Assembly: GCA_039589315.1 (NCBI GenBank)
Contig: JBDHHQ010000053.1
Location: forward strand, 25,931-89,930
DNA length: 64,000 nt
Source: Gemmatimonadota bacterium
GTDB lineage: Bacteria > Gemmatimonadota > Gemmatimonadetes > Longimicrobiales > Gaopeijiaceae
Direction: 5' to 3'
Made by a program: the position numbers and the translations under genes. Positions within the stretch are counted from its first letter, which is position 1. Each line of letters opens with the position of its first letter. Below the pieces are notes generated by a model, which worked only from the letters and a program-made list of their open reading frames with translations, searched no databases and was not told the origin of the DNA. Below, in pieces: positions 1 through 64,000 of this stretch.

Positions 1-863
1 CGTGAATAGAGGATATAGTCGACGTGCTTCCGGGCCGGCGCGTCGAGCATGGAGTTGCTGGCAGCGTCCCAGGTGGAGAGCTCGTCCGGGCCGCGGACGA
101 GGGGAGGGTGCGTCGCGTCCAGGATCTCCATCATCCGCGTGTACTCGGCGCTCTGGTCGTCCGTGAGAAGGTCGACGTTCACGTCCCCTCCGATCACCAC
201 CGGCTCGTCGGGGGGGATGCGCTGATCCGCCACGAATGCCTGGACGATCTGGAGCTGGCGCTCCCGGACAGCGGCATGGGACCGATCGGCCTGGGCATGC
301 AGGCCGAACAGGTGGTAGCGGCGCCCGGCCTTGTGGATGCGCGCGTAGACCACACCCTTCTGCGCCAGGCAGTCCGTCCCAGCGCATGCGTCCCCGAAGA
401 GCCGCTGGTCCTCGTGCCCGATGGGCCAGCGGCTCAGGATCACGACGCCGCCGTCCTGGCGGATGAGGCCGTCCCGGCCCAGAACCCGGGTTCGGTGCGG
501 GTAGCGGTCGGCCAGCTCGGCTACGAGTCGCTCCCGGTGCCGGTCGCTGAACGCCTCCTGGAGGACGATGGCGTCATAGCCGTCCAGCTGGTCGTCCAGG
601 AGGGCCACACGCTCGTCGTGGGCGTCCCGGAACACGAACAGGGGCGCCCGCATGAAGACGTTGTACGTGAGGAGGTGGAAGGCGTCGGGGTCGTCGTCGA
701 TCCACTCCCCGACCTGTCCCGCCACGGGCCGGGCGAGGAGCGCACACCCGGCGACGAGGGCGCCCCCGGCGACCAGCCCCGACCAGACGAGGCGCATCCT
801 GGCCGCACCGGCCGAAGATCGCCGCCCGCCGGCGTGTTTGGCTCGTGCTTGCGCGATCGTCAT
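1..863 (-). CDS. Secreted sphingomyelinase C-like / EEP-family phosphodiesterase (runs off the left edge; absent from the ORF track)
   Basis: Manual translation from ATG 863: hydrophobic signal region, then EEP motifs LLTYNVF, IVLQEAF, DGGVVILSRWPI, DCLAQKGVVYARI, GGDVNVD, HVDYILY. Confidence 0.8.
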   Translation of the reverse strand, partial: MTIAQARAKHAGGRRSSAGAARMRLVWSGLVAGGALVAGCALLARPVAGQVGEWIDDDPDAFHLLTYNVFMRAPLFVFRDAHDERVALLDDQLDGYDAIVLQEAFSDRHRERLVAELADRYPHRTRVLGRDGLIRQDGGVVILSRWPIGHEDQRLFGDACAGTDCLAQKGVVYARIHKAGRRYHLFGLHAQADRSHAAVRERQLQIVQAFVADQRIPPDEPVVIGGDVNVDLLTDDQSAEYTRMMEILDATHPPLVRGPDELSTWDAASNSMLDAPARKHVDYILYS

Positions 864-894
864 CTGACCTCCGGGGCCCGACCGTTCACGTCCA

Positions 895-2397
895 TCAACC
901 CACCTGCGCTGGAGCCCCGTCGCGGGTGCGGGGCTCGTCCCGCCCTCCCGCCACGCGCTTGATCCCGAGACCTGTCCGGCCATACGCAGCCGCCCAGAAC
1001 AGCGAAAAGAAGGAGCCCGTGTAGCAGAAGGTCGCCCAGGGCAGGTACTCCAGCGTGGGCACTCCGAGTGTCGTCGCCATGAAGAGGCCCGTCACGGTCC
1101 ACGGCATGAGGGGCTCGACGATGGTAACCGAATCCTCCAGGGAGCGGGACAGGTTCACGGGCGCCAGGTCCCGCTCGTCGTACGCCTTCTGGAACAGCCC
1201 GCCGATGATGAGGGCGGTAACACCGGCGTGGCTGGTCAGCGAGATCATGACGGCTCCGGCGGCCATGGTGGTGGCAATGAGCCCGCCCACCGAGCGCACC
1301 GCAGCCAGCATGGAGGACAGCAGGGCATCCAGGGCGCCGGACACGTCCATGGCCCCCGCCAGGAGGAATGCCGCGATGATGACCAGCAACGTGTCCACCA
1401 TGGAGTAGAGCCCACCCCGTTGCAACAGCTCCCTGAACGTGTCGCTGAACGCACCGACGTCGAGGCCCAGGGTGGTGACCATGTCCATCTGGAAGCCACT
1501 CACGGCGGCGCCCAGCGCGTCGATCAGCCCGAACCCCTGCACCAGAACACCCACCACCAGGGCCAGGGCCGAAGAGGCGGCGATGGTGAGGACGGCCGGG
1601 TACTTCCGCACGATGCCCGCCACGACCACCAGGGGTGGCAAGAGCGCCCACGGGCTCAGCCGGTAAACGGTATCGATCTCGCCCAGGAGGCGGGTGGCGC
1701 TGTCGGGCATGGTGGCGCCTGCCGGGGCCAGGCTGCCCCCCGCCACGGTGTAGACTACCAGCGCCAACGCGAACGAGGGGACCGCCGTCCAGGTCATGTG
1801 GCGGATGTGGGCGTAGAGGTCGGCTCCGGCCGCCAGCGCGCTGATGTTCGTGGTGTCCGACAGGGGCGACATCTTGTCGCCGAAGTAGGCGCCGGACACC
1901 ACGGCCCCCGCGGTGGCAGCCACGGACGCATCCACCGCGATGGCGGTCCCTACCAAGGCGACGCCGATCGTCCCGGCGGATCCCCACGACGTCCCGGTGG
2001 CCAGCGACATGACGGCCGTCACCAGAAAGGCGGTGAGCACCAGGTAGCGAGGGCTCACCAGCTCGATGCCGTAGTAGATCAGTACGGGTATCGTGCCGCT
2101 GAGCACCCACGTGCCGATGAGCATGCCGATGGCCAGCAGGATCAGGATCATGGGCAAGACGGCGGCGATCTTCTTGGCGGTGGACGCCTCGATGTCGTGC
2201 CAGGTGCCCCCCATGCGCACGGCCACCGCCCCGGCCACCGTGGCGGCAACCAGCATGGTCACGACCAAGAGGTCGATCCCTACTCCCAGGACGGTGCTGC
2301 CCAGGAGGAAGACCACCCCCATCACGACCAGGGGGAGGGCCGCCACAGGTAGGGAGACCCGTCCGGTGGGTGGTCCGGCTCCCGGGGGCGGACTCAC
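895..2397 (-). CDS. nhaC: NhaC-family Na+/H+ antiporter / amino-acid transporter
   Basis: Multi-pass membrane protein with GTSWGSAGTIG, SGAYFGDKMSPLSDTT and LSRSLEDS motifs; likely GTG start overlaps the stop of the upstream gene. Confidence 0.85.
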   Translation of the reverse strand: MSPPPGAGPPTGRVSLPVAALPLVVMGVVFLLGSTVLGVGIDLLVVTMLVAATVAGAVAVRMGGTWHDIEASTAKKIAAVLPMILILLAIGMLIGTWVLSGTIPVLIYYGIELVSPRYLVLTAFLVTAVMSLATGTSWGSAGTIGVALVGTAIAVDASVAATAGAVVSGAYFGDKMSPLSDTTNISALAAGADLYAHIRHMTWTAVPSFALALVVYTVAGGSLAPAGATMPDSATRLLGEIDTVYRLSPWALLPPLVVVAGIVRKYPAVLTIAASSALALVVGVLVQGFGLIDALGAAVSGFQMDMVTTLGLDVGAFSDTFRELLQRGGLYSMVDTLLVIIAAFLLAGAMDVSGALDALLSSMLAAVRSVGGLIATTMAAGAVMISLTSHAGVTALIIGGLFQKAYDERDLAPVNLSRSLEDSVTIVEPLMPWTVTGLFMATTLGVPTLEYLPWATFCYTGSFFSLFWAAAYGRTGLGIKRVAGGRDEPRTRDGAPAQVG

Positions 2398-3578
2398 AGG
2401 ACCGCCAAGGCCTGATCCAGGTCGGCCGTCAGTAGGTCGACGCTCTCCAACCCCACCGACAGGCGTACCAGTCCGGTGGGCATACGTTGGGATTCCACGT
2501 AGTCGAGGTCGACTCCGCGGTTGGGTGTGACCACCAGGCTCTCGACCCCGCCCCAGCTCACCCCGACGCGGAAGCGCTCCAGCGCGTTCACGAACCGCGT
2601 GACCCGGTCGAAGCTGTCCGTGTCGAGCTCGAACGACATGAGGCTGGAGAATCCAGTCAGACAGGCCTGCGCATAGGGTTCGGAGGCCGGGTTCAGAGCC
2701 GGGTGATGGACGCGCCGGACTCCCCGGTGCGCCTGGAGGTGCCGGGCCACGGCCAGCCCGTCGGTGTGGTGCTGGCGCATGCGGACGGGGAGCGTGCGCA
2801 GGCCGCGGTTCAGAAGCCAAGCGCCGAACGGTGACAGCTGTGCGCCCAGAAGGAGCACGCTGTCGTAATAGATCCGCTCCATCAGCTCCCGGCTGGTCAC
2901 CAGGACGCCCGCCACCAGGTCGCTGTGCCCTCCCAGGTACTTGCTGGCCGAATGGACGACCACGTCCACGCCCATGCTGATCGGTTTCTGGAACAGCGGT
3001 GTGGCCCAACTGTTGTCCATGACCGTGTGGATGCCGCGGTCCCGGGCCATCGCCACGAGTCCCGCCGCATCCAGCATGCGGAACTGCATGGTGCCGGGGC
3101 TCTCGAACCAGATGATCCGGGTCTGGGGCGTGAGCGCCTCTTCGATGGCACGAAGGTCCAGGTCCAGGACGATGTCGTGTGTCACGCCGAAGCGTTCCAG
3201 CCGATCCGCGAGCTGCAGTGTCGGGCCGTACACGTTGTTCACGTACAGGACGTGGTCCCCGGCCTCGAGCAGCCCCAAGAGCACGGCGCTCACCGCCCCC
3301 ATGCCCGACGCGAAGCACCGGCAGGCCTCGCCACGCTCGAGGGTCGCCAGCTTCCGCTCCACCGCCTCCCGGGTCGGATTCTGGGCCCGGCTGTAGACGT
3401 GGTGGGTGTGCTCGGCGCCGAGACTCTCGATCAGGTGGTCAAGGCTCTCATGGGCGAAGAGCGATGTCTGGACGATGGGCGGTGAGAGGGCTCCGCCCTG
3501 ACCGGGCAGGTCCTCTTCATGGCCGAGGCAGACGAGCTCGTCCTTGGGGTCGATGGAGGCGAATTCCAGGTCGGTCAC
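2394..3578 (-). CDS. PLP-dependent Cys/Met metabolism enzyme (cystathionine gamma-synthase / methionine gamma-lyase family)
   Basis: YSRAQNPT, FASGMGA, FESPG, DNSWATP, HSASKYLGGHSD (PLP lysine), VSWGGVESL, RLSVGLE. Confidence 0.9.
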   Translation of the reverse strand: MTDLEFASIDPKDELVCLGHEEDLPGQGGALSPPIVQTSLFAHESLDHLIESLGAEHTHHVYSRAQNPTREAVERKLATLERGEACRCFASGMGAVSAVLLGLLEAGDHVLYVNNVYGPTLQLADRLERFGVTHDIVLDLDLRAIEEALTPQTRIIWFESPGTMQFRMLDAAGLVAMARDRGIHTVMDNSWATPLFQKPISMGVDVVVHSASKYLGGHSDLVAGVLVTSRELMERIYYDSVLLLGAQLSPFGAWLLNRGLRTLPVRMRQHHTDGLAVARHLQAHRGVRRVHHPALNPASEPYAQACLTGFSSLMSFELDTDSFDRVTRFVNALERFRVGVSWGGVESLVVTPNRGVDLDYVESQRMPTGLVRLSVGLESVDLLTADLDQALAVL

Positions 3579-3761
3579 GGCGCGAATCTAGGGGGACGAC
3601 GGACCGGAAGGCGAGACAGGGAGCGCGCCGGCCTGGTTTGTGAGGCGCTCAACGCAGGGCACGGCATCGTCCGGGCTGCCCATGCCTGGTGCGCCCCGCC
3701 CCCCACCGCCCCTCCGCGAGACACCCGGACCCCGTTTCTCAGGCGGGGGTTCTACGACGCC

Positions 3762-5315
3762 ATGAGCATCGAACGCTACCGGGGCATCATCCCCGATTGG
3801 GACCGGTTCGTCGAGACCGTCCAGCGGCCGGAGCCGGTGACGCTCCGGGTCCGCCTGAGCCGTATCGGGACCGACGAGCTCGCGGCCCGGCTGGAGGCAC
3901 GAGGATTCCGGACCGAGCCTGTCCACGGTCTGCCCAAGCTCCTGCGGGTCGTGGACGGCCCGCGCCCGGTCGCTCACACCCTGGAGCACTGGCAGGGGCT
4001 CTTCTACCTGCAGCAGACGGTCACCAGCCTGGCGGCCCCCGTGCTGGGGACGTCGCCTCGGGACCGGGTCCTGGACATGTGCGCATCCCCGGGCGGAAAG
4101 ACCACCCACCTGGCCGAGCTCATGCAGGAACGGGGCTGCCTCGTGGCCGCCGACGTCAGCGAGGGTCGCTTGAAGGGGATGATGGGCAACCTCACGCGTT
4201 TGCTCATTCCAAACGTCGTGACGGTCGTGAGCGACGGCCGCCAGTTTCCCGGGGGCGCTCTGTTCGACCGCATCCTGGTGGACGCCCCCTGCTCGGCCGA
4301 GGGCAACCTGCGGAAGAAGGGCGGCCGGTTCCGCCCCCAACGGGCCTCGTTCCTCCGGCACGTAACCCGCCTGCAGGAAGGCCTCCTTCGCCGGGCGATC
4401 GAGCTGCTGCGACCCGGCGGATCCGTTCTGTACGCGACGTGCACCTTCTCGCCCGACGAGAACGAAGCGGTAGTGAGCCGGGTCCTGGCCGACACACCCG
4501 TGCGCATGGTCCCCATCGAGCTACCGGTCCCGTCCGCTCCTGGCCTCGCCGCTTTCGAGGACCAGCGCTTCGACCCGAGCCTGGTCCTGGCGCACCGTCT
4601 GTACCCCCATCACCTGGATTCGGGGGGCCTGTTCATGGCGCTGCTGGAGAAGGACGGCGAGACCGTTGAAGGCTCACGGCCGCAAACAAGCGCTGGATTC
4701 ACTCCGGCGCCGGTGGGTGAGACCGAGCCGCCCCCGCATCCCGAGGCTGGCGCGGAAGATCTCTCACACCCCGCGTGGTGCCCCGTCCCCCTCACCTTTC
4801 CCGGTGCGTCCGTCTCCAACGCCGAGGCCCTCGCCTGGGTCCAGGACGGCCTCGGTCGGCTGACCGAGGAGTTCGGCGTGGCGCCGGGGGCGACCGAGGG
4901 GCTGCGCTGGATGGTCCGGGGCGACAGCGCCTGGATGCACACCATGGACGCGTGGCCCGTGGAGGCATGGGAGCCCGGCGAATGGCGCATCTCGTCGGTG
5001 GGGCTCCGGGGCTTGAGCCCCGATGCCCGCAGACGACTCCGCCCCACCAACTACCTGCTGCGTCTACTGGGCGATGGGGTCACCCACCGTTGCATTCCCC
5101 TCGATCGGGGCACCGCGCAGCGGGTGCTGAAGCGGGACCCTGTCCTGAGTCCCCTGGACGCGCCGGGGTACGCCACCCTCACGCTGGAAGGCCAGGTGAT
5201 CGGGCGAGCCTCGGTGGGTCAGGCCGGCATCCGGCACGAGATCCCGAAGGCCCGGGCGCAGCGGCTGCTCGAGATCCTCCAGCGCGAGGAAGCCCCCACC
5301 CCTGAGGCCGAGTAG
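3762..5315 (+). CDS. RsmB/RsmF (NOL1/NOP2/sun) RNA m5C methyltransferase
   Basis: DMCASPGGKT, DAPCS and YATCT motifs; RsmF-like C-terminal extension. Confidence 0.88.
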   Translation: MSIERYRGIIPDWDRFVETVQRPEPVTLRVRLSRIGTDELAARLEARGFRTEPVHGLPKLLRVVDGPRPVAHTLEHWQGLFYLQQTVTSLAAPVLGTSPRDRVLDMCASPGGKTTHLAELMQERGCLVAADVSEGRLKGMMGNLTRLLIPNVVTVVSDGRQFPGGALFDRILVDAPCSAEGNLRKKGGRFRPQRASFLRHVTRLQEGLLRRAIELLRPGGSVLYATCTFSPDENEAVVSRVLADTPVRMVPIELPVPSAPGLAAFEDQRFDPSLVLAHRLYPHHLDSGGLFMALLEKDGETVEGSRPQTSAGFTPAPVGETEPPPHPEAGAEDLSHPAWCPVPLTFPGASVSNAEALAWVQDGLGRLTEEFGVAPGATEGLRWMVRGDSAWMHTMDAWPVEAWEPGEWRISSVGLRGLSPDARRRLRPTNYLLRLLGDGVTHRCIPLDRGTAQRVLKRDPVLSPLDAPGYATLTLEGQVIGRASVGQAGIRHEIPKARAQRLLEILQREEAPTPEAE

Positions 5316-5433
5316 CCCGCACCTTGGCGCGCGCCCGTCAGGGACGCCAGAGTGGGTGGTCAGGATGGTGGCTCGGCAGGGCACCGGATTGCCGAAGCGC
5401 GTCGTATCCCTGAGCCCGCGACCGCTTGGCCAG

Positions 5434-7707
5434 CTAGAACTGGAAGAGCTTGGTGACCTTGAGCGTGATCGTGCGGTCGACGAGCTCGTCCGTCTGCAGA
5501 TTGCGGCGCTCGCTGAACACCAGGAAGAGGTCGCTCAACGGAGCGTGCAGCAGGTTCAGCCGCAGGTTGGTGATGAGCTCCTCGGTCTGTGCCACGTACT
5601 GGACGAACGCCGACGTGAAGAGCTTGGTGCTGTGGGCGTACTTGACCCGGCCGCCGTACACGTCGGCGTCGAAGGACTCGCCGGTGAGGGTGATGGCGTT
5701 GCGCTCGCCGAAGACCTCGAACGACCAGTGGGGATTAGGCCGGAGGAGAGCCGTCAGGTTCACCGAGGTGCGGTCGCCGTCGTAGAAGCCGCCTCGGCCG
5801 AAGCCGATCACCCCCGAGATCTTGCGGGCACCGCTCGTCGTGTACCGGACCGTGGCGTCGGTGAAATCGTAGTCGCCGGCCGGAACCTCCTTATCGAGGA
5901 TCAACGTGGGGGTCAACAGCCGCTCGAATTGATCGTTCACCTCGAGGGTCAGGTTGCCCCCGTCCAGGAACTGGGTGGCGATACCTCCTTTGACCCATTG
6001 GCTCTCCAGGACCCCCTCGAGGTTCTCGATGAACGAGACGTCGACGTACGGGTTGAGCTCCTGGATCCCTGGCAGATCAGGCTGGGGATGGGCGCCGAAC
6101 GTCGCGAAGGCCTGGTTGATGTTCCGTCGACGGATGAAGCCAACGTCCGGATTGAAGGACTCGCCCACGTGCTTCACGAACGCCGACGTGTCCCAGATCC
6201 GGTCCCGGTACGCCGCCTGAAACCATAGCGACGTCCTGTCTCCCTGGACTTCGGGCTCGTCGGTGGCGGCCACGTAGCCGTTGAGGATCAGGTACTTGAA
6301 GAGGCGGGCGTTGGCGTCGAAGCCGAAGCTCCGGTTGTACTGGCCACCGCCGCCCGACGTCGCCTGGCGGTTGACGAACATGAGCCCCACCTCGGCGTCG
6401 CCCGCGGCGAAGGGCTGACGGACCCGACCAACCGTGAAGTTCTCGGCCTGGAAGTCGTCGTATGCGAGGGTCTGCATGTTCAGGAACCCGACGTCGGTCT
6501 CGCCCATCTTCCCCGACATGCGGACGCCGCCCAGCATGGGGATCACCCGACGGTCGGGAGAGAGGCCGATGTTCCTGGAGTAGAACAGCTTGAAGTCTCG
6601 GGGCGAGGATCCGGTCCGGTAGTTCCGCTCGCTCACGTCACCCAGCGTGAAGATGCCGTCGTTCTCCAAGAAGAGGTCGCGCTTCTCCGGGAAGAAGATG
6701 GAGAAGCGGGTCAGGTTCACCTGTTCCTGGTCCACCTCCACCTGTGAGAAGTCGGTGAAGAGCGACGCGTCCAGCGTGAGGCGGGGCGTGATGCCGTACT
6801 TCAGGTCGAAGCCCGCCGCGAAGTTGCCGCCCGTGTCGTCCAGCGCTTCCCGGGCCGTTCCCTGGAGCGTCTCTCCCAACGCGTATGGCTTGATCGTCAG
6901 GTTCCGGCCCTGCTCGAGCCCCTGGAAGCCATGGACCGTGCCGGCCCGCGACACCTTGTGGATCCGGAACTGGGTGGCCAGAGGCGCCCAATAGGAGTCC
7001 TCGTTGATGCGGCGGATCCGCCGGCCGAAGTTCATGCCCCAGGACTGCTCGCCCTCGGCCTCCTTGAAGCGGAACGTGGTCAGGGGGATCGCCATCTCCA
7101 CGACCCAGCGATCCTCGTAGATCCCCACCTCGTGGTAGACGACGCCCTCCCACTCACGGCTGATATACCGGCTGTCGTTGAACATCTGGGCGTCGAAGAG
7201 TGCTCCCGCCGGGCTCACCCCCCACATGAACGCGGACTGGCGGTCGAGGAAGGTGTCGAACGCCACCATGAAGATGTCGGCGTCGTGGGTGGAGAAGTCC
7301 TGCTCGAGCCCGGGGGACGTGAGCTTCTCCGGCTCCGCGTCCCACATCACCGCCCCGAGGTAGACGAAGTTGTCGTCATAGAGGACCCGGACCTCGGTAC
7401 GTTCCGTGGCCGGGTAGCCGGCCCGGGGCAGCGCGGTGATGAAGTCGGTAGCGGGCTGGGCCGCGGCCCACGCCTCCTCGTCCAGCACCGCGTCGATCTT
7501 CATGCCGCTGCTTACGGGAACCGTGGCGAGGTGAAGCGCCCGGAGCTCCGGCCGGGGCACGGCCTCGGGGTCGATGGCTGCAGGCATGGGGCGGTCGTCC
7601 GGGCCGCCGGCCTGAGCCGACAGCACTGCGGGCAGGGAGAGGGGAAGCATCACGAGGAATGCTCGAACCGCCACCCGAGACCTTATGCGCTGCACGCGAA
7701 GCTTCAT
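5434..7707 (-). CDS. CBM9-like + DUF5916 outer-membrane beta-barrel protein
   Basis: Signal peptide; IDAVLDEEAW, TEVRVLYD, DFSQVEVD...NLTRFSIFFPEKRDLFLE; C-terminal Phe. Confidence 0.75.
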   Translation of the reverse strand: MKLRVQRIRSRVAVRAFLVMLPLSLPAVLSAQAGGPDDRPMPAAIDPEAVPRPELRALHLATVPVSSGMKIDAVLDEEAWAAAQPATDFITALPRAGYPATERTEVRVLYDDNFVYLGAVMWDAEPEKLTSPGLEQDFSTHDADIFMVAFDTFLDRQSAFMWGVSPAGALFDAQMFNDSRYISREWEGVVYHEVGIYEDRWVVEMAIPLTTFRFKEAEGEQSWGMNFGRRIRRINEDSYWAPLATQFRIHKVSRAGTVHGFQGLEQGRNLTIKPYALGETLQGTAREALDDTGGNFAAGFDLKYGITPRLTLDASLFTDFSQVEVDQEQVNLTRFSIFFPEKRDLFLENDGIFTLGDVSERNYRTGSSPRDFKLFYSRNIGLSPDRRVIPMLGGVRMSGKMGETDVGFLNMQTLAYDDFQAENFTVGRVRQPFAAGDAEVGLMFVNRQATSGGGGQYNRSFGFDANARLFKYLILNGYVAATDEPEVQGDRTSLWFQAAYRDRIWDTSAFVKHVGESFNPDVGFIRRRNINQAFATFGAHPQPDLPGIQELNPYVDVSFIENLEGVLESQWVKGGIATQFLDGGNLTLEVNDQFERLLTPTLILDKEVPAGDYDFTDATVRYTTSGARKISGVIGFGRGGFYDGDRTSVNLTALLRPNPHWSFEVFGERNAITLTGESFDADVYGGRVKYAHSTKLFTSAFVQYVAQTEELITNLRLNLLHAPLSDLFLVFSERRNLQTDELVDRTITLKVTKLFQF

Positions 7708-7863
7708 GCGTTGAATGTACCCAGGATCTCACCGCGATTACACGGGCGTCATCCTAGAAAGACACCGGCAGCACCTGGGCTGTTGAGCGGTGACGGACTC
7801 ACGGTGAGTGCCTTGCCGACGCGGGACGTGTGGCACGGGCCCCGAATCGCTAGCTTCGTCGCC

Positions 7864-10236
7864 ATGGACGCCGCCGAACCGCCCATCGCCCCTCCGGACG
7901 CCACCTTCGCCAACGGCCCTCCGGAGACGCTGGCTCCCATTGGCGGGCCCACCCGGCGACGGCCCATGCCGGCACCCGTACAGGTGCTGCTCGCCGGCGT
8001 CCTGATCCCGCTGTTGGTGTCCCTGATCATCCTCTGGATCCTGCAGCCGTCCCTGCTGCTGCTGCCCACCACCCCCACGGGCTTCGATCTGGGCGGCCAC
8101 GTCTACCCGTTGGCAGAAGCCGTAGAAGCGCTTCCCGACGGCATCCCGGCGTGGAGCGACGGGTGGTTCGGTGGATTCCCGCTCTACCACTTCTACTTCC
8201 CCCTCCCGGCAGTGCTGGTGTGGCTCCTTGGGTTCGTGGCGCCTTTCGAAGTGGCGGTGAAGCTCGTGTCTGTGTTGGGCATCCTGGGCCTCCCCTTCGC
8301 CACCTACGTCCTGGCACGTGGAGTCGGCTTCAGCCGTTGGGTGTCCGGTGCGTGCGTGTTGGGCGCAGGCGCCTTCGCGTTCATGCAGAGCTACTGGTAC
8401 CTGGGCGGCAACCTGTCGTCGACGCTGGCGGGAGAGTTCTCCTACGGGCTCTCGTTCACGCTTTCCCTGATCTACCTGGGCCTCGTGGCCCGCACGGCCC
8501 GAGGGGGGCCCCGGCTGGGCGTCATCGCGTCGCTCGTACTGGCGCTCACGGCGCTATCCCACCTGCTCACGACCGCGGTCGTCGTGGTCGCGAGCCTGCC
8601 GCTGCTGACCATCCGCCGCTCGCAGCGCGCGGTGTTCGTCTCGTGGGTCGTGGGATTCCTGCTGGCCGGCTTCTGGACGGTGCCGTTCCTGCTCCGGGCG
8701 GGGCTCCTGCCGGACATCGTGTGGGACGAGTCGCTGACGCTGGCCGAGCTGTTCCCTCGCGAGATCTGGCTGCTGCTGCCATTGGCCCTGGCCGGGGGGA
8801 TCCTGACGCTCGGCAAGCGCTCGGCCTCCGTCCCGCTCCTGGTCCCGCCCTTGCTGGGACTGGCGTTCTTCTTCGCGGGGTCGAGCGCTATCCACCCGGG
8901 TCGACTCCTGCCGTACTGGTTCTTCGCCATCCATGTGCTGGCGGCAGTGTTCACGGGTGGCGCCGTACGCAGGTATCTCCGGGACCGCTCCCCCGTGGCC
9001 TTCGCCGGGGGCCTCCTGGGCCTGGTGGCGTTCGCCGTGGTCGTGGGTGTGCGCGAATACCGGGACCTGCGCACGTGGGCCACCTGGAACTACTCCGGCT
9101 ACGAGACCAAACCGGGCTGGCCCGTCTACGAGGCCCTGATCGAGACGTTCCGCCAACTCCCACCCGGCCGGGTCCACTGGGAGGACGCCGAGATCGTGGC
9201 CTCCTTCGGGAGCCTGAACGCGCTATCGCTGCTCCCGTACTGGTCGCCGGAACATCCTGCCGTAGGTGGTCTGTGGCTCGAGTCGTCCCTCACCGCACCC
9301 ACGTTCCTTCTGGCCAAGCGAGAGATGAGCCGGGACGAGGCAGGCCGGAGCGACCCGCGGCTCGGTCCGGAGCGGGCGTTGGACTTCGAGCGCGGCGTGG
9401 CCCACATGCGGCTGCTGGGGGCGAGGTACTACGTGGCGTTCACGCCGGAGGCCGTCGCGTTGGCCCAGGAGACCGTGGGGCTGACCACGGTCGCGGCGTC
9501 AGAGGCCTTCTCCATCTTCGAGGTATCCGACGTGTACCCCGTGGAGGTACTCGGCACACTGCCGGTGGTGGCCGATGGTGGCGATTTCCAGGACGCCGTG
9601 GCGGCTTGGTTGGACGACCCGGACGGGTTCGGCCGGCTGCTCGTTGCCGACGGACCGAGCGGGTGGCCTCGCATCGGGGATCCGGTCCTCGGGCCACCCA
9701 CGTCCCGGGGGTACGGCCACGTGGGAGATCCGGAGCCGGTGTCCGAGGTCACGATGGGCGCTCGGGAGATCACGTTTACGACTCTCACCGTTGGCGTGCC
9801 CCACTTCGTGAGGGCCGCGTACTTCCCCAACTGGCGGGCCGAGGGTGCCCTGGGACCGTACCTGGCGGCCCCGTCCTTCATGGTGGTCGTGCCCAACCGG
9901 GAGTCGGTGCGCCTCAGCTACCGGCGAACGTGGGTGGAGTGGTTGGGCATCCTGCTCTCCCTCCTGGGCGCCGCCGCCTTCCTGTCGGGCATGCTCCACC
10001 ACGGGCTCACCTGGGCATTCCTGACCCGCAATCGCGGACCGCCCCACGCCACCGACCATCTCGACGAGGTCGGTCCCGAGGCGGTGGGCGCCGGGCCCGC
10101 GGCGGTCGAGTCCAACGAGGCCAGTGACAGGCCGGTGGCGGCCAAGTCCGGGGAGGTCAGCGACGACACGGCGGACTCCGAGTCCGAGGGTGGGACCGAA
10201 GACGCCGGACCAGAGGCGGATTCGTCGTCCAACTAG
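7864..10236 (+). CDS. Polytopic membrane protein of the PTPS-related / YfhO-like family, probable GT-C glycosyltransferase
   Basis: TPTGFDLGGH, WSDGWFGGFPLYHFYFP, GGNLSSTLAGEFS; many TM segments, then an extracytoplasmic domain and a final TM. Confidence 0.65.
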   Translation: MDAAEPPIAPPDATFANGPPETLAPIGGPTRRRPMPAPVQVLLAGVLIPLLVSLIILWILQPSLLLLPTTPTGFDLGGHVYPLAEAVEALPDGIPAWSDGWFGGFPLYHFYFPLPAVLVWLLGFVAPFEVAVKLVSVLGILGLPFATYVLARGVGFSRWVSGACVLGAGAFAFMQSYWYLGGNLSSTLAGEFSYGLSFTLSLIYLGLVARTARGGPRLGVIASLVLALTALSHLLTTAVVVVASLPLLTIRRSQRAVFVSWVVGFLLAGFWTVPFLLRAGLLPDIVWDESLTLAELFPREIWLLLPLALAGGILTLGKRSASVPLLVPPLLGLAFFFAGSSAIHPGRLLPYWFFAIHVLAAVFTGGAVRRYLRDRSPVAFAGGLLGLVAFAVVVGVREYRDLRTWATWNYSGYETKPGWPVYEALIETFRQLPPGRVHWEDAEIVASFGSLNALSLLPYWSPEHPAVGGLWLESSLTAPTFLLAKREMSRDEAGRSDPRLGPERALDFERGVAHMRLLGARYYVAFTPEAVALAQETVGLTTVAASEAFSIFEVSDVYPVEVLGTLPVVADGGDFQDAVAAWLDDPDGFGRLLVADGPSGWPRIGDPVLGPPTSRGYGHVGDPEPVSEVTMGAREITFTTLTVGVPHFVRAAYFPNWRAEGALGPYLAAPSFMVVVPNRESVRLSYRRTWVEWLGILLSLLGAAAFLSGMLHHGLTWAFLTRNRGPPHATDHLDEVGPEAVGAGPAAVESNEASDRPVAAKSGEVSDDTADSESEGGTEDAGPEADSSSN

Positions 10237-10293
10237 GGCACCGGGGGGTGGCGCCGCCGGCTCCAGGCTAGCGACCGAATGGCGAACGCGCCC

Positions 10294-10911
10294 TCACGAC
10301 CCGACCAGATCGGTCAACGGGTTCAGGGTCGGGATGGTCCGCCACGGCTCGGGTGAGCCGTCGGGCAGGTCGAGACCCAGCCGGTTGTGCCAGACCACCG
10401 CCATCCCCGCAGCCGAGGCCCCGCCGATGTCCCCCGGGGAGCCGGCCACGAAGAGCGTGCGGTCCGCCGAGGCGCCCAACGCGTCGAGAGTCCGCTCGTA
10501 CGGGGGGGCCAGCGGCTTGTAGGCGCCGGCCTCCTCTGCGGTCATGACCGCGTCGAAGGGGATGCCCAACGACCGGGCGGCGGCACGGCCCAACTTCACG
10601 GAGCAGTTGGTCACCACACCCAGGAGGTGCGAGTCGCGGAGTCGGCTCAACACCGAGGCGGCCTCGGGCCAAGGCTCCAGCTCCGCCCAGCGGTCGACGA
10701 GGCGGGCCGCGGCGTTGGGCGCCAGCCCCTCGTCGGCAGCCGACTCTGCCACCAGGTCCTCGTAGGGCCGATACGCCCCGGTGGCGTAGGTGATCTCCAG
10801 GTAGCGCAGGCGCCAGCGCCGACCAGGCCTCGCCCCACCGGCCACGTCGTCCCACAACGACCAGGAGTCGATGAGCGCGCTCAGCAGGTCGAAGATGACG
10901 GCGTCGAACAT
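10294..10911 (-). CDS. HAD-family hydrolase (haloacid dehalogenase type II-like)
   Basis: AVIFDLLSALIDS, VVTNCS, GAYKP, FVAGSPGDIGGA. Confidence 0.85.
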   Translation of the reverse strand: MFDAVIFDLLSALIDSWSLWDDVAGGARPGRRWRLRYLEITYATGAYRPYEDLVAESAADEGLAPNAAARLVDRWAELEPWPEAASVLSRLRDSHLLGVVTNCSVKLGRAAARSLGIPFDAVMTAEEAGAYKPLAPPYERTLDALGASADRTLFVAGSPGDIGGASAAGMAVVWHNRLGLDLPDGSPEPWRTIPTLNPLTDLVGS

Positions 10912-11169
10912 TCTGGCCAGGCTCCTCACAGCTCGCGTCTTCTCGGGGGGAGGGCAAGACTTACCCGGACCCCCCAGGAATGACAAGCCGCCCGCGTGGG
11001 GCCCCGAAGCCCGGACACGAAGGCCCGCCACCTGAGGCGACCGGGGCTGGCGCGAGTCCCGGCTGGAGGTTCTTCTGTCACTCCGTACCGCGAGCGACGC
11101 AACTTTCCGAGGCGAACGCCGTCCTCCGTGGGTCTTGTTCCCGGGTGGACAGAGACGAAAGCGCCGACC

Positions 11170-12081
11170 ATGAACGTTCCTGACGCCGCCCATCGTCACT
11201 TGCAGCTTCCCATTGCCCTGACCGTGGCCCTCGCTGCCTTGGCCTGTGGCGGCACCGAGGACGCTGACGACGAGGCGGCCGCTCGGGCCGGGGCGATCCA
11301 GACCGCCCAGACGTCCGAACCCCGGATCCCTCTGTCGCCCACTGCCGAAGGGCAGCTCCCGGCCGCCGTCGTGGGCGAAGCCTCCCCGCCCATGGGTCAG
11401 GCCGTCCACTACGTGAGCGGCGACCAGGCCACCACCGGGTACCTGGCGGTCCCCGAGGGTGAAGGCCCCTTCCCGTCTGCGATCCTCATCCACGAGTGGA
11501 ACGGCCTGGTGGACCGGATCCGGCAGACGGCGGACGCGCTGGCCGCCGAGGGCTACGTGGCGCTGGCGGCGGATCTCTACCAGGGCCGGACCGGGACGGA
11601 CCCCGAGGAGAACATGGCGCTGGTGCGGGAGACCCAGGCGAACCCCGACGCCGTCATCGCCAACCTCGACGCCGCGGCCGCCTTTCTGCGTGCCCGGCCA
11701 GACGTCACGGGCAAGGTCGCGACCATGGGATGGTGTTTCGGCGGAGGCGTCGCCCTCAGCTACGCCATCGGGGGAGAGAGCCACGATGGCACGGCAGTCT
11801 TCTACGGACGTCTGGTGACGGACCCCGCGGTCCTCGCGTCGGTCAACCACGAGATCTACGGGACCTTCGCCGCCCTGGATCAGGGGCCGCCGCCCGAGCA
11901 GGTCAACGAGTTCGTCGAGGCCCTGCGGGCGGCCGGCATCCCGAACGACGTCCACATCTACGACGACGTGAACCACGGCTTCTGGCTGCACGTGGACGGG
12001 AGCCCCGAGAACCGGACGGAACCGGCACGGGACGCGTGGGAGCGGTTGAAGTCCTATTTGGGACGGGTACTGTCGGACTGA
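11170..12081 (+). CDS. Dienelactone hydrolase-family lipoprotein
   Basis: Lipobox LAALAC; IHEWNGL, GWCFGG nucleophile, NHGF. Confidence 0.88.
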   Translation: MNVPDAAHRHLQLPIALTVALAALACGGTEDADDEAAARAGAIQTAQTSEPRIPLSPTAEGQLPAAVVGEASPPMGQAVHYVSGDQATTGYLAVPEGEGPFPSAILIHEWNGLVDRIRQTADALAAEGYVALAADLYQGRTGTDPEENMALVRETQANPDAVIANLDAAAAFLRARPDVTGKVATMGWCFGGGVALSYAIGGESHDGTAVFYGRLVTDPAVLASVNHEIYGTFAALDQGPPPEQVNEFVEALRAAGIPNDVHIYDDVNHGFWLHVDGSPENRTEPARDAWERLKSYLGRVLSD

Positions 12082-12226
12082 GCCGCATGACCCGGTCTGC
12101 CCGAGGCGACTGCACACGCCCGTCCGACCCGGACACGACCTCCGAAGCCGTCCACGCGTCGCCCATGGATCGGACATTCCCGCACTGAATGGGGGCGGGC
12201 ACCACTGGCCGAGGAGGCTCGCTGAT

Positions 12227-12727
12227 ATGGTCACGGGAATCCAGGACCTCTACGAGTACAACCGCTGGGCCAACCGCCGCCTTCTCGCCGTAACCGCACG
12301 CCTGACGCCGGCCCAGCTCGGCCGGGACCTCGGCAGCAGCTTCCCCAGCGTCCACGACACGCTGGTCCACATGCTCTACGCCGAGTGGATCTGGCTGTCG
12401 CGGTGGGAAGGGACCTCGCGGACGGGGATCCCCGTCGATTGGGACCTGTCGACCCACGAAGCCATCCTGGGCGCCTGGGGCGTCGTGGAGTCGGAGCTGG
12501 CGGCGTTCGTGTCCGACCTCACCGACGAGCGTTTGCAGGCCCCGCTCCGGTACACGAACACGCAGGGGACGCCCTTCTCGACTCCGCTGGTGCATCTCAT
12601 GCGCCACGTGGTGAATCACGCCAGCTATCACCGGGGGCAGATCGTGAGCATGCTCCGGCAGTTGGGAGTGGAGCCGGTGGCGACCGACATGGTTCTGTTC
12701 TACCTGGAGCGGGGTGGGCAGGTCTGA
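12227..12727 (+). CDS. DinB/YfiT-family protein
   Basis: YNRWANRRL, SVHDTLVH, HVVNHASYHRGQ; GAGGAGG RBS upstream. Confidence 0.9.
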   Translation: MVTGIQDLYEYNRWANRRLLAVTARLTPAQLGRDLGSSFPSVHDTLVHMLYAEWIWLSRWEGTSRTGIPVDWDLSTHEAILGAWGVVESELAAFVSDLTDERLQAPLRYTNTQGTPFSTPLVHLMRHVVNHASYHRGQIVSMLRQLGVEPVATDMVLFYLERGGQV

Positions 12728-12812
12728 GGTTCGCAGTCCGCCCACTGGAAGATCTTGCGATCCCTCAGGTTGCGGCCCAGGGGCTCAACGCCTCGACCCT
12801 CTCCTCCGGAAG

Positions 12813-12977
12813 TCATTCCACGGGTACGGGCGACGACTGTCCCGAGACGCACTCCCAGCGAACGTCACCCAGACGATGGACACCCAGGTAGACGCAGCGC
12901 CGATCCACCGCCACTCCGTCCTCGACGCTTCGCCTCGACGAGCTCAAAACTGCGACGAACCAGACAACTCCTCGCAT
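12813..12977 (-). pseudogene. 54-aa ORF, probably an internally deleted secreted NTF2/DUF4440-like gene
   Basis: AAGGA RBS + ATG; MRGVVWFVAVL (signal-like start) joined to EDGVAVDRRCVYLGVHRLGDVRWECVSGQSSPVPVE, which resembles the last two strands of NTF2-like domains. Confidence 0.35.
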
Positions 12978-13038
12978 CGACACGTCCTTGCTCTGTGGAT
13001 TCCGAGCTCGGCCTTCAGGACCCCGTCCCGGTCACCGA

Positions 13039-14874
13039 TCACGGAAGCCCGAGCTGCCTCCTCACCTCTGCAGCCTGAGCTTCGTAACGACTGTCAGTCG
13101 TGCGCAAGAACTGCTCGAAGGCAGAGCGAGCCCGCACGGAGTCTCCGACTGATCGATACGTGAGGCCGAGGTTGTACCAGGCTGACGCCATCCCGGAGTC
13201 GGCATCGACCGCTCGTTCCAGGTATCGGACCGCGCCCCCCGGATCACCCTGCATGAGCGCGAGCGCCCCGAGGTCCGAGAGGGCACCGGCGTGAGCGGGG
13301 TCCACCTCTATGGTTCTGAGCCAGTAGTCGGTGGCCTCCGCCACGCGTCCCTGGTCTCTGAGCACACGCGCCTTGCCGTAGAGCACTTCTGCGTCTTTCG
13401 AGGTTACGACGAGCGCGCTGTCCGCGTACGCGTGAGCCCGGGCGAACTCTTCTCGCTCGCGATAGATGTCGGCCAGCCGCACGAGTGCCAGGTAGTAACG
13501 CGGGTAGATCTCGACCGCAGTCCGCAGGTACGGAATAGCCTCCTCGGATCTCCCGTCGACGAAGAGCACGTTACCGAGCGCGTACTGGGCCTTGGCGGAG
13601 GTGGGAACGCTCCGGACAGCGTGCTGGAACAAGGCCGTGTCGTCCGACCAGTGCGTGAGGTAGCTGCTCGCTCGGAAGCCAAGCGCAGCCATGAGCAGGA
13701 CCGCCGCTGCTGTGACGGTTCGGGAACGGGTCCGAGCGCGCACCGCCGCCAGTCCGGCTCCAAACGCGAGCGCGAAGGCGACGCTCGGCAGATACAGCAG
13801 GCGCTCACCGAAGATGGTTCCCGTGGGAACCAAGACGTTCGACGCCGGGAAGAGCGATAGTCCATACCACGACGCCGCCAAGATCCAAAGGGGTCGTTGT
13901 GTCCGGAAGCGATATAGCAGCGCGCCGGTGAATCCGAACACGACCACGGTGATCACGAACCACCCCGCGAAGACCGTGTCAGCCACCGGAATCACGTCGT
14001 AGGAGTAGTCCGGGGAGACAGTGACGGGCGCGACGAGCAGCGCCAATCCGCGTCCGACCACGCCGATCGCGGTCACGACCCGGGCCGTCGTCGGAGCGTG
14101 CGCGGCCGGATTGTCGATGAACGGCACCTCGGCAAGGCCCAGTCCGCCCACGACGGCAGTCCGGGCGACCAGATAGGCGGACAGCAATCCCGCGTAGGCG
14201 GCGTACATTGCCATCCGCCGCTTCGTGACGTCGGTCGCGCCGCGATCCTGGCCAAGAAACAAGTCTTGGGCGACGACCAAGCCCAGGCCGACGACGCCGA
14301 CTTCTTTGGAGAGCATCGCCGCCCCGTAGGCCGCCGCCGGGACGAGCGCGGCTGGCCAACGACGCCGCGTCGCCCAAGGGTGGCTCAAGACCATCGCCAA
14401 CGTGAACAACGCGGCCAACAGCTCCTTGCGACCTGCGACGGCCGCCACGGCCTCCACGTGGACCGGGTGCAGGGCAAAGAACAGCGCTCCCATCCCCGCG
14501 GCGAAACTGGAGAGCCTCCATTGACGCCCAAGCACGAACACGAGCGCGGCTATCATTCCGTGCAACAAGACATTGACGAGGTGGAAGCTCCACGGCTCCA
14601 GCCCCGCGAGGGCATAGTTGACGGCGTACGACGTGATAGCGAGCGGCCGGTAGAGGTACGTCTCCCGACCCCCTCCGGTCCAAACGGTCGTAGAGAAGAT
14701 CTCAGGGAGGTTTTCGAGGGATCGGATGTGTTCGTTCCGGACGATCTCGATGTCGTCGTCGAAGACGAACTCGTGCGTCAAAGACGGCGTAAAGAGGCCG
14801 GCCGCAACCACGAAGACGACGATCGTCCAGAGCGTCTGAGGAGATATCCGAGCCGCCGACCGTGGCACGCTCAC
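13039..14874 (-). CDS. TMTC-like GT-C glycosyltransferase (DUF1736-like region) with C-terminal TPRs
   Basis: FVFDD, YRPL, FHLVNVLLH, ALHPVHVEAV, GRKELL, SKE, SPDYS, GERLLYLPS, then about 5 TPR repeats. Confidence 0.8.
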   Translation of the reverse strand: MSVPRSAARISPQTLWTIVVFVVAAGLFTPSLTHEFVFDDDIEIVRNEHIRSLENLPEIFSTTVWTGGGRETYLYRPLAITSYAVNYALAGLEPWSFHLVNVLLHGMIAALVFVLGRQWRLSSFAAGMGALFFALHPVHVEAVAAVAGRKELLAALFTLAMVLSHPWATRRRWPAALVPAAAYGAAMLSKEVGVVGLGLVVAQDLFLGQDRGATDVTKRRMAMYAAYAGLLSAYLVARTAVVGGLGLAEVPFIDNPAAHAPTTARVVTAIGVVGRGLALLVAPVTVSPDYSYDVIPVADTVFAGWFVITVVVFGFTGALLYRFRTQRPLWILAASWYGLSLFPASNVLVPTGTIFGERLLYLPSVAFALAFGAGLAAVRARTRSRTVTAAAVLLMAALGFRASSYLTHWSDDTALFQHAVRSVPTSAKAQYALGNVLFVDGRSEEAIPYLRTAVEIYPRYYLALVRLADIYREREEFARAHAYADSALVVTSKDAEVLYGKARVLRDQGRVAEATDYWLRTIEVDPAHAGALSDLGALALMQGDPGGAVRYLERAVDADSGMASAWYNLGLTYRSVGDSVRARSAFEQFLRTTDSRYEAQAAEVRRQLGLP

Positions 14875-15056
14875 TACCCCCGACCGTCGAGTTCTGGACC
14901 GTTTGGAGGACGCGGCGGGTCCGCCGACGCTCCGTGAGGCCCACCCGCGGCGCAGTCGATCACGCTTACGGAAGCGACAAAGCCCGCGATTCGATGCATC
15001 GACACAGGTCTTCGGGGAATCCCTCGATGCCCTCGGATGTCTTCCCCCCGCCCATC

Positions 15057-17426
15057 CTACCCGCCCAACCGCTCTACTGCCTCTCGCGCCAGCCTCAGCA
15101 GCTCGAGGTCCGGGTCCGCCTTCTCCCAGCGGAGAAGGAAAGTCCGATAGGCATCCAGGGCCTTGTCCGTCTCCCCGGTCGCCTCGTAGGCCACGCCCAG
15201 ACGGTACTTGGCCAGCGTTCGGTCTCCGTCACTCCTCGACAGCCCCTCGTAGATGCGGATGGCATCGGGCCAGAGCCCGGTCCCGAAGGCCAGATCCCCC
15301 AGGTCTCCTGTGAAGAATGCGCGATAGAACGTCTCCCGCGGCAGGACGTCGAGAGTCTCGCGAAGGCGTCGGTACCCCTCTTCCAAGCGACCCTCGCTTG
15401 CAAGAAGCCGGGCATCCTCCACGGCTGCGATGACAACCCGGATGCCGGTGGTGTCCCACTGGACGCCCTCCAGATTCTGCTCCAGGTACGTTCGAGACCG
15501 CTCCAGGTGGCGTCGGGCCGCCGCCGTCTCTCCCAGCAGCGTCGCCAACCGGAACCGGTTGCCGTGAAGCTGGCTGACCCAGGGCCCGGACTCGTCGATC
15601 TCCAGGAGCGATTCGTAGGTCGAGCGAACGAGGTCGACGCCGTCCTGGCCCAATCCCGACGCGTCCTCGATCCAGCCTGCGTGCCGGACCTTCGACTGTG
15701 GTGAGTCGTCTTCCGAAAAGAGCCGACGCAGCGCCTCGAACTGGCCCGTCCCGATGTAAAGGCGAGGGTACCAGGCTCGCGCACCGTCAGGGTCGACTCG
15801 GGCCAACGCCTCCAGGTGAGGCTCGGCGGTCGCGAGCCCGTCGTCGAGACGGCCGTACATGCCGTTGTGGAGTAGGCCCAACTCCTGCTGCGCCATCGTG
15901 GCCAACGTCTCGATGGCCGCGGCTCGCTGCTCCTCGTCGCCCCTGAGGAATTCCCACTTGAGTCGCATGCGGTCCTGGCGAACCGGGTCTCCACCATGCT
16001 CCTCGAAGGCAGCCATCAGCTCGTGGTAGCGGTCGGGCTGGTTCTTCTCGATGGCCCACTCCGTGGCGTGGGAGTAGTAGGGTCCGAACGTGGGATCGAG
16101 CTCGACCGTCCTCTCGAGCGCCTCCTCGAGCTGGGCGTCCGTGATCCCGGTCTCGTCCCACTCGTGAAGCGCCATCTCCCCCAGGAGATACCACCCGTCC
16201 GGATCGTCAGGGTAGCGGCGGATGAAGTCGCGCAGGTTGCCCAGCTCCTTCACGCCGTAGTTGTTCGCGATGGCCGAGCCAACCTGCAGAAGCGTGGCCT
16301 CGCGGGGCGGGAGGCGGTCGCCGTGATCCGCTGCGCGGCGCTTGTACTCGCGACCCTCCATGGCGCCGATTCCCTCGATCCAACCCCACGTCTCGCCGAG
16401 GCGCCAGAGCGCCAGAGCGAACGTCGAGTCCTTTTGGACGGCCCGTTCCAGGTGTTCCCGGGCCGTGTTGAAGTCGCCCCGGCGGAAGGCGGCGTCGCCC
16501 TCCAGGTAGTCCCGGAGCGCCGGAACCGACTCGGTCAGGAGCGAGGCCAGGCGGAAGGTCTGGGCCGTGGAGCCCTGTCCCGTCACGTCGAGCAGCGAAC
16601 GCATGACGTCGACGGTCAGGGCGTCGACCAGGCTCAGCACCTCGTCGGGGCTCCCCTCGACCTGCCCCGCCCCCACCTCCTCGCCCGTGTCAAGATCGTA
16701 GATGTCGGCGGTGAAGCGGATCCGGCTTCCAAGCTCCACCCCGCTACCGACGACCGCGTACCGGGCACCGGTCCCCGCGGCCACGCGAAGGGCCTCGTCC
16801 AGCTCGGCGTCGGCCGTCTCCCCGATCTCCCTGTTCCATCGGGCCAGCACGGTCCGAGCGTCCACGGCCCGGTAGCCCGATAGCCCGTCCAGGTTGGCCG
16901 AGACCAGGTCGACCATGCCTTCGCGGTACACCTCGAGGTCCGGGCCCGTGACGTGGAACGGCAGCACCGCGATGCCGCTGGCAACGTCGTCGGCGCCTGC
17001 CTCCTGAGGCCCGATGAGCGAGGTCGGCCCCCGGACAAGGACGTAGACACCGGCAGCGCCGAACAAGAGGGACAGCGCCACCACGCCACCCAGAATCGCC
17101 CGGCCCCAGGTGAGGTGGGGGAGCCGGCCCGACCTGAGGCTGCTCACGACGTCGCCCGGCGCTACCTGCCAGTCGGTGGGGACCTCGCCGGCTTGCTCCC
17201 GGGCCGTGGTCTGGGGCAGGGACTGGACCCAGGCGGTCGCCAGCACCACGAACATGCCGACGGCCAGGAGGATCAAGGCGACCGGGCCCACCCACTCGGG
17301 TAGCTCCAGGAGCCCCATGAGCGTCTCGATGATCTGGAGCACGATCCACGACACGCCGAGGTAGACGAGGAGGATCTGGACCAGGCGGGCGCGACGAAGG
17401 CGGTCCCAGAAGGAGGGCTGGCTCAT
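15057..17426 (-). CDS. Membrane-anchored TolB_N-like / TPR protein
   Basis: N-terminal TM hairpin RRARLVQILLVYLGVSWIVLQ, IAVLPF domain, TESVPALRDYL and DSTFALA motifs, TPR-like tail. Confidence 0.65.
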   Translation of the reverse strand: MSQPSFWDRLRRARLVQILLVYLGVSWIVLQIIETLMGLLELPEWVGPVALILLAVGMFVVLATAWVQSLPQTTAREQAGEVPTDWQVAPGDVVSSLRSGRLPHLTWGRAILGGVVALSLLFGAAGVYVLVRGPTSLIGPQEAGADDVASGIAVLPFHVTGPDLEVYREGMVDLVSANLDGLSGYRAVDARTVLARWNREIGETADAELDEALRVAAGTGARYAVVGSGVELGSRIRFTADIYDLDTGEEVGAGQVEGSPDEVLSLVDALTVDVMRSLLDVTGQGSTAQTFRLASLLTESVPALRDYLEGDAAFRRGDFNTAREHLERAVQKDSTFALALWRLGETWGWIEGIGAMEGREYKRRAADHGDRLPPREATLLQVGSAIANNYGVKELGNLRDFIRRYPDDPDGWYLLGEMALHEWDETGITDAQLEEALERTVELDPTFGPYYSHATEWAIEKNQPDRYHELMAAFEEHGGDPVRQDRMRLKWEFLRGDEEQRAAAIETLATMAQQELGLLHNGMYGRLDDGLATAEPHLEALARVDPDGARAWYPRLYIGTGQFEALRRLFSEDDSPQSKVRHAGWIEDASGLGQDGVDLVRSTYESLLEIDESGPWVSQLHGNRFRLATLLGETAAARRHLERSRTYLEQNLEGVQWDTTGIRVVIAAVEDARLLASEGRLEEGYRRLRETLDVLPRETFYRAFFTGDLGDLAFGTGLWPDAIRIYEGLSRSDGDRTLAKYRLGVAYEATGETDKALDAYRTFLLRWEKADPDLELLRLAREAVERLGG

Positions 17427-18540
17427 GGGCTCCCCCAGACGTCCCGGAAGTACCGCTCCCAGTTCCCTCCGATGACCTTCTCCACAACGGTTGCGGAGTG
17501 CGCTCGGGCCAGCATCGCATCCGCGATCTGCTCCATACGCCTGGGCGTGTTCAGCTCCGGCACGAACAGGAGCTCGTATTCCCGCGGGGCGCCGATCCCG
17601 AGGCGCTGACGCTCTGCCGCGAACGCCTCCAGGCCCGCCCGGTACTCGGCCGTCGCCTCGGTCGGCGTGATGGAGTTGTCACTGCCGATGCCCACGTGGT
17701 CCTCGCCACACACGTTCACGGCGTGCTCGATATGCTGAATCAGGTGCTCGGCCCATCGGCCATGGCCCGAAGCTCCTCGTCCCGCTTGCTCCGAGGGTGC
17801 TCGTACACCGCCTGGCACGCGCTGTGGGTAATGGCCACCGGCTGGGTGGACGTCTCGATGGCCTCGGCCGTGGTGCGTTGGCCGCAGTGCGACGTGTCCA
17901 CGGCGATGCCGAGCTCGTTCATGCGGGCGACGACATCGCGGCCGAACTTGCTCAGGCCGCCGTTACCGGTCTCCAGGCACCCGTCACCCACCTCGTTCCG
18001 GAGGTTGTACGTGAGCTGGATGACCTTGACGCCGAAGTCGTGGAACAGGTCCAGGCGGCTCACGTCACCCTCCAGCATCGCCGTGTCCTGGAAGCTGTAG
18101 ATCAAACCCAACCGGCCGGTCTCCTTGGCCCGGTGCAGGTCGGCCACCGTCCGCACCTGCATGAACACCTCCGGATGCCTGGCCACCTCGCGCTGGAAGT
18201 AGCCGATCCCGGCGACGGTGGCGTCGAACGCCGAATGGCCCGCACCCCCCTGGTTGAGTGTCACGCTCACCGCAGTGATCCCCGAGCCGCGAGCGTTCTC
18301 CACCATCTCGGCGGTGAGCGGCTGACCCATGCGATCCATGACGTTGAACGGGCCCGGGCTGGCCAGGCAATCGATGACCATGGCCTCGGCGTAGCCGTCC
18401 CAGGCGGCCCTGGCAACCACGGCGGTCAGCCCGTGCGCGTGTGGACCCTCAACCAGCGCATCGAGATCAGCCATCAACGGGACGGCCGCCATTGCCGAAG
18501 CACGGCGGGTGAACTCGCGGCGGCTCAGGCGCTCGGACAT
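17423..18540 (-). pseudogene. Tat-exported M19 membrane dipeptidase, frameshifted with an apparent internal deletion near 17755
   Basis: SRREF Tat motif; IQLTYN, VDTSHCG, ITHS, HPRSKRDEELRAMAD in one frame; AEHLIQHIEHAVNVCGEDHVGIGSD...IGGNWER in another; the expected GGVxG segment is missing. Confidence 0.8.
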
Positions 18541-19004
18541 GGTCGGTGCTCCTCCACTTCGACGTGCAGGCGAGTCGGACCCATGGCGTGATCTTCGAGT
18601 CGGCTGATCGGGTCCGCTTTCAGGTGGTCTCCGGGTCTCAGCGTCTGCAGACAGGGAGGATTCAGTATGGCCTCGCCAGCGCTCGCGCGCGAGGTGGTGG
18701 GCAGCCAGTCCGGGGCGACGGGGGTTCTGTTCCAACGCTCACGCTCCCCGCACTATCCGTATGCGGCGACATCGGGCCGACCAGTCCCGTCGAAGCGCCG
18801 GACGCTCCGGTCGCGTGGATGCCGAGGCCGGAGGCGCCGCATCGCTGACCCGCGATGATCGCCGTCACCCTCGACCGCGACCGACCCTACCCGCTTGGCT
18901 CTTCCTCGACATCGGAAACGTGACCGGTTGAAACGGGAGCTTACGCATGCATATTGGACACCCTCGCACTCGCGTCCCTGCCCACACCCCCGAAGGAGCG
19001 TTTG

Positions 19005-20420
19005 ATGACCGCACTGAAAGTGATGGAAGGACAGTACCTCGAGCTCGACGACGACGCCGTGGCCGGCTTCACCGCCAGCCTGAGAGGCGACCTCGTCACG
19101 CCCGAGTCCGATGACTACGACGAAGTACGCGCGATCTGGAACGCGATGATCGACCGCCGTCCAGGTGCCATCGTCCGTTGTGCGGGACCGAGCGATGTCA
19201 TCGCCGCCGTACGCTTCGCACGACAGCACGACCTGCTCGTTTCGATCCGCGGTGCCGGCCACAACATCGCCGGCAACTCCGTTGCCGATGGCGCGTTGAT
19301 GATCGACCTGTCGGGCATGACGTCGGTTCACGTGGACCCGGGCCGGGGCATCGTGCGAGCCGAGCCCGGCTGCACGTTGGGCGATCTCGACCACGAGACC
19401 CAGGTCCACGGCTTGGTCGTGCCCACCGGGATCAACTCCACCACCGGGATCGCGGGTCTGACCCTGGGCGGCGGCTTCGGGTGGCTCAGCCGAAAGCACG
19501 GCATGACCATCGACAACCTGATTTCCGCCGACGTCGTCACCGCCGAAGGCGAGCTGGTCCGGGCAAGCGCCAGCGAGAACGCGGACCTCTTCTGGGGCAT
19601 CCGCGGCGGCGGCGGCAACTTCGGCATCGTTACGTCCTTCGAGTTCCAGGCTCATCCCGTGGGGCCGGAAATCCTGTCGGGATTGGTCGTGCATCCCTTC
19701 GCGGACGCGATGGACGTCATGAAGCAAGTGTATGCCCTGACGGACGAGGCGCCCGACGAGCTGACCGTCTGGGTGGTCCTGCGCAAAGCGCCCCCTCTTC
19801 CCTTCCTTCCGGACGAGGTGCATGGCACCGCGGTCCTGGTCCTGGCCGCCATGTACGCCGGCGACATGGCCGACGGTGAGGCCGCGCTCGCGCCGTTCCG
19901 GGCCATCGGCAACCCCATCGCAGACGTGATCAGCCCACACCCCTTCACGGGATGGCAGGCCGCCTTCGATCCGCTGCTCACGCCCGGCGTCCGGAACTAT
20001 TGGAAGTCCCACAACTTCGAGGCGATGACCGACGATATCCTCCAGATCGTGGTCGATTTCACGGGCAAGCTGCCCACCCCCCACTGCGAGATCTTCCTCG
20101 CTCAGTTGGGTGGAGCCACGCGGCGTGTCGCCCACGATGCCACGGCCTACCCTGCCCGGGACGCGGCCTATCTGATGAACGTTCACGGCCGCTGGGAAGA
20201 CCCTGCGGACGACGCGGCCGTGGTCGGGTGGTCCAGGGAGCTCTTCGACAGCCTCACCCCCCATGCCACGGGCAACGTGTACGTCAACTTCATGCCCGAT
20301 GACGAAGCGGACCGCATCAGGGGCGCGTACGGGAGCAACTACGACCGCCTGGTGGAGCTCAAGAGGAAGTGGGACCCGGCCAACATGTTCCGGCTCAACC
20401 AGAACATCCGGCCCGACTGA
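19005..20420 (+). CDS. FAD-binding oxidoreductase, berberine-bridge / 6-hydroxy-D-nicotine oxidase-like
   Basis: RGAGHNIAG (covalent-FAD His), GLTLGGGFGWL, RGGGGNFG, YVNF, KWDPANMFRLNQNI. Confidence 0.9.
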   Translation: MTALKVMEGQYLELDDDAVAGFTASLRGDLVTPESDDYDEVRAIWNAMIDRRPGAIVRCAGPSDVIAAVRFARQHDLLVSIRGAGHNIAGNSVADGALMIDLSGMTSVHVDPGRGIVRAEPGCTLGDLDHETQVHGLVVPTGINSTTGIAGLTLGGGFGWLSRKHGMTIDNLISADVVTAEGELVRASASENADLFWGIRGGGGNFGIVTSFEFQAHPVGPEILSGLVVHPFADAMDVMKQVYALTDEAPDELTVWVVLRKAPPLPFLPDEVHGTAVLVLAAMYAGDMADGEAALAPFRAIGNPIADVISPHPFTGWQAAFDPLLTPGVRNYWKSHNFEAMTDDILQIVVDFTGKLPTPHCEIFLAQLGGATRRVAHDATAYPARDAAYLMNVHGRWEDPADDAAVVGWSRELFDSLTPHATGNVYVNFMPDDEADRIRGAYGSNYDRLVELKRKWDPANMFRLNQNIRPD

Positions 20421-20429
20421 GGTACCCGG

Positions 20430-20459
20430 AGGGGGGGTGGGCTTATCGCCACCCCCCCT
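20430..20459 (+). terminator. GC-rich hairpin after the BBE oxidase
   Basis: AGGGGGGGTGG-N8-CCACCCCCCCT 11-bp inverted repeat; weak U tail. Confidence 0.45.
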
Positions 20460-20534
20460 TGGTCCCACTATGTTCGTTCGCGCGTCCGTCCCTCACCCGT
20501 CATCCGACTCCATTCACGGTTCGAAGGCACACCC

Positions 20535-21332
20535 ATGGATCCCACGGTCACGCACGTCGCGGACACCCAGGAGCCCCTGGAGTCCGTCATCAAGGGCGAG
20601 GTCCTGCGCATGTACCAGGAGGTCGCCGACAACCCCGAGAACGAATTCCACTTCTTCCACGGCCGCGAAGCCGCCGAGATGTTCGGGTACCGCACGGAGT
20701 GGCTGGAGCGGGCCCCGGAAGGTGCCGTGGCTTCGTTCGCGGGCGTGGGGAACCCCCACGAGCGCTCGAATCTCCAACCGGGGGAGACCGTCCTGGACCT
20801 GGGGAGCGGCGCGGGCCTCGACGGGATCATCGCCAGTTGGCAGGTGGGTCCCACCGGTCAGGTCATCGGCGTCGACCTGAATCCGTCCATGTGCCTCAAG
20901 GCCCAGGCCCACGCCGAGGCTACGGGCACCAACATCCAGTGTCACGAAGGCCGCATGGAGGACATTCCCCTCCCGGACGAGAGCGTGGACGTGGTGCTCT
21001 CCAACGGCGTGATCAACCTCTCTTTCCGAAAGAGGCGGGTGATCCGTGAGCTCTTCCGGGTGCTCCGCGCCGGGGGGCGCATCTCCATCACCGACATCGT
21101 CAGCGCCAAACAGCTTTCCCAGTCCATCGTCAACGACCCGCTGCTCTGGGCTTCCTGAATCGGAGGCGCTCTCCCGGAGGGAGAGATGTTCGAGCTCCTC
21201 GAGGATGCGGGGTTCAAGAGGGTCAAGTCGGCCGTGGTGCCCGGCTTCCGCTTCCGCCAGGACTCGACCCGCAACGCGGCCGAGGCGTACGGCGTCAAGG
21301 CGGTCATGATGACGGCGCAGAAGCCGGGGTGA
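20535..21332 (+). CDS. ArsM-like SAM-dependent methyltransferase with probable selenocysteine (UGA 21156-21158)
   Basis: VLDLGSGAG, SNGVINL, RVLRAGGRISITD; frame continues through TGA as LWAS-U-IGGALPEGEMFELLEDAGF...MTAQKPG; the UGA lies at the ArsM W-x-x-C-x-x-GAL cysteine. Confidence 0.85.
21160..21193 (+). promoter_or_regulatory. Putative bacterial SECIS element
   Basis: Perfect stem CTCTCCC-GGA-GGGAGAG at 21169-21185, G-led apical loop 18 nt after the UGA; a lower stem with G-U pairs is possible. Confidence 0.7.
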
Positions 21333-21529
21333 TGCCTCCGTCCTGAGGGGCTCACGCGGGAGCCGGTCGTCGGACGACGTTGCAGGGTCGGGCGGGCACG
21401 CCGCACCTTGGTGCCGACCCTTCACGGATCGGCCGCCCGGCGCTCACCCATGAGACCACCAGCCTGGAGGCCGGCCCCGCGCCTGGAGTCTCGTATGCAA
21501 GGCGGTTCGCTGGCGGCCCCGAGGACCCC

Positions 21530-24004
21530 ATGCCGGCCCTGAAGACCCGGTCCGGGCACCCTGCCGCCGGGGCGCTCGCCCTGGGTCTTCTCCTGCTCGC
21601 CAGCTCACTGGCGGGACAGGATTCGGCGACCGCGGCCGGCGACACGGCTCGAGTCGGGGCCTCCGACGGCACCGCCCGGATCCTCCCCCCGCCGGAGCGG
21701 AACGGCCCACTCCCCACCATCGGACCGCCGCAGGATTCGACCGCGCTCATGGCGCCCACCGAGGAGCCCTCTCCCGCACAGGCGTCCCGGTTCCAGGGAG
21801 TCGGGGCAGACTGGACTGGGCGAATCGATGCCCATCGTGCCGGCATCGACGACGGCTCCGTGAGCTCCACGGTGGGAGGACCCCTTCTCGACTCGCTCGC
21901 CGCCGTCATCGACGCGGTCGAGACCGGGCTCGCTACGGCGCTCAGGGCGCGCGACGCCAACGTCTCGGGACCGGTGGACAGCGAGCTCCTTACGCTCCAC
22001 CGGGCGAGGGAGTCGCTTCTGGTGGTGCTGGACGACACTACGCGGGCCCGGCTGTTCGCATTCGGAGCGGATGGGGCCCGGGCCGTGGGACAGGAGCTCA
22101 GGTTCTTTTGGCTTCACAGCCGCCACGAAACCGTCGCCATGGGGTCAACGACTCGGGGCGTCGTCGCCCAGTTCCTGGCCGCGCCTCTCGGTTGGATCCC
22201 GGAGTTCCTCAAGATCGCGCTGGCGCTCCTGCTCTTCCTGTGGTGGCGAGGGACGGGGGCAGAGGCCCTGGTGCGGTGGCGAAGACGGCTGTTGGAGATC
22301 CGGCCGATCCGCCGCCAGAACCTCCGCCTCGCCAAGAGCCTCTGGTACTTCGACCGGATCCGGGTCCCGCTTGAATGGCTGGTGCTGCTCACGGCCATCG
22401 TCACGGTCACGCCGGCACGAGACTTCGGCCCCGCCCTGTTCGTGTGGGCCGTCGCCAAGTGGATCCTCATCGGTTGGACCGCCGTCCTGCTGGTCGATGC
22501 CATGGCGGCGAGGAGCGCGGCCGGCCGTCGCGGAGAGAGCGGCCTGCGTCGCCGATCCCTATGGATCCTCTGCTGGTGGATCGTGGCGTACGGGCTCGGC
22601 CGGCAGCTGGTGCACGACTTCTTCGGCCCGGGCGCTCTGTTCCATTGGGTAACGGCCATCCTTCTGGTGCTGCTGGGCCTGGTCGTGATTGTCCTGGTGT
22701 CGTGGTGGCGGGAGGAGGTGCCCGAGCGCCTGGACACGCTGGCCCAACGGCCTCGATTCCTCGACGCGCTTCTGACCCATCGGAGCGGTCTGCGAAGTTA
22801 CCTGACGAGCTTCCTGGGCGGATGCTACCTGCTCTTCGACGGAACCCGCGGAACGATCGTGCGCGTGCTCGCCCGGTCCGACCTGGGCCGCCGCACGCTT
22901 GCCCACCTCACACGGTCCGAGCTGGCCAAGCAGGCGCTCAAGGAGGAGGGAGCCATCGAAGGAGAGGCCCTCCCCGACCCGGTCCGGCAGGCCCTGCTGG
23001 ACGGCGACCGGGCCACGCTGATCGACAAGGCCACGCGGAAGACGGTCGCGGAGCTGGTGCGCCTCCTGGAGTCCGGTGCCGGGACGACCGCCGCCCTGGT
23101 GGGAGAGCGGGGCTCGGGTAAGAGCTCCACGGTGCGCCGCGTGATGGAGAAGCTCGACCGGAAGGCGATGCTCGTGCAGTGTCCCTTCGGGAGCTACGAC
23201 GAGCTTGCCAGGATCATCGCGGACAGGCTCCAGGTGCCCTGGGACTCGGAGACGGGGCGCCTGGCCGAGGCCCTGCGCTCCTCGGACACGGATATGGTGA
23301 TCGTGGATGACGTGCATCGGCTCGCCCGTCCGGTCATCGGAGGAGTGGTCGAGATCGATCGTCTGCGGAGCCTGATCCGCGACACGGGCGACGACGTCTC
23401 CTGGATGCTCACGTTGGACTCGGCCGCCTGGGAATACGTGCGCCGCTTCAGGGAGACGGAGCCGGTACACAATCACGTCCTCAAGCTCGAGGAGTGGGGC
23501 GAGGAAGAGATCGGCCGGCTGGTGGAAGCGCGCACCAAGGCCGCAGGGGTCGAGCCGGACTTCGAGAAGCTCGTCCTGCCACGCCAGCTCGACGACAGCT
23601 CCTACGACAGCCTGGCCAGCCGCAACAAGGCTGGCTTCTACCGGATCCTCTGGGACGACTCGGGAGGCAATCCCGAAGCTGCCCTCCGGATCTGGGCAGA
23701 TTCCTTGCTGGTCGATTCGTCTGGAGCCGAGGTCGTGCGCTTGGCGCACCCACCCAAAGCCGCCGACCTGGAGGGCCAGTCGTCGACCGCCTTTTTCGTG
23801 CTGCGGACGCTGCTCCGACTGGAGACCGCGACCGCGGAGGACGTGGTGGCGTGCCTCCCCATCTCGTTCGAGGAGATCGAGGACACGCTCCTGTTCCTTC
23901 GGACAAAGGGCATCGTGGAGGAGTACGACGGGCGTCTCTCGGTCGGTTGGACGTGGGACCGGGCCGTGCGGCGGGCCCTGTCCCGCCGAAACATGACCGC
24001 CTGA
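21530..24004 (+). CDS. Signal peptide + multi-TM + P-loop (AAA-like) ATPase of unknown function
   Basis: Hydrophobic N-terminus, about 5-6 TM segments, Walker A GERGSGKS, Walker B VIVDD, SGGNP, winged-helix-like C-terminus. Confidence 0.7.
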   Translation: MPALKTRSGHPAAGALALGLLLLASSLAGQDSATAAGDTARVGASDGTARILPPPERNGPLPTIGPPQDSTALMAPTEEPSPAQASRFQGVGADWTGRIDAHRAGIDDGSVSSTVGGPLLDSLAAVIDAVETGLATALRARDANVSGPVDSELLTLHRARESLLVVLDDTTRARLFAFGADGARAVGQELRFFWLHSRHETVAMGSTTRGVVAQFLAAPLGWIPEFLKIALALLLFLWWRGTGAEALVRWRRRLLEIRPIRRQNLRLAKSLWYFDRIRVPLEWLVLLTAIVTVTPARDFGPALFVWAVAKWILIGWTAVLLVDAMAARSAAGRRGESGLRRRSLWILCWWIVAYGLGRQLVHDFFGPGALFHWVTAILLVLLGLVVIVLVSWWREEVPERLDTLAQRPRFLDALLTHRSGLRSYLTSFLGGCYLLFDGTRGTIVRVLARSDLGRRTLAHLTRSELAKQALKEEGAIEGEALPDPVRQALLDGDRATLIDKATRKTVAELVRLLESGAGTTAALVGERGSGKSSTVRRVMEKLDRKAMLVQCPFGSYDELARIIADRLQVPWDSETGRLAEALRSSDTDMVIVDDVHRLARPVIGGVVEIDRLRSLIRDTGDDVSWMLTLDSAAWEYVRRFRETEPVHNHVLKLEEWGEEEIGRLVEARTKAAGVEPDFEKLVLPRQLDDSSYDSLASRNKAGFYRILWDDSGGNPEAALRIWADSLLVDSSGAEVVRLAHPPKAADLEGQSSTAFFVLRTLLRLETATAEDVVACLPISFEEIEDTLLFLRTKGIVEEYDGRLSVGWTWDRAVRRALSRRNMTA

Positions 24005-24126
24005 GCGACACACGAGGAAGCGATCCGACTCTGCCAGACCGATTGAAACGACCGCCCTCCCCTCTCGTCGCGTGGCGAGCGGCGATGGAGCGACGACGGA
24101 TCCTTGGACCCCAGCTGGAGATCACC

Positions 24127-25104
24127 ATGAGCACATCGACCCCGAGGCGCTCTCGCAGTGACCCCTTCGCGCTCCTTCCGGTGCTGCATGGCACGCTGGC
24201 GGCTGCCTTCGCCGTCCTCGCGTGGAGCCACCCAGCCTCGGCTCAGACGGAAGCGTCGGAATCCGTCGACGAGCCCATCCTCCAACTCGCCCGGCTGGTC
24301 CGCTGGGGCGGCGTCGCGACCTCGGTCGTCGTGATCGCGGTGGTGTACTTCGGCTTGGGCTTCATCGACCGCATCGTGAACGGTCTGGGGGAAACGTTCA
24401 CGGACAAGCGGCTGACACTCCAGAAGAGCGCCACGTTCTTCCGGTTCGGCACCTACATCGCCACGTTCCTCGTGGTCTTCTTCCTCAGCTTCGAGGTCGA
24501 CCAGCGGCTCCTGACCCTCATGGGCGGCACGGCGGCCGTGGCTCTCGGCTTCGCCCTGAAAGACCTGGTCGCATCGGTGGTGGCCGGGGTGATGATCATG
24601 ATCGACCGCCCCTTCCAGGTGGGCGACCGTGTCCGGTTCGGCGGGGAGTACGGTGACATCACGAGCATCGGGCTCCGGTCCGTGCGTCTCCAGACGCTGG
24701 ACGACAACACTGTGACCATCCCCAACAACAAGTTCCTGAGCGACCTCACGTCGTCGGGGAACTTCGGGGCATTGGATATGATGATCACCATGGACTTCCA
24801 CGTCGGGATCGAGGAAGACGTCGCCCTGGCCAAGGAGCTCGTCCGCCAGGCGGCCGCGACGAGTCGGTACGTGTACCTGCCGAAGCCCGTCGCGATCACC
24901 GTGAAGCAGTTGATCGTCGAAAGCTACGTAGCGGTCCGGCTCAGGCTCAGGGCCTATGTACTGGATACCCAATACGAGAAGGCCTTCGAGACCGACGTTC
25001 ACCTGAGGATTCTGAAGACCTTCAGGGAGCACGGCATTCGGCCCCCGGCCGTGCTCCACCGCGACCTGGCCACTGCCGCGCCGCAGATCCGGGCCGCGTC
25101 CTGA
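24127..25104 (+). CDS. MscS-family mechanosensitive channel
   Basis: ALGFALKDLVAS, DRPFQVGDRV, IGLRSVRLQTLDDNTVTIPN. Confidence 0.9.
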   Translation: MSTSTPRRSRSDPFALLPVLHGTLAAAFAVLAWSHPASAQTEASESVDEPILQLARLVRWGGVATSVVVIAVVYFGLGFIDRIVNGLGETFTDKRLTLQKSATFFRFGTYIATFLVVFFLSFEVDQRLLTLMGGTAAVALGFALKDLVASVVAGVMIMIDRPFQVGDRVRFGGEYGDITSIGLRSVRLQTLDDNTVTIPNNKFLSDLTSSGNFGALDMMITMDFHVGIEEDVALAKELVRQAAATSRYVYLPKPVAITVKQLIVESYVAVRLRLRAYVLDTQYEKAFETDVHLRILKTFREHGIRPPAVLHRDLATAAPQIRAAS

Positions 25105-25139
25105 GGCGAACGTCCGATACGCTGACCCACCAAGAGCCG

Positions 25140-26054
25140 ATGAGCGCGCGTCGCCCCAACTTCTTGACGGGAAACCCCCTGGACCGGAGGGACGATCTCC
25201 GGCAGGACGAGGACGCCTTCGATCGGGTCCTCGCCGAGGCCTCCCACCGGATCGTGCCGGTGCGCCACGCCGAAAACCTGGTCCAGGGCGAGGACCCGGT
25301 GCACGCCACATTCGTGGGCGGCGAGCGCGCCCGGGAGCTTCTGACCGACGTGCCGACCGTGGCACTCCTGGGCGAGGCCGACGAGAGCCTCTACTGGCTG
25401 GCCGATGTGGACGAGGACACAGGTGCCCGGTTGGAGCTGGATCACGGCGCCCGCTTCGCGAGTCTCCGGTCCGTCAGCGCGCTGCTGGCCCCCGGCGCGG
25501 GGGCCATCCTGGTTCAGGCACGGGCGCTCTCCCACTTCCACCGGACCCACCGCTACTGCGGCCGCTGCGGCAACGCCCTGGTGTCCCGGGGACTCGGGAG
25601 CTGGCGCCGTTGCCCAGAGAACGCTTGCCGCCACATGGCGTTCCCGCGCACCGATCCTGCCATCATCGTGCGGCTGGCCCACGACGTCCGGTGCCTTCTG
25701 GTCAGGCAGCCCGGCTGGCGGCCCCGGCAGTTCGCCACGGTGGCCGGTTTCGTGGAGCCCGGGGAGTCGCTGGAGGAGGCGGTGACGCGGGAGATCAAGG
25801 AGGAGGTCGGCCTCGACACCGTGCGCGTGCACTACCATTCGTCCCAGCCGTGGCCCTTCCCGAGCTCCATCATGATCGGATTCGACGCCGAGGTGCAGGG
25901 AGAGTTGGACCTCCGCTCGCACGAGATCGAGGAAGCCCGCTGGTTCACGCGCGCCGAGATGCGGGCCGCCGAGGCAACCGGCGAGATCCGCCTGCCATCG
26001 CCGTTTTCCATCTCCCGGCGCCTGATCGAGGATTGGCTGGAGGGGCACGGTTGA
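25140..26054 (+). CDS. nudC: NADH pyrophosphatase (NAD+ diphosphatase)
   Basis: Zn ribbon CGRCG...C, FPRTDPAII, Nudix box GFVEPGESLEEAVTREIKEEVG, SQPWPFPSS. Confidence 0.93.
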   Translation: MSARRPNFLTGNPLDRRDDLRQDEDAFDRVLAEASHRIVPVRHAENLVQGEDPVHATFVGGERARELLTDVPTVALLGEADESLYWLADVDEDTGARLELDHGARFASLRSVSALLAPGAGAILVQARALSHFHRTHRYCGRCGNALVSRGLGSWRRCPENACRHMAFPRTDPAIIVRLAHDVRCLLVRQPGWRPRQFATVAGFVEPGESLEEAVTREIKEEVGLDTVRVHYHSSQPWPFPSSIMIGFDAEVQGELDLRSHEIEEARWFTRAEMRAAEATGEIRLPSPFSISRRLIEDWLEGHG

Positions 26055-26121
26055 CACCTCGACCCAGCAGGAGCGCCGCGCCGGACGCCTCGGTGCCGCT
26101 CGGCTCGAAGAGACCCACGTC

Positions 26122-27672
26122 ATGACAGGCGAAGACGCGGCCGCCTTCGAAGCGGTGGTCGTGGGAGGAGGGCCCGCCGGCGCCGCGGCGTCGCGCCTTC
26201 TCTCGCTGTGGGGCCACCGGGTGCTGGTCCTGACTCGACGACCTCCCCAGGACCGACCCCTCCCCGTGTCGATCCCCCCGAGCAGCCGGAAGCTCCTCGA
26301 CGTCCTGGGCGTGACTGAAGCCGTGGAGGACGCCGGCTTCCAGCGGAGCCGTGGCAATACCGTCTGGTGGGGAGAAGCCCCGACCCGGTGCGTGGACTTC
26401 CCCGACGGCAGCTCCGGTTTCCAGGTGCTGCTCGCGGAGCTGGAGGGGCTATTGCTGGAGGGATCGGCGGAGGCCGGGGCGGAGGTGCGCAGGGATGCGA
26501 CGGTCCGCTCCGTGGACACCGGGTCCGGTCCCGCGCGGGTCACGTTCGAGTCACCCGACGGGTCGCCGGGCACGGCCGAGGCCACGCTCGTCCTGGATTG
26601 CTCCGGGCGGGCCGGAGTCGTGGCGGCCGGCTTCCGGATACATGACCACGCCAACGCCACGGTGGCGCTGTGCGGCCTCTGGCGCAGGCCCGGCGGATGG
26701 GGGCTGACCGACGAGACCCACACGCTGGTGGAGAGCTACCGGGACGGATGGGCCTGGTCCATCCCCACCGCCCCCGGCGTGCGTTTCGTGACGGTCATGG
26801 TGGATCCGCGCAGGACCGCTCTCTCCCGCGGTCAGGAGCGTGACCGCACCTACCTGGCCGAGCTGGACAAGACGGTGCGGATGCGGGACCTCGTGCAGGC
26901 AGCGCGGTTCGATGGCGACACCTGGGGGCACACGGCGTCCCAATACTGCGCGGAGCGGTACCAGGGCAAATCCCACTTGCTCGTGGGCGACGCGGCTTCG
27001 TTCATCGACCCGCTGTCGTCGTTCGGGGTCAAGAAGGCCCTGGCGTCGGCGTGGCTGGCGGCCGTGGTGGCGAACACGGCCGCCCGGACCCCCTCGATGG
27101 CCGAGGCGGCGCGCGAGCTCTTCGACCGCCGTGAGCGGTACGTCTGGGACGCCTACCGGTCCCTGGCGGCGCGCTTCTACCGAGACGCCGCAAGGGCCCA
27201 CGGTACTCCGTTCTGGTCGGCCCGGGCGGAGGCGCTACCTGCCTCCGCGGATGCTGCAACACCGCCGTCGGACGTCCCCTCCTTGGACGCCCCGGACCCC
27301 CTGGACGCCGGAGGAGAGCCGGACGTGGACGTCCTCCGCCAGGACCCGGCCGTACTCGCAGCCTTCGACGTGCTCCGGCGGACTCCCGAGATTCGGTTGC
27401 GGCTCGGTCGAGGCGTGCGCCGCGTCACCGGCGCCGCGGTACGGGGCCGCCTGGTCGTGCCCGAAGACCGGCTCGCCACGGACACGTTGCCCGGAGGCCT
27501 CCGGTACCTGCGCGGCGTCGACCTCCTGCAGGTCGTCGAGCAGGCGCCCGCTCATCATCAGGTACCCGACCTCTGGGAAGCCTACTGCCGGTCGGCAGGA
27601 CCGGTGATCCTGCCGGACTTTCTCGGGGTCCTGTCCGTGCTCCTGGCCCGGGGCATCCTGGTGAACGGCTGA
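26122..27672 (+). CDS. qhpG: FAD-dependent monooxygenase for CTQ biogenesis (QhpG-like)
   Basis: GGGPAG, DCSGR, GWAWSIP, GDAASFIDPLSSFGV; lies directly upstream of qhpA. Confidence 0.8.
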   Translation: MTGEDAAAFEAVVVGGGPAGAAASRLLSLWGHRVLVLTRRPPQDRPLPVSIPPSSRKLLDVLGVTEAVEDAGFQRSRGNTVWWGEAPTRCVDFPDGSSGFQVLLAELEGLLLEGSAEAGAEVRRDATVRSVDTGSGPARVTFESPDGSPGTAEATLVLDCSGRAGVVAAGFRIHDHANATVALCGLWRRPGGWGLTDETHTLVESYRDGWAWSIPTAPGVRFVTVMVDPRRTALSRGQERDRTYLAELDKTVRMRDLVQAARFDGDTWGHTASQYCAERYQGKSHLLVGDAASFIDPLSSFGVKKALASAWLAAVVANTAARTPSMAEAARELFDRRERYVWDAYRSLAARFYRDAARAHGTPFWSARAEALPASADAATPPSDVPSLDAPDPLDAGGEPDVDVLRQDPAVLAAFDVLRRTPEIRLRLGRGVRRVTGAAVRGRLVVPEDRLATDTLPGGLRYLRGVDLLQVVEQAPAHHQVPDLWEAYCRSAGPVILPDFLGVLSVLLARGILVNG

Positions 27673-27828
27673 CTCGGACCGGTTCCTGATGACCGGGTGG
27701 GAGGCGGACCGGTCCCGCAGACCTCGCCTCGCCCGCCCGAAGCTCTTTGTCTCGGCGCCGGCCCGATGCTATTTGTAGGCTCGGCTTTTCGTGCGACCCC
27801 CGATGAACGAGGTGACGAGGACCCGCCC

Positions 27829-29568
27829 ATGAAACGAGGATCGCTCTGCTCCCTCCGCTCGATCCCGGCCCTGGCGCCGGCACTCCTCCTCGTCACCCTC
27901 CCCAACCCCGTCCGCGCTCAGGCTATCGAGACCCACCCCGCAGGCGGATACGCCATCGAGAACGAGACCCTGGTCGACCGCTGCTCCCGATGCCACAAGC
28001 AGGACGACGAGGGGCGCATGAGCCGGATCTCGTACCTGCGCAAGACGCCCGAGGGCTGGCAGACGTCGATCCGTCGCATGGTCACGCTCAACGAGATTCG
28101 GCTCGGCCCGGACGAAGCGCGAGAGATCGTGAAGTACCTATCGGACCGGCAGGGACTCGCGCCGGAGGAGCTCCGCCCCGCCGTGTTCGAGGTGGAGCGC
28201 CGGCTGGTGGACTACAGCTACGAAGCCGATGCCGACGTGGAGCACACCTGCATCTCCTGCCATTCCATTGGCCGAGTCATGACCCAGCGGCGGACTGCCG
28301 AGGAGTGGGACCTGCTCATGGCCACTCACCGGGGCTACTACCCGCTGGTGGACTTCCAGGCCTTCCGCCGTCTCGGTCCCGCGCCGACGGAGCCCGGGCC
28401 CGACGGATCGCCGCCCGACACGCGCCACCCCATGGAGAAGGCGGTGGACCACTTCTCCCGGGTGTACCCGCTGGAGACGCCGGAATGGTCGGCGTGGGCG
28501 GCGACCATGCGCCCGCCCCGGCTCGAAGGAACGTGGACCGTGGCCGGACACCAGGCGGGTGTGGGGCCCGTGTTCGGCACCATGGAGGTGACGCGATCGG
28601 ACGCGGGCCCCGACCGTTTCGCCACCCGCACCACCCTCCACTTCGCCGCCCAGGACCGCACGGCGGAGCGCTCGGGCGAAGCCACGGTCTACACTGGCCA
28701 CCAGTGGCGCGGGCGCTCGTCGGTGGGAGGCGATGCCCAGCCGCTCCGGGAAGTCATGATGGTGGAGCGGGATTGGCAGGAGATGACGGGGCGGTGGTTC
28801 ACGGGCGCCTATGACGAGATCGGCATCGACGTCACGCTCCGTCGGGCGGATGGCCCGGTGCTGGCGGGCGTCGAGCCCCGTGCCGTCCGCTCGGGGGCCC
28901 CGGGACAGTCCGTCACCGTCTACGGGGCCGGCTTCGCGGGGGACGTGGACGCGGCCGACTTCGACTTCGGGCCCGGGGTCGAGGTGACGCGGGTGGCCCG
29001 GGCGGCCCCCGACCGCATGACCCTCGAGTTGAGCGTCTCCGCCGAGGCTGCGGCCGGCCAGCGGGACCTGTTCGTCGGTACCGCGAGCCTAGGCGGCGCC
29101 CTGGCCGTGTACGACAGGGTCGACCGCATCGCAGTGGCACCGGCATGGGGGATGGCCCGGGTGGGCGGTGCCAACTTCCCCAGACAATACCAGCAGTTCG
29201 AGGCTGTGGCCTTCCACGACGGGCCGGACGGCGAGCCCGAGACGGACGACGACCTGGAGCTGGGCGTCGTGGAGGCCGAGTGGCACCTTGAGGAGTACGC
29301 CGCCACCTTCGGCGACGACGACGTCGATTTCGTGGGCGCCATCGATGACGCGGGCCTCTTCACGCCCGCCCTGGACGGCCCCAACCCCGACCGAGCCGGA
29401 CGGCGCAACAACGTGGGCGACGCCTGGGCGGTGGCCACCTTCCGAAGCCACGACGGCCGTGACCTCGGCGCCCGAGCCCATCTGCTGGTGACAGTGCCCC
29501 TGTACGTCCGCTTCGACCCCTCCGACATGACCGGCGAGATGATCCGGCCCGGAGCCATGACCCGATGA
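27829..29568 (+). CDS. qhpA: Quinohemoprotein amine dehydrogenase alpha subunit (diheme c)
   Basis: Signal peptide; CSRCH and CISCH heme motifs; SRISYLRKTPEGWQTSIRRM; GMARVGG; GPNPDR...NNVG; HLLVTVP. Confidence 0.93.
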   Translation: MKRGSLCSLRSIPALAPALLLVTLPNPVRAQAIETHPAGGYAIENETLVDRCSRCHKQDDEGRMSRISYLRKTPEGWQTSIRRMVTLNEIRLGPDEAREIVKYLSDRQGLAPEELRPAVFEVERRLVDYSYEADADVEHTCISCHSIGRVMTQRRTAEEWDLLMATHRGYYPLVDFQAFRRLGPAPTEPGPDGSPPDTRHPMEKAVDHFSRVYPLETPEWSAWAATMRPPRLEGTWTVAGHQAGVGPVFGTMEVTRSDAGPDRFATRTTLHFAAQDRTAERSGEATVYTGHQWRGRSSVGGDAQPLREVMMVERDWQEMTGRWFTGAYDEIGIDVTLRRADGPVLAGVEPRAVRSGAPGQSVTVYGAGFAGDVDAADFDFGPGVEVTRVARAAPDRMTLELSVSAEAAAGQRDLFVGTASLGGALAVYDRVDRIAVAPAWGMARVGGANFPRQYQQFEAVAFHDGPDGEPETDDDLELGVVEAEWHLEEYAATFGDDDVDFVGAIDDAGLFTPALDGPNPDRAGRRNNVGDAWAVATFRSHDGRDLGARAHLLVTVPLYVRFDPSDMTGEMIRPGAMTR

Positions 29569-31016
29569 GCCAGATGACGCTCTCGCGCACGCATGCAGCC
29601 CCCCTGACCCCGGGCGAGTTCCACCGCTTCGACGCGGCGGGCCAGCCTTTCGTCTACCTCGTGCCCAGCGCGGGCGTGTTCCGCCTGGACGAGGCGTCGC
29701 TGGCGGTGTTGGACGCACTTGCCGAGGCGGACATGACCGCCGAGCAGATCACCGCCGCCCTCCAACCCAGGTTCGCGCCCGGCGCCGTGATCGACCGCAT
29801 CGGCGAGCTGGAGGGGATTCGGGCGTTGGGGCCTGCGGGCGAATCGAACGGCCAGGTGCCGGACGTGCTCCCCCCCAAGGGATTCCCACTGACCACGATG
29901 GTCCTGAACGTCACCAGCAAGTGCAACCTGGCGTGTACCTACTGCTACGAATACGGCGAGGACGCCATCGTCGAGCAGAGCACGAAGCCCCGCTTCATGG
30001 ACGACGAAACGGCCCGGGAGAGCGTGGACTTCATGTTCGCTCAGGCGGGCTCCAACCGGGTGGTGCACCTGACGTTCTTCGGCGGCGAGACGCTGCTCAA
30101 CTTCAAGCTGCTGAAGGGCACGACCGAGTACGCCCGCCGACGGGCGGCCGACTGCGGCAAGCGCGTCGAGTTCAGCCTCACCACCAACGCCACGCTCCTC
30201 CGTCCAGAGATCATCGACTGGATCGTCGAGAACGAGGTGGGCGTGACGATCTCCATGGACGGGCCTCGGGAGGTCCAGGACGGACTTCGGGTGTTCCGGA
30301 ACGGCATGGGCAGCTACGACGTGATCCTCCCCCGGATCCAGGAGCTGCAGCGGCGACACGAGAGTCGACCCATCGGCGCCCGCGTCACGTTGACCAGCCG
30401 GAACCTCGACGTGATCACCATCTACCGGCACCTGACCGAGCAGATCGGCTTCTGGGAGGTGGGATTCGCGCCGGTAACCACGGCCTCGTGCCGGGACTAC
30501 GCCATCGAGGACGCGGGGTTCGACCGCATGTTGGGCCAGTTCAACGAGCTGGCGTACGAGTTCCTCGAGCACGCGGCCACCGACCGGCACCACGGCTTCT
30601 CCAACGTGAAGGACACGCTGGAGGAGATCCACAAGGGCGTGAGCAAGGCGTACCCGTGCGGCGCCGGCCTGGGCCTCATGGGTGTGGCCACCGACGGCGA
30701 CGTCGCCCTCTGCCACCGCTTCGCCGGCTCCGACGAGCACAAGATCGGCTCCGTGTCCGCCGGGATCGACGTGGAGCGGCAGTACGAGTTCCTCGAGAAG
30801 CACCACATCAACGAGAAGACGGACTGCAGCAAGTGCTGGGCGCGCCCCCTGTGTGCCGGGGGCTGTTATCACGAGGCCCACACTCGGTACGGTGACACCG
30901 CTGCCGCCAATCTCCACTACTGCGAGTGGATCCGGAGCTGGACCCACACGTGCCTGGAGATCTACGGCGAGCTGGCGGAGCGAAACCCCGACTTCCTCGC
31001 CCACTTCGATGCCTAG
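29565..31016 (+). CDS. qhpD: Radical SAM/SPASM thioether-forming maturase
   Basis: N-terminal RRE-like region; CNLACTYC; FFGGETLLNF; PCGAG...LCHRF; CSKCWARPLCAGGCYHE. Confidence 0.93.
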   Translation: MSQMTLSRTHAAPLTPGEFHRFDAAGQPFVYLVPSAGVFRLDEASLAVLDALAEADMTAEQITAALQPRFAPGAVIDRIGELEGIRALGPAGESNGQVPDVLPPKGFPLTTMVLNVTSKCNLACTYCYEYGEDAIVEQSTKPRFMDDETARESVDFMFAQAGSNRVVHLTFFGGETLLNFKLLKGTTEYARRRAADCGKRVEFSLTTNATLLRPEIIDWIVENEVGVTISMDGPREVQDGLRVFRNGMGSYDVILPRIQELQRRHESRPIGARVTLTSRNLDVITIYRHLTEQIGFWEVGFAPVTTASCRDYAIEDAGFDRMLGQFNELAYEFLEHAATDRHHGFSNVKDTLEEIHKGVSKAYPCGAGLGLMGVATDGDVALCHRFAGSDEHKIGSVSAGIDVERQYEFLEKHHINEKTDCSKCWARPLCAGGCYHEAHTRYGDTAAANLHYCEWIRSWTHTCLEIYGELAERNPDFLAHFDA

Positions 31017-31097
31017 GGGCCCGGGGTCGGTACGCTCCACCCGCCGACGTGACAGCACCGGAGAGGACCGGCGCGTAGCGATACCAAGGAGACCCAC

Positions 31098-31502
31098 GTG
31101 AAGCACCTGAAGCCCATCAACCGCAAGGCAAGCCGCATCGAGGCCCACCTGGCCCGGGACGCGTCCGGCGCCGCCGCGGCCGGCGAGCACCAGCCCGAGC
31201 CCCACGGCTCGCCCGGCGAAGAGAAGGACGTCGTTGCGCTGGGGGGCATCCTCCCGGAGGTCCCCGACTTCCCGCATATCCCCCTGGGGTGCTCGTTGGT
31301 GTTCTTCCCCGGTTGGGAGGCAGACGAGACGGGGGGGACCGCCGGGCTCTGCCAGCCGGTGGAGCGGGATCTCTTCGACTGCCACCTGGCTTGCTTCTGG
31401 CCGGCGCACGTCCCGGATCAGCTCAACAGCAGCCCCGATTGGACGGGCAAGTGCGCGGCCGCCCAGAAGGACTGGCGCAAGCTGGACCTGATCTTCCCAT
31501 GA
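31098..31502 (+). CDS. qhpC: QHNDH gamma subunit precursor (CTQ-bearing)
   Basis: AAGGAG RBS + GTG; leader MKHLKPINRKA; core GCSLVFFPGWE...LCQPVERDLFDCHLACFWPAHVPD...DWRKL with all four crosslink pairs at canonical spacing. Confidence 0.95.
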   Translation: MKHLKPINRKASRIEAHLARDASGAAAAGEHQPEPHGSPGEEKDVVALGGILPEVPDFPHIPLGCSLVFFPGWEADETGGTAGLCQPVERDLFDCHLACFWPAHVPDQLNSSPDWTGKCAAAQKDWRKLDLIFP

Positions 31503-32677
31503 GCCTGGCGGCGACTCGCATGACGAGGGATGCTCCTGCCGCCTTGACGGCCGGCTCCATGATAACGCCTCCGCATCGGGGGCGGCCCGAGCCGGTGCGG
31601 GCCCTCCTGCCGTTGGTTTGCGTCCTGGCCCTCGGAGCCGCGGCTCCGGCCTTCGGCCAGCAGCCTGGCGGGGGTGACGGCACGATCTACATGGGCACCT
31701 ACGCCGAGTCCATCTATGTCATCGACGAGGCGACGCTGGAGGTCACGGGCCAGATCGAGATGGACACGGGCATCCCCATCGACATCACCCGGTCGGCCGA
31801 CGGCGAGCGTCTCTACGTGCGCGACGCCACCATGCAGTACGTCGAGGTCGTGGACGTCGCTTCGGGTCGAGTGGTGGATTCGTTCACGCTGAGTCACCGC
31901 AACACCCACTTCCGGTTCCGCGGCATGGCGATCGACCCGCAGGAGCGCTTCGTGGTCCTCAACGGGCGGGCGTACGCCAAGGAGCTGGATCGCTGGGACG
32001 TGGGACCCCACGTCATCCTCAGGGTCGATCTGGACACCCACGAAGTCACGGACACGATTCCGTGGCCCGACGGCGAGGAGCGGGAGTTCGTCCGGCTCAT
32101 CTTCTCGCCTGACGGTGAGCTCCTCTACTTCTTCGCGGACGACATCATCGCTCTGGAGACGGAGGGCTTCACCGAGGTCGACCGCTGGGAGCTCTCGCGT
32201 CCGCTCGAGTTCGGCATGGGACGCTTTCGCTTCGGGTTCCCCCAGAGCCCCCACGCCGAGGAGGGCGTCTTCACCGGCTTGTTCCGCACTGACGACCCGG
32301 TGCAGGGACGATCGATGATGGGTGTCGCGCGCGTCAGCCTGGCCGAGCGTGACGTGGAATTCTACACGCTGGGGCCCAGCGAGTCGGTGGAGTTCCAACT
32401 CGCCCCTGGCGGCCAGCGGGCGTACGGCCTGCTGGAGGAGATCGGGCGATACGAATTCTGGACGTTCGACCTGGAGAACCGGCGGATCGAGAGCCGCGTC
32501 CCCTTCCCGGGCCGTCCCCGCATGGCCCTCATGCCCAGCTCCAACGGTGACCTGCTCTATGTGTACGCGGCCGGCAACACCATCGACGTCTACGACGCCA
32601 ATGGCCACGAGCTGCTGCGCACCGTGGAATACGACGCGGACATGACGGAGTGGCTGCTGGTGCCCGGCGGTCCGTAG
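31499..32677 (+). CDS. qhpB: QHNDH beta subunit (YVTN-type beta-propeller); exact start uncertain
   Basis: ATGA overlap with qhpC; signal peptide; propeller repeats (IYVIDEAT, LYVYAAGNTIDVYDA); operon position. Confidence 0.8.
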   Translation: MSLAATRMTRDAPAALTAGSMITPPHRGRPEPVRALLPLVCVLALGAAAPAFGQQPGGGDGTIYMGTYAESIYVIDEATLEVTGQIEMDTGIPIDITRSADGERLYVRDATMQYVEVVDVASGRVVDSFTLSHRNTHFRFRGMAIDPQERFVVLNGRAYAKELDRWDVGPHVILRVDLDTHEVTDTIPWPDGEEREFVRLIFSPDGELLYFFADDIIALETEGFTEVDRWELSRPLEFGMGRFRFGFPQSPHAEEGVFTGLFRTDDPVQGRSMMGVARVSLAERDVEFYTLGPSESVEFQLAPGGQRAYGLLEEIGRYEFWTFDLENRRIESRVPFPGRPRMALMPSSNGDLLYVYAAGNTIDVYDANGHELLRTVEYDADMTEWLLVPGGP

Positions 32678-32682
32678 GGTAG

Positions 32683-34440
32683 GTGCGCACGCCTTCCCGC
32701 TCCGGTCTTCTCGGGGACCGCGAGTTTCGTTGGGCCCTGCGGTATGTCCGGCCCTATCTGCCGGCCCTGGCGCTGGTGCTGGGCCTCAGCTCGCTGGGGA
32801 CGCTCCTCTCGCTCTACCTGCCCTACCTGTCCAAGGATCTGGTGGACAACGCCCTGCTGGGCGGGAGTCGCGCGGCTTTGCTCCGGATCGTCGGGCTGTT
32901 CGTCGGGCTCACGGTGCTGAGCTATGGGCTGAACGTGATCGGCGGGCTGCGCTACACCCGAGTCTCGGCAGACATCCTCTTCGACATGCGGCTGGACCTG
33001 TACCGGCACCTCCAGCGGCTCTCTCCCAGGTTCTACGCCGAGACGCCCCTGGGCGACATCGTCTCCCGGATCAACAACGACATCAGCGAGATCCAACGCA
33101 TCGCCTCGGAGACGGTACTGGCGTGGATCGGCAACGTACTGTTCCTGGCGGGCACGGTGTTCATGCTCCTTTGGCTCGATCCCCTGCTCTTCCTGGTCAG
33201 CCTCGCGGTGCTGCCCCCGAGCCTCTGGGCCCTGGTGCATTACCGACGGAGGCTGGAAAGCAGCGTCCGGGTCCTGCGGGAGCGGAGCGCGGACATCGGG
33301 ACGTTCCTAATCGAAACGCTGCAGGGGATGAAGCTGGTGGTGGCGTCCAACGCCCAGGCCCGTGAGGGCGATCGCTTCCGGAGCAAGAACGACGACTTCA
33401 TCGGCGCCCTCATGTCCATGAGGCTGCTCACGTACCTGTCCGGGGGACTTCCCGGGCTGATCCTGTCCGGTGGCATCGCGGTGGTGTTCCTGGTGGGCGG
33501 ACAGCGAGTGATCGGGGGCGCGATCACGATGGGCACGTTCGTGGCGTTCATGGCCTACCAGATGAGGCTCCTCTCGCCCATCCGGGGAATGATGGGACTG
33601 TACGCCAACCTGGCCACCGCCCGAGTGTCCCTGCGGCGGGTCCACGAGGTCCTGGACGCGCCGGTGGAGGTGACCGATCCGCCGGACCCGGTGACGTTGG
33701 ACACCGTCCGGGGCGCCATCGACCTGGACGACGTCACGTTCACCTTCGGCCGGGGCGCCCCGGTGTTGGACGGGGTCAGCCTCTCGGTGGCACCGGGCCA
33801 GGTGGTGGCGATCGTGGGGCCCAGCGGCAGCGGCAAATCCACCATCGTGGACCTGCTGACCCGGCATCTGGACCCGGACGCCGGGATCGTTCGGTTGGAC
33901 GGTCATGACCTGCGCGACCTCCGTCTCGCCGACGTAAGGCACCACGTGGCCGCGGTGGAGCACGCTCCCTTCGTGTTCAATACCACCCTGGCGGAGAACG
34001 TCCGCTACGCTCTTCCCGGCGCCGACCCGGCGGCCATCGACGCGGCGGCCCGAGCCGCGGGGCTGGGCGACTTCGTAGACGCGCTCCCCGAGCGGCTCGA
34101 CACACCCGTAGGCGAGCGGGGCCGGGCCCTCTCTGCGGGTCAACGCCAACGCCTCGGCATCGCTCGGGCCCTGCTACGCGACCCGGCCGTGCTGGTCCTC
34201 GACGAAGCTACCGGGGCCCTGGATCCTGCCGCCGAAGATCTGGTGGTGGCGGGGTACGAAGCGGTCATGCGGGGTAGGACCACGATGCTCATCACCCACC
34301 GCATGGAGATGGCCCGGAGGGCGGATCGGGTGGTCGTGCTCCGAGGCGGGCGGATCGTCGAGGACGGTCCGCCTGCGGAGCTTCTGGCCCGGCAAGGCGC
34401 CTTCCATCGGCTGTTCGTGGATGCCGCCACACTGGCCTGA
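32683..34440 (+). CDS. qhpF: ABC exporter (TMD+NBD fusion), QhpF-like
   Basis: TM domain, GPSGSGKS, LSAGQRQR, LDEAT, ITHR; operon position. Confidence 0.85.
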   Translation: MRTPSRSGLLGDREFRWALRYVRPYLPALALVLGLSSLGTLLSLYLPYLSKDLVDNALLGGSRAALLRIVGLFVGLTVLSYGLNVIGGLRYTRVSADILFDMRLDLYRHLQRLSPRFYAETPLGDIVSRINNDISEIQRIASETVLAWIGNVLFLAGTVFMLLWLDPLLFLVSLAVLPPSLWALVHYRRRLESSVRVLRERSADIGTFLIETLQGMKLVVASNAQAREGDRFRSKNDDFIGALMSMRLLTYLSGGLPGLILSGGIAVVFLVGGQRVIGGAITMGTFVAFMAYQMRLLSPIRGMMGLYANLATARVSLRRVHEVLDAPVEVTDPPDPVTLDTVRGAIDLDDVTFTFGRGAPVLDGVSLSVAPGQVVAIVGPSGSGKSTIVDLLTRHLDPDAGIVRLDGHDLRDLRLADVRHHVAAVEHAPFVFNTTLAENVRYALPGADPAAIDAAARAAGLGDFVDALPERLDTPVGERGRALSAGQRQRLGIARALLRDPAVLVLDEATGALDPAAEDLVVAGYEAVMRGRTTMLITHRMEMARRADRVVVLRGGRIVEDGPPAELLARQGAFHRLFVDAATLA

Positions 34441-35185
34441 GGGCGCGCGACTGGGGCTCGACCATCCGGTCCTGGCCGGGGTGGTCGGGGCCGGTGTTCG
34501 GGTCGCGGTCGTCGACAGTGGCGTCCACGGAGACCACCCCCATGTCGGGGGCATCCAGGGCGGGGTCGGCTTCATGGCAGACGGACGTGTCGTGCCGGAT
34601 CACGTCGACCAGTTGGGGCACGGGACGGCCGTGGCCGCCGCCGTACGGGAGAAGGCCCCGGCCGTGGAGGTCTACGCGGTGCGGGTCTTCCACGACGAGC
34701 TCTCCACCAGCGCGCGGGCTCTGGTCAAGGCCATCGACTGGGCGACGGAACGGGGGACTCGGCTGATCAACCTGAGCCTGGGCACCCCCAACCCCGCCCA
34801 CGAGGCGGAGCTGGCGGCTGCGGTCGCGCGGGCCGATGCCGCTGGCTCCATCGTGGTCTCGGCCGCGGAGCAGGACGGCCGCCCCGCCTGGCCCGGCATT
34901 CTCGACGATTCGGTCGGGGTACTGCTGGACTGGTCCGTGGACCGGGACGCCCTCCGGCTCACCCGCGACCACCGGGGCGGAGCCGCACTGGCAGCGTCCG
35001 GATACCCCCGCCCCATCCCCGGCATCCCGCCGAAGAAGAACCTGGCGGGCATCAGCTTCTCGGTCGCGAACGTCACGGGTGTGTTGGCGCGCGTCCTCGA
35101 GGCGGAGCCCCGAGCCCGGCGGGCGGCTGGCCTGCTGGAGGTCGTGTCCGCCTATGCGTGGCCCGTGTCGGCCGACGGCCCGTAG
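34421..35185 (+). CDS. qhpE: Subtilisin-like S8 leader peptidase, QhpE-like
   Basis: VAVVDSG, GHGTAVA, INLSLG, GISFSVA catalytic motifs; no signal peptide. Confidence 0.85.
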   Translation: MPPHWPEGARLGLDHPVLAGVVGAGVRVAVVDSGVHGDHPHVGGIQGGVGFMADGRVVPDHVDQLGHGTAVAAAVREKAPAVEVYAVRVFHDELSTSARALVKAIDWATERGTRLINLSLGTPNPAHEAELAAAVARADAAGSIVVSAAEQDGRPAWPGILDDSVGVLLDWSVDRDALRLTRDHRGGAALAASGYPRPIPGIPPKKNLAGISFSVANVTGVLARVLEAEPRARRAAGLLEVVSAYAWPVSADGP

Positions 35186-35637
35186 ATCCCCGGCACCTTG
35201 CCGCCTGCCGGCCGGATGTACGTGCTGAGCTGCCCACGGTGATGGATCTGGTCGAACAGGAAGCCCCACATGATCTGGCTGGCCGGGGACTCCAACGCCA
35301 GGTGCTCGCCGGCCCACATCTTGGCGGTCGCACCCCACGCCTCGTCGCTCATCCTACCCAGCTTCTCCTCGAGCTCGGTGTGGGCAGATTCGTACAGCTC
35401 CAAAGCCTCGTCCAAGGTGTCGAACTCGACCACGTTGCGATGGTGGATCACACCGTCGTCAATGAGCTCCACCAGGTCCTGTTCGTGGCCGATGATGTGG
35501 CCGATGAGCTCGCGGGCGGTCCTGGCCTTGGGCTCCGGGCGTTGGTCGAGGCCTGCTGCGGGCATCGCGGCGATGACCTTCCTGGAAAGGCCGGCTTCGT
35601 GGGCGCAACAGCCCATGTAGAACTGTCGGTTGTCCAT
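35152..35637 (-). CDS. DinB-family protein
   Basis: RPEPKARTARELIGH, DQIHHRGQLSTYIR...KVPGIYGPSAD; GGAGAG RBS. Confidence 0.85.
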   Translation of the reverse strand: MDNRQFYMGCCAHEAGLSRKVIAAMPAAGLDQRPEPKARTARELIGHIIGHEQDLVELIDDGVIHHRNVVEFDTLDEALELYESAHTELEEKLGRMSDEAWGATAKMWAGEHLALESPASQIMWGFLFDQIHHRGQLSTYIRPAGGKVPGIYGPSADTGHA

Positions 35638-35907
35638 GACTTCTCTCCGAAGCAATCTCATGCGTTGTCGGATCGAGCTCCCCGTGCGGGAGCTCCGGGG
35701 CGCTGAAGTTGTGCTCTGCCCCCGACCGCTGCAAGCACCCTTTACGGGGGCCCCGTATCGTGGATGTGCTGCCGTGAATCAGGGGACGAGATCACTGTGG
35801 GCGGGCGGCAGGGGAGTGCGCGACCGGCCGAGTTCGACCGCCCACGGCGGGTCCGCAGAGCACGTCTCTCGGCCTGGTGGAACGGCGCTTCCAAGGGGGG
35901 CGCCGCC

Positions 35908-37023
35908 CTACCGGACCAGCGGCCGGCCCAGGATCCGCACCCACTCCTCGTAGGCCGGCTTCGGCTGAAGCGCTTCGTCGAGAATGCCCATGGTGGCGAA
36001 GTTGCTCAGGGTGGACTCCCTCTCCGCCGAGAGCCCCCATCCGTCCAACGCCAGGTCGGCAGGAATCAGGAAGACCCACAGCGCACCGTCCACGCTGTCA
36101 AGGAGCTGCTCGAATCGTCGGAAGAACGCGGCCTGTTCGACGGGCGTCCCGCTGCCCCAGGCCGTGGCGCCGGAGCTCCAGCCGCCCTCCACCAGGATCA
36201 GAGGCAGGTCCGTGTGCTGCTGGAAGCGGCTGAAGTAGTCGTCCGGGATGAGCGCGGGCTCCTCGAATACGAAGACGGGATACGACGACAAGCCCAGGGC
36301 GTCGATGTCGAAGTCGTCAATGAGGGCGAAGTGGTCCGCCCCGTCGGGAATGAGCAGATTCCACGCGTCATCGACCTGGAAGGAGACGAAGACCTGGATG
36401 CCCGGCTGCAACGCCCGAACCTCCGCCGCCATGTCGTTGATCATGTCCACCAGGGCGACGTAGCGCGTCGGATCGCCGTGAGCACCCAGCGTGTTGATCT
36501 CGGAGGCGAGCCCTAGATACCCAGGCTGGATGCGCCGCACCACGGTCCTCACCCACTCCTCGTGGAGGGCCCGGATCTCGGGTTCCAGGATGCTACGGCC
36601 GGCCTCCACCAGCTCGAGCGGCTCGCGCCTTCGATCGAGACCGTCCAGCGGGTCCACCACGAAGACGATGTCCTCCGTGCCCAGAGCCCGCATGTAGTCC
36701 GCCAGGCCGCCGGGCTCCTCCACGAGCTCGTCCAGGGGGTCGCCGGCCAGGATCCGTGACCAGGGCGGAGCCGACTGCATGAGGGTCACCTCGCCCAGCT
36801 CGACCACGAGCTCGGCTGTGGCCAGAACCGATTCCGTGGTCAGTCGGGGGGGCGTCACGGACCAGCCCATGGCGAAGGTACGCGGCTCATCCTGGGGTAG
36901 TACCGGGTCCTGGGGATCCGTGGTGCTGGAGCAGGCCCCCACCATGAGCGCGGTCGTGGCCTGCAGGGTGGCTCTCCTGAGCGTGCACGTCCAAGTTCGA
37001 GCACTGAGGACGGGGCTGATCAT
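35908..37023 (-). CDS. Lipoprotein with a glycoside hydrolase-like TIM barrel
   Basis: Lipobox MVGAC; LASEIN, GLSSYP, LVEGGW, MGILD...KPA, reminiscent of clan GH-A. Confidence 0.55.
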   Translation of the reverse strand: MISPVLSARTWTCTLRRATLQATTALMVGACSSTTDPQDPVLPQDEPRTFAMGWSVTPPRLTTESVLATAELVVELGEVTLMQSAPPWSRILAGDPLDELVEEPGGLADYMRALGTEDIVFVVDPLDGLDRRREPLELVEAGRSILEPEIRALHEEWVRTVVRRIQPGYLGLASEINTLGAHGDPTRYVALVDMINDMAAEVRALQPGIQVFVSFQVDDAWNLLIPDGADHFALIDDFDIDALGLSSYPVFVFEEPALIPDDYFSRFQQHTDLPLILVEGGWSSGATAWGSGTPVEQAAFFRRFEQLLDSVDGALWVFLIPADLALDGWGLSAERESTLSNFATMGILDEALQPKPAYEEWVRILGRPLVR

Positions 37024-37212
37024 TCGGCGAGGTCTCCGGATCAGTCGATCTTCGTGTCCCCCAAGTCGTCGACCGGGGAGGCTCGGTCCAGAAGGGTGCC
37101 CCTCCGCCGGATCGAAACTCGGCTCCTGCTGCTCTACGAGCTCCCTGTAGTGCTGCCGGTACCTGGCCCGCACCTCGTCCGAGCGAAGGACGACCGGAGC
37201 GCCGAGCGCTCC

Positions 37213-37893
37213 TCAAGCACCGCCTTGCAGATGTAGCTCCGTCGTCCCGGCGCCGATCTCGACCAGTTGCTCCGACTGCAGCGCCGGATCCACGTTCCAC
37301 ACCCTGAGGCGGTACCGACCCGGCGGTACGCCATCGAACGTGAATGCGCCGTCTGCCGCGGCCACGACCGCATACGGCTCCGTCACGACGACCAGATGCC
37401 CCAACATGCCCGGATGGATGTCACAGGCCACTGCGTACAGCCCGGTCCGGTCGAAGGTGTGCACGTAGGGATCGCCGATGACGGGGTTGACGCTGAAGAT
37501 CATGGAGTCCGTCGCGGTCTCGACGACCCGAACGTTGTGGGAGACCTCTTCGCTGTTCCGAAACTCGACCAGTTGGCCCCTTCGGGCCACGAGGAGGCGT
37601 GGGACGAACGCGATGGCGAACTGGTCCATGACCGCCGGCTCGGTGGGCACCGGGCTCTCGCCAGGCGGCTCGGGAGCCAGGGTGACCACCGATCGGATGT
37701 CGCCCGTCGCGGAGGGCGCAGTGCCGACCACCATCGACGCTTCCGCGCCATCTGCGGGCTGATCGCCTTCCGGGCCCGCACAGGCAGATGCAGGAAGCAG
37801 GGTCAAACAGGCGAAGACGGCGGTCCAGCGCCAGCCACGCCCCCGCGACTCAGACTGGATCGTGATGATCTCTTCTGTACTTGGCACGAGCAC
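37213..37893 (-). CDS. Cupredoxin-domain lipoprotein with a C-terminal carboxypeptidase-regulatory-like domain; start approximate
   Basis: Lipobox ASAC; FVPRLLV, SHNV, CDIHPGM type-1 copper ligand set; DGAFTFDGVPPGRYRLRVW. Confidence 0.75.
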   Translation of the reverse strand: MLVPSTEEIITIQSESRGRGWRWTAVFACLTLLPASACAGPEGDQPADGAEASMVVGTAPSATGDIRSVVTLAPEPPGESPVPTEPAVMDQFAIAFVPRLLVARRGQLVEFRNSEEVSHNVRVVETATDSMIFSVNPVIGDPYVHTFDRTGLYAVACDIHPGMLGHLVVVTEPYAVVAAADGAFTFDGVPPGRYRLRVWNVDPALQSEQLVEIGAGTTELHLQGGA

Positions 37894-37955
37894 CCCCCGA
37901 TGACCGGTGGCTGGTGAAGATCTCCCCGCACTGGTCATATGCGGGTGCGGGCGAG

Positions 37956-37996
37956 TTGACAATCACACCACGGAATCCGATACTCTACAGGGGTAT
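37956..37996 (+). promoter_or_regulatory. Sigma70 promoter with an overlapping CsoR-type operator
   Basis: TTGACA (37956-61), 17-nt spacer, GATACT (37979-84); pseudo-palindrome ATAC-TCTACAGGG-GTAT (37980-96) with a G-tract. Confidence 0.8.
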
Positions 37997-38021
37997 AGTA
38001 CTCCGTCATGATACGTCGGGT

Positions 38022-38336
38022 ATGCCGCACATGAGCACCACAGCGCACGCGCACGCAATGGGGATCGCAGAGCCTACGAAGGCCGATCTCCTGAAACGCC
38101 TGGCTCGGGTCCGTGGCCAGGTGGACGGCATCCGGAGGATGGTGGAGGACGAGCGGTACTGCCCGGATATCCTGCAGCAGTTCGCCGCCGTGCGTGCAGG
38201 CCTCGCCGCGGCCGAGAAGGAGCTCTTCGCGAATCACCTGGAAGGGTGCGCGACACACGCTCTGGCTCAGGGCGGCGAAGCCGCCCGGGATGTGCGCCAG
38301 GAGCTGTTGGACCTCTTCTACCGCTACATGCGCTGA
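38022..38336 (+). CDS. csoR: CsoR/RcnR-family metal-sensing repressor
   Basis: RLARVRGQVDGIRRMVEDERYCPDILQQ...NHLEGC (Cys-His-Cys Cu(I) ligands). Confidence 0.9.
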   Translation: MPHMSTTAHAHAMGIAEPTKADLLKRLARVRGQVDGIRRMVEDERYCPDILQQFAAVRAGLAAAEKELFANHLEGCATHALAQGGEAARDVRQELLDLFYRYMR

Positions 38337-38352
38337 GGCCCCCAAGGTGTCC

Positions 38353-38772
38353 ATGTCTCTCAGTCGCCCTCTCCGGCGCGCGGTCGCAGTCCCGCTGTTG
38401 GGGCTGCTCATGGGATCCGCGGGCGCCTTTCCCGGGTCTTGCCCGGGGATGAACGAGAGAGGCGCCTCGGCAGTGGCCCCGACGGCGGATCAGCATGGCG
38501 CACATGCCCAGCACGAATCCGTGTCCCCACCACGGGTTACGCTCGCGGGCACGCACGCTCCGCCCCCGACGGCTCTGTCGCTCGACACGCAGGGCCAGCA
38601 CACGGACCTTCCTGCCTGTGCAACGATGAGCCATTGCGCCGCCAGCCTGCCCGGCGCCGGTGCGCCCACCGCGCCGTGGAGTGACATGATCCCTACCTCG
38701 GCGGCTTCAGCACCCACCTGGCAGCTTCACGCCACGAGCCTCCAGCACCTCACCCCACCTCCCAGAGCCTGA
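38353..38772 (+). CDS. Small His/Cys/Met-containing protein ending in PPPRA (DUF2946-like leader)
   Basis: Hydrophobic N-terminus, CPGM, HGAHAQH, CATMSHC, terminal HLTPPPRA; sits between csoR and tolC. Confidence 0.6.
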   Translation: MSLSRPLRRAVAVPLLGLLMGSAGAFPGSCPGMNERGASAVAPTADQHGAHAQHESVSPPRVTLAGTHAPPPTALSLDTQGQHTDLPACATMSHCAASLPGAGAPTAPWSDMIPTSAASAPTWQLHATSLQHLTPPPRA

Positions 38773-38887
38773 ACCCCACATCAACGCGGGAGTAGTGCGC
38801 CTTCCTGCCCCGACTCGGGCCGGAAGGTGCGCGCGCGGCCCCTCATGGGCCGCGCGGATTCGGGCTCAGACATCGGAGGAAGGAATC

Positions 38888-40165
38888 GTGGCACCTCGCA
38901 TCGGTGCCGTTGGGATGGCCATCGTCGTCACGGCGTCTCTGCTCGGGCCCCGCAGCCCGGTCGAGGCTCAGGACGTGGATACGCTCCGCCTCGCGGATGC
39001 CATCTCGGCGGTCCGAACGACGAACCCCACCCTCCAGGCCGCCCGCTTTCGAGCGGACGCGGCGGTGGAACGGGTGCGCCCGGCAGGCGCCCTGCCTGAC
39101 CCGGTTCTTTCGCTCGGGCTCATGAACCGGCCGGTGGACGACCTCGGGCGCACGGACGTTCAGATGACCATGAACGTCATCCAGCTGAGCCAGACGCTAC
39201 CGTGGCCCGGAGCGCTGGGATTCGAAGAGGAGCGCTTCGCGCACCTCGCCACCGCCGAGTCTCTGGAGGCCGAGGAGCTGGACGCTGCGCTGGTGGCACG
39301 GGTCACGTCGGTCTACGCGAGGCTCGCCTACCTGGACCGGGCGATCTCAATCATGGAGACCACCCGGGATCTTTTGCGAGACTTCCGCCAGGTCAGCGAG
39401 GCACGCTACGCCGTGGGCGAGGGAATCCAGCAGGACATCCTTCAGGCCCAGGTGTCCGTGGCACGCATGACAGCCGACATCACCGTGGCTGCTCAGGAGC
39501 GCGTCGCGGCGGCGGCCCGGCTGAATGGGCTGATGGGGCGCCCGGCCACGCTGTCCGTTCCGGCCGTAGAGCTGCGCACCCCGGGACCCGAGCTCCCCGA
39601 CGTCGATGGCCTCATGGAGGAGGCTTCTCGGAACCGACCCGCCTTCGGCGCTGCGAGAGAAAGAGCGCTGGCAGCCGAGGCCGCGTACCGACAGGCCAGC
39701 CGCGATGCCTATCCCGACTTCATGGTCACGCTGGGCTACGGCCAACGCCCCGATTTCGTCGACCTCGCCACCCTCATGGTCGGCGTGAGCTTGCCGGTCT
39801 TCGCCGGGGCCAAACAGAACCGCCGCAAGGACGAGCGCCGGGCCATCCAGTCGATGGAAGAAGCCAGAGAGCTGGACCTCTACAACGAGACCTTTGCGCG
39901 GCTGGCGGAGCTCAGGGCCCAGGCCGAGCGGGCCAGAAGCCTCTCGGAGCTCTACCGGACGTCCATCCTGCCCCAGGCACGGTCTTCCGTGGAAGCGGCC
40001 CTAACCGCCTACCAGGTAGGAAACGTCGACTACATGACCCTCCTCACCAACCAAATGACCGTGAACCAGTTCGAGATCGAGCGCGTGCGCCTGGCGGCCG
40101 AGTATCAGCAGGCCGTGGCCGGGATCACCGCGCTCACCGGCTCGAACGGGAGCGAAACACCATGA
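38888..40165 (+). CDS. TolC/CusC-family outer-membrane efflux protein
   Basis: Signal peptide; ALPDPVL, SQTLPWPG, YPDF, YQVGNVDY; first gene of the RND triad. Confidence 0.88.
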   Translation: MAPRIGAVGMAIVVTASLLGPRSPVEAQDVDTLRLADAISAVRTTNPTLQAARFRADAAVERVRPAGALPDPVLSLGLMNRPVDDLGRTDVQMTMNVIQLSQTLPWPGALGFEEERFAHLATAESLEAEELDAALVARVTSVYARLAYLDRAISIMETTRDLLRDFRQVSEARYAVGEGIQQDILQAQVSVARMTADITVAAQERVAAAARLNGLMGRPATLSVPAVELRTPGPELPDVDGLMEEASRNRPAFGAARERALAAEAAYRQASRDAYPDFMVTLGYGQRPDFVDLATLMVGVSLPVFAGAKQNRRKDERRAIQSMEEARELDLYNETFARLAELRAQAERARSLSELYRTSILPQARSSVEAALTAYQVGNVDYMTLLTNQMTVNQFEIERVRLAAEYQQAVAGITALTGSNGSETP

Positions 40166-41537
40166 AGGCGTGGATCATGAACCGGATGTCGACCCGAACC
40201 GTCACGGTCGCAGCGACCCTCGGCCTCGGCCTGAGCGCTTGTGGTCCCGGGACCGGCGAGGCCGAGCCGGACATGGCGGCCACAGATGAAGCCGTGGTCA
40301 CGGAGGACCACAGCCTCCACGGTATCGGGGGGCCCACCACCCGACAGGCGGTTCATCTCACCGCCGCCCAGGAACGGGCCCTGGGCGTCCGATACGCCAC
40401 CGTCAGCACCATGGACCTGGAGCGGACGATCCGCACCGTGGGTCGGATCGAGGCCAGCGAGGACCGTATCGCCGACGTTACGCCGAAGGTGGACGGCTTT
40501 GTCGAGGAGCTCTTCGTCAGCACGACCGGCGAGGCCGTCCGGGCCGGAGCGCCGCTGCTGACGCTGTACAGCCCCGACCTGGTGGCCGCGCAGGAGGAGC
40601 TGCTGACCGCGATGCGCCTCGCAGACCGAGTGGATCCGTCGGCGGAGGAGGCGTATGAGGGCGCCCAGGCCATGCTCGACGCCGCGGAGCGCCGATTGAG
40701 CTTCTGGGACATCACCCGGGAGCAGGTGGATCGTCTGAAGGAAACCAGACGCGTGACTCGTACGTTGACCCTCGTTTCGCCCGTCAGCGGCATCGTGCTC
40801 GAGAAGCCGGTGAACCGGGGTCAGCGGGTGAATCCAGGGCAGCTCCTGTACAGGGTCGCCGACCTGTCCGAGGTATGGGTCGAGGGCGACCTCTTCGAGC
40901 AAGACCTGCAGCTCATTCGGGAGGGATCCCAGGCCCACATCGAGGTCTCGGCCTACCCGGGCGAGCACCGCATGGGCCGGGTGAGCTTCGTCTATCCGAC
41001 GGTCGACGTGGGCAGCCGGACCAACCGGGTGCGCGTCACGCTGCCCAATCCCGGCCTGGCGCTCAAGCCGGGGATGTTCGCGACCATCTTCTTCGACACC
41101 CGAATCGGCGAGGGAGTCCCGATGGCATGCTCCAGCCACGCGAGGTCGTGCTGGGGGCGCAGGCCAGCGACTACGTACAGATCCTCGCGGGCCTGGACCT
41201 GGGCGAGACCATCGTGCAGTCGGCCAATTTCCTGGTGGACGCGGAGTCCCGTCTGGGCAGCACGGGGGGCAGCATGCCCGGCATGCAGCACGGGTCGGCG
41301 ATCGAGCCGCCGGGGCTGGCCCCGGCACAGGATGCCGGCGGCCACGAGGGGCACGTGACGGAACCGGACACCTCCGGATCCGAGCACGAAGGGCACGACG
41401 TGCCTGAGGCACCTAGCCAGGACGAGCAGGACGGGCATGACATGCCGCCGGGAAAGCACGGAGGGCATGACATGCCGGATGACATCACCCGGACGGACGA
41501 ACACGCAGGACACGGTAACCGGGAGGCGGCTCGATGA
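40162..41537 (+). pseudogene. cusB: CusB-like RND periplasmic adaptor, frameshifted near 41120
   Basis: YSPDLVAAQEE, ADLSEVWV, LKPGMFA in one frame; DGMLQPREV...SANFLVDAESRL and a His/Met tail in another; the expected VP..AV..G...VFV segment is absent. Confidence 0.8.
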
Positions 41538-44500
41538 TCGAGCGCGTCATCGACTGGTCCCTCAGGAACCCGGTCCTGGTGATGCTGGGGACCGTGGCGC
41601 TGCTTCTCGGCGGCGTGTGGGCCATGCGGACCACGCCGTTGGACGCCATCCCCGACCTCTCGGACGTCCAGGTGATCATCCAGACCGACTTCCGGGAGCA
41701 GGCTCCGCAGATCGTCGAGGACCAGGTTACCTACCCGATCACGACGGAGATGCTGAAGGTGCCGGGGGCACAGGTCGTGAGGGGCTTCAGCTTCTTTGGA
41801 CTTTCGCTGGTCTACGTGATCTTCGAAGACGGCACGGACATCTACTGGGCTCGCTCCCGCGTGCTGGAGTACATCAACGGCATCCGGCCGCACCTTCCAC
41901 CAGGGGTGGAACCCACGCTAGGCCCCGACGCCACCGGTGTCGGCTGGGTCTTCCAGTACGTCCTCGAGTCGGACAGCCTCGACCTGGCCGAGCTCCGGAC
42001 GCTTCAAGACTGGTACCTGCGCTATCAGCTCACGGCCGTGCCGGGAGTCTCCGAAGTGGCCAGCCTGGGGGGCTTCGAGAAACAGTACCAGGTCGAGGTG
42101 AACCCCGAACGGCTTCGGGCCTTCGACATTCCCGTCACGCGAGTCGTCGAGGCCATCGGCACCCACAACGTCGATATCGGCGCTCGGGTGCTGGAGATGG
42201 GTGGGCGGGAGTACATGATCCGCGGCCTGGGATACCTGGGCGACTTGGAGGACATCCGGAACGTGGCAGTGGCGTCCACGCCGGGGGGCACGCCGATCCG
42301 CGTTGCGGACGTGGCCACGGTGTCGGTGGGACCCGCTCCACGACGGGGCGCCGCCGATCTGAACGGGCAGGGCGAGGTGGTGGCGGGAATCGTGGTCATG
42401 CGCTTCGGATCCGATGCCTACAGCACCATCCAGGCCGTGAAGGAGCGCATTGCGCAGATCCAGGAGGGGCTACCACCCGGCGTTCGACTGCGTACCGCGT
42501 ACGACCGGAGCGACCTGATCGAGAGAGCCATCGACACCCTTCGAGAGAAGCTGATCGAGGAGTCCCTGATCGTGGCCCTCGTCATCGCCATCTTCCTGCT
42601 CCACTTCCGCTCGTCGCTGGTGGTCATCGTCACACTGCCTCTGGGAATCCTGGCGTCCTTCCTGGCCATGCGCGCCATCGGCGTGGGTGCCAACATCATG
42701 AGCCTCGGGGGCATCGCCATCGCCATCGGCGCCATGGTGGACGCGGCCATCGTCATGGTCGAGAACATGCACAAGCACCTGGAGCGAGCCGACGAGGGGA
42801 CGTCCCGGTGGGACATCGCGCGCCGGAGCGCGAAGCAGGTGGGCCCGCCGCTCTTCTTCTCCCTCTTGATCATCACCTTCAGCTTCCTCCCGGTCTTCGC
42901 CCTCGAGGCGCAGGAGGGCCGGCTCTTCAAGCCGTTGGCGTACACGAAGACGTTCGCCATGGCGGGCTCTGCGCTGCTCTCGATCACCCTGGTGCCCGTG
43001 CTCATGGTGTACCTGGTCCGTGGGCGCATCCGGCCCGAGAACCGGAACCCGACGAACCGGGCCCTCCGGTGGCTCTACCGACCCGTCATCCGCCTGGCCA
43101 CGCGGTTTCCCTGGGCCGTGGTTGTGGTGGCGGTGGTCGTTCTGGTGGCGACCGTGATCCCCTGGCGGCGGCTTGGGAGCGAGTTCATGCCACCGCTCCA
43201 GGAAGGCTCGATCCTGTTCATGCCCACCACTGTCCCTGGTGTGTCCATCGCCCAGGCCCGGGAGATCATGCAGTACCAGGACTCGGTCCTGTTCTCCTTC
43301 CCGGAGGTGGAGTCGGTCCTCGGGAAGACCGGCCGCGCTAGCACGGCCACTGATCCGGCCCCCCTCGACATGTTCGAGACCACCATCATCCTCAGGCCGG
43401 AGGAGGACTGGCGGCCTGGGATGACCTACGAAGCTCTGCTCGCCGAGCTCGACGGGGCCGTGCAGCTTCCCGGCGTCACCAACGCCTGGACCATGCCGAT
43501 CAAGGGCCGCATCGACATGCTGGCGACGGGCGTGAGAACCCCGGTCGGCGTGAAGATCTTCGGACCCGACCTGAACATGTTGCAGACGCTGGGCGAGGAG
43601 GTCGAGGGAATCCTCCAGGAGGTCCCCGGCACCCGGAGCGCCTTCGCAGAGCGAGGGGTGTCCGGCTTCTACGTAGACATCGACATCGACCGGCCCGAGG
43701 CGGCCCGGTACGGCATGAACGTGGGCGATATCCATAATGCCATCATGGCCACGGTGGGGGGCGTGAACGCTGCGATCACCGTGGAGGGGCGGGAGCGCTA
43801 CAGCGTGAACGTTCGCTACCCGAGAGAGCTCAGAGACGACGTCCAGAAGATACGGGACGTGCTGGTCTCGGCCCCGGGAGGCGCTCAGATCCCTCTGGGG
43901 CAGGTGGCTCGGGTCGAGGTGCTCCAGGGACCCATGGCGGTGAAGACGGAAGGGGCGTTTCCAGTAACCACCGTGTTCGTGGACATCGAGGGGGGAGACC
44001 TGGGTGGGTACGTCGACCGTGCGCGCCAGGCGGTGGCGGCCCAGCTCGAGCTACCCGCCGGCTACAGCCTGACCTGGTCGGGCCAGTATGAGTTCATGCA
44101 GCGGGTCCAGCGAAAGATGCGTGTCGTCATTCCCGTGACGCTCGGGATCATCTTCCTGCTGCTCTACCTCAACTTCGGAGCCGTCGGCGAATCACTGATC
44201 GTGATGCTCACCTTCCCCTTCGCTCTCGTAGGCGGCATCTGGTTCATCTGGTTGTTGGGTTACAACACGAGCGTCGCCGTCTGGGTGGGCTTCATCGCCC
44301 TGGCGGGGGTCGCAGCCGAAACCGGCGTGATAATGCTCATCTACCTGGACGAAGCCTGCCATCAGCGACGGGAGTCGGGCCGCATGAGCGAGGCCGCGGA
44401 TGTCGTGGAAGCCGTGACGGAGGGCGCCCTCGATCGGCTCCGGCCCATTGCCATGACGGTCTTGACCATCATGGTCGGTCTCACACCCATCCTGCGGAGC

Positions 44501-44698
44501 CAGGGGACCGGTGCAGACGTGATGAAGCGTATCGCCGCCCCGATGGTCGGAGGCATGGTCAGCGCCACCATACTCACGTTGGTAGTGATCCCCAGTGTCT
44601 ACCTGATCTGGAAGCGGTGGGAGGTGAAGCGGGTGTCTCGGCCGGTACCCATCGAGGACCTCGCTCCACCGGAGCCCGAGCCGGCCCATGCAAGCTGA
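41534..44698 (+). CDS. cusA: CusA/CzcA heavy-metal RND permease
   Basis: [64 protein letters not shown]. Confidence 0.95.
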
Positions 44699-46901
44699 CG
44701 GCGACCCACGACACGACGAACCACCCCGGACCCATAAGGGTTCGGGCGGTGACGAGCCGCACCACCACCCCCGAGGTGACGAGGCTGTCGCCCAGCCACG
44801 AGCCGGATCGGAGGCGGGCCACGCCGGGCGCGACCACCACGGTCATGGGCGCGACGCCCACGAGCGACACGGTAACGGCCACGGCGACCACGGGCGTGAG
44901 CGTCACGACCCTGACGAGGCACACGACCATGGACACGACCACCACGCGCACATGGTGGCCGACTTCCGACGTCGCTTCTGGGTCTCGCTGGCGCTGACCG
45001 TTCCCATCCTGCTCCTGGCCCCCCTGATCCAGGGGTGGCTCGGGCTTGCGGAGGTATTGGCCTTCCCCGGGGATCGTTGGGTTCAGTGGATCCTGGCCAC
45101 GGCCGTCTTTGTGTACGGGGGGTGGCCCTTCCTCACCGGCCTCGTGAACGAGGTCCGAAGCCGACGCCCCGGCATGATGACGCTCATCGGCCTGGCCATC
45201 ACGGTCGCCTATGTCTACTCGAGCGCCGTGGCCTTCGGGCTGGACGGGAAGACGTTCTTCTGGGAGCTCGCCACCCTGATCGACGTGATGCTCCTTGGCC
45301 ACTGGATCGAGATGCGCTCGGTGATGGGGGCATCCCGTGCGTTGGAAGAGCTGGTGCGACTCATGCCCACCGACGCACATCGGGTCGAGGCCGACGGCTC
45401 GGTTGCGGATGTTCCGGTGGCCGCCCTCGAGCCTGGCGACCGGGTCCTGGTCCTTCCAGGCGAGAAGTTCCCCGTCGACGGCGTGGTGCGGGAGGGGACG
45501 AGCTCGGTGAACGAGGCGCTGCTCACTGGCGAGAGCGCGCCCGTGGAGAAGTCGGGAGGTGCAGAGGTGATCGGCGCGTCCGTGAACGGTGAGGCTGCCC
45601 TCACGATCGAAGTCCTGAAGACGGGCGCCGACACCTACCTGTCCCAGGTGGTCGCGATGGTGCGCGAGGCACAGGAGTCCAGGTCCCGGACCCAGGACCT
45701 GGCGAACCGTGCGGCGTTATGGCTCACGATCATCGCGCTCACGGCCGGCACGTTGACGTTCGTGGCGTGGCTGGTGGCAGGGCAGCCTCTGGTGTTTGCG
45801 GTCGAGCGGATGGTGACGGTCATGGTGATCACCTGTCCCCACGCGCTCGGGCTCGCGGTGCCCCTCGTGGTGGCTGTCTCCACGTCCATTTCCGCCCGGG
45901 AGGGGCTGCTGATCCGGGACCGGTCGGCGTTCGAGCGAGCTCGGCAGCTGGACGCGGTCGTCTTCGACAAGACCGGTACGTTGACCGAGGGTCGCTTCGG
46001 CGTCACCGACCTCGTCGTCTTCGGCGACCGGAGCGAGCTCGACGTCCTGCGCCTGGCGGCCTCGGTGGAGAGCCATTCCGAGCACCCGATCGCCGCGGGC
46101 GTCGTGCGCGCCGCCGACGACCGGGACATCGACGTGCCCAAGCCTGTGGGGGCCAGGGCCGTGCCGGGAAGAGGCGCCGAGGGCACCGTGGACGGCCTCG
46201 AGGTGGCCGTCGTCAGCCCCGCGTACCTGCGGGAGGCGAGCTTGACCATGGACGACCCGAGAGTCGACGCGCTCGCCGCCCAGGGTAAGACGGTCGTCTT
46301 CGTGGTCGTGGATGGACGCGTCGAAGCGGCTCTCGCGCTGGCCGACGTGGTCCGGCCCGAGTCCCGTGAGGCGGTACAGGCCCTACACGACATGGGCATC
46401 CGTGTGCTCATGCTCACCGGAGACGCCCGCGCCGTTGCGGAGTCGGTGTCCGGTGAGGTGGGACTCGACCGGGTGTTCGCCGAGGTGCTCCCTCACGAGA
46501 AAGCGGACACCATCCGCTCGATCCGGTCCGAAGGGCTACGCGTCGCGATGACCGGCGACGGTGTCAACGATGCGCCGGCCCTCGTCGAGGCCGACGTGGG
46601 CATCGCCATCGGGGCGGGAACGGACGTCGCGATCGAGTCCGCGGACATCGTACTCGTGCGCTCCGACCCACGGGACGTGCCGTCCCTGATCGAGCTGGCC
46701 CGAGCCACCTACCGGAAGATGATCCAGAACCTCTGGTGGGCGACGGGCTACAACGTTGTTGCGATCCCCCTTGCTGCGGGGCTTCTCTACGGCCGCGGCT
46801 TCGTGCTCTCGCCGGCCGCGGGCGCGGCCCTCATGTCGCTCTCGACCGTGATCGTCGCCATCAACGCTCGACTACTCCGTGGGCCGGGTCGGGCTCGCTA
46901 G
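44688..46901 (+). CDS. copB: Copper-exporting P1B-type ATPase with a His-rich N-terminus
   Basis: His-rich leader, [29 protein letters not shown]. Confidence 0.92.
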
Positions 46902-46937
46902 CCCAAAGCCGACTTTCGAACCAGAAAGGTCAACGCC

Positions 46938-47435
46938 ATGAGGACGCCATTGAACACCCTTCCCCCGTTCGGCAACCTGCTTCTGCTCCTGGCCTGCTTG
47001 CCGTCACCGGCCATGGCGCAGGAACACGAGCATGCAGAGCACACTGGCCCGGCCCATCCCGAATCCGCCGCCATCGTCGAAGTGATCGAGGCCTATCACG
47101 CAGCTCTCGCCGCGGGTAACGGGGACGCCGCCTTGGCCCTCCTCACCGACGACGCCATCATCCTCGAGAGCGGCGGCGTAGAGACCAAGGCCCAATACGC
47201 CGATCACCATCTGCCGGGTGACATGGCCTTCGCACAGGCCGTGCCCCGGGCCCGGGGCGACATCTACGTGACCGGGCACGGCGAGGTGGCATGGGCGTGG
47301 TCGACCAGCGAGACGAAGGGCACGTACCGTGAACGGGAGATCGACTCCGTCGGCGCCGAGCTCATGGTGCTCGTCCGGACCAGCGAGGGTTGGAGGATCT
47401 CGGCGATCCACTGGTCCTCGAGACGTAGGGGCTAG
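46938..47435 (+). CDS. Secreted NTF2/SnoaL-like (DUF4440) protein with a His-rich N-terminus
   Basis: Signal peptide AMA-QEHEHAEH; YADHHLPGD; GWRISAIHWSS. Confidence 0.75.
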   Translation: MRTPLNTLPPFGNLLLLLACLPSPAMAQEHEHAEHTGPAHPESAAIVEVIEAYHAALAAGNGDAALALLTDDAIILESGGVETKAQYADHHLPGDMAFAQAVPRARGDIYVTGHGEVAWAWSTSETKGTYREREIDSVGAELMVLVRTSEGWRISAIHWSSRRRG

Positions 47436-47549
47436 ACAGCCCCGCGAGTGTGGAACGAGGGCGCCGACTCTCCGGCGCTCTCGTGGCGGGACCCCTCGCT
47501 GTTCTGCAAACCGAGTGCGGAGCCGAGCCACAGCTCCGCTTCCATCCCG

Positions 47550-47963
47550 CTACCGGATCGACGGCGGCGCGGCTGCTTGCTCGTTCAGGTACCGGCGCAG
47601 GCTGGCGAGCAGCGGAGCGGGAAGCACTTCGCCGCCCCTGATCCCGGTGCTCGACCGGGCGCTCCCGGTGTTGTTGCCCTCGCGCTTGCCTTCCTTCTCG
47701 ACGGCAGGCTCTTGCGGTGGCGATGCCGGTGGCCCGTCGCCGATCCCGTTCGTGGCCTGCAAGAAGGACCGCACGGCATTCGCCTCGCTCTTGGTCAGGT
47801 TCCCCCGGGCCCGCATGTGAAGCACGATGGTGGTCCAATCCCGGTTGTATGCCAGCTTGAGGGGTGAGGTCGGGCCCATCCAGTACGCGAGCCCCAGGGC
47901 GAGCACGTCGCGCCCCTGGCTTACGACCTCGGAGCTCACTTCCCCGTCCAGCAGCTGGTCCCG
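47550..47963 (-). pseudogene. Chimeric remnant: porin-like C-terminal strands fused to a cytochrome c-like C-terminus
   Basis: [22 protein letters not shown] joined to RDWTTIVLHMRARGNLTKSEANAVRSFLQ; no CxxCH and no convincing start. Confidence 0.4.
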
Positions 47964-48544
47964 GTAGACGTCCAGGTGGTCGCCGCAACCAACCGGGACC
48001 TGGAGGCTGCCGTCGGAGAGGGAAGCTTCCGCGAGGATCTGTTCTACCGTCTCAACGTGATACCCATAGAGCTGCCGCCCCTTCGGGAGAGGCGAGAGGA
48101 CATCGGCCCTCTGGCCGTCTACTTTCTGGACGGCCTCTGCCAGGAGATGAGCCTGCCCCGCGGCACTTCGACGGAGAGGCCCTCCGAGCCCTCGAAGCCT
48201 ACGATTGGCCAGGTAACGCCCGGGAGCTTCGCAATCTCGTCGAACGCATCCTCTTCCTGACCGACGAAGAGACCGTCGGCCCGGACCTGCTGCCATCGGA
48301 GATCGCAGGACGTGCGGCGCCGACGGGAGAATCCCTGGTCCTTCCCACGTCTGGGCTGGATCTGGAAGCGGTGGAGAAGTCCCTGATCTTGCAGGCCCTC
48401 GAGCGGGCTGCGGGGAACAAGAGCCAAGCCGCGCGCCTCCTCGGCGTCTCACGAGACACGTTGCGCTACCGACTGGAGAAGCACGGGCTCGGAGACACAC
48501 CCAGGAATGATGCTGAACTTGGCGGTGGTCCAGCACCCGGATAG
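47964..48544 (+). pseudogene. 3' half of an NtrC-family sigma54 activator, 5'-truncated and frameshifted near 48157
   Basis: [35 protein letters not shown], then in another frame [12 protein letters not shown] and the Fis HTH GNKSQAARLLGVSRDTLRYRL; no Walker A or GAFTGA. Confidence 0.85.
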
Positions 48545-48599
48545 CCTCGGCCTCTCCGACATGGTGGGTCTCCTGGAGCGTCGTTCCTCTCGGAAGCAG

Positions 48600-48974
48600 C
48601 GCGCTCTGCTCGAAGGGCAGGCTGACTCGGATGCCGACGGACCGAGTCCGGTCTTCGGGGTCGGCCGCCGCCGCCCCTTCGTTGGCTGCCTCCATCAGTC
48701 CCGGTCCGCCCCCCTTGATGATGTCACAACCCATTTCGGTCAGCGCGGCGGCCAGGCGCTTCGTCTCGTCGTACACCCACGTGCCCGGCGTCGAACGGGC
48801 CGAGCCGAAGACCGTGACCCGGTAGCGCTCATGAGAGGTGGGGCGGAGGCGAGTGAGGGTGTTGACGGCCTCCCAGAGCCTGAAGAGCGTCTCGCCCAGG
48901 AGGGTCTTGACGTTCTCCTCATCCGCGAGGCTGACGATGTCCTATGCCGAGGCCAATGGCCGTTCATCGGTCAT
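48600..48974 (-). pseudogene. LOG-family (TIGR00730-like) gene remnant
   Basis: ATG 48974, in-frame TAG at 48942-48944, then RVTVFGSAR, GGGPGLMEAANEG, SVGIRVSLPFEQ; similarity ends before PGGxGT. Confidence 0.8.
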
Positions 48975-49324
48975 GTCTGGCTTCCGTGAGTGGGTTTCTG
49001 GATCGGTTCGCGTGAGTCGAGATCGGCGTCGCACTCGCTTACGAAGCGAGCCGATGGGAAGCTGCCTGCCCGAGTCGGTCCGCGAGCCCAGGCGGAGGGT
49101 GGAGGTTTGGCGGGGGAAATAACAGAGGGACGGCGCCGGAACAATCGCGAGGGTGGCACGGCATGCTCAGAGACGGAGGTCCTGAGGCGCACCGGTTCCC
49201 ATCGGCTGGAACCGATTCGCGCCGTTGCGTGCTTGGCTTGGGTGTCTGCGCCCTTTATCGTTGAAATACCCCGGGCCCCCACACCGACCCACGACCACCT
49301 CCGCCCCCGGCGAGAGCGGTGTAG

Positions 49325-52300
49325 ATGTCGCCGATGTCCATGCAATCCCTGAGATCCATCCTGTGTCAGACGGCGGCCACGGCGGCAGCCGCTCTGCCCG
49401 CCGCGGCGGCGGCGCAGAATCACCCGGCCCTGCAGACCCTCGGTGCCGGCCCTCCGGCCTACGTCCACGAGGTGTGGACGGTGGCTGACGGCCTACCGGT
49501 GAACTCCCTCAACGGGGTAGTCCAGGGGCAAGACGGATACGTGTGGGCTGCCACCTTCGACGGGCTCGTTCGCTTCGACGGGGTTCGCTTCACCGTGTAC
49601 AGCACCGGAACGCATCCGGGGCTACCCAGCAACCGGATCGTCGAGATGTGGGAGGCATCCGATGGAAGCCTCTGGCTGATCACCGAGCAGAACCACCTCG
49701 TGCGGTTCCGGGACGACCGATTCACCCATTTCGGCCCCCAGCACGGCATAGCGGACAACGCAGCCACGGTGGTGTACGAGGAGGCCGACGGCACCGTCTG
49801 GGTTGGCACCCAAGCCGGGTTCGGGTGGATCGTCTGGTCGAGGAGGTCACCGACCCCGCGAATCGCCTCGGCTCGGTTCACTCGTTCTCGGTCGATGCCG
49901 GTGACGCCGTCTGGGTCGCGGCCGATCGTGGCGCCTACCGCGTTGTGGACGGCCGCCTCGAGCGCGTCGCTGCGGGCGGGTACGCCCCTACCCTCGTCAA
50001 AGCCACGGTGACGGGGGCGAGCCCCGGAGAGCGCTGGATCTACTCCGAGCGCGGAGTCTACCGTCTGCACGAGGCGGAACCGCCCCGGCTCTTCAGCGGC
50101 GAATTTCACGACCTCTTTCGGCGCGACCTCATCCGGCGGACCGAGAGCGGGGTCGTCTGGTACGCGTTCGGCACCGAGCTGTACCGAGCCGGTGAGCGGG
50201 TTGCCCGGCTGGGCGCCAATGGCTTGACCGACGCTGCGCTCCCGGAAGAGATCCGGGCCTTCACGATCGATCACGAGGGCAGCATCTGGATCGGCACCAA
50301 CTCCTCCGGCCTTCACCGGCTCAAGCCGTCGGTCTTCGCCATGGTGGGCCCTCCAGAGGGGCTCGCCTTTCGCAACGTCTACTCGGTCTTCGAGGATCGA
50401 GCCGGCGTGATCTACGTGGGGACGTGGGGTCACGGACTCAACCGACTCGGCCGCACCGAGATCGAGAGCTACGGCCAGAACGAGGGCATCGGGGACCACA
50501 TCACGTCGTTCGCCGAGGGCGACGACGGCGATCTCTGGGTGGGAACCTACGGAGCCGGAGTCATACGTTGCCGGACCCCAGCCATGACGTGCAGTCGCTT
50601 CGAGGAGCCGTCACTCGAGGGTGCACGGGTGTTTGCGCTCCACCGAGCCGAGTCCGGAGCCATGTGGATCGGCTCCGACCTGGGTCTTTTCCGATACGAG
50701 GGTGGCACGGTCACGCGACTCGACGCAGGCGATGAGGTCGCGACCAGGCCGGTCCGGGTGTTCGCCGAGGCCACGGATGGCACCCTCTGGATGGGATCCA
50801 ACGGGGATGGCGTGTTCCGATACCGAAGCGGTCGGCTCACGCAGATCACTGAGGACGATGGCCTTCCCAGCAACCTGATCCGGTCCCTCTTCCTCGATAC
50901 GGACGGGCTCTTATGGATCGGGACCGAGGGCCGCGGCCTGGCCCGGCTCGACCCCCGCGGGACAGCGTCGGAGTCGAGCTCCCCAAGCACACCCTACCGC
51001 TTCGTCACCTTCCGGAGCGGCCACGGCCTTTTCGACGAAGTCATACACCAGATCGTGGAAGACGCCGGCGGGCGCCTGTGGATGAGCACGAACCGAGGGA
51101 TCTTCTGGGTGGCGCGAGAGGAGCTCAACGCGTTCGCCGAGGGCCGTACTGCCAGCATCCACTCCACGAGCTACACGGAACGGGACGGCCTCCGAAACCG
51201 TGAGGCGAATGGCGGCTTCCAGCCGGCGGGCATCCGTGCGAGCGACGGGACGCTTTGGTTCGCTACCCAAGACGGCGTCGCGATCGTCGACCCGAACAAT
51301 CTTCGTGATGACCAGGCCCCCCCAAGGGTCGTCGTGGAACGAATCGTGAGCGAGCGTGAGACGCGGCTCGCCTCCACCGGACCGATCGTGCTCGACCCGT
51401 CCGAGCGGGATCTGCAGATCGAGTACACGGCGCTCAGCTTCCTCGCGCCGGAGAACGTGCGGTTCCGCTACAGGCTCGATGGGTACAGCCCCGATTGGGT
51501 CGAGGCCGGCAACCGGCGGACGGCCTTCTACACGGGTCTGCCACCGGGGGACTATGTGTTCCAGGTACAGGCGAGAGCCAGCGGCGGGGTGTGGAGCGAT
51601 TTCGCGGCCCTGGACCTGACCCTGGAGCCACGGTTCACGGAAACCCGCCTCTACTACTCGTTGGTGGCCCTGGCGTTGGTGCTATTCCTTTTCGCAGCGC
51701 TCCGCTTCCGGGATGGGCGCATTCGAGCGAACGAGACGCGATTGGCCGGGCTCGTGGACGAACGGACCCGCCAAATCCGCGAGCACCAGCGACAGCTCGA
51801 GGTCCAGAACGCGCAACTCGCTGCGCAAGCGACGAAGCTGGAGGCTCTGGACGAGGCCAAATCCAGGTTCTTCGCCAACCTGTCACACGAGTTCAGGACG
51901 CCCCTGACCCTGACCATCGGCCCCCTCGAGGACGTTCGCAGCGGAATCAGGGGAGACGTGAGCGACGAGGCCGAAGCCGACCTCGACCTGGCTCTCCGGA
52001 ACTCGCGGCGCCTGTTGAGGCTCGTGAATCAGATGCTCGACGTCGCGCGTCTCGAGGCCGGTCAGCTGGAGCCGCGGATCCGCGAAGACGATCTCGGAGA
52101 GCTTCTGAGGGGGGTCGCCGAAGGGTTCACTCCGCTGGCGGAACGCAGGTCCATCGACTTCGATGTCGCGCTACCGGACCTCGATCTCTGCTACTTCTTC
52201 GACGCCGACCTGATGGAGAAGGTCTTCACCAATCTGCTCTCGAACGCATTCAAGTTCACGAATGACGGCGCCACGGTTCATGTCAGCCTGAACGAAGTCG

Positions 52301-53469
52301 AGGGTCCGGAAGGGGAAGCGAACGGCGCAGTGATGACGGTGCGCGATACCGGCTCCGGGATCGAGAGCGCGGACCTGCCGCATATCTTCGAGCGCTTCTA
52401 CCGGGCCGGGGACGGCGTATCGCCGGGTACCGGGATCGGTCTTTCGCTGGCCAAGGAGTTGGTCGAGCTCCACGGCGGGAGAATCGAGGTCACGAGCGAG
52501 CCGGGGTTCGGCAGCACGTTCCGTGTGTTTCTCGTCGGTGGCCGCGACCACCTGAATCCGGCGTGGGTCGCGACCGACGGAACAGAGGCACCCGCTAGGA
52601 GCCAAGAGCAATTCGAACCCGAATCCGAGCGGGGGTCGACCTATGGGGAGGAGGTGCCGGACGGCGAATCGGACCTCGACCGGACCACCATCCTCGTCGT
52701 CGATGACAACCATGGCGTTCGCTCCTATCTGCGCCGCCACCTCTCCGATTCGTTCCGCGTGCTGGAGGCGGCGGACGGCGAGCGTGGACTCCAGCTGGCC
52801 CGCGACGAGTTGCCCGACGTCGTGATCGCCGATGTGATGATGCCGGGCATGAGCGGCCTCGAGCTGTGCGCCGCTCTCCGGTCGGACCCGACCACGAGCT
52901 TCATGCCCTTCATCCTCGTGACGGCCCGGGCATCCCCCGACGAGAAGCTCGCCGGTCTGTCGGCCGGAGCGGACGACTACGTGACCAAGCCCTTCGACCC
53001 GATGGAGCTGGGCGCACGGGTCCGCAATCTCGCGCAGGCCCGGCGGCGACTCTGGCAGCATATGAGATACGAGGCTCGACTTCTCGCCGACGATTCGCCT
53101 GCCGCCACCCCCGAAGAGCAATTCCTCGACAACGTCCGCCGGACGATCGAGGCCCATCTCGACGACGAGTCGTTCGACGTGGAAACCCTGGCCCTCTCGC
53201 TCGGATATAGCCGTGCCAGTCTCTATCGTCGCCTGGAGGGTCTCGTTGAGGACTCTCCGGCGGAGATCATCCTCAACGTCCGCCTCGAACGAGCTGCACA
53301 ACTCCTTCGGGCAGCCGACCGAACCGTGAGCGAGGTCGCCTACGGTGTCGGATTCAAGAGCGTGTCGCACTTCAGCCGTCGGTTCAAGCGCCGCTTCGGC
53401 GTATCCCCGTCCGAGTTCAGGTCTCCCTACGCGAAGTCGTCTGCCGGCCTGCACGTCTCGGATTCTTGA
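49325..53469 (+). pseudogene. Hybrid two-component sensor-regulator (beta-propeller/Y_Y_Y-HisKA-HATPase-REC-AraC), frameshifted near 49825
   Basis: GLPVNS, DGYVWAATFDGLVRFDG in the first frame; propeller repeats, FRYRLDG, SHEFRTPLT, GTGIGL, DVMMPG, SEVAYGVGF in the second. Confidence 0.85.
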
Positions 53470-53665
53470 CTCTCCGTCTCGTGAGACGGAGCGGCATGCG
53501 TAGGCGACGCTGGGGTTCAGTCTACTCTTCTCTTCTTGCCCATGGTGTCGGGCCGGCTGGGCGCGAGCCCAAGCCGTGGATCAGCCGCGGTGGTCGATCC
53601 AACCCCGTCTCCTCGGAGTCGCCATGGCCATGCCCTCCTCGTCTTCCCGACGGACCGGCAATCCG

Positions 53666-54196
53666 GTGTCGGACGTGGTCGAGCTCGAGGTCGAGTTGCT
53701 GGAACCGCGGGGGACGGCAACCGCCCCCGACGGCGAGGTCCCGCTTCGCCCCGACGTTCCGGCGTTCGCCATCCTGGTGGTCGACGACGACCCCGACCTG
53801 AGGCGATACGTGCGGCGGTCGCTCAAGCGGCCCGGACATCCCGAGACCCAGGTTGTCGAGGCCGGAGACGGTCCTGAGGCGCTGCGGATCGTCGCAGACG
53901 CGCCACTGGACCTCGTGATCACGGACGTCGTGATGCCCGGCATGGACGGCTTCAACCTCGTTCAGGCGATTCGGCGGAGTCACTCGGCCGACCGGCTGCC
54001 TGTGCTCGTGATGACGGGGGAGGGTTCATGGAGAGAGGCCGAGAGCGAGGCGGCTCGCGTCGGAGCCCAGGCGGTTCTGAGCAAGCCGTTCAATGCCCAC
54101 AAGCTCTGCGATGTCGTGGCGCGACTCCTGGGCGCGCGCGCACCCCCAACGCCGACCAGCAACACCGAAGCCCAGCCACCCGAAGACCCATTCTAG
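53666..54196 (+). CDS. Stand-alone response regulator receiver; start uncertain
   Basis: ILVVDDD, ITDVVMPGMDG, MTG, SKPF. Confidence 0.85.
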   Translation: MSDVVELEVELLEPRGTATAPDGEVPLRPDVPAFAILVVDDDPDLRRYVRRSLKRPGHPETQVVEAGDGPEALRIVADAPLDLVITDVVMPGMDGFNLVQAIRRSHSADRLPVLVMTGEGSWREAESEAARVGAQAVLSKPFNAHKLCDVVARLLGARAPPTPTSNTEAQPPEDPF

Positions 54197-54212
54197 ACGG
54201 AGGAAGAACGAG

Positions 54213-54962
54213 ATGATGGTCCCATGCCGCGCTACTCTCACAGCGGCACTTGCGATGACCCTGGCGCTAAGCGCGCTCGAAGTCCAGGCACAACTCCCCG
54301 ACCCCGGCATGGAGGTGGATGCCAGCAATACGGCCCTCGTGATCACGGATCCCCAAAACGACTTCCTTAGCCCGGACGGAGTGACCTGGGGCGTCGTTGG
54401 AGAATCGGTCACTGAGAACAACACCGTCGCGAACATCGGAACCCTGCTCGAAACCGCGAAAGCCAACGGCATCCACGTCTTCGTGTCACCCCACTACTAC
54501 TACCCGACCGACCACGGCTGGAAGTTCGGCGGCGCGCTCGAAGTCCTCATGCACAACATCGGGATGTTCGACCGCCAGGGCGCTCTCTCTCTCGACGGCT
54601 TCGAGGGCTCGGGCGCGGATTGGCTGGAGCAGTACAAGCCGTACCTGGAAGACGGCGAAACGGTCATCACCAGCCCCCACAAGGTCTACGGTCCCGAATC
54701 CAACGACCTGTCGCTCCAACTGCGCAAGCGGGGCATCGACCGCGTAATCCTCGCCGGAATGTCGGCCAACCTCTGCGTCGAGGCCCACATGCGTGAGCTG
54801 CTGGAGGACGGGTTCGAGGTGGCGGTCGTCAAAGACGCCACCGCGGCAGCGAAGATCCCTGAGCTGAACGGATACGAGTCCGCCGTGATCAACTTCCGCT
54901 TCATGGCCAACGCGCTGTGGGATACCCCGGGCGCGGTCACGGCAATGCAGGGTAGCCACTAA
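54213..54962 (+). CDS. Secreted isochorismatase-family cysteine hydrolase
   Basis: GGAGG RBS; signal peptide ending VQA; TDPQNDFL, HKVYGPE, GMSANLCVE. Confidence 0.88.
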   Translation: MMVPCRATLTAALAMTLALSALEVQAQLPDPGMEVDASNTALVITDPQNDFLSPDGVTWGVVGESVTENNTVANIGTLLETAKANGIHVFVSPHYYYPTDHGWKFGGALEVLMHNIGMFDRQGALSLDGFEGSGADWLEQYKPYLEDGETVITSPHKVYGPESNDLSLQLRKRGIDRVILAGMSANLCVEAHMRELLEDGFEVAVVKDATAAAKIPELNGYESAVINFRFMANALWDTPGAVTAMQGSH

Positions 54963-54970
54963 ACTCAACG

Positions 54971-54999
54971 TCCGGGCTCGTCCCGACGACGAGCCCGGA
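54971..54999. repeat. Intergenic 12-bp inverted repeat
   Basis: TCCGGGCTCGTC-N5-GACGAGCCCGGA; no U tail. Confidence 0.6.
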
Positions 55000-55017
55000 G
55001 GAATTGGAGAGATCAGA

Positions 55018-55596
55018 ATGACGATCCGACAGAACGTCGACGTCGACAAGCTCGAGGAATTCCGCAACTTTCTCGCCGACAACCCAGAAAAGGCTCGACT
55101 TCACCTCGAGGCGAAAGCCATATACGAGGAGCAGGCCGGGCGAAGCACCGTGCACATCGGACCCTTCGCGGTGGACGATCAGAAGATCGACCGCGCGACC
55201 CGTCACTACACGTTCCCTTTTGGAGCCTGGCGTGAGGTCGAAGAGCTGATCGGAGTCCCGGGGGCCACCGACCGAATGGAACCGGTCGAGATGACTCTGG
55301 CCGCGGTGGCCGCCTGCTTGATAAACTCGATCAGTTTCAACGCCGCTCGGTTGGATATCGACACCGAGGGCATGGAGATCAACGTCCGCACCACCGTGGA
55401 CCCCCGAGTGCTGTTCGCCCTCAAGGGCCCCGAGGAGCATGGCACGTGCATCGGCACGATCGCCTACGACGTCCAGGTGAAGGGCGATGTGAGCGACGAA
55501 GAGCTCGAGACGATCCGCGACCTGTGCCGGTACTCGCCCGTCTACGGAATGATGTCAGAGAAGATCAACCTGGTCTCGAACGTGGCACGCGCGTAG
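55018..55596 (+). CDS. OsmC/Ohr-like protein
   Basis: PVEMTLAAVAACL and LCRYSPVY motifs. Confidence 0.8.
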   Translation: MTIRQNVDVDKLEEFRNFLADNPEKARLHLEAKAIYEEQAGRSTVHIGPFAVDDQKIDRATRHYTFPFGAWREVEELIGVPGATDRMEPVEMTLAAVAACLINSISFNAARLDIDTEGMEINVRTTVDPRVLFALKGPEEHGTCIGTIAYDVQVKGDVSDEELETIRDLCRYSPVYGMMSEKINLVSNVARA

Positions 55597-55633
55597 CACG
55601 CGCGATGTCTCCCAACAACAGGAGAGGATCAAC

Positions 55634-56323
55634 ATGGAACAGACATACGACGATCTACTGCCGAACCCCGGCTTCTCGATCGACAAGGGTCGGACGGCAG
55701 TCGTGATCACGGACCCCCAGAAGGACTTCCTCTCGGAGGAGGGAGTCGTGTGGGGGGTCGTGGGGAACAGCGTTACCGAGAACAACACCGTGGAGCACTT
55801 GCACCGGCTCCTCGGCTCGGCGCATGCGAATGGAATCCCCGTCTTCATCTCGCCCCACTACTACTACCCCCACGATCATCAGTGGGATTTCGGCGGCGCG
55901 CTGGAGAAGATGATGCACGCCGTCGGGATGTTCGACCGCACGGGCGCTCTCGAGACCGAGGGGTTCGACGGGTCGGGCGCAGACTGGCACGAGCCCCTCA
56001 AGGACCTGATCGAGCATCCCAACGTGGTCGTGGCCAGCCCCCACAAGGTGTACGGGCCCGAGTCCAACGATCTGGTGCTCCAGCTTCGCAAGCGCGGGAT
56101 CGACAAGGTGATCCTGGCGGGGATGTCGGCCAACCTGTGCGTGGAGGCTCACCTGCGGGAGCTCACGGAACAGGGCTTCGAGGTGGCCGTGATCCGGGAC
56201 GCCACGGCGGGCGCGCAGCTTCCAGGTGGTGACTTCTACCAGGCGGCCATCCTGAACTTCCGGATGATCGCCAGCGCGGTCCTCACCACCGACGAGATCG
56301 TCGGGGCGATCGCCGAGGCCTGA
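55634..56323 (+). CDS. Cytoplasmic isochorismatase-family cysteine hydrolase, paralog of 54213-54962
   Basis: TDPQKDFL, HKVYGPE, GMSANLCVE; no signal peptide. Confidence 0.88.
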   Translation: MEQTYDDLLPNPGFSIDKGRTAVVITDPQKDFLSEEGVVWGVVGNSVTENNTVEHLHRLLGSAHANGIPVFISPHYYYPHDHQWDFGGALEKMMHAVGMFDRTGALETEGFDGSGADWHEPLKDLIEHPNVVVASPHKVYGPESNDLVLQLRKRGIDKVILAGMSANLCVEAHLRELTEQGFEVAVIRDATAGAQLPGGDFYQAAILNFRMIASAVLTTDEIVGAIAEA

Positions 56324-56324
56324 G

Positions 56325-58169
<1,845 letters not shown>

Positions 58170-58181
58170 GAGCCTCCGAAC

Positions 58182-59840
58182 ATGGGCAAGCCTGCCATCC
58201 TTACGCTGGACGACGACACCAACGTCCTGAGAGCCGTCGAGCGGGACCTCCGCCGGGAGTACGGCCGAGACTTCCGGATCGCCCGGGCGGATTCCGGCTC
58301 CGCGGCTCTCGAGCTTCTGGAAGCACTCAAGAAGCGGGGCGATCCATCGGCCCTGTTCCTGGTGGACCAGCGCATGCCGGGCATGAGCGGTGTCGAGTTC
58401 CTCGAGAAGGCGATTCAGATCGACCCCGAGGCAAAGCGGGTGCTGCTCACGGCATACGCCGATACCGATGCGGCGATCCGGGCGATCAACGAGGTCCAGA
58501 TCGATCATTACCTCCTGAAGCCCTGGGATCCGCCCGAGGAGAAGTTGTTCCCCGTTCTCACCGATCTGCTTGATGATTGGCGCGGGGCCCACCGGCCCCC
58601 CTTCGAGGGGATCCGCGTGGTCGGCAACCCGTGGGATCCCGTGTCCCACCAAGTGAAGGACTTCCTGTCACGCAACCAGATCCCCTATCTGTGGCTGGAT
58701 CCGGAGGTCAGCCAGGAGGCTCAAGATCTGTTGGACTCCGCCGACGTACCGATCCTCCCGTGTCTCTTCTTCGCGGACGGATCCAACCTGGTCCGCCCCG
58801 GTGACCGCCAGATCGCCGACAAGGTGGGACTGCAGACCACCGCCAGCGGACCTTTCTACGACCTCGTGGTCGCGGGTGGGGGCCCAGCGGGGCTCGCGGC
58901 CGCCGTCTACGGGGCGTCCGAGGGCCTGCGGACGCTCGTCGTCGAGGAGAAGGCACCGGGCGGACAAGCCGGAATGAGCTCGCGGATCGAGAACTACCTG
59001 GGTTTCCCCGGGGGTCTCAGCGGAGCGGAGCTGGCGCGTCGTGCCGTGAGCCAGGCCAAGCGCTTCGGTGTGGAGATCCTGAACGCGCAGCGGGTGGTGG
59101 GGCTGGACACTACGGGGCCGTCTCGGACGGTGATTCTGGGTGACGGCAGCACGGTCCGCTCCCGCGCGCTCCTCATCGCCACAGGGGTCTCGTACCGACA
59201 GCTCGATGCGAAAGGAATCCTCGATCTGACTGGGGCGGGCGTGTATTACGGCGCCGCCATGACCGAGGGAGAGCAGGTTCGGGGCGGCCACGTGTTCGTC
59301 GTGGGAGGCGCGAACTCGGCGGGTCAGGCAGCCATGTACTTCTCCGGCTACGCGGAGCAGGTCACGATGCTGGTCCGGGGTGAGTCCCTGTCGTCCAGCA
59401 TGTCCCAGTACCTCATCGACCAGATCGATTCGACGGGCAACATCGACGTGCGCACCGGCACTCAGCTACAGGAGGCGATCGGAGGGGAACGGCTCGAGGA
59501 GCTGGTGCTGGCCACGGGCGGCGGATCGGATACCGAACGCGTGGCGGCGTCGGCTCTGTTCATCTTCATCGGCGCACGACCGCGAACCGATTGGATGGGG
59601 GACGCCGTCGCCCGTGACGAGCGGGGGTTCGTGCTGTCGGGTCTCGACGCGGCGGGTGCTGACGGAGCAGAGGCCGCCTACGCCTTATACCAACGAGCCC
59701 CATTCATGCTCGAGACGAGCGTACCGGGCGTATTCGTGGCGGGCGACGTGCGACACGGCTCCGTGAAGCGGGTTGCGTCTGCGGTGGGCGAGGGCTCCAT
59801 GGCGGTCATGTACGTGCACCACTACTTGAGCTCTGCTTGA
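58182..59840 (+). CDS. Receiver domain fused to a thioredoxin reductase-like FAD oxidoreductase
   Basis: LDDD / VDQRMP / KPW receiver; GGGPAG, IENYLGFP, GGANSAGQ, AGDVR; YYGAAMTE replaces CxxC. Confidence 0.9.
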   Translation: MGKPAILTLDDDTNVLRAVERDLRREYGRDFRIARADSGSAALELLEALKKRGDPSALFLVDQRMPGMSGVEFLEKAIQIDPEAKRVLLTAYADTDAAIRAINEVQIDHYLLKPWDPPEEKLFPVLTDLLDDWRGAHRPPFEGIRVVGNPWDPVSHQVKDFLSRNQIPYLWLDPEVSQEAQDLLDSADVPILPCLFFADGSNLVRPGDRQIADKVGLQTTASGPFYDLVVAGGGPAGLAAAVYGASEGLRTLVVEEKAPGGQAGMSSRIENYLGFPGGLSGAELARRAVSQAKRFGVEILNAQRVVGLDTTGPSRTVILGDGSTVRSRALLIATGVSYRQLDAKGILDLTGAGVYYGAAMTEGEQVRGGHVFVVGGANSAGQAAMYFSGYAEQVTMLVRGESLSSSMSQYLIDQIDSTGNIDVRTGTQLQEAIGGERLEELVLATGGGSDTERVAASALFIFIGARPRTDWMGDAVARDERGFVLSGLDAAGADGAEAAYALYQRAPFMLETSVPGVFVAGDVRHGSVKRVASAVGEGSMAVMYVHHYLSSA

Positions 59841-60079
59841 GGGTGCTCGAGACCGCGGCCCACTGCCGCCGAAGTCATCGAAGATGACCTCGGTCGGATC
59901 GTCATCACCTGGGCCCACTGAGGCGGCGAGCAGGAGGGCTCGAGTCGAGTGGCGTGTCGCCTCGCTCCCCTCGCCAGGATTGGGCGGCCGAGTCGTGCGC
60001 TTGACCATCGGGCGGTGAACGAACAGTTCTACGTGTTCACGTCCCACCTCCTCTTCCCTATTCGGTCGGGGCCGCCGGC

Positions 60080-62119
60080 TTGATCGCATCACTGGCACAG
60101 GACTCCGCTGCCCACCCGGCGTTCTTCTCCGAGGTGGCGGTGCTTCTGCTCGCGACCGCTGTGGTCACCTACGTCGCAGCGCGACTGGGGATCATGCCCA
60201 TCGTGGCGTTCCTCCTCACTGGGGCGCTCATCGGGCCCCACGCCCTCGGGTTGGTGCACAACGAAGCGCTGATCGAGGCGGCCGCCGAGATCGGCGTGAT
60301 TCTGCTGCTCTTCACGATCGGGATCGAGTTCAGCCTGGCGAAGCTGGCCCAGATCCAGCGCATCATCATCGTGGGAGGTGGACTCCAGGTCGGCCTTGTA
60401 ATCGCGATCGTCACGGGGGTGCTCGCGGCGCTCGGCGTGGGCTGGAGAGCGGGCGTGTTCACGGGGTGCCTGGTCGCCCTGTCCTCCACCGCGATCGTCA
60501 TGAAGCTACTGATGGACCGCGGGGAGGTATCCACCGACACGGGTCAGGCGTCGCTCGGCATCTTGATCTTCCAGGACCTTGCCGTGGTAGCCATGGTGCT
60601 GGTCGTGCCGATGCTCGGCGGCACGATCTCCTCGGGCGCCGAAATCGCCGTCGCCCTGGGAAAGGCGGCTGTGATCGTGGCGGTTGTCCTCGTGGCGGCT
60701 CGCCGAATCATGCCCGTCGTTTTGGAGGCGGTGGCCCGGACCTGCTCCCAAGAGATCTTCCTGCTCACGATCGTAGCCATCTGCTTCGGCACCGCGTACC
60801 TCACCAGCCTGGCCGGAGTCAGCCTTTCGCTCGGTGCCTTTCTCGCCGGCCTCGTGGTGAGCGAGAGCCGCTACAGCCAGATGGCGGTCGGAGAGATCCT
60901 GCCTCTGCAGATCCTCTTCAGCGCCACGTTCTTCGTGTCCGTCGGCCTGCTCTTCGACGCCGGCTTTCTCATGGAGCAGCCGCTTCTGGTTCTCGGTGTG
61001 GTCGTGGCAGTCTTCACGGTCAAGCTCGTCACCACGGGCGCCGGCATGCTCGCGCTGGGGTACGGGGCCGGTACCGCGGCCAGCGCCGCTCTGCTGCTGG
61101 GACAGGTAGGTGAGTTCTCGTTCGTGCTCGAGCGGACGGGTCGGCAGGCGGGGCTGTTCCCGGCGGGTCTCGAGAGCGGCGGTCCGGAGACTTTCATCGC
61201 AGCGACCGTAGTCCTCATGATCGCGACGCCGTTCCTCACGCCGGTACGTGCCGCGTTGGGGGGAACGGCGCGCCCTCGAGCACCTCAGCCGGAGCCCGAG
61301 TCGCTTTCCCACCCGGCCGCCGAGCACCAGGCCGAGCTCCGCGACCACGTGATCATCGCGGGCCTGGGTGAGGCCGCGAGCCAGCTCGCCCCACTGCTCG
61401 ACGAGGCCGAGATCCCCTTCGTCATCGTGACCTTGAGCCCGCAGGCCGCCCAGGATGCCGAGGATGCCGAGCGCACCGTCATCCGTGGAAACTACGGCCG
61501 ACGCCACGAGCTTCAGCGCGCCGGTCTGCAGGCCGCTCGCATGCTCGTGGTCGCGGACGACGAGCCCGAGATGATCGTCCAGGTGACGGAAACGGCTCGG
61601 GCCCTCCGATCAGACCTGCCCATTCTGGTTCGAGCGCGCGCCCCGGCCGATCCCTTCGAGCTCCGGGAGGCCGGAGCGACCGAGGTCGTGTCCGACCTGA
61701 ACGAAAGCGTCATCCGCCTGCTGACTCGGGTGATGGACGAATATGGCTTGACCGATGCCGCGGTCTCGACCCATCTGCGTGCGCTCCGGGCCTCCGCCGC
61801 GCCCGTGACAGCCCGTTCGAGTCGGAACGGCTCGATCCGGCTCACCGACCGTCAGCGGACTACGGAAGACTGCCGGCACGTAGATGCAACGACAGCAGTG
61901 ATCCCGAGCGCCGAGGGCTGCCAGGAGTGCCTCCGGATGGGAAAGCGCGGCTGGGTACACCTGCGTGTTTGCATGACCTGCGGGTTCGTAGGCTGCTGCG
62001 ATTCCTCGCCTGGCACGCACGCCAGGAAACACCATGAGGCCAGTGGGCACCCCATCATCCGGTCGATCGAGCCCGGAGAATCCTGGGCCTGGTGCTACGT
62101 GGACGAGCAGTTCCTGTAG
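60080..62119 (+). CDS. CPA2/Kef-type cation:proton antiporter with TrkA-N domain and a fused C-terminal UBP-type zinc finger
   Basis: ALSSTAIV, IFQDL, LGAFLAG, QVGEFSF; HVIIAGLG; CRH...CQECL..WVHLRVCMTCGFVGCCDSS..HARKH..WAWCY. Confidence 0.88.
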   Translation: MIASLAQDSAAHPAFFSEVAVLLLATAVVTYVAARLGIMPIVAFLLTGALIGPHALGLVHNEALIEAAAEIGVILLLFTIGIEFSLAKLAQIQRIIIVGGGLQVGLVIAIVTGVLAALGVGWRAGVFTGCLVALSSTAIVMKLLMDRGEVSTDTGQASLGILIFQDLAVVAMVLVVPMLGGTISSGAEIAVALGKAAVIVAVVLVAARRIMPVVLEAVARTCSQEIFLLTIVAICFGTAYLTSLAGVSLSLGAFLAGLVVSESRYSQMAVGEILPLQILFSATFFVSVGLLFDAGFLMEQPLLVLGVVVAVFTVKLVTTGAGMLALGYGAGTAASAALLLGQVGEFSFVLERTGRQAGLFPAGLESGGPETFIAATVVLMIATPFLTPVRAALGGTARPRAPQPEPESLSHPAAEHQAELRDHVIIAGLGEAASQLAPLLDEAEIPFVIVTLSPQAAQDAEDAERTVIRGNYGRRHELQRAGLQAARMLVVADDEPEMIVQVTETARALRSDLPILVRARAPADPFELREAGATEVVSDLNESVIRLLTRVMDEYGLTDAAVSTHLRALRASAAPVTARSSRNGSIRLTDRQRTTEDCRHVDATTAVIPSAEGCQECLRMGKRGWVHLRVCMTCGFVGCCDSSPGTHARKHHEASGHPIIRSIEPGESWAWCYVDEQFL

Positions 62120-62149
62120 AGACAGCCTTGCGGAGCCAGCCCCAGTTCA

Positions 62150-62390
62150 CTGCGCGACTGGGTTAACGATCGTCCACAGGGCCCACGTCCCCGGAACCAC
62201 CGGTCCATTGATGTCCCCTTCGTGGAGCTCGGCGTACTCCTCCATTCACCAGCCGATGGGTTGGTCGAACTGAAGGATGATCGGGTCGTTCGGGCCGATG
62301 TTCGTGGCACCGGCCGGCGGTGCGACGTCCAGGAGAGCCGTCTCGACGCCCTCGGAATGCGGATCCACATGGACGAGAACGTCCAGGAGC
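62150..62390 (-). pseudogene. Remnant of a Big_5-like Ig-domain protein
   Basis: LLDVAPPAGATNIGPNDPIILQFDQPIGW*MEEYAELHEGDINGPVVPGTWAL, with an internal TGA (62246-48) and early truncation. Confidence 0.5.
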
Positions 62391-62709
62391 CCTAGCCGGA
62401 GCGGACGCGAACGCGGTCGCGGCGTGTGTGTGGGTGTTGGGCCGTCGTGGAGGCTAGGTGCTCGAGCCCGAGGGAAATCTCCCCACATCAAGCTCCAAGC
62501 TTTCTCTTACAGAGATCCTGGAATCCAACGGCAATCTTAGGCATGAGTCAGTGGCCGTGGGACTTCGCTCCCGGATCCTCTCCGCTGGCTCCCAATGAGC
62601 TCGACCCGACGACTCGGTCCCATGAAGGACCTGCTGGATATGCTCAGGCCGCTCGGCGCGCGTTGCCACTCAGGTACGCCGATGCGCGGTAGTCAGAAGG
62701 GTCAAGCTC

Positions 62710-63438
62710 ATGCCGACGCCCCTGCCTGCGGAATCCGGTTCGAACGGTGGTTCTGGCGCATTGGCCGGCGAGCGTGGTCTGGCGGGCAGAGTCGCCCTCT
62801 CCTGGTCCGTCGCCGGTGGCGTCGCAGCCGGCGGCTTCCTGTTGATCCTGTCGACGGCCATGGGAAGCGGCAGTGGCGCGGGAATCCCCATCACCTCGAC
62901 CGCCCTCTTCGCCGTGGGAGCGGTGGTCGGATTCGTCCATGGCGCGATCCTCGGACTGGCCAGCCGGCCCCCGGGTGTGAGCTACGCCTCGTCCGTTCGA
63001 GGTCTGGAGTGGGCCGCACTTTGGGCGATCGCTGCCCTGCTGGTTGCCTGGGTGGCTACGCTCTGGCTGGCCATGACCACGGTGGCCCTGACGACCGGCC
63101 GCTTTTCCATTCTGCTGGGCGCCGCCATCGGTTGGATCTTTGGACTCGGTGCATTGGCCTGGGCGGCTGTCGAAGGCCGGTCGGCCCTGGGGCATGCGCT
63201 GCGAAGGTGGCCAGAGCGTCGAGCCGGATCCGTCCTCGTCTCCCTGACTTTCGCGACCCTCCTCGTAGCCTTCGTGGCGACCCGCCCCGAAATCTGGTGG
63301 ACCGATCTCCAGGTCTCCGGCTTCGGGGCAGTGCTCCTCGCTCTGGGTGCTACCTTCTGGATCGTGATCCCTGTTGTCATCGTCGTGCTCCACTTCCTTC
63401 ACCAGTGGTTGGCCGACAGTCCCATCTGGGATAGTTGA
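62710..63438 (+). CDS. Hypothetical integral membrane protein
   Basis: About 6 hydrophobic segments; plausible RBS. Confidence 0.65.
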   Translation: MPTPLPAESGSNGGSGALAGERGLAGRVALSWSVAGGVAAGGFLLILSTAMGSGSGAGIPITSTALFAVGAVVGFVHGAILGLASRPPGVSYASSVRGLEWAALWAIAALLVAWVATLWLAMTTVALTTGRFSILLGAAIGWIFGLGALAWAAVEGRSALGHALRRWPERRAGSVLVSLTFATLLVAFVATRPEIWWTDLQVSGFGAVLLALGATFWIVIPVVIVVLHFLHQWLADSPIWDS

Positions 63439-63499
63439 CCTTCGCATCCCCCGAGCTCGCTCTCCTCGGCTACGGATACCGCTCCTGGCGGCGCCGGCG

Positions 63500-64000
63500 C
63501 TACCGCCTCATGCTCACCGTCACGGGCCGCTCCCAGCCCGTGATGATCTTGGGCTGGTCTTCCAGGAGCTCGTTCAGCTCGACGACGATGCCGTTGACCA
63601 GGTCGGCCAGCTCCTGGGCCTTCACCTGGGCCTCCTGCTCGATGTCGGTCAACGCCTCCACCTGGCCGTCGGTGGGCCGTGCCTGGGTGAACTGCATCTG
63701 CCGGTTCACGAACCCCAGCTCCTCCGAGAGGCGCGGGTAGTCCCGGTAGTTCATGCTGCCCGGCGGCCGCGTGAGGTCGCCCTCCAGGTCCTCGATCTGC
63801 TCCTGGGCGCTTCCGGCGGTGGTCTTGATGGCGTCCTCGTTGGCCAGACCCTTGCCTTCGATGCTGCCCAGCAGATTGTCGATCTGTCCGTCGATGTCCT
63901 GGAGCGTGCCCACCATCTGGTTCAGTTGCGACTGCAGCTCCCGGGCCCGAAGACCCGCCGCCGTCCTGGCCTCATAGTCGGCCTGGGTGACGTTCGCTGC
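63500..64000 (-). CDS. C-terminal end of a large protein, probably BNR/VPS10-type glycosyl hydrolase family; starts beyond the window
   Basis: Frame open to the window edge: VTQADYEAR...helical region...NYRDYPRL...ARPTDGQ, typical of that family's tail. Confidence 0.55.
   Translation of the reverse strand, partial: AANVTQADYEARTAAGLRARELQSQLNQMVGTLQDIDGQIDNLLGSIEGKGLANEDAIKTTAGSAQEQIEDLEGDLTRPPGSMNYRDYPRLSEELGFVNRQMQFTQARPTDGQVEALTDIEQEAQVKAQELADLVNGIVVELNELLEDQPKIITGWERPVTVSMRR

Follow-up and report, generated by a model that had tools for sequence, protein, structure and literature searches.

A selenocysteine (Sec, U) form of 'arsenite methyltransferase', marked by the motif UxxG, is listed in passages of PMC2398784, PMC9312934 and PMC13188914. 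Its catalogue representative is WP_011987699.1 (NF008823/PRK11873). The 2007 work of Fomenko that is cited for this selenoprotein reportedly describes experiments on the mammalian cysteine enzyme. For the cysteine enzymes ArsM and AS3MT, passages of PMC6138428 state that four cysteines are all required for As(III) methylation and that the Cys174-Cys224 pair binds the metalloid; sections of PMC3877260 add that the human C156S variant (the Cys174 equivalent) shows no activity with either iAs(III) or MMA(III), and that one thiol binds DMA(III). The UxxG motif also occurs in three double-selenoprotein families, NF041537 (ArsM/AhpD), NF047649 (MTase/UXPK-star) and NF041536 (ArsM/DUF2284), which carry a second domain and a second Sec.

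The gene considered here lies in a 64,000-nucleotide window of a Gemmatimonadota bacterium (contig JBDHHQ010000053.1), in a plus-strand frame at 20535-21332 that opens with the ATG at 20535 and runs for 207 codons to a TGA at 21156-21158, right after LWAS. Past this TGA the frame remains open for 57 sense codons (21159-21329; IGGALPEG...AQKPG) as far as a TGA stop at 21330-21332, so that reading through the first TGA, the single in-frame UGA of the gene, yields 265 residues. The translation, NCBIfam matches, a structural model and Foldseek all describe an ArsM-like class I SAM-dependent methyltransferase with Sec at position 208, the position of Cys224 in CmArsM, as assigned from alignment and from relatives. 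The apparent stop almost certainly encodes selenocysteine, and the gene is well supported by sequence comparison as a real selenoprotein gene of a kind already known, truncated by gene callers. The first-pass annotation had proposed the open frame beyond LWAS*, with coordinates and translation that agree exactly with those above, as well as Sec read-through, a SECIS element and a 265-residue product, a proposal now strongly supported by the sel genes, the relatives and the hairpin.

The same annotation had implied a new kind of selenoprotein, which does not hold, because Sec 'arsenite methyltransferases', the present type included, have already been catalogued. The catalogued enzyme has the same fold, Sec position and UxxG motif as this protein. 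In file 1 of PMC12013277 (deep-Sep), two of the five entries examined (of six) are of what is here called the Val/Gly type, with Val and Gly at the positions of ArsM Cys72 and Cys174 and the context W-x-x-U-[IV]-GGA; the catalogue representative, like three more of the entries, retains the equivalents of Cys72 and Cys174, unlike this protein, and in both Val/Gly entries listed there the residue two positions N-terminal of the Val is Cys, against Ala in this protein. The Gemmatimonadota subgroup further differs from the catalogue type in scoring below the NF008823 cut-off and in being deposited truncated. The methyltransferase domains of the double-selenoprotein families match residues 17-262, N-terminal helix included, although the scores stay far below the respective cut-offs (NF041537, 205 against 510 bits; NF047649, 184 against 460; NF041536, about 179 against 575) and both the second domain and the second Sec are missing here. 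The stand-alone form may already have been treated in Haft and Tolstoy 2025, the paper on these double-selenoprotein families, or in the supplements of PMC13188914, and the database described in parts of PMC13326102, which includes Gemmatimonadota genomes, may hold these genes; a search of the open-access literature returned no biochemical study or characterised member of the Val/Gly type.

Comparison with ArsM and AS3MT (CmArsM 4FR0/6CX6, CrArsM 5EVJ and human 8XT7) reveals likeness in the SAM motif, in the chalcogen at the Cys224 site and in the fold, which is the closest found, set against the loss of three of the four catalytic cysteines, the lack of a C-terminal Cys-rich domain, an identity of about 30% and the absence of an ars context. 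An AlphaFold model with Cys in place of Sec reached a pLDDT of 94.8 and a pTM of 0.91, and the 12 best Foldseek ranks were all ArsM or AS3MT structures (TM 0.61-0.71). Beyond residue 208 the model places a helix at 215-225, a strand at 228-234, a helix at 243-252 and a strand at 255-262; the post-UGA codons are thus predicted to supply the IGGAL loop and to complete the Rossmann fold with a helix and its last two core strands. Motif I (VLDLGSGAG, residues 86-94, 20790-20816), in which G92 and G94 are invariant in the alignment (A1), as is D96 beyond it, serves in SAM binding in enzymes of this class. In the CmArsM alignment (E 2.5e-25), U208 falls on Cys224 of the ECLGGAL motif, Gly158 (21006-21008) on the arsenic-binding Cys174 and Val71 (20745-20747) on Cys72, the Gly and the Val being present in 80/80 relatives; residues 1-119 contain no Cys and hence no equivalent of Cys44 or Cys72. 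Of the four positions that are cysteines in ArsM, just one is therefore occupied by Cys or Sec, and the best NCBIfam match, NF008823, reaches 208 bits against a cut-off of 263. The conventional arsenite methyltransferase implied by the first-pass annotation is contradicted by these two results, and the protein should not be filed as ArsM, because three defining features fail.

Two further cysteines, Cys120 and Cys136 (20892-20942), are subgroup-specific: they are found in 80/80 close relatives at core positions that are Leu and Phe in CmArsM and likewise in three deeper Sec members (L121, L123 and L124). The idea that they serve as substitute ligands was considered and ruled out, since the deeper Sec members do without them, and judging from the alignment they are probably not catalytic. 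In a quick tree, support is 99 for the Gemmatimonadota subgroup and 96 for the canonical group, and the deeper forks, monophyly of the Val/Gly type among them, are unsupported.

The host genome (95% complete, 5% contaminated, 67% GC) encodes the machinery that Sec insertion needs. All four sel genes whose presence the earlier annotation had made a test of its proposal were recovered above curated cut-offs: selC, a tRNA-Sec(UCA) scoring 75.1 bits against 47; SelA, 531 against 268; SelB, 335 against 242; and SelD, 370 against 125, the last from a gene that itself has one in-frame TGA (C5:69192-70112, L016). The genetic code has not been reassigned, as TGA is the commonest true stop, ending 4406 of the 6872 long open frames in the genome. 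Within a phylum sample of 151 genomes, the methyltransferase gene with one TGA occurs in 17, each of which has selA, and five more genomes carry a distant TGA form, again all with selA; this co-occurrence lends only mild support, because selA is found in 122/151 genomes and kin are not independent. One weaker match without the stop (46% identity) has Cys at the site, and selA was not found in that unpublished genome (G093). The spread of the gene appears patchy, given that the same query found no copy in the 16 genomes sampled from the family to which the host belongs.

The hairpin CTCTCCC-GGA-GGGAGAG at 21169-21185 (7-bp stem, GGA loop) follows the UGA after a 10-nt spacer, its first base being the 11th nucleotide past the UGA, exactly where the first-pass annotation had placed it; the loop begins 17 nt past the UGA and the hairpin alone folds at -10.2 kcal/mol. 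Published bacterial SECIS limits, as given in Fig. 2A of PMC13188914, are a loop of 3-9 nt, a stem of 4-16 bp, a G in loop positions 1-2, a spacing of 16-37 nt and an MFE of -7.5 or lower. A custom script, used in place of bSECISearch, found the hairpin to satisfy all of these constraints (3-nt loop, 7-bp stem, GGA, 17 nt, -10.2). Taken by itself the hairpin is weak evidence, for an equally perfect G-loop hairpin follows 74/4406 TGA, 38/2109 TAG and 8/357 TAA long-frame ends in the genome (about 2%), and folding energy is uninformative, the 60-nt region folding no better than its shuffles (z -0.24 to -1.27).

What raises the hairpin above chance is its conservation and covariation among relatives, namely the 80 best-matching genome loci out of 148, which show 72-94% identity and come mostly from Gemmatimonadota, with a small number of bins assigned to Acidobacteriota, Eisenbacteria and other groups. 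The loop is GGA in 81/81 genes, and the closing pair is C-G in 33, U-A in 41, U.G in 7 and C.A in none, where independent sites would lead to an expectation of about 17 C.A pairs. The U/C change exchanges Leu and Pro in the protein with pairing still kept; in this unusually clean bacterial SECIS an amino-acid swap is thus driven by base pairing. On a quick tree from which these columns were excluded, the closing pair switched state at least 11 times, although branches with strong support require only a few of these switches. Codon counts, made on 79 genes (the source gene included, L082 and L100 excluded), tell the same story at the level of the stem: Ala is GCT in 78/79, Leu is CTC in 79/79 and Gly is GGA in 78/79, compared with upstream shares of 8% of Ala, 48% of Leu and 14% of Gly codons, and the two Gly codons 5' of the stem use all four codons. 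Outside the hairpin the tail conserves its amino acids and leaves synonymous sites free. The distantly related subgroup L115-L119 (39-46% identity) also carries a hairpin at this offset; there a stem C-G is replaced on both sides by G-C, and in one of the five the closing position is an unpaired A.G.

TGA stands at codon 208 in 80/80 relatives, with a conserved downstream frame that stays open for 56-67 codons except in L082, which has an in-frame deletion 3' of the hairpin, and L100, which meets its contig end. Among other irregular copies, L050 has an upstream stop, P0098 a deletion spanning the Sec site, and G004 two copies of the gene in one genome; in G027 (C3:499531-500154; L101:2626-5487) residues 57-264, TGA included, continue in frame from a kinase/TPR-like protein, which could reflect a deletion, a chimera or a misassembly. 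The alternation of Cys and UGA, proposed earlier as a check, is borne out at the protein level. CmArsM has Cys where this gene has UGA, and when the top 150 representatives at 50% identity were aligned, giving 160 stretches, the same held for 70 canonical stretches (Cys at all three testable positions) and for 35 with Gly at 158; 19 more with Gly at 158 end just short of 208. A non-Cys residue at the site had been named as a ground for refutation; Cys/Sec prevails, and exceptions do exist, in six Gly158-type stretches with Gly (three), Arg, Trp or Glu at 208 and in P0003 (79% identical), recorded with Trp, the remainder of the 160 being partial or odd. The Trp of P0003 probably stems from the code that the gene caller chose. 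Database entries are as a rule truncated, as had been anticipated: 118/120 top homologs, and 120/120 top matches of a wider profile, are deposited as ending at W-x-x, so that the present reading corrects a systematic annotation error in which a family is deposited as stopping at its Sec codon.

Taken as a whole, the best explanation, with a probability of roughly 0.88, is that the gene encodes a Sec208 selenoprotein, a methyltransferase of ArsM fold with a single selenol from which the partner cysteines of ArsM are missing. SelB carrying GTP and Sec-tRNA(Sec) would bind the GGA-loop hairpin 11-27 nt past the UGA, Sec would be inserted at codon 208 and translation would run on to the stop at 21330; for SelB-dependent insertion at this codon the comparative evidence leaves very little doubt. 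The product would be a soluble class I SAM methyltransferase of ArsM fold whose Sec208 selenolate, as the only active-site chalcogen, would bind a one-ligand soft electrophile beside the methyl group of SAM and allow the substrate to be methylated. That the enzyme uses a single selenolate to methylate a soft substrate with one ligand is offered with low confidence.

Two readings do without Sec, and each is highly improbable. Were the UGA a real stop, the gene would yield a 207-residue protein, a pseudogene, or a separate 48-residue tail peptide starting at Met218 behind the GGAGG of the hairpin; the databases do record the gene in this way, with the top homologs ending at W-x-x, and a Shine-Dalgarno-like purine run lies just 5' of that ATG, which is kept in 74/79 genes. 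Yet the codons between the UGA and the ATG of Met218 appear to be translated, because Ile-Gly-Gly-Ala-Leu is kept there in 79/79 genes with the first three third positions free; the ATG itself is CTC in two relatives and missing in L115-L119; neither TAA nor TAG occurs at codon 208 in any of the 80 genes, against a mixture at the true stops (TGA 44, TAG 27, TAA 8); and the 207-residue product would, according to the model, be two core strands short. The UGA might instead be read as Trp, Cys or Gly, through a reassigned code or leaky read-through, or might be a sequencing error, and the Trp recorded in P0003 would fit the former. This, too, is very hard to reconcile with the data: the only tRNA in the genome with a UCA anticodon is tRNA-Sec, TGA is a frequent true terminator as noted above, the same TGA recurs in 80 independent assemblies, and a SECIS under selection is accounted for by SelB only. 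Public DNA sequencing runs contain at most 0.11 of the query words, and the contigs placed at 85% are relatives' DNA and give no firm evidence on the codon; no RNA sequencing runs carrying the gene are listed.

More bears on the substrate, which from the active-site residues is probably not plain arsenite. It is unlikely, though not negligibly so, that the Sec-containing protein is a bona fide arsenite methyltransferase in which the selenolate acts with low-molecular-weight thiols, or with Cys120/Cys136, in place of the lost cysteines. Such an activity would agree with the exclusive ArsM/AS3MT identity of the closest solved structures, with the location of Sec in the arsenic site, with the JGI labels of many members and with a relative, P0124, that is joined in one protein to both a canonical ArsM and a CMD/AhpD domain. 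Opposed to it are the Gly at the Cys174 equivalent in 80/80 relatives, a position whose loss abolishes both AS3MT steps in the experiments described in sections of PMC3877260, the lack of Cys120/Cys136 in deeper Sec members, the lack of any ars-operon Pfam family (E<=1e-8) among 202 neighbour-cluster representatives, and the host's own ArsM genes, one above the NF008823 cut-off and one a radical-SAM/ArsM fusion. Of specific substrates, first place goes tentatively to a late organoarsenical, for instance DMA(III), or to some other soft metal(loid); a small thiol, persulfide or selenide is a weaker candidate, arsenite with outside thiols providing the missing ligands is doubtful, and some other substrate, or a non-catalytic protein, is less likely again. 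More broadly, it may be, though this is put forward tentatively, that the Val/Gly-type ArsM-like proteins, which amount to thousands of truncated or misnamed entries, form a separate enzyme class whose single Sec or Cys performs a chemistry unlike that of ArsM, the methylation of species with one ligand (a persulfide, a selenide, DMA(III) or organomercury), in which a covalent Se-methyl intermediate may take part. A metal(loid) or sulfur role fits, because the group is fused to MerC, TusA and DsbA-like domains: among the 28 scanned, Gly158-type fusions involve MerC (2), TusA (3), a DsbA-like thioredoxin (2), DUF2652 (4) and CMD plus canonical ArsM (1).

The importance of the finding is modest, and the functional point, the substrate, is more useful than the annotation fix and simple to test. 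The catalogue name 'arsenite methyltransferase' mixes canonical Cys-Cys-Sec enzymes with the single-selenol type, in which the Cys pair that binds arsenic is missing; if the latter acts on a different substrate, the consequences extend to selenoproteome tables as well as to environmental arsM counts. Should the separate class prove true, an uncharacterised selenoenzyme activity would exist in abundant soil and sediment bacteria, and arsM surveys would be counting the wrong genes.

The host's own ArsM repertoire comprises a paralog on C15 that scores 301 bits against NF008823 (cut-off 263) and has Ser at the Cys72 position, and an 831-residue radical-SAM/ArsM fusion on C31 (L107:1829-5043). The latter, with a canonical ArsM part, lies directly 3' of a family 2 glycosyltransferase gene and resembles arsenosugar-type gene sets, yet scores under the cut-offs of those families.

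Around the methyltransferase gene itself, the plus strand carries an FAD-binding/BBE oxidoreductase upstream (18954-20420), which also stands beside the gene in a few relatives, and downstream a membrane AAA-domain protein (21380-24004) and an MscS-like channel (23494-25104); no link of these genes to the methyltransferase is evident. An 11-bp GC-rich inverted repeat at 20430-20459 (plus strand), between the oxidoreductase and methyltransferase genes, is a possible terminator judged by its sequence, though without a U tract, and a promoter and terminator scan around the methyltransferase gene called nothing, this repeat included. Gene neighbourhood was tried as a functional clue and set aside: the 267 neighbour genes (crude calls, 1.5 kb, 80 loci) fall into 202 clusters, none of them conserved, the largest being Ser/Thr kinases ubiquitous in the phylum (13) and another small methyltransferase (6). 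Acr3/ArsB, ArsC, ArsA, ArsD and ArsR were absent among the 202 cluster representatives, cut to 330 aa and searched against Pfam at E<=1e-8. Sulfur-handling neighbours are hints, but rare: at L104 and L105 (G040 and G089) the gene has a divergent LysR-like gene on one side and an MFS plus rhodanese/metallo-beta-lactamase pair on the other, and at L081 and L100 it follows DsrE and a sulfide:quinone-reductase-like flavoprotein. At L102, in the unpublished genome G093, an ECF sigma factor, a Cys-form Val/Gly methyltransferase, an OsmC-like gene and a second such methyltransferase stand in a row.

A codon-model scan of the host genome, which looked for stop codons set in coding-like sequence and accompanied by a hairpin, returned 14 TGA candidates among 60, of which, besides the methyltransferase gene, five are convincing by UGA position: two formate dehydrogenase alpha subunits (C6:5052, L112; C3:170974, L113) and an AhpD-like CxxU gene (C74:7083, L111), all probable selenoproteins with in-frame UGA, and two genes that we take to be OsmC-like (C96:4570, L109; C12:23251, L110). 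The latter two have an in-frame TGA in a U-x-x-G/T context and hairpins that share a U-GGA-G apex; their proteins had no NCBIfam match at 1e-5. OsmC-like homologs, every match with one TGA, occur in 32/151 phylum genomes, and a partnership with the methyltransferase was rejected, as they are present in just 5 of the 17 genomes that carry its gene. Elsewhere in the genome, 18 tRNA genes of the same strand form an array of 2.7 kb (C68:16206-18887).
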